Assembly: GCA_963514005.1 (NCBI GenBank)
Contig: OY740795.1
Coordinates: forward strand, 52,576,001-52,640,000
Length of the DNA stretch: 64,000 bases
Source of the DNA: Raja brachyura
Lineage: Eukaryota
Direction: 5' to 3'
Positions 1 to 64,000 of this stretch are shown in pieces; the first letter of the stretch is position 1, and every line of letters begins with the position of its first letter. The notes under the pieces were generated by a model. The model worked only from the letters and a program-made list of their open reading frames with translations, ran no database searches and was not told where the DNA came from. The position numbers and the translations under genes were made by a program.

Positions 1-7
1 AATCAGA

Positions 8-9
<2 letters not shown>

Positions 10-85
<76 letters not shown>
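10..85. repeat. (AC)n microsatellite, about 38 units
   Basis: Direct reading. Confidence 0.98.
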
Positions 86-88
<3 letters not shown>

Positions 89-124
89 CTAGTATAATAG
101 AAGATAGATATCTTCAAAACTAAT

Positions 125-510
125 AGACACAAAATGGTGGTGTAATCGGTGGGTCAGGCAGCATCACTGGAGAGTTACTCCAGCATTTCGGTCTATCTTC
201 GGTGTAAACCAGCATCTGCATTTCCTTCCTGCACATCTCTGGAGAGAATGGAGAGGTGACACTTCAGGTCAGGACACTTCTTGAGACTGATTGTAGTGAG
301 GGAGAACTGGAAGCAAGAGAAGACCGGGGCAAATCAGGGCTGGCAACCTTTGGTCCCGTCTTTTCTTGCTTCCAGTCTCTTCGGCCAGCCCTCCCTATAA
401 TCTGTCACCTATCAATTTTCTTCAGAGATGCTGTCTGACCTGCTGAGTTACTCCAGCATTTTAAGTCTATCCTTGGTATAAACCAGCATCTGCAGTTCCT
501 TTTTATTACA
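125..510. mobile_element. PLE-derived short rearranged/inverted element
   Basis: PLE 3' terminal motif (gatgctgcctgacc.gctgagttactccagc...ccagcatctgcag) in both orientations, with a decayed hammerhead-like motif at about 257-290 (-). Confidence 0.75.
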
Positions 511-1499
511 TTCAGAACAAATGTATTTAAATTGTATAAATGTTGCATTACTGCATTGGCAGAAATATTTTTCTAAAGGAAATATATATTGCTTTATTTA
601 AGATGTTGAAGAATATGTTGCAGAGTAAGTTGAAACTTCAAACAAATCATTCAATTTAAAAATTAGTTGTTTAAAGGAAATATTTCAGTCATAATTTGTA
701 GACATTTAAAAAATACTGAGATGAATTGGCTGAATTGTGGATTAAGGCTCAGCACAATAACCAGTTGAAACTTTGTTGTACGCTCATGGCTGCTGTCAGA
801 TGCACATTCCAGACGTCACCATGCTGCCTGTGATTTATGTTTGAACTTAACGCCCTCCTCCAGTCTTTGTGTATGATATTTTCAGGATTAATGGCCACAA
901 CAGTGACATTTCCATTAGCACCCTGTGTGTGCAAATAACTCACAAGTGGCAGGTAGCTTCCTTTACTGTAATTGATAAATGCGCTGAAGGGTTTACCATG
1001 CATGGGAGGAATGGCATCTTCTGAAAGTCAAGTTATGTCTAAATGTCAGCTGGATTCAAAGCTGATACCTTTTTTTGTAAACAGTTACTACACAAGTCCA
1101 CATCAAATGCAAAAGCTTAAACATTGCATCTTTCATTCCCAGCAACCAATTAAAATTAGTTTTCAGTTCAATGTGTTCTCAACATTGCTAATCGTTAATG
1201 ATCAACTTGTGATCATGATGAGCTGTGATTTTATGCACTATGCATCAGAAATTATTCAAAAATCTGGCCAAATGCTTGTTCAACATGAATTTGGACATCG
1301 CCTTCTTTGAATTAGTTAGCGCATATGTGGCCTACAAAATGTGTAAACTACTTTTGCAAAGACAGATTTACACTTGCTTTTAAGGCTGCTGCAGTTGAAT
1401 GTAAAGGAGATGTAAACCCATCCCATCACCATGGAGTTCGACAGGTAAATTCCCTTTAAGATTTTAACATTAATTGCTCACATCCTTCTTGCTGTAGGC

Positions 1500-2400
1500 C
1501 CCCACTATTGAAAAACATTTCGGCATTATTATTATTATTACTGAAACTATTTCCTGCCCCACTCCATCGTGTTGTAGCCAATCATGGCTTTAATATGCAC
1601 ACTTCCCCTTCGAGCGTAATCGTGACTTTGATGTTCCTAATCCCTGCTGCAGCTAATCGTGTCCCTGACATTCCATCCCTATGCTGCAGCTGATTTAATC
1701 CTAACCTTCCCCACCCCCCAACCCTCTCCCCTCCACCATGCCACTGCAACCTTACTCCCGCAAATACCAATGTCGTGTTTTATCTACCCTAGTTCATATA
1801 AAGCTCCAATTTAAGGCTTCTCTCACCATTGATTTATTCGCAACCGTCCCTGTCACTTTGTTCCAGGACCCAACAAAATCCTCCATTGGCTTTGGAATAG
1901 CTTTGTGCATGGCAGAATATTGCAATAGAGACTCCCTGCAAATAAAAGCTGCATTGATTTACACACTACAGTCATTAAAGTCATTGTCATACAGCACAGA
2001 AACGATCTTTTGCCCAACTCATTCATGCTAACTAACATGCCCCATCTAAGCAAGTTCCATATATCCCATGCGATTTTCCAACTGCAAATGACATTTCATG
2101 GCCCCTTCTGCTCCTTCTAATCGCCCGCTTGAGTTCTTTCCCACTCGCTTTAAATTCCTCATAAATGATCTGATGCCACCTTCTTAAACCTGACATCTGC
2201 TCCCTTTTTTTTATGACCAGGTTTACAACCTCCTTGGTTCCCTTACCTTCCCGTCCTCTTCCCTCCTCCTTACTAGAACATGCTGATCGTGCACATTGAT
2301 CAGCTGGCTTGAAGCAACTCCCACATGGCATTTGTGGATTTACCCAATAATATCTGATCCCAATCTACCCTCCCCAGCTCCTGCTTAATGACATTGTGAT
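1500..2400 (-). mobile_element. Old CR1 LINE ORF2 fragments
   Basis: Minus ORF 2032..2331 (..KELKRAIRRSRRGHEMSFA..) resembles the CR1 ORF2 linker; degenerate. Confidence 0.55.
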
Positions 2401-2749
2401 CTGTTATTGATATTCTGGTCAAGACATGTCCATGACCATATAGAATAGATTGCAGCATTTTCTGGAATGAGGTTATCAGGGGTAGAGATTGTTCACCTGA
2501 GGATCAGTGTAGCATCTACCTTCTTTATACTCCTCTTCCCCAAGGATAAGTCGCACCGGAAAACCTCTTTGTGGCTTCTTCACAATCGTGGTGGGTTAAA
2601 AAAATCAGTCTCAAATGTCTTTAACATTTAAATGGTGATATGTTTGCAGCCTAGGAGAAACAAGATCAAATTAGCAGCAAAATGTTTTTTAACAAAATCT
2701 TTGACAATGTTCCACCTTTAAATTGTCGTTTATCTTGTAAGATTATGTG

Positions 2750-4295
2750 ATAGGCCGAATGGCCTAATTCTACTCCTATCAAGTCTACTCCACCATTCAA
2801 TCATGGCTGATCTATTTCTCCCTCCTAATCCCATTCTCCTGCCTTCTCCCCATAACCTCTGACACCCGTACTAATCAAGAGTCTATCGATCTCTGCCTTA
2901 AATATATCCACTGACTTTGCCTCCACAGCCTTTTGTGATAAAGAATTCCACAGATTCACCACCCTCTGACCAAAGTGTTTACCTGATCTATTCATCTCAT
3001 GATTTTGTACATTTCTATATGATCATCCCTCATCCTCCTGAGCTTGCAGGAATAAAGCCCTAGCTCAGCCTCTCCCTATAGCTCAGCCGCTCGAGACCTG
3101 TCAACATTCTTCTAAATCATCTCTTGACAATGTATTTCCTTTAGCACTCGACTCTAAATGTGGCTTCACCAATGCCTCAACAACCGTAACATGACCTCCC
3201 AACTTCTATACTCAATACTCCTACTGATGAAGGCCATTGTGCTGAAAGCCTTCTTGACCACCCTATCCACCTGTGACAACACTTTCAAGGAACTATGCAC
3301 CTGCTCTCCTAGATCCCTCTGCTTCACGACACCCCCAGACCCCTACCATCCTGCCATTATTGGACTTCCCAAAATGCAACACCTCAAATGTGTGTTTAGA
3401 AAAAATTATCTGTATTAAATTCCATTAACATTTCATTAGCCCACCAGCCAAACAGATTAAAATCCTATTGTAAACTTTGACAACCATCTTCACTATCTAC
3501 ATCAACATCCACTTTAGTGTCATCTGCGAACTTGCAAATCATGCCATGTACGTTCTCATCCAAATCATTGATATAGATGACAAACAGCAATATGCCCAGC
3601 GCCAAATCCTGAGGCATACCACTAGTCAAAGACTTCCAGTCTGAGAAACATCCTTCCACCATCACCCAATGCTTCCTTCCATGAAGCCAATTTTCTATCC
3701 ATTCAACTATCTCTGCAAGATTCCCACGCGATGTAACCTTCCAGAGCAGCCTGCCATGCGGAACCTTGTTGAATACCGAACTGAAATCCATATATACATC
3801 TACAGTTCTGCCCTCTTCAACCTTTTTGGTCAGATCTTAACAAAAAAATCAATCATGTTCGTCAAACACGACCTCCCACGTGCAAAACCATACTGACTAT
3901 CCTGAATCAGCCCTTGTCCATTTAATGCACGTGTACCTAATCCTTAAGAATAAATAATCTCTTGTAACTTTTCGGCTCACTGGCCTGTAGCTCCCTGGCT
4001 TTTCTCTGCAGCCCTTCTTGAATGGTCGCACAACATTTGCCACCCTCCAGTCTACTGGCATCTCAACTGTATTTAATGATGCCTTGTAAATCTCAGCCAG
4101 AGCACCTGCAATCTCCTCTATAGCTTCCCACGGTTTCCTCGGATATAATTGATCAGCCCCAGGTTATTTGTCTACCTTTTACACGTCAGGACTTTCAGCA
4201 CCCCCTGGACCTAATACTGACTGCTCCCAAGACACTTCCATTGACTGCCCCAAGTTCCCCAGAACTTGTGTTTTTCTCCACAGTAAAAACTGAGG
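2750..4295 (-). mobile_element. CR1 LINE RT and 3' end fragments
   Basis: ORF 3465..3791 DFSSVFNKVPHGRLL..WIENWL..PQD..LG..LFVIYINDLD..KFADDTK contains CR1 RT motifs; CR1 3' tail near 2750-2970. Confidence 0.88.
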
Positions 4296-4299
4296 AGGT

Positions 4300-4710
4300 A
4301 GACAAAAATGTTGGAGAGACTCAGCGGATGAGGCAGCATCTATGGAGCGAAGGGAATAGGCAACGTTTCGGGTCGAAACCCTTCTTCAGACTGATGTGAG
4401 GGTCGGGGGGAGGGGTGGGAGGAAGAATGGAAGAGATGGAGCCAGAGGGCTGAGGGAGAGCTGAGATGGGGAGGAGAAAGAAAGGACTACCTGAAATTAG
4501 AGAAGTCAGTGTTCATACCGTTGGGGTGCAAACTGCCCAAGCGAAATATGAGGTGCTGCTCCTCCAATTTACGGTGGTCCTCACTCTGGTCATGAAGGAG
4601 GCCCAGGACAGAAAGGTCGGTTTTGGAATGGGAGGGGGTGTTGAAGTGCTGAGCTACCAGGACATCAGGTTGCTTATTGCGAACCGAGCGGAGGTGTTCG
4701 GCGAAGCGAA
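4300..4710 (-). mobile_element. Penelope-like element 3' fragment (GIY-YIG C-terminus plus hammerhead-bearing terminus)
   Basis: ORF 4487..4843 contains RFAEHLRSVRNKQPDVLVAQHFNTPSHS..RKLEEQHLIFRLGSLHPNGMN; hammerhead-like motif at 4362-4389. Confidence 0.88.
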
Positions 4711-4724
4711 CATGGATGTCGGGG

Positions 4725-4890
4725 TCCGCATGTTCCTGGTAGAATGGCAGGATCAGGGAACCCTGGTTGATATGGGATATTGAGGTTCTGTTCAAGAAAA
4801 AGCAGGAGGCATATGTTAGATATTGGCAGCTGGAATCAAGCAAGTGGCTGAAGGAGTTTAAGGGATGTAGGAGTACAGGAAGGACATAGA
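4725..4890 (+). mobile_element. Short CR1 ORF2 fragment in the opposite orientation to the flanking CR1
   Basis: Frameshifted EPWL..DIEVLFKKKQEAYVRYWQLESSKWLKEFKGCR-like segment. Confidence 0.6.
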
Positions 4891-5029
4891 AAGCTTAGTA
4901 ACATGGTGTTGAGGTGATGACTTCTCCCTCATTGACAGCAAGGTGAAGGAGCTGGACTTCCCCCAGCCTCTTTGATTCAGCCTCCCCTTGCCAAATCTCT
5001 CCCCTCCCTCGTGTCGGCACTTCACAGTG

Positions 5030-5720
5030 CCTTCGAAAAGCAGACATCATAATCAAGGACTAATTGTACTGCAGTCTTTCCCTCTTAACAAATCTCCTGT
5101 CAGGCAGAAGGTGCAAAAGCTTGAAAGTTAGTGATTTCAGGAAATGGTGTACACACCCCAGTCAGCATCAACAGCATTGAAGTGGAGATGGTCGAGAGAT
5201 TCAAGTTCCTGGGCATAAATATCACCAATAATTTGTCCTGGTCCAATCGCGTTCATGCTATGCTAACAAAGCCCACCAGCGTCTCTGCTTCCTCGGGAGA
5301 CTAAGGACATTTGATATGTCTCCAAAGACTCTTACCAATTTCTTTAAACGCACTGTAGAAAGCATCCTATGCATCACAACTTGGTTTGCCAACTGCTCTG
5401 CCCAAGACCACATGAAATTGCAAAGTTGTAGAATGTATCATACTTTTTCCCACCCCCTTCCCCCATCAACACTTCACGATGCCTTGGTAAAGCAGACATT
5501 ATAATCAAGGACCACTTACCACAGTCATTCCCTCTTCCCCCTTTTCCCAGGCAGGCAGAAGATACAAAGTGCATACCACCAGATTCAGAAACCTGCTTCC
5601 TCCCCACTGCAGCCCCCGATCTCCCAGCCATCTTCATTTTGAGCTTCACACTTTGCATTTTCCCTGGAGCTGCAAGACTATAACATTGTAGCACTACATT
5701 GTGAACTTTGATTATTTTTC
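5030..5720 (+). mobile_element. Rex1/Babar-type LINE 3' fragment
   Basis: HTPVSINSIEVEMVERFKFLGINITNNLSWS..KAHQRLCFLGRLRTFDMSPKTLTNFFKRTVESIL is typical of the Rex1/Babar post-RT region. Confidence 0.8.
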
Positions 5721-7604
5721 TTTGTATTACCTGTGTATATGGTTCAAAATGGGGGTTTAGAATAGTAAATCCAGATTGACTCAAACCGGTATAAACCAGC
5801 ACTTAATTTGACATGAGCAAACTGATCCCACATTTTGAACCCCTTAGCACCTGTGACTGAAGAATCTAAAAGTTGACTCTGGTCACCCTCAACTGATCTG
5901 AGTTGCTGATAATGTACAACAGATCTAAATATCATGCCAATGACAGTATCCTGGTTTTATCTACATCACTAATTCATGCACTCTAATTTTAAATTACCTT
6001 AAAGCTCTTTGGGCACTGGAAAGGAATTACCCTTTCTCATTGAACAATTGAATCCTGCACAAAGCTGGTAGATGACGTGACGTGTCAAAAATATACAACA
6101 TTTATGTTACCTATGTAGTAACGCTGGTGGTCTGTTCTATACATTCTACAACTGTTTGCTGTATGCCTATACAATAACTTATTGTGTTTAACAAATTAAG
6201 AGAACTATATGGATTAGTCTATGTACTTTCACCAAAATGTGTTTTCAATCAGCAGCAGCAGAAGCCATTTTGCTCTGGCAGCTGGAGTGTCCCTTCACTA
6301 AGAAATCCTTTCTCTTCATTGTGATTATCACTTGGCCAGCCTCCAGCAGTGTAGAGAATTTGATTTGTAGAAGAAGGGAAGATTACCTGTTTTGCTGGGG
6401 AAGTTGTCTTTTTTTTCCCTCTCGGGCACCTTCCACACACAAAACCTTCCACCCAGCTGTCCCTCGGATCTTCACGGGAATACAAATAATGGATCTGTCT
6501 TTTTTCAAGGAATACCTTGAGGCAAAAGCAAATCGAGCTTCAGGCAAGAGCTCATGTTGAATATTGAGCATCAGTTGGAAGGGTCACTTGGGTGCATCAG
6601 TAACATCATGACATCACAAACAATTTTGAGGAAGAGTATCCCTTTGTGTGATTCCTTTCAGCCCATTATCAAATCCATGTTTTTGTGCAGCCTTGGGAAG
6701 TGGATGGCAGGGGAAAGATCCAATATAGAAGTAGTCATCTTTTTAAATGTCTAGTTACATGTGGCTTAAAATGAATAAAACATTGCTGAAATAGAAGATG
6801 CCCTTAATTCAAAGGGGCAAAATATGCGTAATTTATCCATAGACCCCCTTTTTGTAAATTAGTCCCATAGCTTTTATAGAGCCAAGTAGGTGTATTTATC
6901 ACCTTGCATGAATTGTGATGGTGTGAAATGAAAGTGATTTCATAGCCTTTAATTGTAGGATTTCCAGTTGGTAAAGCTTTCATTTTTCTTTCAATCATCA
7001 TTTTTAACCACCTTAACTCTTATATTAAATTATCAAAATATCTTGCCTGGCAAAACAGACATTCCAGTCAAGTACAGATTGTAGTGCTTAGAGCATTCCA
7101 CCTGTTGTCTGCAAGTTAAGCAAGTTTCCACCCTACTGTCTGTCTTTAATTGCAGTTTGGCTAGAGGTAGCATTTTTATTGAACAGATGCTATAACAAAG
7201 CAGATGTTTAAAAAATATGGTGACAGCCATGGAATTGGTATTTTCTTAAAATGCTTTTGTAGTCATTCACCCTGGAACCAGAAATTGAGGTGAAAAATCT
7301 GTCAAGTTACTGCAGCATTATCATATGGTATTAAATTTGCATCTTTGATTGTTAAGGCATGTTATATTCTGAAGCCTGCGCAAATTCATTGAACTGCACC
7401 TAATGTTCAAATGTCTTGTGCATTAGAACATTGGAACTAAAATCAATTTACTTGACTTCAATTGGGTTTATTCCTGTAAGGAAAATGATAGGGACTTAGA
7501 TATTTGTTTTTATTTGTCATAGATAATGTTTTCTTCTGTTCAAGATTTATATAAAATGTAAATTTGCTTCAAGAATTAACTTTCCACTTGATATTTGTTT
7601 TCAG

Positions 7605-7678
7605 TGTTTGCTAGCTCTGAACCGGTGCCAGGTTTCCAAGGGGACACCCTGCAGTTAGCATTCATCGACCTCAGACAA
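7605..7678 (+). CDS. EXOC6: EXOC6 (Sec15A) internal coding exon, 74 bp, third-from-last constitutive exon
   Basis: Acceptor ttgttttcag ends at 7604 and donor GTAAGT starts at 7679. After 2 split-codon bases it reads FASSEPVPGFQGDTLQLAFIDLRQ, matching recalled vertebrate EXOC6; EXOC6B is recalled as FARSGPVPGFQEDT. Confidence 0.96.
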
Positions 7679-8965
7679 GTAAGTCCTTGGGATTATTTTT
7701 TATTGATGAGTGATGCAGAAGCCAGAGGTACAACACCAGTCAATGATGTTGATTGTTTGCTTATTTACTCTATTTTTAAAAGTTCTAACCTATTTTTCTG
7801 AATCAAAATACTGCGAACCTTGACTAAAGTGCTGCCATTGATTGTGATGTGCTGAACAAAAGATTTTGATTTAAATAAACTCTAAAATTTAACTTAATGT
7901 AAGAAGTGCTTAGCTTTAATAGCGCGTACAGCAGTTTGTTCTTTTAGAAAACCAATCCTTTTGTAAAAAAAATCCTGTGCTAGTAAGTATATTCTGTCAA
8001 ATAACACATAATTTAACTAGTTCTGAAATGATGTATGGCTACAAGATTTTGTATGTCTTATGTAATGTTCGTACATGTGCAATGGGGTATTAGAAATGTG
8101 AAGTTCTGTCCCATAAACATTGTTGTTAAGTAACTTTTCAAGAAAAATATTGTAGAAGTTTTGACAGATAAGTGTATCATGAGTGAATTGGTCAAAACTA
8201 GGTGAGTGGAATTGAGATAAAGATCATCTGAATATATCTAAATAAATGTGGAAACGGCTCAAAACTGATTGGTTTTCAAGCAGCACTATGCTTTTCAATA
8301 CCAAATTAGTTGTGATATTTAGATAATTGATGCTTGAATGCAAAGGTACACATCCCATGGCATTATGAAGTAGGAGTTGAGATCGGTTTCATTAAGTTTG
8401 TGGACTGGATTATTAATTTGATCCAAAAATAACGGGGAAGTAGATTAAGGACATGTGAAGGATTAGAAAGGTAGTTATAAATCGAGAGGAGGCAATTGAC
8501 TTCATTCATCTTGCAGAGTGATTGCGGTTGGGGAGTTTGAGAACCCAGAAAGATAAAGGGTTAGTTCATCTTACTGGTTCAGGCTCTAATTTGTAGTTGC
8601 GTGGTCGTGTGGGGATGAGTCCACATTAGTTTGGGGGAGAGGAATGGGATGCAGAGGGGGGTGTAGTCGTTACTCTGGCTGTATAATTGCTGTCAAAGAC
8701 CAAGATATAATTCTGAAATAGGTTGGTAGGAATTGCTCCCTGCCATTACTTGAATTTAAATGAGACCGTAAAATGGCAGGATAATGGAACTATATCTGCT
8801 CAGATGGCCTCTGCAAGATAAAATCCCTTTTCAAAGTCTGTGTATTCTAACTTACTTTCGCAGTTGCTCCAGTAAAACGCGCTCAAATTAGGTAAACACA
8901 TTGCTTTTGTCAAATACACTGACTTGTATTTGATCGTAATATTTTGCCTGACACTTTATGGTTAC

Positions 8966-9180
8966 ACAGGAAACTGCAGATGTGGGAAGTTTGAGCAAAA
9001 CACAATGCAGGTGGAACTCAGCAGGTCAGGCATCACCTGTGAAGAAAATGGACAGAACACATTTCTTTAGATGGGGCCCGACCCGAAACATTGTCTGTCC
9101 GTTTACTCCACAGATGCTGGCTGACCTGCTGGGTATCTCCAGTATTTCGTACTTTGCTCAAGATTCCTCCAGCAAATAGT
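8966..9180. mobile_element. PLE-derived short self-inverted element
   Basis: Minus-orientation tail then plus-orientation tail, with a hammerhead remnant (gacccgaaac) at the junction; flanked by a degenerate duplication attttgcc..ttatggttac. Confidence 0.75.
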
Positions 9181-9260
9181 ATTTTGCCATATTATGGTTA
9201 CCTCCACTGATGGACTGATAAGCCTGTGATAACAGGGTGCATCCCTTTTCCTTTCAATGT

Positions 9261-9578
9261 TTTAGTTTTGGTTTGATATACAGCATGGAAACAGACCCTT
9301 CGGCCCACCGAGTCCGCACCGACCAGCGATCCCCGTACATTAACTCCATCCTACACACGCTAGGGACGAATTACATTTATACCAAGCCAATTAACCTACT
9401 AACCGGTACGTCTTTGGAGTGTGGGAGGAAACCAAAGATCTCGGAAAAAACCCACGTAGTCACTGGGAGAACGTACAAAGTCCGTATAGACAGTACCCCT
9501 TCGTCTGGATCAATCTGGGACTCGGGTGCTGCAAGCGCTGTAAGGCAGCAACTCTACTGCTGCATCATCATGTTGCCC
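9261..9578 (-). mobile_element. tRNA-derived V-SINE (HE1-like), near full length
   Basis: The reverse complement shows a tRNA-like head, the V-domain (tgtacgttctccc..gtgggttttt..ggtttcctcccacactccaaagacgt) and a CR1-derived tail (gggccgaaggg.ctgtttcc.tgctgtat). Confidence 0.82.
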
Positions 9579-10639
9579 AGAATATACTGTATTATTTTCA
9601 ATCTCTTTGTTCTTTTATTGGAAAGCTATGTAGAGAATTTCTGCAATTTCTACCCTTTGCAGTTTGTAGTAATGTATAAAACATCTTGTACAGACCATTT
9701 CTAAATGTAACCTTGCCAACCTTTGACATACTACCTCTTTATTTTTGCCTCATCAAAATCACTACTGCCTGCTTGGGCAACATTTTTATTTAGCATACCT
9801 TGCACCTCTTTGTAGTCGCTAATCAACTTGCCAATTTACATCTCTTGTTATTTGTATATTTATGAAACACCTTTGCATTCCCTTCAGGTTAGCTTTTAAT
9901 ATTTTGTCATTGTCTTTTCTCCTTTTTCATTTGGTTCAGTGTATTTTTTTTAACATGGATCTTTTATCTATTTGTAGACTTTCCATTGTGGATCAATTTG
10001 AAATTTCAATCCATTTTGGTTGGATCCCTTTAACTAAACCCTTTTTTGGAATATATTTTACACTTGAGTATTTGGTCATGATTATGTTCTCCAAATGCAC
10101 CCTGCTGAACCATACAAGATTTCACCTTCATTTTCAGTACAGTTATAATTTTGCTTCCTTGATGAACTTGGATCAAGGTTTCTTGCAGAAATTTTGGGAA
10201 AGTTTCTCTTTTTTTGGTCTATGTTAGCAAAATGAAAAACAAAATTCCTTGTGACTGCTGAAGTTCCTTCATCTTTCTGAAATCTTCCTGCTCAGATTCT
10301 CCTCTATCCCTTCTAGCAACTTGATTGTAAACCCAGAAGTGTAGTACCTTCTGCATTGTTCCCTGATTGTCACCAGGCAGATTCTGCTATTGATCCCTTT
10401 GCTACATTATCTATGCCTGGTCTGACGAAAAGCTCTTGAGTGAAGAGGATCTATTGTAAATTGATTAGAAACTGAAACTAGAGGCAAAACAAAGATGAGA
10501 ACAATGGGAAGCCTATAACAAGGGAATGGTTTCACATGAGAAGAGGAGGAATGACATCCAGTATAGGGCTCCTAATTGAATACCCTTCCTTTCCTTTCAT
10601 GGGAAAAACATCTTGTTGTCAAATTCTATTGAACAATCA

Positions 10640-11290
10640 GCTTTCCTTCTAATTTTAAGACCTAATCCATTTTAGGCAGGTCCACTTTTACCCACCAAAT
10701 TAGCTTTGCAGTCTAACCATTTCTACATTCACATGGGAGGACGTAGTTAATAACAACATTAAATAGTAAATTGAAGTTTAAGATCCTAGGTGGTTGTTTG
10801 CCAAAACAGTGCAATGTCAATAATAATGCCACACCTAGGATTCATCTTCACCTTACCATTCCAAAAACTGATGGTTCTTATTACTTGCAGAACAACCAGC
10901 TTTTTCTAACTATACGTCTCATGAAAATGCTATAAACTCCTCATGCTGCAACAGGCTACTAGCCATGATGCACACTGTTCACTCTTTATTCTAGACCTTC
11001 CTTGTAGTCCAAATGATTTTTCTGAACTCCAAACAGATTTCCAGTGGGAATAGTTTCCACCTTATGTTGTTGGAGGGCATGGATATAGACAATGTGGAAG
11101 TACATAGAAGCTACTTCCCACTGGGATTTGGATTTGATCAAGACCATGGAAAATCAGCTTCCTTGCATGCCATTCAGCCAGTCTATGCCACATGTAGTTT
11201 GTTGTTCAAGCTCCAGAATTGAGGAGAGAAGATTTTATCATTTCTTTCAGTTCTAATGTAAACTACCATTGCAGATGTTCCCAAAGCATA
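10640..11290 (-). mobile_element. Highly decayed LINE remnant (family uncertain)
   Basis: Patchy resemblance to RT-region coding sequence on the minus strand; no ORF. Confidence 0.3.
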
Positions 11291-12244
11291 AGCATTCATA
11301 GAGTTATCTTGCATTGTAATTCCCTCTGCCTCAGCCTTATAGCAAGCAACCTGCCAGAAAAACTTGCCTGCAGGTAGAAGACGTGAAGATCAAACTTGTG
11401 CTGTATTCAACAAGTTTATTGTTTATCTCCCCCCCCCCCACTCCCTTCCCATAATTGCTGCGTCAATTCTTGGAACAGTAGGACACTCAAGTAGCTGGAA
11501 GAATGTTGCTTGTATTGTGCCAGTGTTCCGTTTAAAGACTAGCTCCCAGGATTGCAGCTGGAAATTCTTGCATGAAACTGGTGCAATGTTAAGTAAAGGG
11601 ACTCACTGACTATCTTTAAGGGGCTATGGAAAATAATGATAAAACAATATTTCAAAAACACTCAGCAGTTTAGGCAGAATCTGTGGGGAGAGAACAGAAT
11701 TATGTTTTCAAGTCAATGGCCATGCATCAGAAATGATGAAAGAGGCCTGAATTTCTGATCTGCTATGTTTAATGAAATGTCGTCAACCTAAAATGTTAAC
11801 ATGTTCCTGTCTCCATTCATCTAACCTAGTATTTACTGTTTTATTCCAAATTTCCAGCATTTGTGTATTTTGATTTTTTTTTAAATAAAGAAATTGTATT
11901 AGGGTAATATACAACACAGTGTTGGCATCATAAACAGAAGGCTCTTTTTAAAATATTATTTAGTGTTGTCTTTCTCAATTCATTTGTGGTCTTTGCTTCT
12001 CAACTTGGTTATTTTATTCTGCGTGCCCATCCCTGCCGGAGTGCTGCTTTGTCAGTGGAACTATTTTCTTTAAGTTGTGCTGTTCGACCTTGATATCTGC
12101 TCGCTCATGTTGGTATGAAAGATTCTATGTTATTGATTGTTTCAAAGAACAGCAAAGTAATTATCTTTGGTATCCTAACCAGTGTTTATCTCTGATTCAA
12201 CGTCACTGAATTGATCACCTACTTATTATCATATTGATTGTTGG

Positions 12245-12370
12245 AATTTCTGAGGAAAGATCCTGAACAGAAACGTCACTTGTCCATTTTTGTCCACAGA
12301 TGCTGCCTGACCCATTGAGTTTCTCTGGCACTTTGTATTTCACACAAGATTCAAGCATCCTTGTGTCAAT
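12245..12370 (+). mobile_element. PLE-derived short element
   Basis: CTGAGGA..GAAACGTC at 12250-12277 (core intact, stem II broken), followed by the PLE tail. Confidence 0.7.
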
Positions 12371-13994
12371 TGTAGAAATTTGCAGTGTAGTCATATTTTG
12401 CACTTCACAATAATGATTGCGGTTCTAAAGATGCTTCATTGGCTGTAAAGTGCTTTTTGACATTTCATGGTCCCAAAAGGTGCAGTATAAATCCAGGTGT
12501 CTGTTTTGCATGCAAACATTCTGAGCAAAGAAAATAGATATATAAATACGTAGATATCTTGGGTGCAAATCTTATTCTCGGTGCATCATTGTGTTAATAA
12601 CATGCTTTAAACTTTTTGTTTGATGTAAAGTAGCTTTAGTACAATGTTCTCATAAGGGATCATATTTTTTCCCATTAATCAACCGGCCTTAAACCTCTTT
12701 CAGTTTCTCTGCCTTGAGTGACGATATATCTGGAATGCAGAAAAACACAAGCACTTGTGTTTATCAGCACTCTCCTGCAGTATGAATAACATGTGCCAAT
12801 TTCCCTGTCATACAATCCTATGATCCATTTATTTTTTAATGTGATAGATGACATTTCTTTTCAAGCAGTCTGAGGAAACAGTGCCTTTTATAAGGAACCT
12901 CTCCATTGGGGCATCTGGCTGTTTCATGTACTGTTCTCCAGTTTGAATTTGATACTCTGCCATGCCTTGGAGGTTCTGAAAGATAAGGAAGTAACTCCAG
13001 TGGCCAGGTTTTACCTGCCCACCCTGAGTGTGCCCCAGGGTTAGAATCTTGATATTTGCACCGCTTTACAGAAGAGCTGATGACAGGTAGAGAGTGATAC
13101 CAAGGAAAGCCTGACCAAATCAAAGCTAAAAGGCAAGAGGCTTGGGATTGGATGAGAAGCTGTGGCTAAAAGATGGATCAGTGGGATTGCCCTTTTTAGA
13201 AAAGTAAGTGACCCGAGATTGAGAGGTCATGATCCCACTGCCAATCATTAGATCACTAATGGAAGCTGGCTGTCTCAATAGCAGCTCCCTTTCTCCCTTA
13301 ATTTAAAAGATTGTGGATGATTAGGATTAGTTGGGATGTAGGAACAAACTCTGTTTTAAAATCCTGAGTTTGACCAAATGCATTGAGATGAAGTTGTCAT
13401 ATTAAAATCACCACTCGATCAAAGAGTTTCATTACATTTCATTTCTATTAATGATATGTGGTATTAACTAAATATTTGGTTATATTTTAGAAGTTAACCT
13501 ATATGCAGAGCAGTCAAAAAAAAAAAAATAGTTTATTCAGTTCTTTCATCTGCAAGAAGATTTCTTTATTGCCTGGGAAAATCTGAACTTTAATATCCTG
13601 CCTTAAATGCAAGGTGATCAATGATCCTGGAGAGTTGTGAGAAACCATTTCAAGTAATGCCAGTCAGTTCTACTGAACACAGAGTTGTACATTTTATTTA
13701 GACTGTGTAATCTGATGTGTGTTTTACATGCCATTGATTAAAGGTATTGCCAATAGATGGGCAGCGTGTAAGGATTAAGTATTGACAGTGAGATAACTAA
13801 TTTCAGAGGCTCTTGCCTTTTTAAAAAGAACTCCAGAACAAGCAAATCCAAGAATTGTAGAAGGTAATTAGTTTCTTTAATGTAAAGTCATCGAAGTGCT
13901 GGTGCATGCATATCTTCAGACATAAGAACATTTGAAACCAGTAAAGGCCTGTGAATAGTCATTATAACATTTAACGACAATTAAATTGAATATA

Positions 13995-15505
13995 CATTAA
14001 ACCCTTGTTTTAATGAACCCCTTTATAACTGATTTTGGTTATAGCAGACAGACCTGCCGATGCCACCCAGCTCGCACCGTGTATCCAGCCCGTCTCCTGA
14101 CACCACTCCCGGCTCGCAAAGTGCACCAGCAAGCACTTCTTAACTCGCAGTGTGGTCCAGTTGACCCGGCTGTTGTTGCGACGTTCGTAGTAGCCCTTGG
14201 GACAGCGCTTTCTTCAGGCTGCTGCCAACGACTGGACGTGCTCGGCCGCTGTCGGGCTCCTCTCCTCTCACCAGCTACCGCTCCTCTGCTGCCAGCCCGT
14301 CGCTTTGTCTACTCCGCCTAGAGTCATAGAGTGATACAGTGTGGAAACAGGCCCGTCGGCCCAACTCGCCCACACCGGCCAACAATGTCCCAGCTACACT
14401 AGTCCCACTTGCCCACGCTTGGGTCCATATCCCACCAAGCCTGTCTTATTCATGTACCTATCTAATTGTTTCTTAAACAATGGGATAGTCCCAGCCTCAA
14501 CTACCTCCACTGGCAGATTGTTCCATACACCCACCACGCTCTGTGTGAAAAAGCTACCCCTCGGATTCCTATTAAATCTTTTCCCCTTCACCTTGAACCT
14601 ATGCCCTCTGGTGGATTCCCCTACTCTGGGCAAAAGACTGTGCATCTACCCGATCTATTCTTCCCATGATTTTGTACACCTCTATAAGATCTCCCCTCAT
14701 CCTCCAGCGGTCCATGGAATAGAGACCCAGCCTACTCAACCTCTCCCTATAGCTCACACCCTCTAGTCCTGACAACATCCTCGGAAATCTTTTCTGAACC
14801 CTTTCAAGCTTGACAATATCTTTCCTCTAACATGTTGCTCAGAACTGAACACAATATTCCAAAATGCGGTCTCACCAACGCCTAATGCAACTGAAACATG
14901 ACATCCCAACTTCTATTTCTGCCTCTTTCCATCCACCTCCTCCCCTCCACCGCTGCCGCCGTCTCCTTTTCCCGTCGCTCTGTCCACTAGGCCTCTTCTT
15001 CCCCCAGAGCCTAGGAAGATCTTGGAAGCGGTGAGTGGACAAAACAACGGCGAACAAGAAGGGGCAGCTGGTGAGTGGGGAGGGAGCCCCGCCGTGACCA
15101 TGCGTCCTCTCAGTGGCAGTGGCCTGAAGAAAGCTATGCCAACCAGGGGCTACGACGTGAGCCGCAACAACAGCCGCCTCAACCGGACCATGCAACAGCT
15201 CGCAGGTGCAGATAAACGGCATCAGCGCCTAGTTTTAATGTGAAACGACACAACATGCTGGAGTAACTCAGCAGACTGAATCAGTCTGAAAAAGGGTCAC
15301 GACATCACCTACCCATGTTCCCAGAGATGCTGCCTGACCTGAGTGCCTCCAGTACTTTGTGACCTTTCGTGTATTAACCATCATGCAGTTCTATGTTTTT
15401 ACTACTTGCACAATGATAAGACTTTACTCGGTTATAGCAGACAATTGGCAATCACGGACACCATTCCACACCCCCCTTATGGTCTGTTATAATGAGGGTA
15501 TTAGA
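13995..15505 (+). mobile_element. pogo/Tigger-like non-autonomous DNA transposon, copy 1 (interrupted by CR1; contains PLE cassette)
   Basis: Left end TA|cattaaacccttgttttaatgaacccc and right end ggtctgttataatgagggtattag are imperfect TIRs. Internal inverted repeat 14160-14225 vs 15115-15190. Homologous to 38585-39442. Confidence 0.65.
14319..14916 (-). mobile_element. CR1 LINE 3' end nested in the DNA transposon
   Basis: ORF 14394..14645 ESTRGHRFKVKGKRF..FFTQSVVGVWNNLP..FKKQLDRYM; tail gggccgacgggcctgtttccacactgtatcactctatgactcta on the minus strand. Confidence 0.9.
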
Positions 15506-16160
15506 TATTAAGTTATGGATGCATCTAACATTTTATTATGAAGAAACTCAAGATATAAAAAGAAGTGTTATTAACTAGTGGTGTCCAAATATATTACACA
15601 AGGTGGATGTGAATGCTGAAGAGATGATATTTCATATGTCAGTAGGAAGTATTTAGTCGTAATCCGTCAGCTGCCAGCTGGTCTTTTCTTGCCTGTTATT
15701 TCTTTTTTTTTTTAGCTCCAAACTTTTTTTGAATTTTGATAGAAAAAATTGTCCATTATATTGATGTTTTGATGGCCATTACTTACTATAGAGTGACTTA
15801 TGATATGGCAAGATTATTAAAAATTTTAACCCAAGGCTCTTGTAGGAGTGAAAGCAATTTGCAGAAACAAGTTCCTTGCGTTCTCATAACTTATTATTAA
15901 GATCTTTACAAGTACCTGTAATATTCCTCGACAATAACCTTTACCCATCAAAGCTGCTGTACTACTGCATCCGCTCATGAACCAAACCTCCTGGTGGCCA
16001 TGGTAATTTTTTTAGATAGGGATTATGCTGCTGAAATATAAGTAGTTACAGCAGTTATATACAAAAGCTAATAATAAAATGAATTTGTATCCATCTTTTT
16101 CTCTCCAGTTCCCGACCCACCGACTTTGTGGTTTGTATTTTCAAACTTTAGAAAAACTAG

Positions 16161-17520
16161 AGACACAAGAAACTACAGATGCTGGAATCTTGAGTAAAAC
16201 ACAAAGTGCTGGAGGAACTCTGAGTCGGGCATTATCTATGGAAAGTGATGTTTTTAGGTCGGGACCCTTCAGACTGACTTGAGTAGAGGAATAATAGCTG
16301 GAAAAGATTGGTCTGGGTGGGACAAAGCCTGGCAAGTGATAGCTGGATACAGGCAAGGGGATAGGGTTGGATGAGCAGATGATTGGAGTAGGTGACAAAA
16401 GCTACAAATGAAAAGGACAAAAGGAGTGAGATAAGGAGAAGGGAAGAGAAGTGAAATATAAACCAGGTGGAAGGAATTTGCGACGATGGGGGTGGGATGA
16501 GGTGTGGGGGGGGGGGGGATAAAATGTGATGGGGGGTCTCAAGGATCGGCAGTGTGTGTATAAAGGAGGGGAAAGGAACAGGGTGAGAGATGGTGGCAGA
16601 AATGTATGTACACAGTGGTGGGAGGGGGGCAGGGCAATGAGACTGGCAAAGAGGAAATATTGCTTGAAATTGCAAAAATAAATGTTCCTATTGTTGGGTT
16701 GAAAACTGGGTAAGTAAAATATGACATGCTGTTTCTCTGCTTTGCGGGTGGCTTCACTTCGGCAATCTACGCTTGGTTCCTAAAAGGAGAGGAAGCGTAG
16801 GGGCAGGTGTCTACTTGTCAACCACATTCTGTGCTCCCAATTCAACCTCCTTTATATTGGTAAGACCAAGCAAATACTAGGTAACAGTTTCACCGAGCGC
16901 TTGTGCTCTGACTGCCAAGGCCTGCTGATCTCCTGGTTTTCAACAACTTTAATGCCCTTCTCATTCTGTACAGAGCTCTCTGTTATTGGCCTTCTCCATT
17001 GCCAGAATGAGGCCATTCACAAATTGGAGGAACCATCACCTCCTATTCCTTTTGGGTACTTTACAACCCAACAGTAAGAACATTGAACTCTCCAATTTCA
17101 AGAAATACCACCAACCTCTCTTTTTCCCTGCCCATCCCTTACCCAGTGCACACATTTCTCCCACCGTCTCCCACAATCCCAGTCACCTTGCACCTTTCCC
17201 CACTTTTGTACAGTCATCCTCCATCCACGAGTCACCCATTCCATTCCTCCAATATCCAACCATTGAGGGTTTAAGTTTCACTCCTCTTCTCTCCTTATCT
17301 GACACCGTCTAGCTTTTATCACTTACTCCACGCATCTTTCCATCGCCCCACGCATTTGTACCCACTTATCATTTGCCGGGCTTTGTCCTACCTCGTCTCT
17401 TTTGCAGCTTTCTCATCCCTACTCAATTGGTCTGAAAAAGAGTCCTGACCCAAAACATTGTCTGACCAAATTCTCCAGAGCTGTTTGTTACCCAACCAGT
17501 TGACTTCCTTCAGCACTTCT
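16161..17520. mobile_element. PLE insertion with inverted arms (minus ~16161-16765, plus ~16815-17520)
   Basis: Both arms carry decayed GIY-YIG C-terminal coding sequence and the terminal motif; degenerate flanking duplication ..aga(a/t)aaactag. Confidence 0.8.
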
Positions 17521-17769
17521 TAAAGATAAACTAGGTTCAAAATGTTTGTAAAATAAAAGTAAAATGCCATGGGTGTTCAAAGAGTCATAGTGCATGGTTC
17601 TACCACTCACCGCTATGCCAGTGTCATCTTACACTAAACCATTTTTTCTATGGTGACCAGCTTTTAATTCCTGGACTCCTCTCTTCCCTCCCCATCCCAA
17701 TTCATCTGTCACTTGCCAGTTAATCTAGCAATCAATATAATGTGTATCATTACAATCTTTATAACATGG

Positions 17770-17905
17770 GATGGAACCTAGGCGATATCCATTTGGTCAT
17801 GGGGAGAACATGCAAACTCCACACAGGCAGCACCCAAGATCAGGATCAAACCTGAGCCTCTGGAGATGCCAGGCAGCAGTGATGACTGCTGTGCCATTGT
17901 GCTGC
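17770..17905 (-). mobile_element. Decayed V-SINE head fragment
   Basis: ggggagaacatgcaaactccacacag.cagcacc..gatcaggatcaaacc, matching the other copies. Confidence 0.65.
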
Positions 17906-18197
17906 TTTCCTAAAGCAGGCTTCTGGAGCATTTTTTTAAAAAGGTCAACACAACAGAGAAACTCGCCCATTTAAAATAAACAAATGAATGCTTGTTTGTA
18001 TAGCACCCAGTCTGATGTCTGTATTAAGCATTCATTATGGTCACCAATAGCAATTTCACGCCTATATTGTTCTTTTGACTTGGTAATGACAGTTTAATCG
18101 TATACTCAGAAATGTTTCTAAAATGTAACCACAGCAATTGTTTTTCTTCAAGAGCTCTCTTTTTGCTAATAGTATTCATTACTTCTCTGCACCTATT

Positions 18198-18300
18198 TAG
18201 AAACATAGAAATTAGGTGCAGGAGTAGGCCATTTGACCCTTCGAGCCTGCACCGCCATTCAATATGATCATGGCTGATCATCCAACTCAGCCATGATCAT
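18198..18300 (-). mobile_element. CR1 3' tail fragment
   Basis: Near-identical to 33308-33390 (aggtgcaggag..ggccatt.gacccttcgagcc..accgccattcaat.tgatcatggctgatcatcc). Confidence 0.8.
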
Positions 18301-18741
18301 ATTTGCTGTTTAATATCCAGTGGATCTCTCTAAAATATTTGAGATGCAATATTATATGAAGGGGATTATGCTAATTTGTCTGAAGTTTTACGGTAGCTCT
18401 ATCATATGGATTAAGCGACTTTGACCATTACGGAATAGTATCTATATTTTGGAAGGGTTTTTCTCGTATGCAATGCTTTGCCATGTTATGGCGCAGTGTG
18501 GCATGTTTTAAACTCGGTGGAATTCCTGTGGTAGTCAAGGAATGACGTTTTGTGCTTGGGACATATATGTAAATTACAACTTGGTTTATTTTTAATCTTG
18601 GGACAGCTTATTTCTTCCTTGGAAGAATTCAATTTCTTGGATCGTCCAGTTTGCTGTTCTCCCATTTAATATAGATTTGAAAAGCTTACATTCATCAAGA
18701 AGGAAACTTCCAATTAATTGAGCTGTGTAATGGAAACTGTA

Positions 18742-19615
18742 AGATACAACATTGTAGATGCTGGAATCATGAGTAGAACGCAGTGCCGGAGAAACTGAGT
18801 GGTCAGGCAGCATCTTTGGAGGGCATGGAGAGACAATGATTTGGGTCGGGGCCCTTCTTCAGACTGATTGTAGTTGGGGCAAGAAAGCTGGAAAAAAGAG
18901 GTGGAGCAAGATAAAGCCTAGCAAATGACTGGTGGATGCATGTGAGGGGGGTATGTGATTGGCAGATGCATGGACAACAGATGAAAGGACACAAAAGGGT
19001 GACCATGTAAAAGTAAGGCCAGAGGGAGGAGGGGAGGGAGATGGGATAGTGCAAGAAATGGGGGTGCACTGGTTTGGGGAGGGGTGTGGGGGGAAGGGGG
19101 GTCACCTAAAATTAGACAATGAAATGTTGATACTGTTGGGTTGTAACCTATACAAGCAGTATATGAGGTGCATTTCCTCTGCTTTACGCGTGGCTTCCAC
19201 TCTGGCAATGGAGGAGGCCTGGGACAGAGAGTTTGGTATGAGAATGGTAAGGAGAATCAAAATGGTTAGCAAGTGGGAAATTCCAGCAGGCCTAGGCAGA
19301 CCAAACACAAGTGTTTGGTGACACAGTTGCCTAGTCTGTGTTTAGTGTCACCGTGTAAAGGAGGCCACATTGGGCAGTAGAGTAGGTACATCTGAACCAC
19401 CTCACCTGGAAGGGCTGCTGGGCTTCCTGGATTGATGACATTTATTTTCATGCAGGGTACACAAAAGGCTGGAGAAACGCAGCGGGTGCAGCAGCATCTA
19501 AGGAGCGAAGGAGATAGGCGACATTTCGGGTCGAGATCCTTCATCAGACTGGTTTATTTTCATGCAGTCTGAGGGAGGAAGTGTAGGGACAAATGTTGCA
19601 TCTCCTGTGGATGGA
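18742..19615 (-). mobile_element. Older PLE 3' fragment hosting a younger mini-element
   Basis: Minus ORF 19102..19308 ends RKAEEMHLIYCLYRLQPNSINISLSNFR (GIY-YIG C-terminus); terminal motif at about 18745-18870. Confidence 0.8.
19456..19552 (-). mobile_element. 97-bp PLE-derived mini-element with 15-bp TSD
   Basis: TTTATTTTCATGCAG at 19441-19455 and 19553-19567; hammerhead-like CTGATGAAGGATCTCGACCCGAAATGTC (19520-19547, -). Confidence 0.88.
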
Positions 19616-20329
19616 AGGGAACCAAGGATTACAGGTTCACCCATTGCTTCCCACCAAAGCCTACTACTTCTTCAACCCCTTCCTGATCTCGATTTACGAT
19701 CGCTCTTGGGTCGCTAAAGCAAATATTGTTCGCAATTGGTCTGCATAATATATTGCTTAAAATTCAAAAAAACCCTTTTTGTCCAAACAGATATATAGTA
19801 TTGTTCATATTTGCCTATGCCTATGCCTCCTTCAATTAATATCTTCCCCCAGTCTCCCATTTTGTTCTGTTCTCTCATAAAAATCATGCCTTCCCTGAAA
19901 GGTATCAATGTCATCCACTTGAGTCGTGCTATGTGACTGATGGGCCTGCATTCCTAGCACCTTCAGCATAAACAATCCTCTTGCATTATTTTTTATTACT
20001 TGGTGACTATTATTTTTAATGCCCCCTTTTCCAGATAGGTGAAAACAGTTTTTCAATATCAGCCCCATCAAATTTCTTTGTAATTTTAATGACCCCTCTG
20101 TGGCTTTTTATTAGTTTATTTCCCAGAGAAAAAGAACTGGAGACCATTCAATCACTCTTGACAGTGTCATCCTCTCAATTCTGGTAACATTATTATAAAT
20201 CTGTTTTATGTACTTTTTAGAGTGATTGGTTCTTAGGACAAAGATGACCTGAACAGGACACAATACACTGTAGTTTAAACAATGTCTCCATAGATTTAAC
20301 ATAATTTGCCCATTTTAGATTTTCTCTAA

Positions 20330-20960
20330 TATTAAACTGCTCCGTGTAGACTGTACACATCTGCATTTACTATGTACTTGCCCACTCGTTAAACATGTCC
20401 AAATTGTCTTGAAATCTCTGCATCCTCCTCACAATTTTCATTCCCGCTCAGTTTGTGTTGTCGGTAATCTCAGAATCAATACCTTACGTTTCCGCATCCA
20501 AATCTTTGAAATACGGTGGGGTCCAAGCATTGATCCCTGCAGAATTCAATTAATTGCTTGCATCACCCTAAAAATGCTACATTTATTCCTACTGTTTTCC
20601 TGTCTGGCAACCAATTCTCAATCCATACAACATGCCCCCAATCATTGGTAATTTAATTTTCCACAATAAACTTCTACCTGAGGACTGGATCAAAGGCGTC
20701 CTGAAAATCTAGATGCACCAATTCCACTTACTGTTTTATCTGTTCTATCAGTTACTTCCTCAAAAAAAAACACACCAATAGGTTTGTGAAATACAATTCC
20801 CCTTTCATAAATTAGACTTTGTCTGTTGATATTTAGCCTTTTGATATTTTCTGAGTGTTACTTTGTAACAGACTCTAGCACTTTCCCTTGCCTCTAATGA
20901 TAGGTTAACAGTTTTCTGTCTGCTGCATTTAAAAAATATATGTAAATTGCATTTGGAGGA
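20330..20960 (-). mobile_element. Old CR1 RT remnant
   Basis: Decayed equivalents of the YLDFQ.AFD and QGS.LGP motifs on the minus strand (20520-20720). Confidence 0.55.
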
Positions 20961-21849
20961 GCTATTATATAATCTGTACAATTTTGGAAGATGACAACCT
21001 ATATATTTGCTTTTTCAATGCTCTGGTTTGCAGATTATCAGTTTGGCGATTTGCTATTTTACTGAGTCTTTAATGTTGCCCGCTCTCCTTTCTTCATAAT
21101 TAATTTTCTCCTTAACTCATTTTCATCATGCACTTGGTACCCTAGCATATCTGGGAAATAATATTGGGTGTCTTTGGAGACGGAACCAAATTATTTTTTC
21201 TGCAATTTCTTGTTCCCTGTTGTAAATTGTTTTTTGATTGTAAGATGTTTACATTTGTCTTCACTAACCTTTTCAACTTACATAATTGTGGATTTGAAAA
21301 GAAGCCAAAATTGTTAATAGTCTTTAATATTTTGCATGAAGATTCATTCATTTTTGTAACCTTGTGACTCAACTGTTGTTGAATAGGCATAATTTGAATT
21401 TAGAATAATTATTCCACTTGGGGAAGAATAACAGCATTAGGTTAAGTTTTGCAACTTAAACTTTAAAAAGAAAATTAAAACTCTAGTTTGTCAGCAAGTT
21501 CAACAATTTCAGAGTTATTAGAATTCCTACAAACGAAAAAGGGTTTTGACATACGTTTAGCAAATGATATCCTGATTATTATTAAGCTTTTATTAGATTT
21601 CTCTTTTCCTATCGTTACCCTATTCAAAATAGCTTCATTACTGGCAATTCAGGTGTACATGCAACCACAAATTTATTTTGTCCAATTTTATATTATATTT
21701 TCTTTGTTGGTCTAACTATAGTGAAACCTTGCAATGTCTATGTAATTGTATATATGACTTATAGAAAGATTTCTTAATAGATCAAGGAATGCTAATCCTC
21801 TGTGCTACCCACCCACACTTGTCCAATTAGTCTTTCGTGAGATCAAGAT

Positions 21850-22400
21850 CAACAGAGTCTTTAAATGCTGCTCCCAGGCCAGTAAGGCATTATTCACTTT
21901 CCCAAACTTCACCTCCTTACACAAAGCCCAGAGCCACCACTGGGCTGCAGCGTTGTTTGTTTTCTCCTCCAGGGACTCCTTCAAGTAGGACATGTTCTCT
22001 GATTTTAAATACCTTCCCCAGCTGTGTCCCCCAAATCTCTAATTTAAAAAAAATGTGATTCTCTGCATTCCATAATGCCTTTCCCGTACAAGATCACAAA
22101 ATGAGCAAATGTGGAGTTTTTGTGAATGAGGTGATCTGTCCCCTTCATCGCAAATGCCTTTAGTTTGGTTAAATTTAAATTTTTCCTTTGCACCTGAAAG
22201 TCCTGATTAACTCCCATTGGCACCATGGGGTCCATTCAAAGTTGTCACTGAATATACCTCCGAGAGACCCACATTGTCCTGAATCAATTAAGAAATTTAA
22301 GCTTCCCAATCAGCACATTCATCCTTCCAAAGATGTTCACCCTGGCAACGGGTCTTCCTTTCCCTGATCTGACCTCAGATTTTTTTTTCTTGCCAGTGAA
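21850..22400 (-). mobile_element. Possible decayed LTR-retrotransposon (Gypsy-like) protease remnant
   Basis: Minus strand 22277-22294 reads FLIDSG (aspartic protease D[ST]G context); the surroundings are frameshifted. Confidence 0.3.
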
Positions 22401-22812
22401 AGTCCATGAAATATGTTAAATTTTCCATCAGACTAATGTGGTTTTGAGGGAGTTCACGCTGTTCATTCCCTTCATACTTTTAAATGGTGTACTTTTGTGA
22501 GGTGTCTCTTCCCCAACAAATTTGGGGGAAGAAAATCACCTTTGTAATCGATAGATTTTCTGTGGTACCTTGAGAAACTTTCCATATCGTCATTTTAGCA
22601 TCATTCAGTTTACTTCATTTAACGAAGAAACAGGCCCATTTAAATGTTACTTTAAACCATTTGAATTAAAATAGTGTGGCAACAGAAAATGATGGGTCTA
22701 TAACATTATGACAGAAGACAAAATCAGACCACCATTTCCAACTGAGATTCTAGAGATTTCAACTCTCTGAATTAGATTGTTGTGGTCTCTATGGAGGAAT
22801 AGCCAGACAGTC

Positions 22813-23070
22813 TAGTTCAGTTTAGAAATACAGTGCGGAAACAGGCCCTTCGGCCCGCCGAGTCCATACCGACCAGCGATCCTCCACACTAACACTATCC
22901 CACACACATTAGGGACAATTTTACATTCATACCGAGCCAATTAACCTGCAAACCTGTACGTCTTCGGAGTGTGGTTCTCAGAGAAAACCCACTCAGAATG
23001 CACAAAGTCCCTGCAGACAAGCACCTGTAGTCAGGATTGAACCCGGGTAGTAGCCCTACCGCTGTGCCAT
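22813..23070 (-). mobile_element. V-SINE (HE1-like)
   Basis: Same tail, V-domain and B-box (gggttcaatcc on -) as 9261-9578. Confidence 0.8.
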
Positions 23071-23969
23071 CCTTGGTACTATGGGAGACACTAGATACAT
23101 AATGCACTTTAGGTGAAAAATTAAAAGGCTTCTGACATTAATGCTCTCAGGAGAGGATAGATAAAGGAAAATAGGTGTGAAAATGTACTTATTGGTCTCT
23201 ATTTGAGATGTTGTTTACTCATGTAATGCACCACCACATCAACAGAAGCTCCAGATAACATATTTTTGAATAGTTGGCAAAGGTACAGAAACAAAAGAAT
23301 ATCTACAGTTGGAATGCTACCTGTATGTATCTTGTCAAGTAGGGAAGCACAGGGCATTTCTGAGAGTTTATCATTATTGTTGATCAAGACAAATGTACAC
23401 CGTGCTGAGTTGAACTGTGACCTGCACCAGACAAAGGCAGCGAATGAAAACTAGTTGCTGCCACCAAGATTTTGAAACTTGAAATTTAAATGTCTGCAAA
23501 AAATCTTTTATATAATTTTATCCTATGGAAAATCTCAATTTTGCAGGAAAATGATTAAAAATACTGTTGATGAATAAACCAAACAAATGTATGTAATTCA
23601 AGACCTTTTATTAACCCAGTCGGGTAATTGTCTATCTGTCAAAATTAATTACACAAGTGTATTTGTTATAATTTTTAAATTAACCTTTATCTTTCTGTAA
23701 ATTTTTGAGGGCAAATTTGGAGATAATTTATTTTCCTTTTTGAACGATGCTGATTAATAATGAAGCTGTAATAATTAAAGTGAGTTCAGAAGCAGTGGGG
23801 TAGCACAACATTCTTTCATATGCTAGCTTGAATCTAGTCCACATTGGGACAAAGGTCTTAGCAGGGTGCCAACCAAATGTTTCCATGTGAAATAAAATAA
23901 TTTTCACTGAGATGAGCCTTAATCCATTTGGGAATCTACCCAATAAATAATCAACTTGCCTAGAATATT

Positions 23970-24457
23970 GTATCCACTGTTCCAGGTGTCACTCCTTTAT
24001 ATCGGCGAGACCTAGCGCAGGCTTGGCGATCGTTTTGCTGAACACCTCTGCTCAGTCTGCCTTAACCTACCTGATCACCCGGTTGCTCAGCACTTCAGCT
24101 CCCCCTCCCATTCCCAATCTCACCATTCTGTCCTGGGCCTCCTCCATTGTCAGAGTGAGGATCGGCGCAAATTGGAGGAACAGCACCTCATATTTCCCTT
24201 GGGTAGCTTACACCCCAGCGGTATGAACACTGACTTCTCTAACTTCAAATAGCCCTTGCTTTCCCTCTCTCTCGATCACCTCCCGCTTCCCAGTTCTCTC
24301 ACCGGTCTCACTGTCTCCGACTACATTCTATCTCTGCCCCGCCCACTCCACTGACATCAGCCTGAAGAAGGGTCTCGACCCGAAATGTCACCCATTCCTT
24401 CTCTCCAGAGATGCTGCCTGTCCCGCCGAGTTACTCCAGCAGTTTGTGCCTACATTC
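23970..24457 (+). mobile_element. 5'-truncated PLE with 12-bp TSD
   Basis: GCCTAGAATATT at 23958-23969 and 24458-24469; begins in the GIY-YIG domain (CSRCHSFISA, frameshifted from C..LYIGET); hammerhead-like motif at 24362-24389. Confidence 0.9.
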
Positions 24458-26112
24458 GCCTAGAATATTATGAAGAATGATCAGTGTTAGAAATAGCAGT
24501 GTTGCACCAATCTATTCATCATTCGTGCAGCATACTGGGTTCAAGTCCCGCTCCAGAAGATCTGTGACCAAAACCATGCAAATGCTTCTAATTATTGGAA
24601 ATGCTGCATTTCAATCATACATTAGATTAACCCCATGCACATCCGACTAGGTTTTAAAAAATCTCTCGGTCCTATTGTACTTTAACCACTGTCATTGACT
24701 TCATGAAGCTCATTTCATTCAATTTCACTCAGAACTTTGGTTATTGCAGTATAATTTGACATTGTATACATTTGTACTGGAGCATTCTTTCCCCATCTTG
24801 CATTCTGCCTTTAAGTCTCTCTTTTGTGCACAAGATGCTATTCCATTGTACATTTTCATCCTGAAGAGTGTTAATTTATTTTAAATAAATATTTTAAATA
24901 GTATTTAATTTATTTTATAAATAAAATTTCAAACCTAGATTATGTTTGAATCTTGAAATTTGCCCTAACAAGAATGTTGAGTGATATTAAGTACCTATAA
25001 TCAATAGGCTCCATTCTAAGTGCATCTACTCTAAATACAGTAATTATTGGCAACTCAAAATTATTTTAACACAAAAAGTTGACACAAGAAACCACAAAGC
25101 TATCTGTACTTTTAAACAAAAACTGTACATATGTTAGTTAAGACTTGCTCTCTTTGATCTCTACTTCGTTATAGCCATTCAAAACATACTTGCTCACGTC
25201 GGCAGAAGAAAACCGATTTGATAGAAATTGACTTCCCCAGCTGGGAGGAATGACATCAAATCCATTCAACTTCTCCCTATAGAGAGTTTATACGATTGCA
25301 TGCAAAATCCACAGCTACTAAGGAGCCCAGCTAATTAATACCCTTGTGTGCAGATTATGTTGCCTTTTTCAAGATTCTCCTTTACAGATGGGATGAGTCA
25401 ATGGGAAGTTGATCACAAGGAACATGTAAAATAATTTGAAAGTATGTTGTGTAATACTCTAACTAATACAAATTAGTGAAATAGGATGTAATTTGTCAGA
25501 TTTGTCAGCTACAACTATGTAATTGGTAAAATAACTGTTATTAGCATATGTTGTATCTCAAATTGGTAACTCCACCACATGTGCATGTTATTGTAATCTC
25601 ATGGTTGGTTCTTTTTTAATGTTATTGCATGAGCTTTTATTCTCTGCCAAGATTAAAATGGGTTTGAAACCATGGGAATGATGCATGATGCAGTGTGAGA
25701 GGGACTCTCACATACCCTATCATACATTAGATAAAGGTCAGTTGTTTTTCCTCCTCAAGTGAGCCCCCAGGTTCAAAGATTACTTGATTTCACTCCAGCG
25801 CTGGCTTCTGAGGTGATGGATCAGGCTAATATGAGAATTGCATATTTTTCCAGAATAGGTGCAAGAAGGAACTGCAGATGGTTTAAACCGAAGATAGACA
25901 GAGTATAGTGGTTGGCATGGCAGATGGGCAGCTCGTATGGTAGATGGTGCACCCCATCTGGTACTCAATGCCATTCCCAAATGCCATTGCCATTGCCATG
26001 CCAAACAAAAATGGCATCTGTTTCTAGATGCCATTTCCAAGATATTTCTCTACTTCGATCATAGGGCAAGGATTCTCTGGAATCAGTGGGATGTTGCTTT
26101 TTAAAGGAGGTT

Positions 26113-26430
26113 TTTGGTTTAGTTTAAAGATACAGCATGGAAACAGGCCCTTTGTCCCACTGAGTCCAGGCAGACCATTGATCACCCTAGTTCTATGTTA
26201 TCCTATTTTCTCATCCACTTCCTACGCATTTGGGACAATTTACAGAACTACCCTACAAATCACACCCCCCCCCCCCCCCCCCCCCCCAACGACCGGAGCA
26301 ACCTGACGAAATCCACGTGGTCACACGGAGAACTTGCAAACTCCGCACAGACAGCACCCGGGGTCAGTATCAAACTGGAGTCTCTAATGCTGTGAGGAAG
26401 CAGCTCTACCAGCTGTGTCACTGGCACCCT
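26113..26430 (-). mobile_element. V-SINE (HE1-like) with internal poly-C run
   Basis: Tail and head as in the other copies; AGGTTTT on both flanks; C-run at about 26265-26287. Confidence 0.8.
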
Positions 26431-26929
26431 AGGTTTTCCTCATTTTAAGGTTTTTCTTTCACTAGTGGGTAACTTTGTGATAGAGTTCAGAATAGAGTGT
26501 TTTTAGCAAGTTGGTATCACACATGTGAACAGCATGACAGCCAATTGATTGCAATTAGGCCACCTTAAATGGTGGCGTGCGACAGGACGCTGAAGCTGCT
26601 TTGCTTCTCCTGCCAGTGGATTTGGTGGATTTTTCTGAGACTGCATTAATGATCTCATCCCTTCCTTTGGAGTGCCTCGTAAGATGGCCCAAGTTTCCAT
26701 TTTGTGCAGTTTATTGGCTTGATCTTCAATTGTCCTTTTCAGTCAACTAGGGCTGTATTGGTATAATAGTTTTTTTGCACATTGGAAGTTATACTAACAT
26801 GATCCATGTGAAGGGACCACCATTTCATACTGACATGTATGTAAAAGAAAAATTATATTCATGTGAAAACAACCATATGATGGCATCGTTTTTTATATGT
26901 AGAATTTTGCCCGTACCATCTTTTGATTG

Positions 26930-27102
26930 GGAAGGAACTGCAGATGCTGGTTTAAACTGACGATACACAAAAAATGCTGGAGTAACTCATTGTTGAGTTA
27001 ACTCAGTAACTCCGTGTTTCGGGTCGACACCCTTCGCCACCTATTCCTTTTCTCCACAGGTGCTGTCTGAATCACTGAGTTGCTCCAGCTTTTTGTGTCT
27101 AC
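26930..27102. mobile_element. PLE-derived short self-inverted element
   Basis: Minus tail, hammerhead remnant tttcgggtcgacaccctt, then plus tail. Confidence 0.78.
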
Positions 27103-28833
27103 CGTTTAGTTTTTAGATTTGTCTTTGGACCTGTGAAAAGTGAGTGTGTCTAAGATTAAAACAGCAGTGGTTCTGTTAGGGCTTGGTTCTGATTATAACA
27201 CGACTGGACTTTTCTCCGCGTTTCAGCCAGAGGGTATAGTTTTGGGAATTTAAGTTACCCTGGAGAGATTTGGCTGATTGCTATGAACCCAAAGAACGAA
27301 TTTCTTCCTCAAACTTTCAAATCTCTCTGTGCCCACTGTTAAAACTTATGAGGGTTCCTTTCCCTGCATTTTTTGTGTATGAGGAGCCATTTTCAGAAAT
27401 TACAGTAGCATTTATATATAACATTAATGATTGTAGTGCAAAAACAAACACATCTGTGCATATTTTTCAAGAGGGGAAAGTGTAGTTTTGAAATTGGCTT
27501 TGTGGGATGTATTTTACAGGTCTTGGACATATAGTTTTATATTCCTTTGATGCATGATCCCCCATGAGCAGGCTTTCATTGTGCTACAATCAATCCTGCT
27601 CTTTACTTGGGGGGGAAACCTGGGATCTATTAGGCAAGTTCTGAAGATTTTTTTACCAATTAGCAGCTGCCTTACCAGCAACAGCAGGTGGCTTTCGTAT
27701 CCCTCAGAGAAGGCTGTTTGCACCTCTGATCAAAGTGAAAGCAGGTTTAACAAAAAAGTCAAGGATTTTGTGGGATTTTGGTATGTGACGCAAACCCGTG
27801 AAGTATAGGTAATTTTTGTAGTTTGGCCATTGAACTGGTAATAAACTGCTGCCATCTCAGGAAGTGTTAGCTTTGTTGTGTGAAAAACACTGTTACGAGT
27901 TTGTATACATTCATTTCCTTGATAGCCATTCTCAGTAGGGAATGAGTGGGGATGGGTACTAATAGGGATGAGTAAATATGTCTGGGACCCAGTCAACACC
28001 TGATAAAAGAAGCAGCTTATTCACCTTAATTGAAAGGCCAACTGTGAAAATAATGCTATTTGCATTTTTATATGGCAAATAATCAGTAAATTCCAAGGTA
28101 ATTTTCAGAATTATTTTGAAGTTTTAGAAGACTTTACAATGTGGCCAATAACCTAATATATAAGGCATCTAGTGTTAGCAGAGCAGTCACCAAGTTTCTC
28201 ATGGTTATGCAGCATAGGTATTAAAGTCCCAATTAAAATTTGTTTTTGAACTTTTTCACCCTTTGTGCTCACTTTGATTTTGGGCCTTTTCTGCCATGGC
28301 ATTGATGAAAAGCATTTGCAGTACTTGGCTTAAGAAAGGGTACAGAAATAATAGCATAGCAGTCTGCCCTCATTAGCTTGTGTAAGAACTGTATGCACAG
28401 TGGCAATGAGTGCAATTGGCCAAGCTATGTGTGACAGCCTGCTTGTTTGGAAATAGGCTAATCTCCTGCTTGGGTTATCCAGAGGTCAGGTGGGTATTTC
28501 TTTTTTGGGGGCTCCTTTAGTGCATTAGCTTCTGTGTTTTATAACAGCCCTCTTCTTTAGTAATTGTGCCTGTAGGCAGTCGATGGGCAGCAGTTATCTG
28601 TTGAAATAGACTAAGCAGCAAGTGTTCTGACATGTTTATCAGGCAAATTGTACCTGACAAAAAGGTAATTACACTTACAATTGGGTCCAAAGGCAGCTGG
28701 ATGATTAGGGGTTAATCAACGATGCACAGTAGACATGTCCTGTATTTAAAGCTAATGGTTTAGCCTTGACTGTTAGAAATCCTAAGCACCATAGTTTAAA
28801 ATGGAGCAATCAAAAAGTTATCAATTATTTGAA

Positions 28834-28990
28834 GCGTAGGAAGGAACTGCAGATGCTGGTTTAAACCGAAGATAGAGACAAAAAGTTGGAGTAACTCGTC
28901 TGAAGAAGGGTCTCGACCCGAAACGTCATCCATTCCTTCTCTCCAGAGATGCTGCCTGTCCCGCTTGAGTTACTCCAGCTTTTTGTCTCA
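28834..28990. mobile_element. PLE-derived short self-inverted element with intact hammerhead-like motif
   Basis: Minus tail 28840-28897, then a plus arm starting at the motif; degenerate TSD atcaa(t/c)tattt. Confidence 0.85.
28900..28927 (+). ncRNA. Minimal type I hammerhead ribozyme-like motif
   Basis: CTGAAGA-A-GGGT(CTCG)ACCC-GAAA-CGTC: CUGANGA core, stem II, GAAA, palindromic ACGT minimal helix III, GUC cleavage triplet. Helix I is only about 2 bp. Confidence 0.6.
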
Positions 28991-30669
28991 TCAACTATTT
29001 GACCGTGTATCAATGTTAATACATCATCATATCTAAATTAAAGTAAATCAACATCTGCAGTTCCTGTGTCTACATTTACTGTAATATAATGTTGCCTTCC
29101 ATTCAAAAGCTGTTTGAATCCCTTTGGTTGCCAATTTTTAAACTAGCTGATCTAAAAGGTATGTAATACCACATAATTATTTTAATAATTATTCAGCTTT
29201 AGAATTCATATGTTAAAGTATGTTTGCACTCTTCAATTATAAGCTTACACTATGGATTTGATTGAACAACTTTGTAGGAAAAAAGGAATGATTCTCCTCC
29301 CCAAAAATGAATCTTTTTTGTTTTCTGATGCAGATCTGTATGATATCCTCAAAAATCGTATGTTGCTACATTTTCTTATAACAAGTGCACTGGTGGTAGT
29401 TTGTTCCGGATGCTTTCCCAAAAATGATTGCGCTAATGGAATTGATACTAAATGGGATGATTATAACATTATACATGTAAGACAGAGCACTGCTGTGCAG
29501 GAAACCTAGCACAAGCTCCGTGTTTTTGTTGCTGTGCCCAGAATCTGGGTGCCAGAGATCAGATGCAAATCCAGAACTGCCCTTGGCTCGGTGTGGAGAA
29601 GCTGCCATTTAAGGCTGGTGTTGGATAGGCTGGATGACAGGTGCCCCTACACAATCGCCATTGCTGGGGGTTTGGAACACCAGCCTGACAACTGTCCAGA
29701 GCCTATGGTTACTGTCATGACCACCTGTGGTGGAAGCTGCCTTCTCCCCCTTTATGTTGCTGCTCATCTCTCCACACGCCAGAGACTTCTTATATGGTAC
29801 ACACAAAAAGCTGGTGTAACTCAGCGGGTCCATGTGTTGGACGTTAGCTAGTCCACACCAACTCATGAGTCCATCATTGCTGCAAATATACCAGAAGAGG
29901 GTAGGGATTTGCAACTTATTCCCTACGTAGCAGCAAAAAGCCCAAGTGAAGGACTATCTTTAGTCCAAGGAAGTATGTACCTGTACGTGTGCCAGAGTGA
30001 ATCAACAAAGCAGTTCTCATTGGGGGACGAGAATGTACTTTGAAAATAGTTTTACGTGGTGTACAAGCAATCTACACAATCCAGGCTGTGATATTAGTAT
30101 TTTATTACATAATTACGTCTTGTAAAGTAATAAAACTTTCATGTCTTACGCATTAGCACTTCAAACCTCTCAATGATTCTGTGAAGCACTCTTTAGAAAC
30201 AGACTGTATGGAATGAAACCCAAGATCCTAAAAGTTTCCTAATTATTACCTGGCCACACATATTTTGTTTGATTAGTGGTGGTGAGAAATAGGGGAGTCG
30301 TAAGTGGAATTGATTGCTGAGTGGTGGAGGATAAGATAATAGGGAAGGATGAATCACTGCCAGCTGATCTGTATTCTTAACATAAAGGATGAGAGTTATG
30401 TGGGAATGATGGACAGTATTTCTTGCTCAGCCAATCAGTTGTAAAGGAAATTATTAATTTTCCTGTACAGAAAGTTGTTAAAAAATAAATGGTAAGAGGA
30501 GGGGGAAAAACAAAAGAAGAAGTGATGATAAAGAGGACTTGAATAAAGCCACTTGAAGTTAGTTAAATGTATAAAATTGTTGTACATAGGATTAAAACAG
30601 TTTGGTCAGTCTGATACTTTCTTTGCCCCCAGTTTCCTTTTTTTATCGAAGTTTCTAAATTGTGTTTTA

Positions 30670-32335
30670 CGTTTTGATTAAGGATTCTGGATTTTAAAGG
30701 ATATTGAAGGTTTCATCAGGAGAAAGGAAAAGAATGGAAGGCAACTGGGGTTGAGGGCATCTCCAGAGGAATGTAGTGTATGTCGGAGAGAACTCAGGGA
30801 GGGCAAAGAAATATGCTTGGCAAGTAAGATCAAGGAGAATCCCTAGACATTCTGTAAAGAGCAAGAAGGCAGGGAGGGAGTGGTTCGCTTGGGGACCAAA
30901 GTGCTAATCTGTGTTGATCAAAGGTATGTGGGTGAGGTCCAAAATGAGGACCTCATCCGTATTCATTGAGAAGAAAGACATGGAAGATGGTGACTTCAGG
31001 GAGAGGTATGTGGATAATCTGGAGCAGTCCAATAAGAAGGAGAAAATGTTAGATGTCACAGGGTGCAAAGGTCTGATAAATACCCAAAGCTGGCCGAGAT
31101 CTATCCCAAAATACTCAGGACAGCAAGGGAAAAAATAGCTGGGGCCCTGACATAGATTTCTGCATCTTCATTAGCTACTGGTGAGGTGGTAAAAGACTGA
31201 GATGGTTAATATCATTTATTTAAGAGGGGCAGAAGGAATAACCCAAATAATTACTGGAGAAAATGTTCAGGGACAGGATTTATGTTCATTTGGAAAGGCA
31301 GATCGGGAATAGTCCGCATTGCGTTGTTTGGGCAGATGCAGGAATCTAGAGGGGAGAAAAACTAACTGCTGGAGGAACTCTAGTGAAGCAGAATCTGTGG
31401 AGATGGGTAGAATTGACGCTTCAGGTTGAGAACCTGCATCAGGGCTACACATATAAAGGGGTGGAGGGGAGAGGCAGGGGAAGGGTGGAAAACCACCTCT
31501 CACCTGCCTGGCCCTACGTCCCTCTCGCTTCTACGGGCTATCACTCCTCTGCACTCTATCCTGATGCAGGATCTAAAACCAAAGCATCTATTCCTCTGTC
31601 GCCACTGATGCTGCCTGTTTGGTTGAATTAGTCCGGCAGTTTTTGTGTTTGGGAAATGTGACTCATTAACTTTAGTCCGTTTTTTAAGATTGAACATTGA
31701 TTGATTGATTGAAAGATACAGCGTGGAAACATGCCCAATGGGCAACTGGATCCATGCCAACCATCACTCACCCGTTCACACTAGTCTTATGTTATCCCAC
31801 TTCAGCATCCACTCCCTACAAACTAGGTTAATTTCTAAAGGGCAATTAATCTACAAGCCCACACTATTTTGGGATGTGGGAGGAAACCGGAGAGCCCGGA
31901 AGAAACGCAAACAAGGTCATAGTGAGAAGATGTTTGTTTGCCCTCGAACACAGTGGTGAGGGGTGACTTAATAAATAAGAAGCATAGGTAGGGTAGATTT
32001 TCAGAATCTTTCTCCCCATAATAGGGGATAGGATGAAGGAATATTAAAGGGGATTTGACTAGTTATTTTTTTTGTCATGATTCTTTATTGTGATGGTGAT
32101 TGTGATACTTTATTGTCATGCTGTTTCTATCTGGAACTTGCTACCTGAGGATGTGGTGGAGTCAGATACAATTGCTATATTTTAGAGAAACATTTTGACA
32201 GGCACTTAACCAAGCAAAACATAGAAGGATAAGGATCTAATATGTAGGTAGTTAGAATTAGCATAGATGGGCAGAAATATCTGCATGGACGTGGTGGACC
32301 AAAGGATTTGTTTTTGTGCTGCACAACTCTGACTG
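30670..32335 (+). mobile_element. Old CR1 LINE pieces interrupted by a PLE mini-element (~31335-31650) and a V-SINE (~31696-31935, -)
   Basis: ASKIKENP..F, D.S.GP..I.P..L.E and 3' end (WN.LPEDVVESDTI.IF) remnants; nested elements recognised by their motifs. Confidence 0.65.
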
Positions 32336-33304
32336 TGAATTATTTTTGCACCTCTTGCTTGCTGCCACATGAAGCGTCCATGCTTCCGGAACACGAACTC
32401 TGACAGTCCATAAATTCCCGTTGTTCATTGTAATCCGAACAAAGCAGGTAAGTAGAAGGAAAGTCTGTGTTATTTGGATTTCTCAAAGCATGGGCCTATC
32501 TGTTCTATGTTCAGCCTGGGCATGCACGGATAAATAGGTGCTAAATTGTTTGCCACTACTGGGGAGATCAGGTTTCTTTGGAGTTGCATGAAGATAAAAA
32601 TGTTACCAAATGTTGTTACACATTGCCATCGATGATTCATTCTTTTAAGTTGTCATATGGAAAGTTGAACATGTCCAACAGAATATTATAGCATCCCCGT
32701 TTTGATATAATTTCCAAATGCAGGTGTAAAGGCTTAAACTTCATTAGTGAACATGATTCAGTAAGTATTTTTTGGACTGCTGAAGCAGTCTTCTAACCAA
32801 ACAGACTCCAGAGCTTAGATCCACAGCTTCAGTCAAATTCCTGTGTTCGTCATTGCACCTCTCATAAAATCCTAATTATCCACTTCTCCCGTTTCTCACT
32901 CTTCATCAGTGTAGGTTGCTGATGATTATGTAAACAGGCCAGGCCTATTCCACAGTTTGAATAATGACTGTGACTGCACAATCAACCACAGGTTTGGGAC
33001 TTTCAAAAAGATTTGGGCTGCTCTGCTACTGATGAAAAGTAGACAACCTAAGAGTTGGTTGTTATGAGCATGTGTGTAAGATTGTTTGGAATGTTCTCTA
33101 CCCAACGTACAAGAGATTTAAATTGGTAATACACCATGAAGACTAATTCCTCAAGTGACAAGAAGCTAAGAGCAGGTAATGGTTTCTCTGAGAGAAGTAG
33201 CATTTCAGCCAGAAGATTACTGTTGTGTTCATAATAGTAACCTTTTGCATTTAAATCAATGTGAATGGAGTCATTTATTTTAAATACAACAAAGAAAGAC
33301 AAGT

Positions 33305-34046
33305 GGCATAGACAATAGGTGCAGGAGGAGGCCATTCGACCCTTCGAGCCAGCACCGCCATTCAATGTGATCATGGCTGATCATCCCCAATCAGTACCCC
33401 GTTCCCGCCTTCTCCCCAGATCCCCGACTGCTATTTTTAAGAGCCCTATCTAGCTCTCTCTTGAAAGCATCCAGAGGACCCGCCTCCACCGCCCTCTGAG
33501 GCAGAGAATTCCACAGACTCGCCACTCTCTGTGAGAAAAAATGTTTCCTCGTCTCTGTTCTAAGTGGCTTGCTCCTTATTCTTAAACTGTGGCCCCTGGT
33601 TTTGGACTCCCCCAACATCGGGAACATGTTTCCTGCCTCTAGCGTGTGCAAACCCTTAACAATCTTATATGTTTCAATGAGATCCCCTCTCATCTTTCTA
33701 AACTCCAGAGTGTACAAGCCCAGCTGCTCCATTCTCTCAGCATATGACAGTCCTGCCATCCCTGGAATTAACCTTGCAAACCTACGCTGCACTTCCTCAA
33801 TAGCAACAATGTCCTTCCTCAAATTAGGTGACCAAAACTGCACACAATGCTCCAGGTGTGGTCTCACTAGGGCTCTGTACAACTGCAGAAGGACCTCTTT
33901 GCTCCTATATTCGATTCCTCTTGTTATAAAGGCCAACATGCCATTCGCTTTCTTCACTGCCTGCTGTACCTGCATGCTTACTTTCATAGACTGATGTACA
34001 AGGACCCCCAGATCCCGTTGTACTTCCCCTTTTCCCAACTTGACGC
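33305..34046 (-). mobile_element. Young CR1 LINE 3' end (ORF2 C-terminus, uninterrupted)
   Basis: ORF 33391..34071 VQRDLGVLVHQSMK..AVKKANGMLAFI..LYRALVRPHLEHCVQFWSP..TRGHSL..FFSQRVASLWNSLP, plus 3' tail. Confidence 0.93.
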
Positions 34047-37000
34047 ATAGTATCCAGATTGATGGAACCAAATCTCTGAAGCTACTATAATATATTGCAT
34101 TTGTATCTGAGTAGATTCATTTGTTTCTGGGGCCAATTTTACATCTTCATCTGAATCATATTCCATGCTGTGATAATGAATTAAATCACTTAAGTAAAAG
34201 TGACTACTTGTCATCAAAGTCTTTTGGAGTTGAGGATGACCTGCATCCACTCCGGTATTGCGGTTATGGGTGAGGGAATCTTAAATTCTTCCACAGAATC
34301 GATTTATTTCCTACGTATTAAAAAGATATACATCAGCTGGGTCTTCTTTTCATTAATGGTTCCCCCTGCTGGAAACTATGCATTGATATCTCGTCTCGGA
34401 TGCCTTGCACTATCAAGTAGCGTGCCAGCAATGGATCTTGTATGAAAAATAGCCAGTTGATACCGAAGAGCTGCTAATATCTGTGGGCCTACATTTGTAG
34501 TCAATTGGCATTTTCAAGATGCTGTGCTGACATCAATACTTATAGCATTGCATTAGTATAATGTAAAGGAAATTATAGTAAGTAATTGTAGAATTAATTG
34601 CTGTTTTGTAGATTTCTTATAGTTAGTGCTCTGAATTAATACTTTAAGTAGTTGGTATCTAAAATTCTCAGTTCTTTGAAATGCTAAATACTAAAGGTAA
34701 CTATCCAATGTCATTGCAGTTCAAAGGACTCATTATTAAGTTGTTTTTTTTCAATGGGAAATACTGTTTTTTCTTCTTTCTTAATTTCTATATGGATCAT
34801 GCATTCTCATATGGTCATGATGTTTGAAGACTCATGGGTGTGATAATTAGTATGGACATGGTGGGCCGAATGCCCTGTTTTCATGCTGTATCTCAGATTC
34901 TGAGTGGTCATTTTTTCTCCCCAATTTACGAAGTACCCCACCTTGTGGTCCATTCAAGAATAGAATAAGACAAGATGCCATCCACTTGTTGAATGCATTT
35001 AGAAGGATTCAAACCATTAATTGGGAAATTGTAAAGATCAAATTTCTCTAATCAAAATATTTTTCCAAGTTCTTTTCCCATTTAAACTAATAAGATTAGT
35101 AAAAATCTTAATCTTATTCGTCACCAGTTATCACTAAACATGTATTCAAGGAATGTTTCATTTAAATATTATGGGATGAAATAATGGAACGTAGATTAAT
35201 TTAAAATAGTGACCTGAATTGTATTTGGTAAATTACCATTAATTCATGACCAATGTATCTTATTTACTCAAATTATTTTCAACTTATAATCAAATTAAAA
35301 GTCAGTTGCTACATTTTTTTGTTATTCTTCATGTTTAGCCCTTAATATAATTTTGTGGAATATTCTTGTTAACAGTTAAATAGTGTAAATAATTTTGTGT
35401 TTTTAACATTTTTAAACTTGATCATTATTAATTCCTGTAATTATTAATGCAAAATTAATCTAGCGCACTCGTTGCAGAGTTTAGTAATGTTTAGTTTAGA
35501 GTGTATCATTTTTTTTCCTGAACCTTAAAATGTTAAAGTTGAAAGTGTTTTGAATTATATCACATTTAGGGTAATGTTTTATCCAATTTTTTTGTCAAGT
35601 ATTACGAGTTTAAGATTGCAGGAACATTATTCACCGTTAAATATTATGTTAAATTGGTGTTTGTAGAAGGGATAGGCAACGTGTGAAAAGCAACACCAAG
35701 CATTGATTTACTTAGGAATTCCAAATGTTTCCTCCTTTGATATTTGCTTCTACTGCTGATAGCCCTTTAGATTTTTTTGATTCTGCACTAAAACATGTGG
35801 TTTTAAATGGCTTGTGGTTCAGTGACTATGCAGTATGACAGGCAATGGAAGAGAAAATTGAGAGCTATTTTGGAAGTGTAATTTATTTTTAACTTCAGAA
35901 AACAGCTAACTCATGCATTCATTGTCTTAACGCCTCGCATATCCAAAATGCACAAAGCAATGTAAAGTATGCTTTACATTTTAGAAGCTATACTTAAATC
36001 TATGACTTGGTGTTTCATTCCTCACCTCTCTTACCCTACTAACAACATAATATGAACACTTGAGACCACATAATCTGTTTCCATTTGAGGAAAGAGTGGT
36101 CATGGATGTATGGTGCTCTATAACAATTGTCAGCACCATTCTTTGATTGTCCATGGGAGCCAAATACTTTTGCCTCTCTTCCTGCAAAAGCTCTCCTCTC
36201 CTGCAAGGTGCTTCATCATTTTAATGACATGCCTGTGAATTGACAAAACGCACTGTCAGCTAGTTCAGTCCTTTGTTTGGTTGAAAGACAAGTCCTGCTG
36301 CAACACTGAAGCTGTCTCATTGTTTGTCAATATCAACTTCTAAAGAAATGTCATCATTGCTCATCTTTTCAGACATTTTTTATTTTTTACAAATTTCAAT
36401 TGTGTTAGGATTGAAATGATTCGGCCTAGAGCAATAAAAAACAAAACAAAGACTGCCTTTTTTTTGCACTTTTCAGAACAGGGAAATAATTTGACATTTA
36501 ATCATCTTATTGTAATGCATGGACACATAACAGAACTGATCGGGCCTCTACATAATATCTCATGCAAAAGGTGGCACCTCCAATTAGTGCTGTGGTAAAA
36601 TATCAAGCTAGATATTCGTGCTGCAATTGAAGTGGAACTTACTCGCAGGTTAACAGCACCAGATGGTATAATCAATGAATAATAAATAGAAAACATATTA
36701 TTCCTGTTTCAAATGATTTCTTGCCAGTTTCCTGATGATTTATACCTCCCTGTCTTTCCCTAAAGTTGCTAACAGCTTGCTTTTTCCATCCCTGTTGAAT
36801 GGACTCCAGTAGTTAATCACCAGTTAGGCCTTATTAAGAATAAGTAAAATCATCATTACCTTCACTTGTATATTCTGCACTCCATTATGAAGTTACAATG
36901 TTATTACTTTGCACCTTAGTGACATGAGATACTGCTTTTAAACTCCAGTCTCCAACATTTCTGAGCATATTAACAGCACAGCCATCATGCTCAACACATT

Positions 37001-38584
37001 TATTGATCAAAATAGCTAAAATCATCACATAGGCACTGAATTCAATTTGGCACATTTTGGGACACTATCAATAACCCCCTGTCATTTCTGCTGGTCTTCC
37101 AAGGTATCTATCTCTTATTTTCACATTACGAATGGATTTTGATACCACCTTTTCTATGCCTCTATCCAAACCCTTGATCGGTGCAATGCCTAGTAATACT
37201 CCAGTACTGAACTTGGTGGGACGCCACTAACTACCCAATCACTCTGCAAGGTTTACTATAACACACGCACACACATTTATTTCTGTTTGGTAATCTCATG
37301 CTCATTAATTTTCCCTAATGGAATCTCAGTGGTATCTTATGAAAGGATGCCACAAGCCTGTGTACATTACATTGACAATACCTCTTGACATTGAAAATTT
37401 TGATATGTTACAATCACAGAGATTTGCTATGCATAATATTTCCTTTTATTACCCCAGATGAATATTATCTTCTCTTTATGTGAACGTGTAACAAATTCAT
37501 CCTTAGAAGCTTAATGTTTGCAGATGTTATAATTGTGTTTTAATTATGAATATTATCCCTGAAAGAACACATGCATAGGATTATTATGTCCATATTGGAA
37601 TCTAGTCCCATTCAAGTGCGGTGCAACTAGACATATTTCAGTCTACTGCCACCAAAAGCCCTTGGAAGTACAAGTGTGTCCAGGCTTTCATTTGTAACGT
37701 ATCACAATTTGTACTATGCAGAAGTAAACAATTTCATTTGATATGACAAGCTGCAAGATTGTGTGGTTTGCATTCAACACAGAACAGTATACAGACTCTA
37801 ATTCCTCGATGGCTTTTAAATGACTAAATAGGTTTACGTTGCCATCCAAAAATCTTGTTATCCTCCACCTTGTGAGACTACCAATATTGTTTACTGAATT
37901 CCCTACATTGCCTAACCTAGTCATGAAAGGAAAATTGAAAATTCAATTTTTGTGCTGCATTGCCCTGTGAATTTGGCATGTTAGAGTTTGATATCACAAA
38001 GGTGTGAAATTTGTGTGTGAAAGGGCCATGTTGATTACTCATCCAATTCATTATCTCTAAATTTAGTTAATTTAAAGTAAAATATTCATTTATATTCTTT
38101 CATTGTTAACTTTAAAAAAAAAAACACTACATGAGGGAATAAGTGAACAAGTATTTACAGTGCGCTTTGGCAAATTGTACTTCACGTACACTGAATTACT
38201 TTGAAGTGCAATAGCTCTTTGTAGGGAGATGCTCTTTTGCACAAAGGATCCTATGAACAGACATGAGATGATTGAACCTCTCATTGTTTTTGAGTTGGAG
38301 CATTTTACAACTCACCTTAACGATCAAACAGACATTTCTACCATTGCCAGAGTAAGGCAGTGAAATGTTAGTCTGGATTCTATCTTTCATTCTTTGAGTG
38401 GAGCTTCAATTTCAAAGGTGAGAATGCTGCGGACTGCGCTAAAGAGGTATTAAAGGTTAGCATTTACTCAGGAATGATACATGATGCTAAACTGAGGATT
38501 TGTACATATGTTTTGAGAGTAAAATGCACTTGCTACAATTTCTGTTAATTGAATATTCAGAATTATGGTAGGGAGGCATGAGTA

Positions 38585-39442
38585 TAGCAAATAGCTTATA
38601 ACGGCCCATGAGGAATGTGTCTGTTATTGCCCACTGTCCGCAATAACTGAGTAAGATATTATCATTGTATGTAGTTGAAATAAAGAATTGCAGATGCTGG
38701 TTTATACCAAAGATAGCCACAAAAATGCTGGAGCAACTCAGCAGGTCAGGCAGTATCTCTGGGGAGCATGGATAGGTGACATCGGGACCCTTCCCCAGAC
38801 TGATTCCGTTTGCTGAATTACTCTAGCACTTTGTGTCATTTAACCTCAAAACTAGGCACCGATGCCGCGAGCCCTTCTTCATCGATTGACACGGCTGCTG
38901 TTGTGGCTCATGTTGTAGCCCAAACAGGACATGCTTTCTTCAGGCCGCCGCTACCGTCAGGATGTGCTCAGTCAGCCTGGGGCTCCATCCCCTCCCACCT
39001 GCTGCAGCTTCTTCCTTCGCTTTGTCCGCTCGGCTGCTCCACTGCTGCTGCCTCCTCCTCCTCCCCCCGCAGTTGCCGACATTGTCTAAGGTGGAATATG
39101 TCGTCGGCTCTGGGGTAGGAGTGGTGACGAGTAGGGAGAGGCCAGGTGGACAAAGTGAAGGAAAAAGTGGCAGTGGAGGGGAAGGGAGCCTCACGGTGTC
39201 AGTGGTGGCGGCCTGAAGAAATTGCTACTCCCTGGAGCTACAACGTGAGCTGCAACAATAACAGCGTCAATCGGACCGTGCGGTGGTGAAGAAAGGCTTG
39301 TTGGTGCACCTTGCTAGTCGGGGGTGGTGTCAGAAGCTGGGGGTGTAAGTGGAGGAGAGGTGGTGACAACTGGTTGCGGTGTGGGCTGGTCTCCACAACT
39401 GAAATCCGTTATAAAGGTGTCTGTCAAAACGAGGGTTTACTG
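38585..39442 (-). mobile_element. pogo/Tigger-like non-autonomous DNA transposon, copy 2 (contains PLE cassette ~38680-38840)
   Basis: Ends ..caaaacgagggtttactg|TA (reverse complement CAGTAAACCCTCGTTTTG). Collinear with 13995-15505 minus its CR1 insert. Internal inverted repeat 38885-38950 vs 39205-39280. Confidence 0.7.
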
Positions 39443-39599
39443 TACCAACCTGAATTGAGTAAAAATGTGGGAAATCAAGTTATGCTTTCGAGCAGTAAAT
39501 AGATGCATACAGATTAAGTGAAAATGAATATGACACTGGGATTTACCGTTTAATTGCTCACCTACCTGACCATAATGGATCACCAATCTAACACTGTAG

Positions 39600-40300
39600 G
39601 AACCGGAAACTGCAGACGCTGGTTTCCAAAAAAACACAATAAGTGCTGGCTTAACTCAGATGGTCAGGCAATAGCTCTGGAGAACATGGATAGGTGACGT
39701 TTTAGGTTGCAAACCTTCAGACTGAAGAGGTGGGGGGGGGGTCAGGGCAAAGCCTGGCAAGTAATCAGTGGACACGGGGTGGGGGGGGTGGATGTTTGAT
39801 AGGCAGATGGTTGAGCAATGCACCAACCCAGAAACAATGAGAAGTTCATGAGCCTTATGTCTGTTTATAGGATCCTTCCCCCCGTGCCCCACCTGAACTC
39901 TCACCTATTTTTCCCCTTCCTCGCCACTTCAGCCGGCATTCCTTCCTCTAGCTTCACTATACACAACTCCTCAATCCTTTTATCTCATGTCTTCTGCTTT
40001 TTCATTTTGTGTCACGACTGCAGTAACTGCTTGTCAGGCAGCATTTCAGGAGAAAAGGAATAGGTGATGTTTCGGGTCGAGATCCTTCTCTAGATCATCT
40101 CTGACTTTTGTCTAGCCATTGGCCTATCAACTCCGCCCCCTTGCCTGAATCCGCCTTATACTACCAGGCTCTGTCCTGCCGCTCCCTCTTCCAGCTTTCT
40201 TTCTCCTCTGACTGCCCTACAATCAATCTGAAGAAGAATCTCCATCCAAAATATCACCTTTCCATGTTCTCCAGCGATGCTGCCTGACCTGAGTTACTCC
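39600..40300. mobile_element. Nested/inverted PLE terminal fragments
   Basis: Minus tails at 39605-39815 and 40020-40095, plus tail at 40100-40300; decayed hammerhead motifs. Confidence 0.75.
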
Positions 40301-40640
40301 AGGCAGGAAATTAGGAGGTACATGATACGCACAGATTAGATTTGTTCATTTTCTCTCCTCCGATTTGCTGCACTTTTTTTTTTTTTAAAAGAGCCGCTTA
40401 AATGTTTAATAATTTGTATTGCATTCTGATTCAATTATCAGTTTGAAACTGTGCAGTCAATTTGTATGGCATCTCAAGCAGTGCTTATCAGATTTCCTTT
40501 AAATTACACAAATTAATTTAAAATAATCTTGTTTTGATAGTTTTTACACCAGAGTAAAGGTACTTAGAGCAAAATCATACAATTACATGGACACTTACCA
40601 AACATAATGCTTAGTACTGTGTTCTGCTTGTCTTTTGCAG

Positions 40641-40753
40641 CTACTCGATCTGTTTATGGTGTGGGACTGGTCAACGTATCTAGCTGATTACGGGCAAGCA
40701 ACGTCCAAGTACCTGAGAGTCAATCCCAGCACAGCTCTGATACTTCTTGAGAA
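40641..40753 (+). CDS. EXOC6: EXOC6 penultimate constitutive coding exon, 113 bp
   Basis: Acceptor tcttttgcag ends at 40640 and donor GTAAGC starts at 40754. The phase 0 start matches the previous exon. Translates LLDLFMVWDWSTYLADYGQATSKYLRVNPSTALILLE plus AA. Not in the ORF track. Confidence 0.96.
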
Positions 40754-41148
40754 GTAAGCAACCTTATTTGCAGTTTCACATGTGTACATAAAGACTGATT
40801 TCTACCCAATATAAAATAGCATAGACCAAGTAATTATTTTGAATTAATTCTATTCTGAAGGAAACTATTAGTCTGCCAACTTTTTCATGTCTTAGATAGA
40901 ATTTAAAATAAATATATATATTTTAAATCTATGATTTTTGTAGAACTCTATCCAAATTTCAACTGCTAGTAAGGTATATTGCATTTATGGTAGCATTTGA
41001 AATAGAGAATGTTATTCTCAACTCACTATACCAACACTCTCCACGTCGACTGTTAAATATGCACCAACAGCTTTAAGCAGCTATCCTTTCTAATAATTTG
41101 AAGTAGCTTCTGACATGCTATCGTCATTGTCATTCCTCTCTTATACAG

Positions 41149-41160
41149 AATCTACAAAAG
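41149..41160 (+). CDS. EXOC6: Candidate 12-nt alternative microexon of EXOC6 (adds IYKR: LLEK-IYKR-MKD)
   Basis: cattcctctcttatacAG|AATCTACAAAAG|GTAAGT: pyrimidine tract, branch-like TTCTGAC at about 41108-41114, consensus donor. Length is divisible by 3, and there is no stop in the phase-2 context. Confidence 0.72.
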
Positions 41161-42229
41161 GTAAGTAGTTTTCATGTACCAGGTCATGTCGCTCATTCAT
41201 TGTTGTGAATTGAATGTTCATGCTTTGAAATTTTAGTTTGTGTTAGTGATCACTTTCATGATTAATGTATGCATCGTTAACATCATAGATTTATGAAGTC
41301 TTGACAAAACATATTTGTGATATGCTTGATTTTAACTGCATTGATATTGCATCAGTAAGCTGGTTTGGGAAAACGGTTAACATCTAACTGAATGAGATTG
41401 AAAGCTATGCCTTTGGGCAATTTAATGCAGTTTGATTTTCTTATAATCTGAGCACGTTTCTTTGTCAGACAGAAATGAATTATGATTGTTGCCCAAGAGC
41501 TTTAAATTTCCGATGCTGCATTTTGGGAATGGTTCTAACAGTGGCTTCAATGCTAGAGTTCATTATTCATGCACTATGCTAATGAATAAATAATCTCTTT
41601 ACCCAGCCTGTGTGTCTAACTCATCTTCATAGAATTATAGAATATACCCATCAATAACCATCTGGAGTAAAATGAGTGTATAAATTGTTTATAATAAAAA
41701 AAAGTCAAGGAGAATAAACTGTGCACGTAAAGAAGAAATGTTAATGATAGAAAGAACTTGAACTTAAGATTCATTTGTGTTATGAAATTTTGTGTTAATG
41801 AGTGAATTTCGTTGTTGTGCAGATTTTGCTCGAGCACAATAGTTCCACATAAATGCGGTAAAACAATTTACTTAAAATTTTCCATGCGCATTATATACAA
41901 GCGTAAACACTAAATGTGAACAGATTCATCATTGCCAGCTGAAATTGCATCTAATTTATCTGATTAATAAACATCTAGCTTTGCTATTTAAAGGAGAACA
42001 AGAGGGAAATGTGAAATTCTGAAATAAAAACAATGGTCAATAAAGAGAGAGATGGTTATATTCAATGTCATTCAGCAAAAATATCCAATGTATTCTTCAT
42101 CCCAAAAAATTCTTTCTTGGTGAATGCTGCCCATTTTGACATTTTCCAATTGCTTTTTAAAGAGTTACAGCCATATTTCATTTGAGGATACATTGTGCTG
42201 CATAGATGGTTAGATATTGCCCGTTGGAT

Positions 42230-43620
42230 ATTGTAGAGGCAGAGATGCCAAACTGCAAAATTTGGTGATGTTCTTCTCCACAGTAATTTCTCCAGTTATT
42301 ACCTTGCCTTGACTTTTCCAGTAGTGGTTCCATTGGATGTAGTGTGTAAGCTAAAGGTGAAGGGTTAAAGATAGAGCGAACCACAAAGGAGTCGGGAAAG
42401 AAGAGCTCATATCCTGATTTTATCATCCCGCAGTGCAGTGGGCCATTGCTCCACCTCTGAGGAGCATTATATCCACAGAGCCTAATGGAGAATGACATCA
42501 GGATCTTCAACAGAACTTGGGTTCTGCACCAAATTGGGGGTATCCTTATGTCCCAAGCAAGGCTCAGACACGTTGTCAACGTGGATATTTAATAAACCGA
42601 GGTTTTGATGTTTGCCGAAAAGCATCCAGATGTAGCATGCCTGCAGATGGTATCAAAGAAGGTCTTCTTTTACCAAGGCATGCTTTGAAGCATAGAGCTC
42701 CTCTTTAGTGTCGTTTGAAGCAGGAGGTGATAACTTGGAAAATGATAGGCTACCTTTTCACTGCCAAGCTGTAGGATTCCATTGCCAATGGAAGCATTAG
42801 CATTGACTTGGGGTTATCGAAATAATGACCAATGTCACTCTCTGTGCTGTAAACAGTTGGAGAAGTGCAACCTACAAAACACAACCTTACTAATATCACA
42901 TCATTGTGATAGCTCTGAATTGATCAAATCCATTGATAAAACAGGCCTCGTGCACACCATTTAACCATGTAAAGATTCCTTTTAAGATTAACAATCATTA
43001 TAGAAAAACCTGGCTTAATTAAAAATGTATTGGATAACAAGAATGTTAAGAAATCTGAAACGTCCTAATAGAAGTTTGGTATTTAAACATTTGACTCTCG
43101 CTGCAGATTGCAATAAAAATACAATTGAAGCCACTCTTTCAGTTCAGTAACATGATTCAACCACTGCATTATTATGTTTACTGGTGTGCCATTATAATCC
43201 ATCGGTGGGTCAGGAAGACTAGGATTGTACAGCGGAAAAGGGCACTGTCCATAAATCATCTAATTCTATTGACATGTCCTGGCTTCCATGTTGAACCACT
43301 CATTTAATCTTCTCGCAGCTGTTGTTATGGCTGAAGAGTGGGCTTATTCAAACTGGAGACCATTATCGCTTCCACATTGTTTCCAATTGAGTATAGAGGA
43401 CGGGTTGTGAATTAAATAATGGAAACGTTCAATGCAGTTTCAGTCAAGATTCCCAGGCTTCCAAATGTGAAGTTGAATGGGTGAGCCAAGGAGTTGGGAC
43501 TCCCTGTGAGACTGTAATATTCTAGATTCTGGTAATGGTGATCATTGATCATTGTTAAAGGGAGCACTCAGCAACTATGTATATTGTGCTTCGAGAGCCG
43601 AGTCATCTAAAAGGGTTGAC
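42230..43620 (-). mobile_element. Highly decayed LINE remnant (CR1/L2-group, uncertain)
   Basis: Patchy similarity to the element type at 49850-50750; no ORF. Confidence 0.3.
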
Positions 43621-44399
43621 CACATGTTTGCATTGCCTTCACCTTTGGTATCATTGGCTTCTTCAAGCCTTGCGTGCTCCCAGTGCTCGACCCGTTATCA
43701 GGACTAATAGATGCCTCTTCAAACTGGACAAGATTACTTTCCACCTCTCTTCTACAATGGGCTTTGACAAAGGGAAACTGCTGCTTGTGTGTTAACGCAA
43801 AGCAACGTGTGTTAATATGAAATCGGGCTCATCACGGATTATTTGTGAATGTGGGGGTGGTTATGAGATGTTAAGATTGGGAAAAGTGGTGAGAGTATGA
43901 GCTCTGCAGGGCTACTTTTGCCCACCTAGTTTTTAAGTAATGTTTGGAATGTCTTGTAGCATTGCAGCAGGGTTTGTAGAGACATTCCTACTACTAATCT
44001 CTCCTGCAATTTCCTGCCATTGTTGCTTCATTTCATTTCAATTGTTGTCCACCAAGGTGCACTGGACCCTTATCCCTCACCAATTCAAGCACTTAACTCA
44101 AGTTAAGAACAAAGGAGTTTTTGGTCTTATGAATTTATATCGTGCTTTTCATGACGTTTGAGTGTCCCAAAGTACTTGATGGCCAATGAAGTTCTGGTAT
44201 AATGAAGTCGGTACTGCGAAATAGAAAAACAAACAGCTAATTTGCACCCAGCAAGGCTCCATGATAGGTGTTAAATTGATACTTAGATAATTGTTATCAG
44301 TCATTTCATTGAAATTAATCTTAGTTATTTTATTGAGAGAAATATTGAATATAATTGTGCAAGAACTCCACGCTGTTGTGAATAATGTTTTAGCTTTCA

Positions 44400-44690
44400 T
44401 TTTAGAGATAGAGCCTGGAAACAGACCATTTGGTCCACCGAATCCACACTGACTAGCAATCACCCCGTACACTAGCTCTATCCTACATTCTAGGCACAAT
44501 TTATAGAAGTCAAGTAAATCTACAAACCTGCTGGTCTCGGAATGTAGGATAAAACCAGAGTACCCAGAGGAAACACATGCAGTCACGGGGAGGATGTACA
44601 AACTCCGTACAGACAGCACCAGTAATCGGAATCAAACCCGGGTCTCGGATGCTGTAAGGCAGCAACTCTACCAATGTGCTACAGTGCCAC
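44400..44690 (-). mobile_element. V-SINE (HE1-like), full length
   Basis: On the minus strand: A-box-like TAGCACATTGG, B-box-like GGTTTGATTCC, V-domain and CR1-type tail. Confidence 0.83.
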
Positions 44691-46966
44691 TCACCATGTT
44701 TTAGAATATTTGTTGCCCATCTGAGTCAGTAAAGGATATCACCCCAAAAGTGCAAAACTCTTCCAACAACACCTCTGAGTGCCTAGTATTCAGTCTAATT
44801 TATAAACTACCGACAGAATTGAGAAAGACTTTTCTTGAGACACATTTCAAGTTTTCCAATTTTGCATTAAAATATTGAGGGGGGGGGGCAATGCATTATA
44901 CTGACTGATTACATCACTTAGAAACTGCACTTGATTTAGATTATGGAGGAGGAGATGTTGAGTTTAACAGGTCATTTGGAGGATCAGGCCAGAGTGTTGG
45001 GCTTGTGACAGAAGAGGATTGTGTCAGAGGCAAATAGGGGGAAGGTAGGTCAGGGGGAAGACAGGCCTGGGATTGCAGGTGAATCATTATGGGGAGAATA
45101 GGAAGGGTTGGGGACTTGTCTGATTATGAGGAGGGGATTGGGAGCTGATATGAACATTCACAGTCCGTAAGAAACCACCTAAAGGGGAATGGAGCTTCAA
45201 ACCCTGTGTACTAAGTAAAGTTAAACATCCTATAAGAAATGCAAAAACTGGCCTCTCTTCTCTGGATAAGGTCAACTTCAATATTCAGACCCAGCCCACA
45301 TTGGTGCAGAACAATTTTGTGTACGGTCTATTAAAATGCAAATTGTTTTCCATTTGACATTGCTGCATGAGCCATAATGTCTAAATGCGAATGTGCATCA
45401 TATGACGAAGTTCCAGAACCAAGAATCTGTAAATCCACGAGTGAAGCATTGACTTCACAACTGAATTGAACACCAAGTTATCTACATCTGTACTCAAAGC
45501 AACAACATACTTTTACTTAAGCCTTCTATCAGACAACATTGTTCAGCCAAATGATAAATTAGGTTTTTTGATCAACTGAATGATGAAATCCTTGAAGTCA
45601 TTCTGAGCTATAAATAACTAAATGTATTCTTATCTATTCTTTAGTTTGGTTATCTTAATGTCCTGCTGACCTAATTCAACCTACTCCTCCCCCACTCCAC
45701 TTAGTGGCAGCAGGAATATTTTCTGTACAAATCCCATGGTCAACTTGCTCTTCTCTTCCCCCACCATCTCCCATTTTTCACCCTCACCGTAGGGGCTGGA
45801 TTTAATCTTCCACGGTGTTAATCTAAATCAAATACTTCAGTTAGAATCGTTCACAGTTAATTGAATTACTGTGTAAGCTGAAACAAAAATATTCTCCACA
45901 AGATTAAACCATAGATGTGAATAATTAAATGATACAACAATGCATGGAGGTAGTTTCAGCATCTGAATAATCGAACGTTGTGCAGTAAATGATTGGTTCT
46001 TATGTAGGTTTATGTTTTTTTCCCCTTCCTTTACTCCACACAGCAGCCAATGTCATGTATTCATAATCTGTTCTTTCTCTGTGCTTTACCCAACCTTGTG
46101 CACAAATAACAGGTGATTCCTTTAAGCTGCTTCTAATTCTTAGACATGTATCTGAGTGGAGAGTCTGTAGACAGTATAAAAGATGTGGACAACCCGAGAG
46201 CATAAAATTTAAATATCATGACGAAAATATATATACAGTTCCGGGGAGGGGCGGTGGGAAATCTAAAGAATTCTTGTCCAAAGTTTTTAAATCAACAAGA
46301 TCTAGCTCAAAAGACTATTTTGATTATGATTGAAATAGCTAACTTTTTCCAAGCCTAAAGAATTAGAACTCCGCACAAACTAGTAACTTGTTCAAAGTAA
46401 CAAAATACTCTGGGAAAGAGTGTTAGCTATAATCTACCCTTGCATAATATATAGCCATCATATTCCCCATTCTAACAAATACTTTATCAATCAGAGCATG
46501 GGCCATTTAAAATTTTGAATTGGTTCATTACCACTTTCATTAATGCGTCTGCAAAATAATTTCTGAGTAAATGAAGTTTTTAAACACTGGTAATTATTTT
46601 TGTCACCCTGCTCTGAATCTTTCCATAATTTCGGTATCATCCACCATACAGGGGTACCAAAGCTGAACACAACTTTCATAAAGTACTCTTAAAGCTTTGT
46701 ACAAAAGTTATTAATACCAGCTAATAACCCATTTAATTTGGGATATAATTTCTTGAATATCAGCTGCAGGCTCACTGTGGTTTATTATAACAAAAGTTAA
46801 ATGAAGTTTTACAACAAAGTAATTACAAGTCACGATTAGATTTCAGTGCAAATTAAATTACCAATCACAGGTGGAAGTTCATTGAAAAGTCCATCTGAAG
46901 TGGAAGTTCATTGAACATCTAATTCGATGGGAATGAAAATTGGTAGAAAATACATTGGAAGATGTG

Positions 46967-48343
46967 AGACAAATACTGGAGAAACTCAGCGGGTGAGGCA
47001 GCATCTATGGAACGAAGGAATAGGTGATGTTTCAGGTCGAGACCCTTCTTCAGACTGATGTGGGGGTGGGGGAGGGGGCGCGGGAAGAAGTAAGGAAGAG
47101 GCGGAGACAGTGTGCTGTGGGAGAGCTGGGAGGGGAAGGAGGGAGAAAGAAAGGACTATCTGAAATTGGAGAAGTCAATGTTCATACTGCTGGGGTGTAA
47201 ACTACCCAAGCAAAATATGAGGTGCTGCTCCTTCAATTTGCGGTGGACCTCACTCTGGCCATGGAGGAAAGAAAGGTTGGATTCAGAATGGGAGGGGGAG
47301 TTGAAGTGCTGAGCCACCGGGACATCAGGTTGGTTAATGCGAACTGTGCAGAGGTGTTGGGCGAAGCGATCGCCAAGCCTGTGGATGCAATAGATGAGGT
47401 TGGAGGAGGTGCAGTTGAACCTCTGCCTCACCTGGAAAGGTCCTTGGATGGAGTCAAGGGGGGAGATAAAGCGACAACTGTAGCATTATCTGCGGTTGCA
47501 AGGGAAAGAACCAGGGGAGGGGTTGGTTTGGGTGGGAACGGACAAATTGACCAGGGAGTGACGGAGGGAGCGGCCTCTGTGAAAAGCTGAAAAGGGAGGA
47601 GATGTGAAGATGTGGCCAGTGGTGGGAGGTGGCGAAAATGTTGGAAGATTATCTGTTGTATGTGACGGCTGGTAGATGGAATGTGAGGACAAGGGAGTTT
47701 CTGTCTTTGTTACGAGTGGGGGGATGGGGAGTGAGAGCGGAGTTGCGGGATATAGAAGAGACCCTGAGCCTCAGCTATAGTCGAAGAGGGGAACCCCCGT
47801 TCTCTAAAGAATGAGGACGTCTCCGATGCCCTGGTTTGGACCGCAGGAAATGATACACTTGTCGCTTTACCACCCCATCCAAGGACCTAAGCCGTCTTTC
47901 CAGGTGAGGCAGACGTTCACCTGCGCCTCCTCCAACCTTGTCTATTGCATCCGCTGCTCTAGGTGTCAACTGCTCTACATCGGTGAGACCAAGCGCAGGC
48001 TTGGCGATCGCTTCGCCCAACACCTCCGCACAGTTCGAATTAACCAACCTGATATCCCGGTGGCTCAGAACTTTAACTCCCCCTCCCATTCCGAATCCGA
48101 CCTTTCTGTCCTGGGCCTTTTCCATGGCCAGAGTGAGTCCCACTGCAAATTGGAGGAGCAGCACCTCATATTTCACTTGGGTAGTTTACACCACAGTGGT
48201 ATGAACATTGATTCTCCAATTTCAGGTAGTCCTTGCTTTCTCCCTCCTTCCCCTCCCCTTCCCATAGATGCTGCCTCACCCGCTGAGTTTCTCCAGCTTT
48301 TTTGTCCACCTTCGATTTTCCAGCATCTGCAGTTCTTTCACAA
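46967..48343. mobile_element. PLE insertion with long inverted arms (minus ~46967-47835, plus ~47850-48343)
   Basis: ORF 47811..48350 NLVYCIRCSRCQLLYIGETKRRLGDRFAQH..SH..EEQHLIFHLGSL is a GIY-YIG endonuclease with CxxC; mirror ORF 47156..47431 (-). TSD acatt(g/a)gaagat(g/a)tg at 46952-46966 and 48344-48358. Confidence 0.92.
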
Positions 48344-48734
48344 ACATTAGAAGATATGGTTGTCCACCAGATAGCATTTAAAAAGAGAGATGAGGAAACC
48401 CTGTGCAGAAAGTATTAAAAACTGTTAACTCACAATTTAAAGTGATCTGATGGTTTCAATATGTCACAGTTACATGTGTGTTTATTTACTATTCATCTTT
48501 TAACATTCCTGCTTTGGTGAACATGCTGTAATTCAACCTTCCTGCCAGTGGTGTCACTATACTACCTCCAGTTTTTCAATAAATTTCTAAGCTTGCCAAT
48601 GTCCATATTTTGCTATTAAACTAAGCATTATAACATAATTAAAAACGATACTAGATGTGTACATGTGGAAAGAGAATGCCACCAGTGCCCCGATCCAGTT
48701 ACCCACCTACACAAAGATGATGCATCATTTTAGA

Positions 48735-48845
48735 AACAAAGAAGTGTGATTAATGGTTTATACCAAAGATAGACACAAAGTGCTGGAGCATCTCAGCGGG
48801 TCAGGCAGCATCTCTGGAGAAACAGCATGGGTGACGTTTCAGGTT
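48735..48845 (-). mobile_element. PLE-derived short element truncated inside the hammerhead motif
   Basis: Tail motif ending ggtgacgtttcaggt. Confidence 0.72.
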
Positions 48846-49849
48846 TGGTTGTTTACATACCTTGAGAGAGCGAGTGACTGGTGTGAGTGAGAAGAGCTTT
48901 CAAAAGCATCCCAGGTTGTTGCTGTTTGTAAATGGTTGCTCTTAAAGGGTGATTGAGATGAAATGAATGTTTTCCATTGCAGATCCATTGTCATGCTCTA
49001 GTAAAATTCCCAATATTTCGACTGAAATGAGAGTAGGTTGAGTTGTTACTGATCTTTCTAACAGTATTTATTGACAAGCACATTGGCCAATGAGTGAAAG
49101 GTGGAGCACAGTGTGTTTATTATACCACAATATCAACTTATTCAGGAAAGAGTCTGTTTAAAGAACAGAAGAACCAAAAATCACAACTGACACCAAGGTG
49201 AGATCATTTTATCAAAAATATGTGAATACATAGTGAAGAATAGTTGGATTTGAATTTTATATGTAAAATCGATCCAAGTCAATTGCAATACTGTGGTCAT
49301 CAAGCTTGATTGACAGATCCAATCACTTTCATTTGCCTGGTCAAAGCATTGTCAATGTAGAAAATCTTAAAAAGATATTTCAAGTCTTGCATCATGCATC
49401 CTGCAGGTAGTCTGCACTCAAACCACCCTTGGTCCCAGCTTCAAAGAGGCATCCAAGAGTAATTAACATATTATTTGCTTGCTGTTTTCCCCTCAACATT
49501 AATGTGAGGCTGGATCATCACTGCGCTTACGAATAATTCACAATATCCTCTCTTGGGTAAAGGGTCATCAAACAACCACTTGCTTTTGGTATAGTTGCTT
49601 AAACATAGCAAAATGTTCCATTGTAATTCTCAGGAGCATTTATAGACATAACTTGACACCTATGCGCGTAAGAAGATATTGCAACAATGTGGTTGTGAGA
49701 AATAATGACAGGTTTGCTCAGTAATTGAGGTCCTGTGATTAACACGATGAATTGGAAATCCTTTGAAATCCACAATGTTCTGAATCCCACCACAATGAAA
49801 ATATTGCGCAGAACAAGCATGTCAAACCCAATCTAGCCAATCGCTGCCC

Positions 49850-50750
49850 TATAAATTGACATTGTCATGATGTGATGAGAGCTATCATGGCAAGCTTATC
49901 ATGTGGCATTTACCTGCCCACCTTGTGGCATGTATCTGCTCATAATGTGTTCAGCAATGCTCGGTGTAGGCTTTCCTGCACCAAGGAGTTCTCATGTCAA
50001 ATTCAGAGATGAGATGAGAGTGACTGCCCTTGACAAGAAGCAAGATTTGATCAAATGTAGCATCGACGCACGCTGGTAAAAGTGAAGTCCGGGCGTCGGG
50101 AGAAAAACTCCATTGGCTGGAGTTATACTTGCATCAAAAAAAGTAGTTGTGGTTGCTGGAGATCAGATATCTGAGCCCCAGGACATTACTGTAGCATTAC
50201 CAAAATCACTCGCCTTGGCTTTCCATTCTGTCGGAAGTGAGGTAGGATTACTGATGTTTGTACAATGTTCAGTTCCATTTCCAACTGGTTAGGAAATGAA
50301 GCTGTCCATGCCTGCTTGCGGGAAATCTAGATCACTTTTGGGTAGGGGGCTGATGAGTGAATAGCGACATATTGCATGTGCAATCATGAGACAAACTATA
50401 TCTACCTTGGCCAAAAATGCCAGTAAGAAACTGAGCACCTGAACTCCCCAAAGCCTTTTCTCCATCCCTAAATCACATGTTGAGAATGTGATGGGGTACT
50501 CTCCACTATGCTAGAAAAGTGACAACCCAAAAGCGCACAGCGCTTTTCATCCAAGGAGACAATGTAATTTGACAGTCGGCCTGCGACCATAGTCATAATG
50601 TATACTGTGTAGAAAATTGATTCAGTAGCATCTCCCAAATCTGTATCTGTTGAGAATCACGCCAAGCAAGTTCACCTAAGAAAATCGCACAATGTCCTAA
50701 CATGGAAATATATCTCAATTCCTTCAGTGTTGTGTTGAAATCCTGGAGCC
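49850..50750 (+). mobile_element. Old LINE RT remnant (CR1/L2-group)
   Basis: Decayed VTALD...FD..W H..LVK.K..LHWLE.YL....VVV.G..SEPQDIT motif at about 50020-50195. Confidence 0.5.
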
Positions 50751-50759
50751 ACTTCATCA

Positions 50760-51495
50760 ATACAAATACAAATAACCTTTGTTGTCATTCAACCAGACAT
50801 AGGTTTGAATGAAATTTCATTCCCTGCAGTCTTAACAATAAAATAAACATAATACACAATTAGTACAATTTCACACAAACATCCATCACAGTGAATCTCC
50901 AAGCACCTCCTCACTATGATGGAAGGCAAAAGTCTTATCTCTTCCCTGTTCTTTAGTCTTCTCCCGCGTCGAGGCGATTGAGGCTCTTGATGTTAAAGCC
51001 CCCAGCGGGCGATGGTAAGTCCCGCGGCTGATTAAGCCGCACCGGGCAATGTAAGACCCTGCGACGGGCCGTTTCAAACCCCTCGATTCAGGGTGGACGA
51101 AGTTGCCGTTGCTGGGAGCTCTCAGAAATCGGTCTCACTCCAGGGACCTGCGGGCTCCCGATTTTACGTTCCACGGGGCCTGCAGCCGAGGCCTCCGAAG
51201 GTCCGCAGTCGGGCCGCCGCGCCACTACAGCCTCCGCGCCAGCCAGCTCCGCGATGGTGAGGCCTCCGAGGCTCCACGATGTTAGGCCCCAACAAACGGA
51301 GACATGACAAGGAAAAGGCCGCCTCTCCGTTCAAGGACAAGATTAAAAAGTTAAAAGTTTCCCCCTCCACCCCCCAACCCCCCCATATACACAACTAAAA
51401 ATATACCGAAAACATACTCCAACAAGACGAAAAAAAGGAAAAAAAAGTCAGACAGATTACAGGTGAGCCGCAGCCACAAGGTGCCGCCACACCGA
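50760..51495 (-). mobile_element. GC-rich non-coding (SINE-like/non-autonomous) retroposon with LINE-type tail
   Basis: The minus strand ends ..gaatgacaacaaagg followed by (tatttg)n; the CpG-rich body has no credible ORF; hairpin at 50882-50923. Confidence 0.55.
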
Positions 51496-51651
51496 ATATC
51501 ACCATGAGAGCTCCCTGATCAGATGGACAGCAGCATTCATAAAGGTTCCAGCGGCACTTAATGAAGAACATATCTCATGGTAGAATTCTCAAATTAAAAG
51601 TCAGTCGAGGGATTTGGGATGGGAGTTCTGGAACTTGGGTGTATTACTGGT

Positions 51652-51856
51652 CTACACTATACAAAGCGATCTCAATACCAAATGTTAATGGAACTCAGCA
51701 GGTCAGGCAGCATCTGTGGAGTGAATAGACAGACAATATTTTGGATTGGGATGCTTCTTCAACCCAAAGTGCCACCTATCCATTCCCTCCAAAGATGCTG
51801 CCTGACCGGCTGAGTTCTATTAACACTTGGTATTGAGATTACTTTGTGTAGTTTAG
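51652..51856. repeat. ~80-bp-arm inverted repeat (PLE tail plus non-consensus extension)
   Basis: 51652-51732 is the reverse complement of 51776-51856 with about 10 substitutions. Confidence 0.85.
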
Positions 51857-52127
51857 ATCGGTGCTTCTGGTGTGAAAGGTGTTCAACACTAAGCGTAAAT
51901 CAGAGGACAGATATCAGAGCTATCTGACTAAACCTTACGGAGAGTGAGCATTGGGAGGCTGATCTTTATGCTCCTAACATGACATGCTACTGCAAGTTGT
52001 ACTTTTGAACATCATTTCTTCTGCAGTGGATGCTGTGTTCTTTTGGTGATGTATTAATGTGGTAACATTTATTTCAATTTATTTAGCAGATGTGAAACAC
52101 TAAAAATGGCATTAATTTATTTTGCAG

Positions 52128-52260
52128 AATGAAAGATACCAACAAAAAAAACATTATATTTTCTCAGTTCAGAAAAAATGACCGTGATAAACAGAAACTA
52201 ATCGAGACAGTAGTGAAGCAACTACGCAGTTTGGTGAATGGCATGTCCCAACACACATAG
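52128..52260 (+). CDS. EXOC6: EXOC6 terminal coding exon
   Basis: Acceptor ttattttgcag ends at 52127. The first A completes the Lys codon (AA|A), then MKDTNKKNIIFSQFRKNDRDKQKLIETVVKQLRSLVNGMSQHT-TAG, matching the recalled EXOC6 C-terminus. Confidence 0.96.
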
Positions 52261-53255
52261 CCTGTTGCCCTGGTTATTTTGTTCCTACCCTTTGATTCTT
52301 CCGCCAGCATTTGTGTACAACAGAATGTAAAAGAATGTCAAGTACCAACAGAGCAAACCAATTAGGAATGTAAAGGGTGTACTGGTATAAAATAAAAAGG
52401 GGAAATATTTTGTATGTATTTTTCAAATCATGCAGAATTTGGTGTTTTGAGACTTTCTGAACATGTGTAATGGTCTGTACTCCACACTGCAAATGTTCAT
52501 AGTTAATTTGTTTAAGAACACTGGAAAACTAAATGTACATTAGAAAATCAAATGATGGATGGGCAAAGTCAATAAGAAGTAAGGTGGGCGTGTTAAAACA
52601 TTTCACAGATTTTGCAAGTTACATTTGCGATATTTTTTAGTTTAGTAGTTGCACTGTAATCTCTAACTTTTGTGGATTGACTGTGACATAACTTTGTAAA
52701 TAAAAAAGAAAGGCATGATGTTCCAATCTTGTATAGAGTTGGCTGTTGTTTCCTTTTCACTTTATTGACCACCGTTTTGTATGTGTTGCCTGCTTTGTTC
52801 TGTCTAATTTTGTTTTCACTATTCTTGTTCTGGGGGAGATGTTTGGGAATGGTTTACCTTCACGTTACAGATATGATTGCACGAACATTTGTATTTTTTT
52901 TTTATGTTTTTACTCAGGGCTGTACTATTGTGAATTTTGTTTTTTGCTAAAATATTAAAATTAACTAAAAGCACTCATCAGAAGGAATATAACTTTTGGT
53001 CTACTTCAACCCATTTTCTCCTTTCAGATACATTTTTCACCTTGTTTCAAAAACAATTGGAGAAAAATGATAGTAGTTTCATTCTGATTTTCAGAACAGA
53101 TCTTTCTTTGCACAATCAATAGGAAATATAGTGTATTGCTCCGTTATCTTACTTGTTTGACCTCCCAGTTTGTAGACTTGTTTATAAGACAGACATTAAT
53201 GAAGGATATTAAATTCTGTACATTGATGTATTGCAGTACTTTATTTCTACTCTGC

Positions 53256-53261
53256 AATAAA
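53256..53261 (+). terminator. Probable EXOC6 polyadenylation signal (3' UTR about 1 kb); other AATAAA at 52391 and 52699
   Basis: AATAAA followed 20-60 nt downstream by a T/GT-rich tract (ttttttaattgttactttcagtgtgttgattttattttg). Confidence 0.5.
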
Positions 53262-53439
53262 AGTAACCCTGAGCACTTTTTAATTGTTACTTTCAGTGTG
53301 TTGATTTTATTTTGCTGGGTAATGTTCATCAACGGCTATAATTTTGCATGAGATTTAGAAATGATTGTTGTATTTTGGAATTATACCATTTCATATTAGT
53401 ATCTTTCAAGGTACTATCAATATCTATTATTCTAATTTA

Positions 53440-53940
53440 AGATTTCCCAAAAGGTTACTCATTAATGTTTTAATTTGTATCATTCATTAATTCTTCATTA
53501 TGTGAGTCACCTTCATTATTGCGCTAATGAGGGTCACTCCCAATAATGTTTCAACATGAAGCTTTCTGCCATTAATCTTCCCGAGTGAAGTCACTCATTA
53601 ATGTTTTAATATGAGAATAACTCTTTATCCTTCCACGTGAATGCCACTCTCATTAATCTCTCCTTAAATCGTCATTTTATGGGGCATTCATGAAGTCTTC
53701 ATGCAAACATTTTCACTACTATAAAGTACCACATTGACAGCGGGTATTGGTATAAAACTGACAGGTTTTAACGCATTTTATAACAACAAATGGATATTAT
53801 AGCTTGATCATAAGATGGAAAATTAAGACCAAGATTCATGATGAGGTGCTAAAGAGAATGATGTCTTTCTGAAGGGGAGATTTCTTAATGGTTTAATTAA
53901 GCATTCTTAATGGTTTAATGGGTCAAAGCAACTCCTGACG
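53440..53940. promoter_or_regulatory. Candidate enhancer: homeodomain-site cluster
   Basis: More than ten TAAT/ATTA cores. ACTCATTAATGTTTTAAT occurs twice (53457, 53593) and TTCTTAATGGTTTAAT twice (53882, 53904); AP-1 site TGAGTCA at 53503. Confidence 0.45.
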
Positions 53941-54223
53941 TAAGCCATTTACTAAACTAGATCAACAAAGCATCGTTTTGCTGCTTGATACCCATCAAAT
54001 ATTTTTATTGTTATTATATTACAGTCACTCTCTGGCATTCTTTACACTCCAAAAATATGTCCATTACTGATGTTAGTTTGGCCATTTTCACCCGATTCAT
54101 CAATTTTCTCTGATTGAGATATTGTATATTGACTTCCCGAAAGGTCTGATTGTATTGTCATGTTTATAGCGAGTGTAAGATTATTGCTTTAAAATGATTT
54201 TTGCACCATTTGCCTTGGTTTGA

Positions 54224-55636
54224 GACACAGTGCTGGAGTAACTCAGTGTGTCAGGTATCACACCTTGAGAACATGGATAGGTGATGTTTTGCGTTGGGAC
54301 CCTTCTTCAGACTGATTGTGGTGGGGGGGAAGGAGGGGAAGAAAGCTGGAAGAGAGGAGGAACGTGTCGAAGCCTGGCAAGTAATAGGCAGATACCGGTG
54401 AGGGGTAGGGGTCTGATAGGCAGATGGTTGGACAAAGGCTAGAGGTGAAAAGATAGAAGGTGTGAGACAAAAGGATTGAAGAGTTGCAAATTGTGAAGCA
54501 AGATGAAGGAATGTAGATGGACCGGGAAGAGAGTAATAGGTGCGCGTCCAGGTGGGCCATAGATTGGAGGGGAGGGGAATAAATAGGTGTAGGGAATGAA
54601 GGTGGGAGGGAGCAGGGGGGCTTGTAGTTAACTAAAATTGGAGAATTCAATATTCATGCTGTTGGGTTGTAAGTTACCCGAGCGGAATACGAGGTGCTGT
54701 GCATCCAGTTTATGTGTGGTGGCCATCTGGCTTTGCAGGAGGCCCAAGACAGGAAGGTCAACATGGGAATGGGATGAGTATTTAAAATGGTTAGCAACAA
54801 GGATATCCAGAAGGCCTTGGTGGACCAAGTGCAAGTGTTTGCTGAAATGGTCGCTGAGTCGACACTTGATGTACGTGTGGCCACATCGTAAACATTGGAT
54901 ACAGTAAATGAGGTTAGACGAGGTCCGTGTAAACTTCTATCTCACCTGGAAGGAACGCTGGGGTCCTTGGATGGAGGTGAGAGAAAAGGTGTAGGGACAC
55001 TCCTCTTCCAAATGCACACGGGGACTATCCCCCCAACTCCACTACATCGACGACCGATTGGGGGCTGCATCCTGCACTCATACAGCACTTGTTGATTTCA
55101 TTTACTTTACCACCAACTTCCACCCTGCCCTCGAATTCATTTGGATCATCTCTGTCACCACCCTCCTCTTTCTTGTTCTCTCTGTCTCCCTCGAGGGAAA
55201 GACTAGGGTCTGATATCTACTGCAAACCTATTAACTCCCACAGTTATCTGGACTACACTTCCTCCCACCCAGCATTTTTGGGGAAAAAGCTATTCCCTAC
55301 TCTCAATTTCTCCGTCTCCACTGCATCTGTTCCCAAGACGAGGCTTTACATTCTAGGGCATCCGAGATATCCTCTGTCTTTTATAAACATGGTTTTCCTC
55401 CACGGCTCTCATAGATGAATCCCTTCACCTGCATCTCCTCTGTGAGCCCTATTACTTGCCAACGCTTTTACCTGCCCCCCCCCTTCCACCTTCTTTCTCC
55501 TCCCCGCCCCATAAACAGTCTGAAGAAGGGTCCCTACCTAAACCGCCACCATCTGTTCTCCAGAGATGCTGCCTAATCTGCTGAGTTACTCCAGCACTTT
55601 TCTTTGTTCATAAACCAGCAGTTCTTTGTTCCTACA
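54224..55636. mobile_element. PLE insertion with inverted arms; plus arm carries an RT fragment
   Basis: Minus GIY-YIG C-terminus (ORF 54628..54834). Plus arm has YIDD at 55043-55054 and ..DIYCKPINSHSYLDYTSSHP (PLE RT/thumb). TSD ttg(c/t)cttggtttga at 54210-54223 and 55637-55650. Confidence 0.88.
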
Positions 55637-56106
55637 TTGTCTTGGTTTGATTTGACATTTTTTATTATCGACATCTAAATAATATTTAATGTCACTTTGC
55701 CAAAAATCTCATTCCTTTGGAAAATGTTCACTGAACATGGACGAAAACAGAATACTGGAAAAATCGTTTTTTTGTGCGTTAAATTATACGGTGGCGCTTA
55801 TTTGTTCCACAATTCAGCGTTACTGAAGTGATGAGGGGTGCAGGGTAACTTAGCAATGTTAGAACCAGCAGGAAAGTCGGTGAAGATAGCTATAGTATTG
55901 GGCAAGAGGCACAGGAAGCTCTTCAAGCTCTTGAAAAGTGGGTAACAGTTGTAAATGAAAAGCAAGAGCAGGAATAGCTTTGAGACAGCGGTAACAGCAC
56001 AACACAATAGTGGGAAAATAAATGGCTTCCCCTTTCAACTCTCTGCGCGGGCCCCTCTCTCCAGTCACTTATTTTGAAGGGTATTCAATAGGCCACTATT
56101 ACCAAC

Positions 56107-56113
56107 ACCCCCC

Positions 56114-56160
<47 letters not shown>
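56107..56160. repeat. Poly-C run fused to (AC)n
   Basis: Direct reading. Confidence 0.95.
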
Positions 56161-56163
<3 letters not shown>

Positions 56164-56480
56164 CACCTACCCCTTTAATGACAGGTTAGATGATTATGGA
56201 TGTTGATGTTTTTTTATGCTTCCATTTTCTTTAAATCTGCATGGCATTATTGGCAAAGGGGGATGTATACATTTGAATGAGTTTCAATCTTCAATTTGCC
56301 TCACGGAGAATTTAGTGTTGCTACAGCGTTTACATTGCGTAAATATAAACATTATTAGTTTTTAAAATGTACATTGTCTGTTATAAAGCAGCAAAGCCAA
56401 TGAAAAAAGTTCAATATGAAATCCTTTTACGTTATCACCATTTAGGGAGTTCTTTCTGAATAAAGTAACTCAGTTATTGT

Positions 56481-56606
56481 CTGAAGAAGTCTCGACCCGA
56501 AACGTCGCCTACTCCTTCTCTCCATAGATGTTGCCTCACCCGTTGAGTTTCTCCAGTATTTTTTGTCTTCTTTCGATTTTTCTAGCATCTGCAGTTCCTT
56601 CTAAAA
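56481..56606 (+). mobile_element. PLE-derived mini-element starting exactly at the hammerhead core
   Basis: CTGAAGAAGTCTCGACCCGAAACGTC (2-nt deletion in stem II) plus tail; gttattgt on both flanks. Confidence 0.82.
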
Positions 56607-59600
56607 CAGGTTATTGTTTACTGATTATTTTTTCATTTCTTGCTGACAAATCATTGCAGCTACAAAGGACCCACTCGGTTGATTACCAGTAATTTTAAAT
56701 ATTTTTTTAGACGTGAAGACATTAAACTTTAAGCGTGCCCACAATTAATTATATTTGCATCCCTACTAAAAATTAACAGTTTCCTCTCCGTCCTGTTCGG
56801 TTTTTATTTCCTCCCATTGTTGTTCAGCTAAATGTGTTGTTGGTTTCATATGAATTGTCTTTATGCTGGCTTCAATGGTTCGTTCTCTAAAGTAGCTCCT
56901 TGACTTAAAAGCTACAAACGCTATTTTCGGCTAAGCTTATACGAATGCACCAAAACAAATCAACTATCAAGCAAAAGTAGCCTCGTGTTAAGCGCCAGGG
57001 GGGGGGGGGGGAAAGCACAGCCTGAAGCAACTCTTTCGCAATGAGTTTTGGTGGCATTGACTGGAAGTAACATGCATTTTGGAACGCGGATAGTTTCATT
57101 ACACGACGCATAAACCTACATTAGATTTTAAAACATCTAGGCGCTCCGTTCACACTAATACTCCTCTCTGCCGGCCCTTGGGTTTTTCTATTGGATTGTG
57201 TCACTTAACCCACACACAGCAAAACTGACAGATGTCTTCGGATGTGTGCTCCGACATTACCGATTACATTTGAAGGCTGCCTTCGGATGTGCGATTGAAC
57301 GAAGGATGGGTTTGTTTTTTAAATAACACGAGGTTTTGTCTACAAAACTGCCCAGGACCTTGATGAAAGGACTGGTTTTGTTTCCGTAAACAAGTTTTAA
57401 ATGTCTCCAAGGAAGAAGAGATTCGTATGATGTGTCCCGTCTCACTCCGGGCGAATCCGTGTTCTGTTTCTCCTGTGGACGTGGGGCATGTGTCGGTGTG
57501 TGTGTGTGTGTGTGGCCTGAATCATATCGGGGAGAGGTTTGCTGCAAAGGACGAACTCCATAAAGAAAATACCCAATGAACACTCGTGGATTGTTTGTTG
57601 TTGTCGAATTACAACTCATGTCCGGTAGATTTGGAGAGAAACGGGGGCAGTGCGGACGAGTGCAGAGCCGATCTTTAACATTGCTTTCGGATTACGAAAT
57701 GGGGGCAAATGAATTTCTGATGCAGGGATTCATTTATCAAAAGATGAAGCAAACCGTCCTCTAATTGTGTTGAAAAGAAACATGGAAAGAAGCGGTATTC
57801 GTGAAGCAGCGAGATCGAATGCAATAAAGGCATTATTCCACATCCCCCTCCCAGCGCTCTGTCTCTGCTTGTAAACTAAGCTTCTTCGGCCCCAGTGGAT
57901 TAGGCTGAAAGAGCCTTGATCTTTTAGACCACGACGTGTTGCTTTGTGAAGAAGCACACGGGTTTTTTGTTGCCTTTCGTAACTTTTAAGCAATTTCTTT
58001 GTTAATTTTTTTTTAATACGCTTGCATTGCAAAAAACAAGAGAAACCAAACTAAAGAATATAAAATCCTGTTAAACTCTGAAAGTTAAACTCTGTACCTG
58101 ACTCCCTCGTAAAATCCCGTTAAACTCTGAAAGACTCCTTTTAGTTTCACCATGTGGAATTTAATTCCAGCCAAGCGCCAGACCGACTTTAAGAAGTCCT
58201 GAACAGTAAGAATCCTGTACAGATCCCGGCACTGCATATTCTTGGAGATGGCGTCTCCACAGTCAGGACGTTACCGTGTCTCCATTTCCAAAGATCGATG
58301 CTATGGAGAATGCAGGCGGAAACAAGCGGCTCATGTTTACAGGTAGGCAGGCATGCGCAAAAAGCTAATCCCGAGGTGGGAGTTTGAATGGAAGACAGAC
58401 CCGAGTTAAAAGCAAGGTGATGCTTGACTGGAAATTCCACCGTGGCTTTTGTCAAAATGATCCCGCTGGAAGATTTAAAACCACCTGACGTAACGGGACA
58501 TAGTGGTTAAACCTGAAATTGTGCACATGGCGTTTTGTGTTGGTTTTGTGTGTTGACTTGAATTAGACATGCACGTTTTTTTCTGCTTTGTGCAAATGCT
58601 TTCCTGAGTAACAATCACGAAATCTTGGATGCATGCGCCAATTTCAAAATATTTTGCTTATAGTAAGAAACAGGTTAAGATGGCGTCGGCCAAATCATGC
58701 CTCTAAATAGAAAGTTGGGGATTTAAGATTCACTTGAGCACCAAATAGAAATTAGATGAATACTCCAAAGTGGTACTCATTGAGACCATATTATAAACCA
58801 AGGTAGCATCGAGTGCCATGGATCCTGTGGCAGTAGTTGAGTGTGAGTGCTATCCCCAATGTTCTGGCTAATAACGAAACAACACACACGAAAGGAAGTA
58901 GATTATCTGGTCGTTACCGCACTGTGGAAGCTGTCAAATCTGCTGCTGCATTCCTACACGAGGAGCACAATCAAAAAGTGCAATAAAGAACTTCAAAAAA
59001 ATTCTCACGGGAGTGCCAAAAATGCAATGTAAACGCAAGTGTTTTTAAACTGCCAGTTCACTCGAGAATGGATTCATATTTTAATGTTAATGTACTGCTA
59101 TTTTAATATTGTAATGCCCAGGAAAATGTAGATCAATTAATTGTGTTAGATAGCGTGAATTTGTAAAATCTCCTTGTGTGCAATATTTCAAATGTTAATG
59201 TGAAGATATGTCTTTAATATTGGAGCAGAGAAGTAAAATGTATATATTTCACGATTGAGCTAAATGTTTCAAGTTGCCGCGAGAGTCGTGCAACTGTGAT
59301 ATCTGGTCACGTCAGGTACAAGAAAGCCAGGTATAGGGCCTTGGAAGGAGATTGATTCCATATTGAGGGGAAGCACATTTCCGAGCGACATTCAAAGAAA
59401 CGGAATGACAGCAACTTAAATAGTTTTTAATTGATTGGGAAAAGGCTGACCAAACAACAAAAAAGGCACAAGAGGATTGTCAGGATGGGTTTCTGGAGCC
59501 GAGTGGGAGAGAACCCTTCCCTCGGGAGACTGGATGTTTCTTGTTACTGGTAAAGGGACACACACACACACACAATTATAAAGTACACCAACAAATTCCA

Positions 59601-61357
59601 ACAGGTGTTTTCAATAACTGGGGACGGGAAATGAGACAACGCACCTGGAACTGGGTGATGAACTGCGGATGATAAATTAATAATGAGGTATGAAGGGACA
59701 AAATCAGCAAATAAAAGGTTGATCACCTCTTGTGAAAGAAAAAGCCGAATGTAACACAGAACTAAACCCAGAAAATACTAGAACGCCCACCCTCTGAGCT
59801 TTGTATAACCCCGTATGCATAAAGGTAAAAACAAATGAAAGAGTTCACTTAATAGAAATTGAATGAGAATTTGACTTTAAAAAAATCAAATTTATCAGTC
59901 GTAAGAAAATACCCCCTCAATGGCAACTAGCGGAACCTCTGCTTTCAAGTGGTATTTTCAAGGATTTGGATGAAGCATAGTCTCACGGTTGGTGGTCTGC
60001 GTTAAGGAGGAACAGTTCGGAAAGACAAACCCCATTGCGGATGATTAAATCCCAAACCACTCAAATCTCTGCTGGGTGGAAAATAAATATGGAGGAGAGG
60101 ACGTATTTCAAAGGTGTCTAGAGTATTCTGGTGTCAGGAAACCTTGGGCATATGTAAAAAATATCGACTGCGTCAGAGACAAGGTTAGTAATATTGTGCT
60201 GTGGATGATCGTAAAACGCGTTGGAGAAAAATTGAGGTGGGACATAAAATGCAGCTAACGTGAGAAGGGACTATCGCGTTACAGTGCCCGGCAGCGCAGC
60301 CGGCTGTAAATTACTGAACCAGCAACTCGGTATCATATGTGATACGCATATGCTTTTAGGATTTGCACGTTGAAACAATAATAGACTGTAAATTATTAAA
60401 CAATCTATTACTCCGATTTGCACTAGCGGTATTTCTGCTTTCTTCACATTGCCAACATGTTGAAACTGATTGTCAGATTGGTTTCAATCTCTCCACCTGT
60501 AAATGTTCATCAGATTCTCGTTTCAAGGTGAAACAGACACAATCAGGCATTTATATACCTTGTGTCTGCTAATACTTTATCTTGGGGGCGTTTTGAAATA
60601 TATAAAGTTGCATATTTGATGCTGGTATGAATTATTTAAAGTTGTTGATGATTTTTAATTCGGATTACTTTTAAACAGCATAATTAATTATGTTTCAGCA
60701 GTGGAGAAGGCATTAGAGCTGGGTAAGTGGTTATGGGAACAGCCCTCACTATAAGTGAAGGCCAACAATCAACGTACGGCTTGAAGGGTCAACACCGCAC
60801 ATCATTGTTTCAAATTAATTCTCATTCTTCCCGTTTAGTTTTGGGGGAAATATATAAGTGGACAGGCGCCCTACTTTGAGGCAACTTTGCGCTCCCGATA
60901 ATTGAGGGTGATTCTGGATGGTGCGGAGTGCCAGGTCAATACATAGCGATAGACACATGCACTGATGATGCATAAAGCCCTGGTTATGTAGCCGTGTCTC
61001 AATGGCTTGTGCTCGGTACCTCATGGTTTATATAAGGTGCGGTGAGGCGGAGCGAATCTCTTGAAACAGGCATTCGCCCAGCACAGAGCACCGGCCACGA
61101 AAAAGAGCCTCTTTTAATCGATATCGTAGATTTTTGATAAAAACAGGTGACCCCTCCTCCCAGATATTAAATAGATGCAGATTAGCAGAAAAAGACTGGC
61201 GTGTTTTCTTGTTTGTGAACCATCTTAAAATTGACGTGGTTTAGGATCGCCTCCAGCAGCCGACTTTTCTCCAGGGTTTAAACTGCTGCTTAACATAACG
61301 AAGCGTTCAACCTTCGTCACAACCGCAGAAAAAAGGAGGGAGGGAGAAGGGCAAGGT

Positions 61358-61382
61358 GGGGGGGGGGGGGGGGGGGGGGGGG
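61358..61382. repeat. Poly-G run (about 25 nt)
   Basis: Direct reading; preceded by GGAGGGAGGGAGAAGGG. Confidence 0.95.
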
Positions 61383-61385
61383 TGA

Positions 61386-61740
61386 GGGCGTGGCCCAGTT
61401 TTCTTTGGGGGTTACTGACTGGTCTCTGTTGGAATCTAGAGCAGTGGCTGCCTGTGCAGATATGGAGTTGGCAGTTCCTGCTATTGGTTACCTGTTCTCT
61501 CATTGAATCACCCCAGAGTCCCGACAGCTTCAGTGATCCGATGCCCTGTCTGCTCTCTCCCCACTCAGTCTTTCTCGCTTCCTTCCACTCTAATCATTGC
61601 GATCAGTCCCACCCAAATCCTTCTAATGTGGCATCACATGGATAGTCACAACCTGCTTGTTGCAGCTTCACAAAGTATTTAAATTGACCAACGACGTCAT
61701 CCGAGGAGGTGGATGGTCCGGTTAGCGAATGTCTATAAAA
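61386..61740 (+). promoter_or_regulatory. Candidate CYP26C1 distal core promoter
   Basis: GGGCGTGGC (SP/KLF) at 61386-61394, ATTGG (reverse CCAAT) at 61483-61487, CGACGTCA (CRE 7/8) at 61692-61699, TATAAAA at 61734-61740; donor GTAAGT at 61865. Confidence 0.4.
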
Positions 61741-62262
61741 CCGCTGTACACAGAAACACACCAATACTCATGCGGAACAGGTTTTTGGTGGAAATTTAAT
61801 CGAAAACTACTGCGCTATCTGGTAAAGCCGACCGACTCATCCTAGTTGCACTTTCATCAACAGAGTAAGTTTTTTTTCAGATGGTTTCTCTCGTTAGCGA
61901 ACGTGTTATTTGTTGCCACTCTGTCGCTGACACGTGTGGATGCGACTGCAAATGTTCACGTGTTGTCGCCGGAATTGGAGCAAGGTCTTGTCTGGGATTG
62001 ATGTATGTGATCGTGGAGGGCTGGCCGCCAGATCCACGGTCCCATTCACTCAACACGCTATAATATTCACCCCATTAGCAAATGTCAAGGTCCAAATTAA
62101 ACCAAAATATTCGAATCTAACCAACTAATAATGAATCGGTTAATGGGAGAACTGTTTCAACCCAATGTCTTTTTGGTAATCATCTCTCTTTAGCATGTGC
62201 TGTTGTCTCAATATTAACCATGCTCCTGGCCAGCTCAAATAAGTGATCGTTTGCAGACTGTT

Positions 62263-62393
62263 GTGTTAAAGAAGGAACTGCAGATGCTGGAGAATCGAGG
62301 GTTACACAAAAAGCTGGAGAAACTCAGCGGGTGCAGCAGCATCTAAGGAGCGAATGAGATAGGCGACGTTTCGGGTCGAGACCCTTCTTCAGA
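62263..62393 (-). mobile_element. 131-bp PLE-derived mini-element with perfect 15-bp TSD
   Basis: CGTTTGCAGACTGTT at 62248-62262 and 62394-62408; same subfamily as 19456-19552. Confidence 0.9.
62365..62392 (-). ncRNA. Minimal hammerhead ribozyme-like motif
   Basis: Reverse complement is CTGAAGAAGGGTCTCGACCCGAAACGTC, identical to 28900-28927. Confidence 0.6.
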
Positions 62394-62640
62394 CGTTTGC
62401 AGACTGTTCTGTAGAAAGCATCTTGCGTTTGTGCGTTGAATTGTAAGGCGCGGCGTTGTGATTAGGGGTTCTGGTTAATCCTATTCCCAAATGGACCGGA
62501 ACAAACAGAAGATAATTTTCAACAATAATATCCAGTCTTCAAAAATATTAGATCCCTGCGCTGCCCTGCATCAAATAAACCACGTGTTGTTGCTCTGTTG
62601 AACAAATGACGGGATACGTGTGGGTCACCAGCTTTATCAT

Positions 62641-62664
62641 GCTTGCTTGCTTGCTTGCTTGCTT
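62641..62664. repeat. (GCTT)6 microsatellite
   Basis: Direct reading. Confidence 0.9.
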
Positions 62665-63177
62665 ATCATTGCATTCAAATGCTCTGGAATTATAGCTTTA
62701 AAGAGAGTTGTTTCTGTAAATTTTGATAGAGAACAAACGGGCTGCGTTCGGCGGATTCCCATTGACAACCGCGACCCAATTGACCCGGAACACCAAGTAA
62801 ATGTATTCTTTAAAATAATAGCCTTTATAAAACTTGTTTTCCAGTTTTTCTCCTTTAAAGACGAGTCCTTCGTTAACGACTAAACAAACAGTTAAAACGG
62901 TTCCAACGGATTATATTTGTTTATAGGGTAAGTTTTCATTTCAATCTCTGCCATTCTAGTGCACATTTTCAGGGACTAGCATTTCTTTGGCGGTTCTAGT
63001 GGTTTACATTTTTTCTGAGTGAATGTTAATCTGTGTGTAGGGTCCGAGCGGAGGTTGAAGATCGGCAGAAGGTCGCCCATCCACTGTGAGGAAGGAGCTT
63101 CGTGTTAATAATAAACCCTTGTTATTGAGACCAAGTTCTCGGGGACGAGACCGACATTCCCATCCACAGTGCTGGCC

Positions 63178-63381
63178 ATGTTCCTGTTGGGGATTGACTA
63201 CCTCTCGGCGCTGGCTATGGCTCTCGCCTCGTTGCTGTCGGCGCTGCTTCTACTCGCCGTGTCCAGACAGCTGTGGACCCTCGCCTGGAACGTGACCAGA
63301 GACAGGGACAGCAAGCTGCCTCTTCCCAAGGGCTCCATGGGCTGGCCGCTACTCGGAGAGACGCTGCACTGGATGGTACAG
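63178..63381 (+). CDS. CYP26C1: Cytochrome P450 26C1 (retinoic acid hydroxylase), first coding exon, 204 bp; gene continues beyond the window
   Basis: GCCATG start and donor CAG|GTATGG. Encodes [68 protein letters not shown]: a TM anchor plus the CYP26 [17 protein letters not shown] motif. GSMGWP (GSMGFP in 26B1) and the position after EXOC6 favour C1. Confidence 0.88.
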
Positions 63382-64000
63382 GTATGGAAGAGAAGGCACC
63401 AGTCGGCAGCGAAGCGGATAATCCTGCCCGATAGGTGTTTTATATCAAGGGGTGGGGCAGTTAACCTGGGCGTCCGCCCTGCTCAATTACTGTTTCCCTT
63501 TTGGTGGTTTCACTTGGCGAACACTTGTACTTTTATATTGTAGAAATGCAGCGAAATGCAATCACCAGTGTTCCTTTCTGCGCGTCTCATCTACATTGGT
63601 AGTGTATCTCCCTCCCTTGCAGGGCCGGACTTTCACCTGCTGAGGCCATAAACTCTATGAAATTTGAAGCCCTTCTAGAAAAATAATTCGGGTAAAATAT
63701 GATAAAATAAATATATATTTTTAAAAAAATGAGGCCCCCGAGGGTGTGTGGGCCTAAGCTATACTTATTTAACTTATAGGTAAGTCCAGCACTGCTCCCT
63801 TGCTGCTCCCGAGAAAGTCCAAACACGGTGGTGTCATAATCTGACCATAACATCGCTCCAAAAATGTTGCTTATTTTTTTAAAATCTTCATAAACTCGTG
63901 TGGGAACCCGTTTAGTCGAGTTTCCCTCAGTGCCCAGTTTGGCTTCCGAAAGGAAACTATCCAATCTCCACATACACGCGTGCACTGAAGCTGAGGTCTA

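Follow-up and report, generated by a model that had tools for sequence, protein, structure and literature searches.

A 12-nucleotide in-frame microexon in the last EXOC6 intron of a skate, probably an alternative exon of neuronal and neuroendocrine use

Introduction

Is a 12-nt stretch lying between an AG and a strong donor site in the last EXOC6 intron of the skate Raja brachyura a genuine alternative exon and, if so, how old is it, where is it included, and under whose control? We addressed this question in a window of 64,000 nt (contig OY740795.1, positions 52,576,001 to 52,640,000 of the forward strand; all coordinates below are those of the window). We consider it very likely that this stretch is a frame-preserving alternative microexon of 12 bases, which adds IYKR after Lys765, occurs throughout the jawed vertebrates and is used mainly in neuronal and neuroendocrine cells.

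Results

The host gene and the rest of the window

Three coding exons of EXOC6 were identified in the window by tblastn (Table 1), and the translation of the last of these exons is 100% identical to Amblyraja radiata EXOC6; the penultimate constitutive exon likewise encodes the same residues as in that skate. The protein has Pfam matches to Sec15_C and EXOC6_Sec15_N. In a tree of 20 C-terminal sequences, the EXOC6B rows formed one clade (95/99) and the skate row lay outside it. On these sequence grounds, the gene is EXOC6 (Sec15A), not EXOC6B. EXOC6 proteins have two alternative N-termini and a second alternative exon, located upstream of the window, of 30 nt (10 residues, NNVSHHAAMS in skate) after Pro655 of sequence P0002; this 10-residue insert was present in 118 of the 339 EXOC6 sequences.

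The last intron also contains high-copy repeats (46959-48844), an inverted repeat pair (47128-47439 and 47896-48257, about 89% identity) and a Penelope-like GIY-YIG endonuclease remnant (47808-48350). LINE-type retrotransposon remnants were found on the minus strand at 3465-3836, with an RVT_1 match, and at 33391-34116, without a Pfam match. An ORF on the plus strand (63115-63543), which we take to resemble the first coding exon of a CYP26 gene, gave no Pfam match and no similarity to the lizard model P0285. That model fuses the EXOC6 C-terminus to "Cytochrome P450 26C1", which fits an EXOC6-CYP26C1 neighbourhood.

Table 1. Features of the EXOC6 gene in the window, with the microexon and its candidate signals
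Feature	Positions	Strand	Basis and remarks
EXOC6 coding exon, third from end	7605..7678	+	tblastn and splice sites; residues about 703-727 of the skate protein
EXOC6 penultimate constitutive exon, 113 nt	40641..40753	+	tblastn; contig cover in 4/4 runs
Branch-point-like CTGAC	41110..41114	+	Pattern match only; A at 41113 (-36)
TGC (UGC) motif	41116..41118	+	-33, between branch point and pyrimidine tract
Microexon pyrimidine tract and acceptor AG	41130..41148	+	AG at 41147-41148
Microexon, 12 nt, in frame	41149..41160	+	Sequence reading; Amblyraja radiata RefSeq models with IYKR
Microexon donor GTAAGT	41161..41166	+	U1 consensus match 8/9
UCAU/YCAY cluster, candidate NOVA-type intronic enhancer	41172..41286	+	Motif count
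EXOC6 last coding exon (MKD...SQHT)	52128..52260	+	Stop TAG at 52258-52260, then 3' UTR

Geometry of the microexon and control for chance

The 113-nt exon ends at 40753 and the microexon starts at 41149, leaving an upstream intron of 395 nt; the downstream intron, which extends to the last exon, is 10,967 nt long. The 113-nt exon stops two bases into the Lys765 codon (phase 2), and inclusion of the microexon yields K-I-Y-K-R-M, with the frame intact and no stop codons. The preliminary description had placed a 12-nt AG...GT unit 395 nt past the 113-bp exon and had read the change as LLEK/MKD to LLEK-IYKR-MKD without frameshift or stop; its exact coordinates were confirmed, with a single match in the intron, and the translation agrees both with our own and with the Amblyraja radiata models. 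The length of the exon, its canonical AG and GT flanks and the conservation of frame place it within the 3-27 nt definition of microexons. Pyrimidines account for 75% of the 20 nt preceding its CAG, AG is absent from -43 to -3, and a second branch-point candidate (A at 41093) was detected by pattern matching. The microexon donor matches the U1 consensus at 8/9 positions, versus 6/9 for the upstream constitutive donor. Folding of the RNA from 41080 to 41290 predicted a structure no stronger than that of shuffled sequences (z +0.96). The intron upstream of the microexon includes an AT-rich near-palindrome of 37 nt (40896-40932).

The frequency of such units was assessed by scanning for an acceptor followed by 3-27 nt, in multiples of three, and a strong donor. 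The microexon was the sole match in the 11,374-nt last intron, even with relaxed thresholds, and the same scan returned no match in the preceding intron, of 32,962 nt, or on the minus strand of the window. The expectation from 200 dinucleotide shuffles was a mean of 0.01 matches per intron, a figure that is lenient because the thresholds of the scan were chosen with the candidate known.

Annotation and distribution across vertebrates

A skate annotation of the exon already exists. Three of the Amblyraja radiata RefSeq isoforms carry IYKR (X1, X5 and X7; XP_032889484.1, XP_032889488.1 and XP_032889491.1) and two skip it (X2 and X6); XP_ models are predictions, usually supported by RNA-seq. Among the 120 listed matches to the skate query, seven had a four-residue insert (VNRG in three, IYKR in two, VHRG and VYRG in one each), 102 were scored as insertless by pattern and four by eye, and two were unparsed. 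The other five have three-residue inserts (YVV, YVS and YVL), which were left out of the count because they resemble the product of gene models that read through into the intron. With a gar-insert query, the best 120 matches all had four residues (VYRG 69, VNRG 33, VHRG 17 and VYKG 1), a set selected by the query that does not represent a frequency. The carriers were gar, eels, many teleosts, turtles, lizards, birds and carnivores, with marsupials appearing in other listings. The skate-insert query identified isoform X4 of the bamboo shark Chiloscyllium plagiosum, with IDRG at the same junction, and the pattern conserved across lineages is I/V-x-R/K-G/R. The junction after Lys765 was the only site of recurrent four-residue insertion in the full-length sequences (149/339). 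Within the cartilaginous fish, an insert-bearing isoform was seen in two of the 17 named species (15 of 96 main-cluster members listed), and the insert was present in none of 11 full-length Logan-derived skate-like proteins.

The presence of the insert in a skate, a shark and bony vertebrates implies that the exon is older than the split between cartilaginous and bony fish; at the protein level, the microexon is common to jawed vertebrates. These observations modify the preliminary description in one respect and bear it out in two others. The exon had been called hidden, and the RefSeq models make it neither hidden nor new. The VHRG insert mentioned for some bony-vertebrate EXOC6 isoforms is indeed present at the LLEK/MKD junction, and the age proposed, that of the gnathostome ancestor, is consistent, as a minimum, with the distribution among skate, bamboo shark and bony vertebrates.

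Splicing in skate, zebrafish and human

Contigs from four of 22 listed sequencing runs (none RNA on record, 14 RNA by guess) were placed on the window, and both flanking exons were covered at one depth in all four. In run X2, one contig joins 40753 directly to 52128, and skipping therefore occurs. No inclusion joint was displayed in X2, X17, X1 or X9, and no skip joint in the last three of these runs, the joint tables being dominated by repeats of the 11-kb intron. Depth in the bin containing the microexon was 23.1 in X17, 8.75 in X9 and 0 in X1 and X2, a signal in which the exon, a retained intron and the near-palindrome at 40896-40932 are indistinguishable. As the contigs represent the major form and their tissues are unlabelled, inclusion is neither shown nor excluded by them; the evidence for inclusion is provided by the RefSeq models and a published zebrafish event, and that for skipping by the X2 contig.

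The preliminary description had pointed to VastDB for a 12-nt EXOC6 exon, and two such events were found, DreEX0031112 in zebrafish and HsaEX0023471 in human. In the parts of the zebrafish source covered here (PMC12626424), DreEX0031112 is a 12-nt neural microexon of exoc6, with a PSI of 92.7 in neural tissue, 47.7 in endocrine pancreas, 28.1 in muscle, 20.1 in immune cells and 0 in liver, testis and ovary (neural dPSI 86.5). Its PSI is 0 until 8 hpf and has climbed to about 78 by 4-6 dpf, and loss of srrm3/4 lowers it (dPSI -32.3), which passes the paper's threshold for dependence (below -15). The same tables class the human ortholog as NO_REG, with a neural dPSI of 13.8 and a response to SRRM-type regulators of +6.85. 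Given that the Lys765 junction is the sole site of recurrent four-residue insertion, we infer that DreEX0031112 lies at this junction, and the exon has by the same reasoning already been quantified in zebrafish and human; no Danio or human EXOC6 protein was present among the insert matches.

According to the covered part of a study of SRRM3/4-dependent microexons (bioRxiv 10.1101/2024.09.17.613571), UGC lies between the branch point and the AG in 74-79% of such exons; the motif, tested between the tract and the AG, has most effect at an exon-specific position and is not strictly required. The order upstream of the skate exon is predicted branch point (-36), UGC (-33), pyrimidine tract and AG. 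The UGC is thus past the predicted branch point but ahead of the tract, a layout that is permissive for SRRM3/4, yet atypical. The neural and endocrine SRRM3/4 control proposed in the preliminary description finds partial support: the likely zebrafish ortholog is enriched in these tissues and partly srrm3/4-dependent, but the human response is only +6.85 and the skate UGC lies far from the AG. On balance, we slightly favour a partial dependence of the skate exon on SRRM3/4.

A UCAU cluster downstream of the microexon

The 120 nt just past the microexon donor (41167-41286) contain seven TCAT and eight YCAY motifs, a cluster that had been overlooked in the preliminary description. Seven TCAT per 120 nt are reached nowhere else on the plus strand of the window (mean 0.71), and eight YCAY per 120 nt occur in 0.56% of windows of this size, spread over 10 places. 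Against dinucleotide shuffles the p value was 0.01, uncorrected for the ten motif classes tried. The corresponding counts for the two other donors tested were 0 and 1, and no RBFOX (GCATG), QKI or ESRP motifs were found from 100 nt upstream to 200 nt downstream of the microexon. Binding of NOVA downstream of an exon enhances its inclusion. UCAU is the top NOVA tetramer in the CLIP data covered (PMC4930328), and the covered part of PMC12871342 includes NOVA1 among the proteins that regulate microexons. The cluster suggests NOVA control beside that by SRRM3/4, with which it is compatible; we regard a NOVA contribution in skate as a real possibility, somewhat short of even. No exoc6 event appears in the mouse NOVA tables covered (12 of 15 files, part of the PMC4930328 supplement), in which a single Exoc6b exon of 167 nt is unrelated, and exoc6 was not found in the parts covered of the supplements of PMC12626420 (12 of 13 files), PMC12868881, PMC7821500 and PMC4930328.

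These elements would fit together as follows. The short exon would be poorly defined by default, despite its strong donor, and would be skipped; neuronal SRRM3/4 would assist recognition of its acceptor, and a NOVA-family protein bound to the downstream UCAU cluster would raise inclusion further.

The best-surviving alternative, which we nevertheless consider improbable, is that the exon is real but included weakly and broadly in cartilaginous fish, as in human, the sharp neural pattern being a teleost feature. The low human values for neural dPSI and regulator response are consistent with this possibility, as are the lack of the insert in all 11 Logan-derived proteins, the two insert-bearing species among the 17 cartilaginous fish and the atypical place of the UGC. 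Nevertheless, the skate exon has a strong donor and a dense UCAU cluster, Logan contigs keep the major form from unlabelled tissues, and the isoform lists are sampled. A mainly neuronal and neuroendocrine exon is the reading that we retain.

Predicted effect on the protein

Another role for the unit would be the choice of the 3' end, with the microexon running into the intron, and the protein, cut after IYKR, losing the last helix. Read-through of either donor encounters an immediate stop (40754-40756, LLEK-stop; 41161-41163, IYKR-stop), an AATAAA lies near 41586 in the last intron, bird models P0418 and P0487 run from VHRG into the intron, and several RefSeq models end at LLEK. Such a main role is nonetheless very improbable, because the insert is joined in frame to the last exon in the 149 of 339 sequences mentioned above and no lineage departs from the frame; the truncated models may reflect the annotation of retained introns.

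For the in-frame microexon, AlphaFold2 predicts a penultimate helix of residues 756-769 without the insert and 756-776 with it, with pLDDT values for residues 771-790 that are modest in both cases (54-79 and 65-67, respectively). The Pfam domain Sec15_C extends no further than residue 765, and the alignment with the Drosophila crystal structure 2A2F is confined to residues 414-734, such that no solved metazoan structure among the matches covers the insert. The first inserted residue in EXOC6 is always Ile or Val and would, in the models, occupy the place of Met766 in the helix. A frame-preserving Sec15A isoform had been anticipated in the preliminary description, and stands; the basic character attributed to the insert is not the conserved property, as the shark IDRG is net neutral. 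The four residues are predicted to add about one turn, or more, to the penultimate helix, at the distal tip of Sec15 and beyond the C-terminal domain that was crystallised; the last helix and the basic loop that follows it would be displaced as a result. We tentatively suggest, with some doubt, that the insert may in this way fine-tune the binding of vesicles or partners, rather than act as an on/off switch.

EXOC6 has been reviewed as binding Rab11 and Rabin8, with no tie to the insert site in the part of the review covered (PMC12089063). The removal of developmentally regulated microexons is reported to have minimal effects in zebrafish larvae (PMC12626420), which makes a subtle role the likely one. 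No paper on the function of the EXOC6 or EXOC6B microexon was found among Creative Commons articles in PMC and bioRxiv.

The paralog EXOC6B

The tamarin model P0276 (KAK2092662.1), from the EXOC6B clade, reads LLE-NHDKR-MKD, with four extra residues at the same junction. It is the only one with a clean four-residue insert among 74 representative proteins spanning the junction, a set in which an invertebrate origin was also looked for. The human EXOC6B exon HsaEX0023494 presumably lies in the last intron of that gene, and from its length and gene we infer that it is the NHDKR exon. This exon, also of 12 nt, goes from a PSI of 1.7 to 98.4 with SRRM4 in HEK293 cells (PMC7935315, in part), and every exon match displayed in the 12 of 19 supplement files covered belongs to EXOC6B.

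The sharing of this phase-2 junction by 12-nt exons of the two paralogs suggests that the exon arose before EXOC6 and EXOC6B were duplicated, a proposal that draws on one gene model and the presumed identity of HsaEX0023494. Alternatively, the two exons could be independent gains within the same intron. The possibility that the KR of the skate insert is an ancestral state shared with EXOC6B was dropped, as the shark IDRG resembles bony vertebrates. In its fullest form, the proposal would be that the microexon predates the early vertebrate duplication and was kept by both genes at the same junction, with control then split between a switch-like SRRM4 response in EXOC6B and NOVA-driven (UCAU), partly SRRM3/4-dependent inclusion in EXOC6; we consider this combination speculative and rather unlikely. 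The exon is switch-like in zebrafish EXOC6 and weak in human EXOC6, and human EXOC6B is strongly SRRM4-responsive; a neural role may have moved between the paralogs. No exoc6b event is present in the covered part of the zebrafish neural list (PMC12626424).

Discussion

The weakest alternative, namely a cryptic exon arisen by chance or an artefact of gene prediction passed from one annotation to another, is extremely unlikely: although the skate and shark support consists of predicted XP_ models and no inclusion contig was seen, the residues vary by lineage (IYKR, IDRG, VYRG, VNRG and VHRG), the skate DNA has, between canonical sites, the coding sequence for exactly the skate residues, RNA-seq was the basis on which the 12-nt event was quantified in zebrafish, and the shuffle expectation is 0.01.

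As a frame-preserving alternative microexon of jawed vertebrates, the exon is an ordinary one, among a few hundred conserved vertebrate microexons. The retention of the insert from skates and sharks to other fish and mammals, with a probable counterpart in EXOC6B, points to a role of the extreme C-terminus of Sec15 that is so far unstudied, and the skate intron poses a testable question of NOVA versus SRRM control. If the shared origin with EXOC6B and the divided control were true, the two genes would lend themselves to paired studies of regulator change in duplicated microexons, and the last Sec15 helices would be a neuron-tuned exocyst interface.

Comparison with known systems

The closest known counterparts of the exon are isoforms X1, X5 and X7 of Amblyraja radiata EXOC6, which have an identical IYKR at an identical junction and display no differences at the protein level. 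The zebrafish and human events DreEX0031112 and HsaEX0023471 are also 12 nt long and in EXOC6, probably at the same junction. They differ in the residues of the insert (VNRG in other cypriniforms and VHRG in tetrapods, versus IYKR in skate) and in the nature of the evidence, inclusion having been measured in zebrafish and human and deduced in skate from predicted gene models, and the human exon falls outside the neural class. HsaEX0023494 of human EXOC6B has the same length in a paralogous gene, but different residues, and is a strong SRRM4 target, in contrast to the weak response of the human EXOC6 exon. Finally, the skate exon resembles members of the SRRM3/4 program in its size within 3-27 nt, preserved frame, vesicle-transport gene, strong donor and UGC between the predicted branch point and the AG, and departs from them in the location of this UGC upstream of the tract, the partial dependence of its likely zebrafish ortholog and the NOVA-type cluster downstream.
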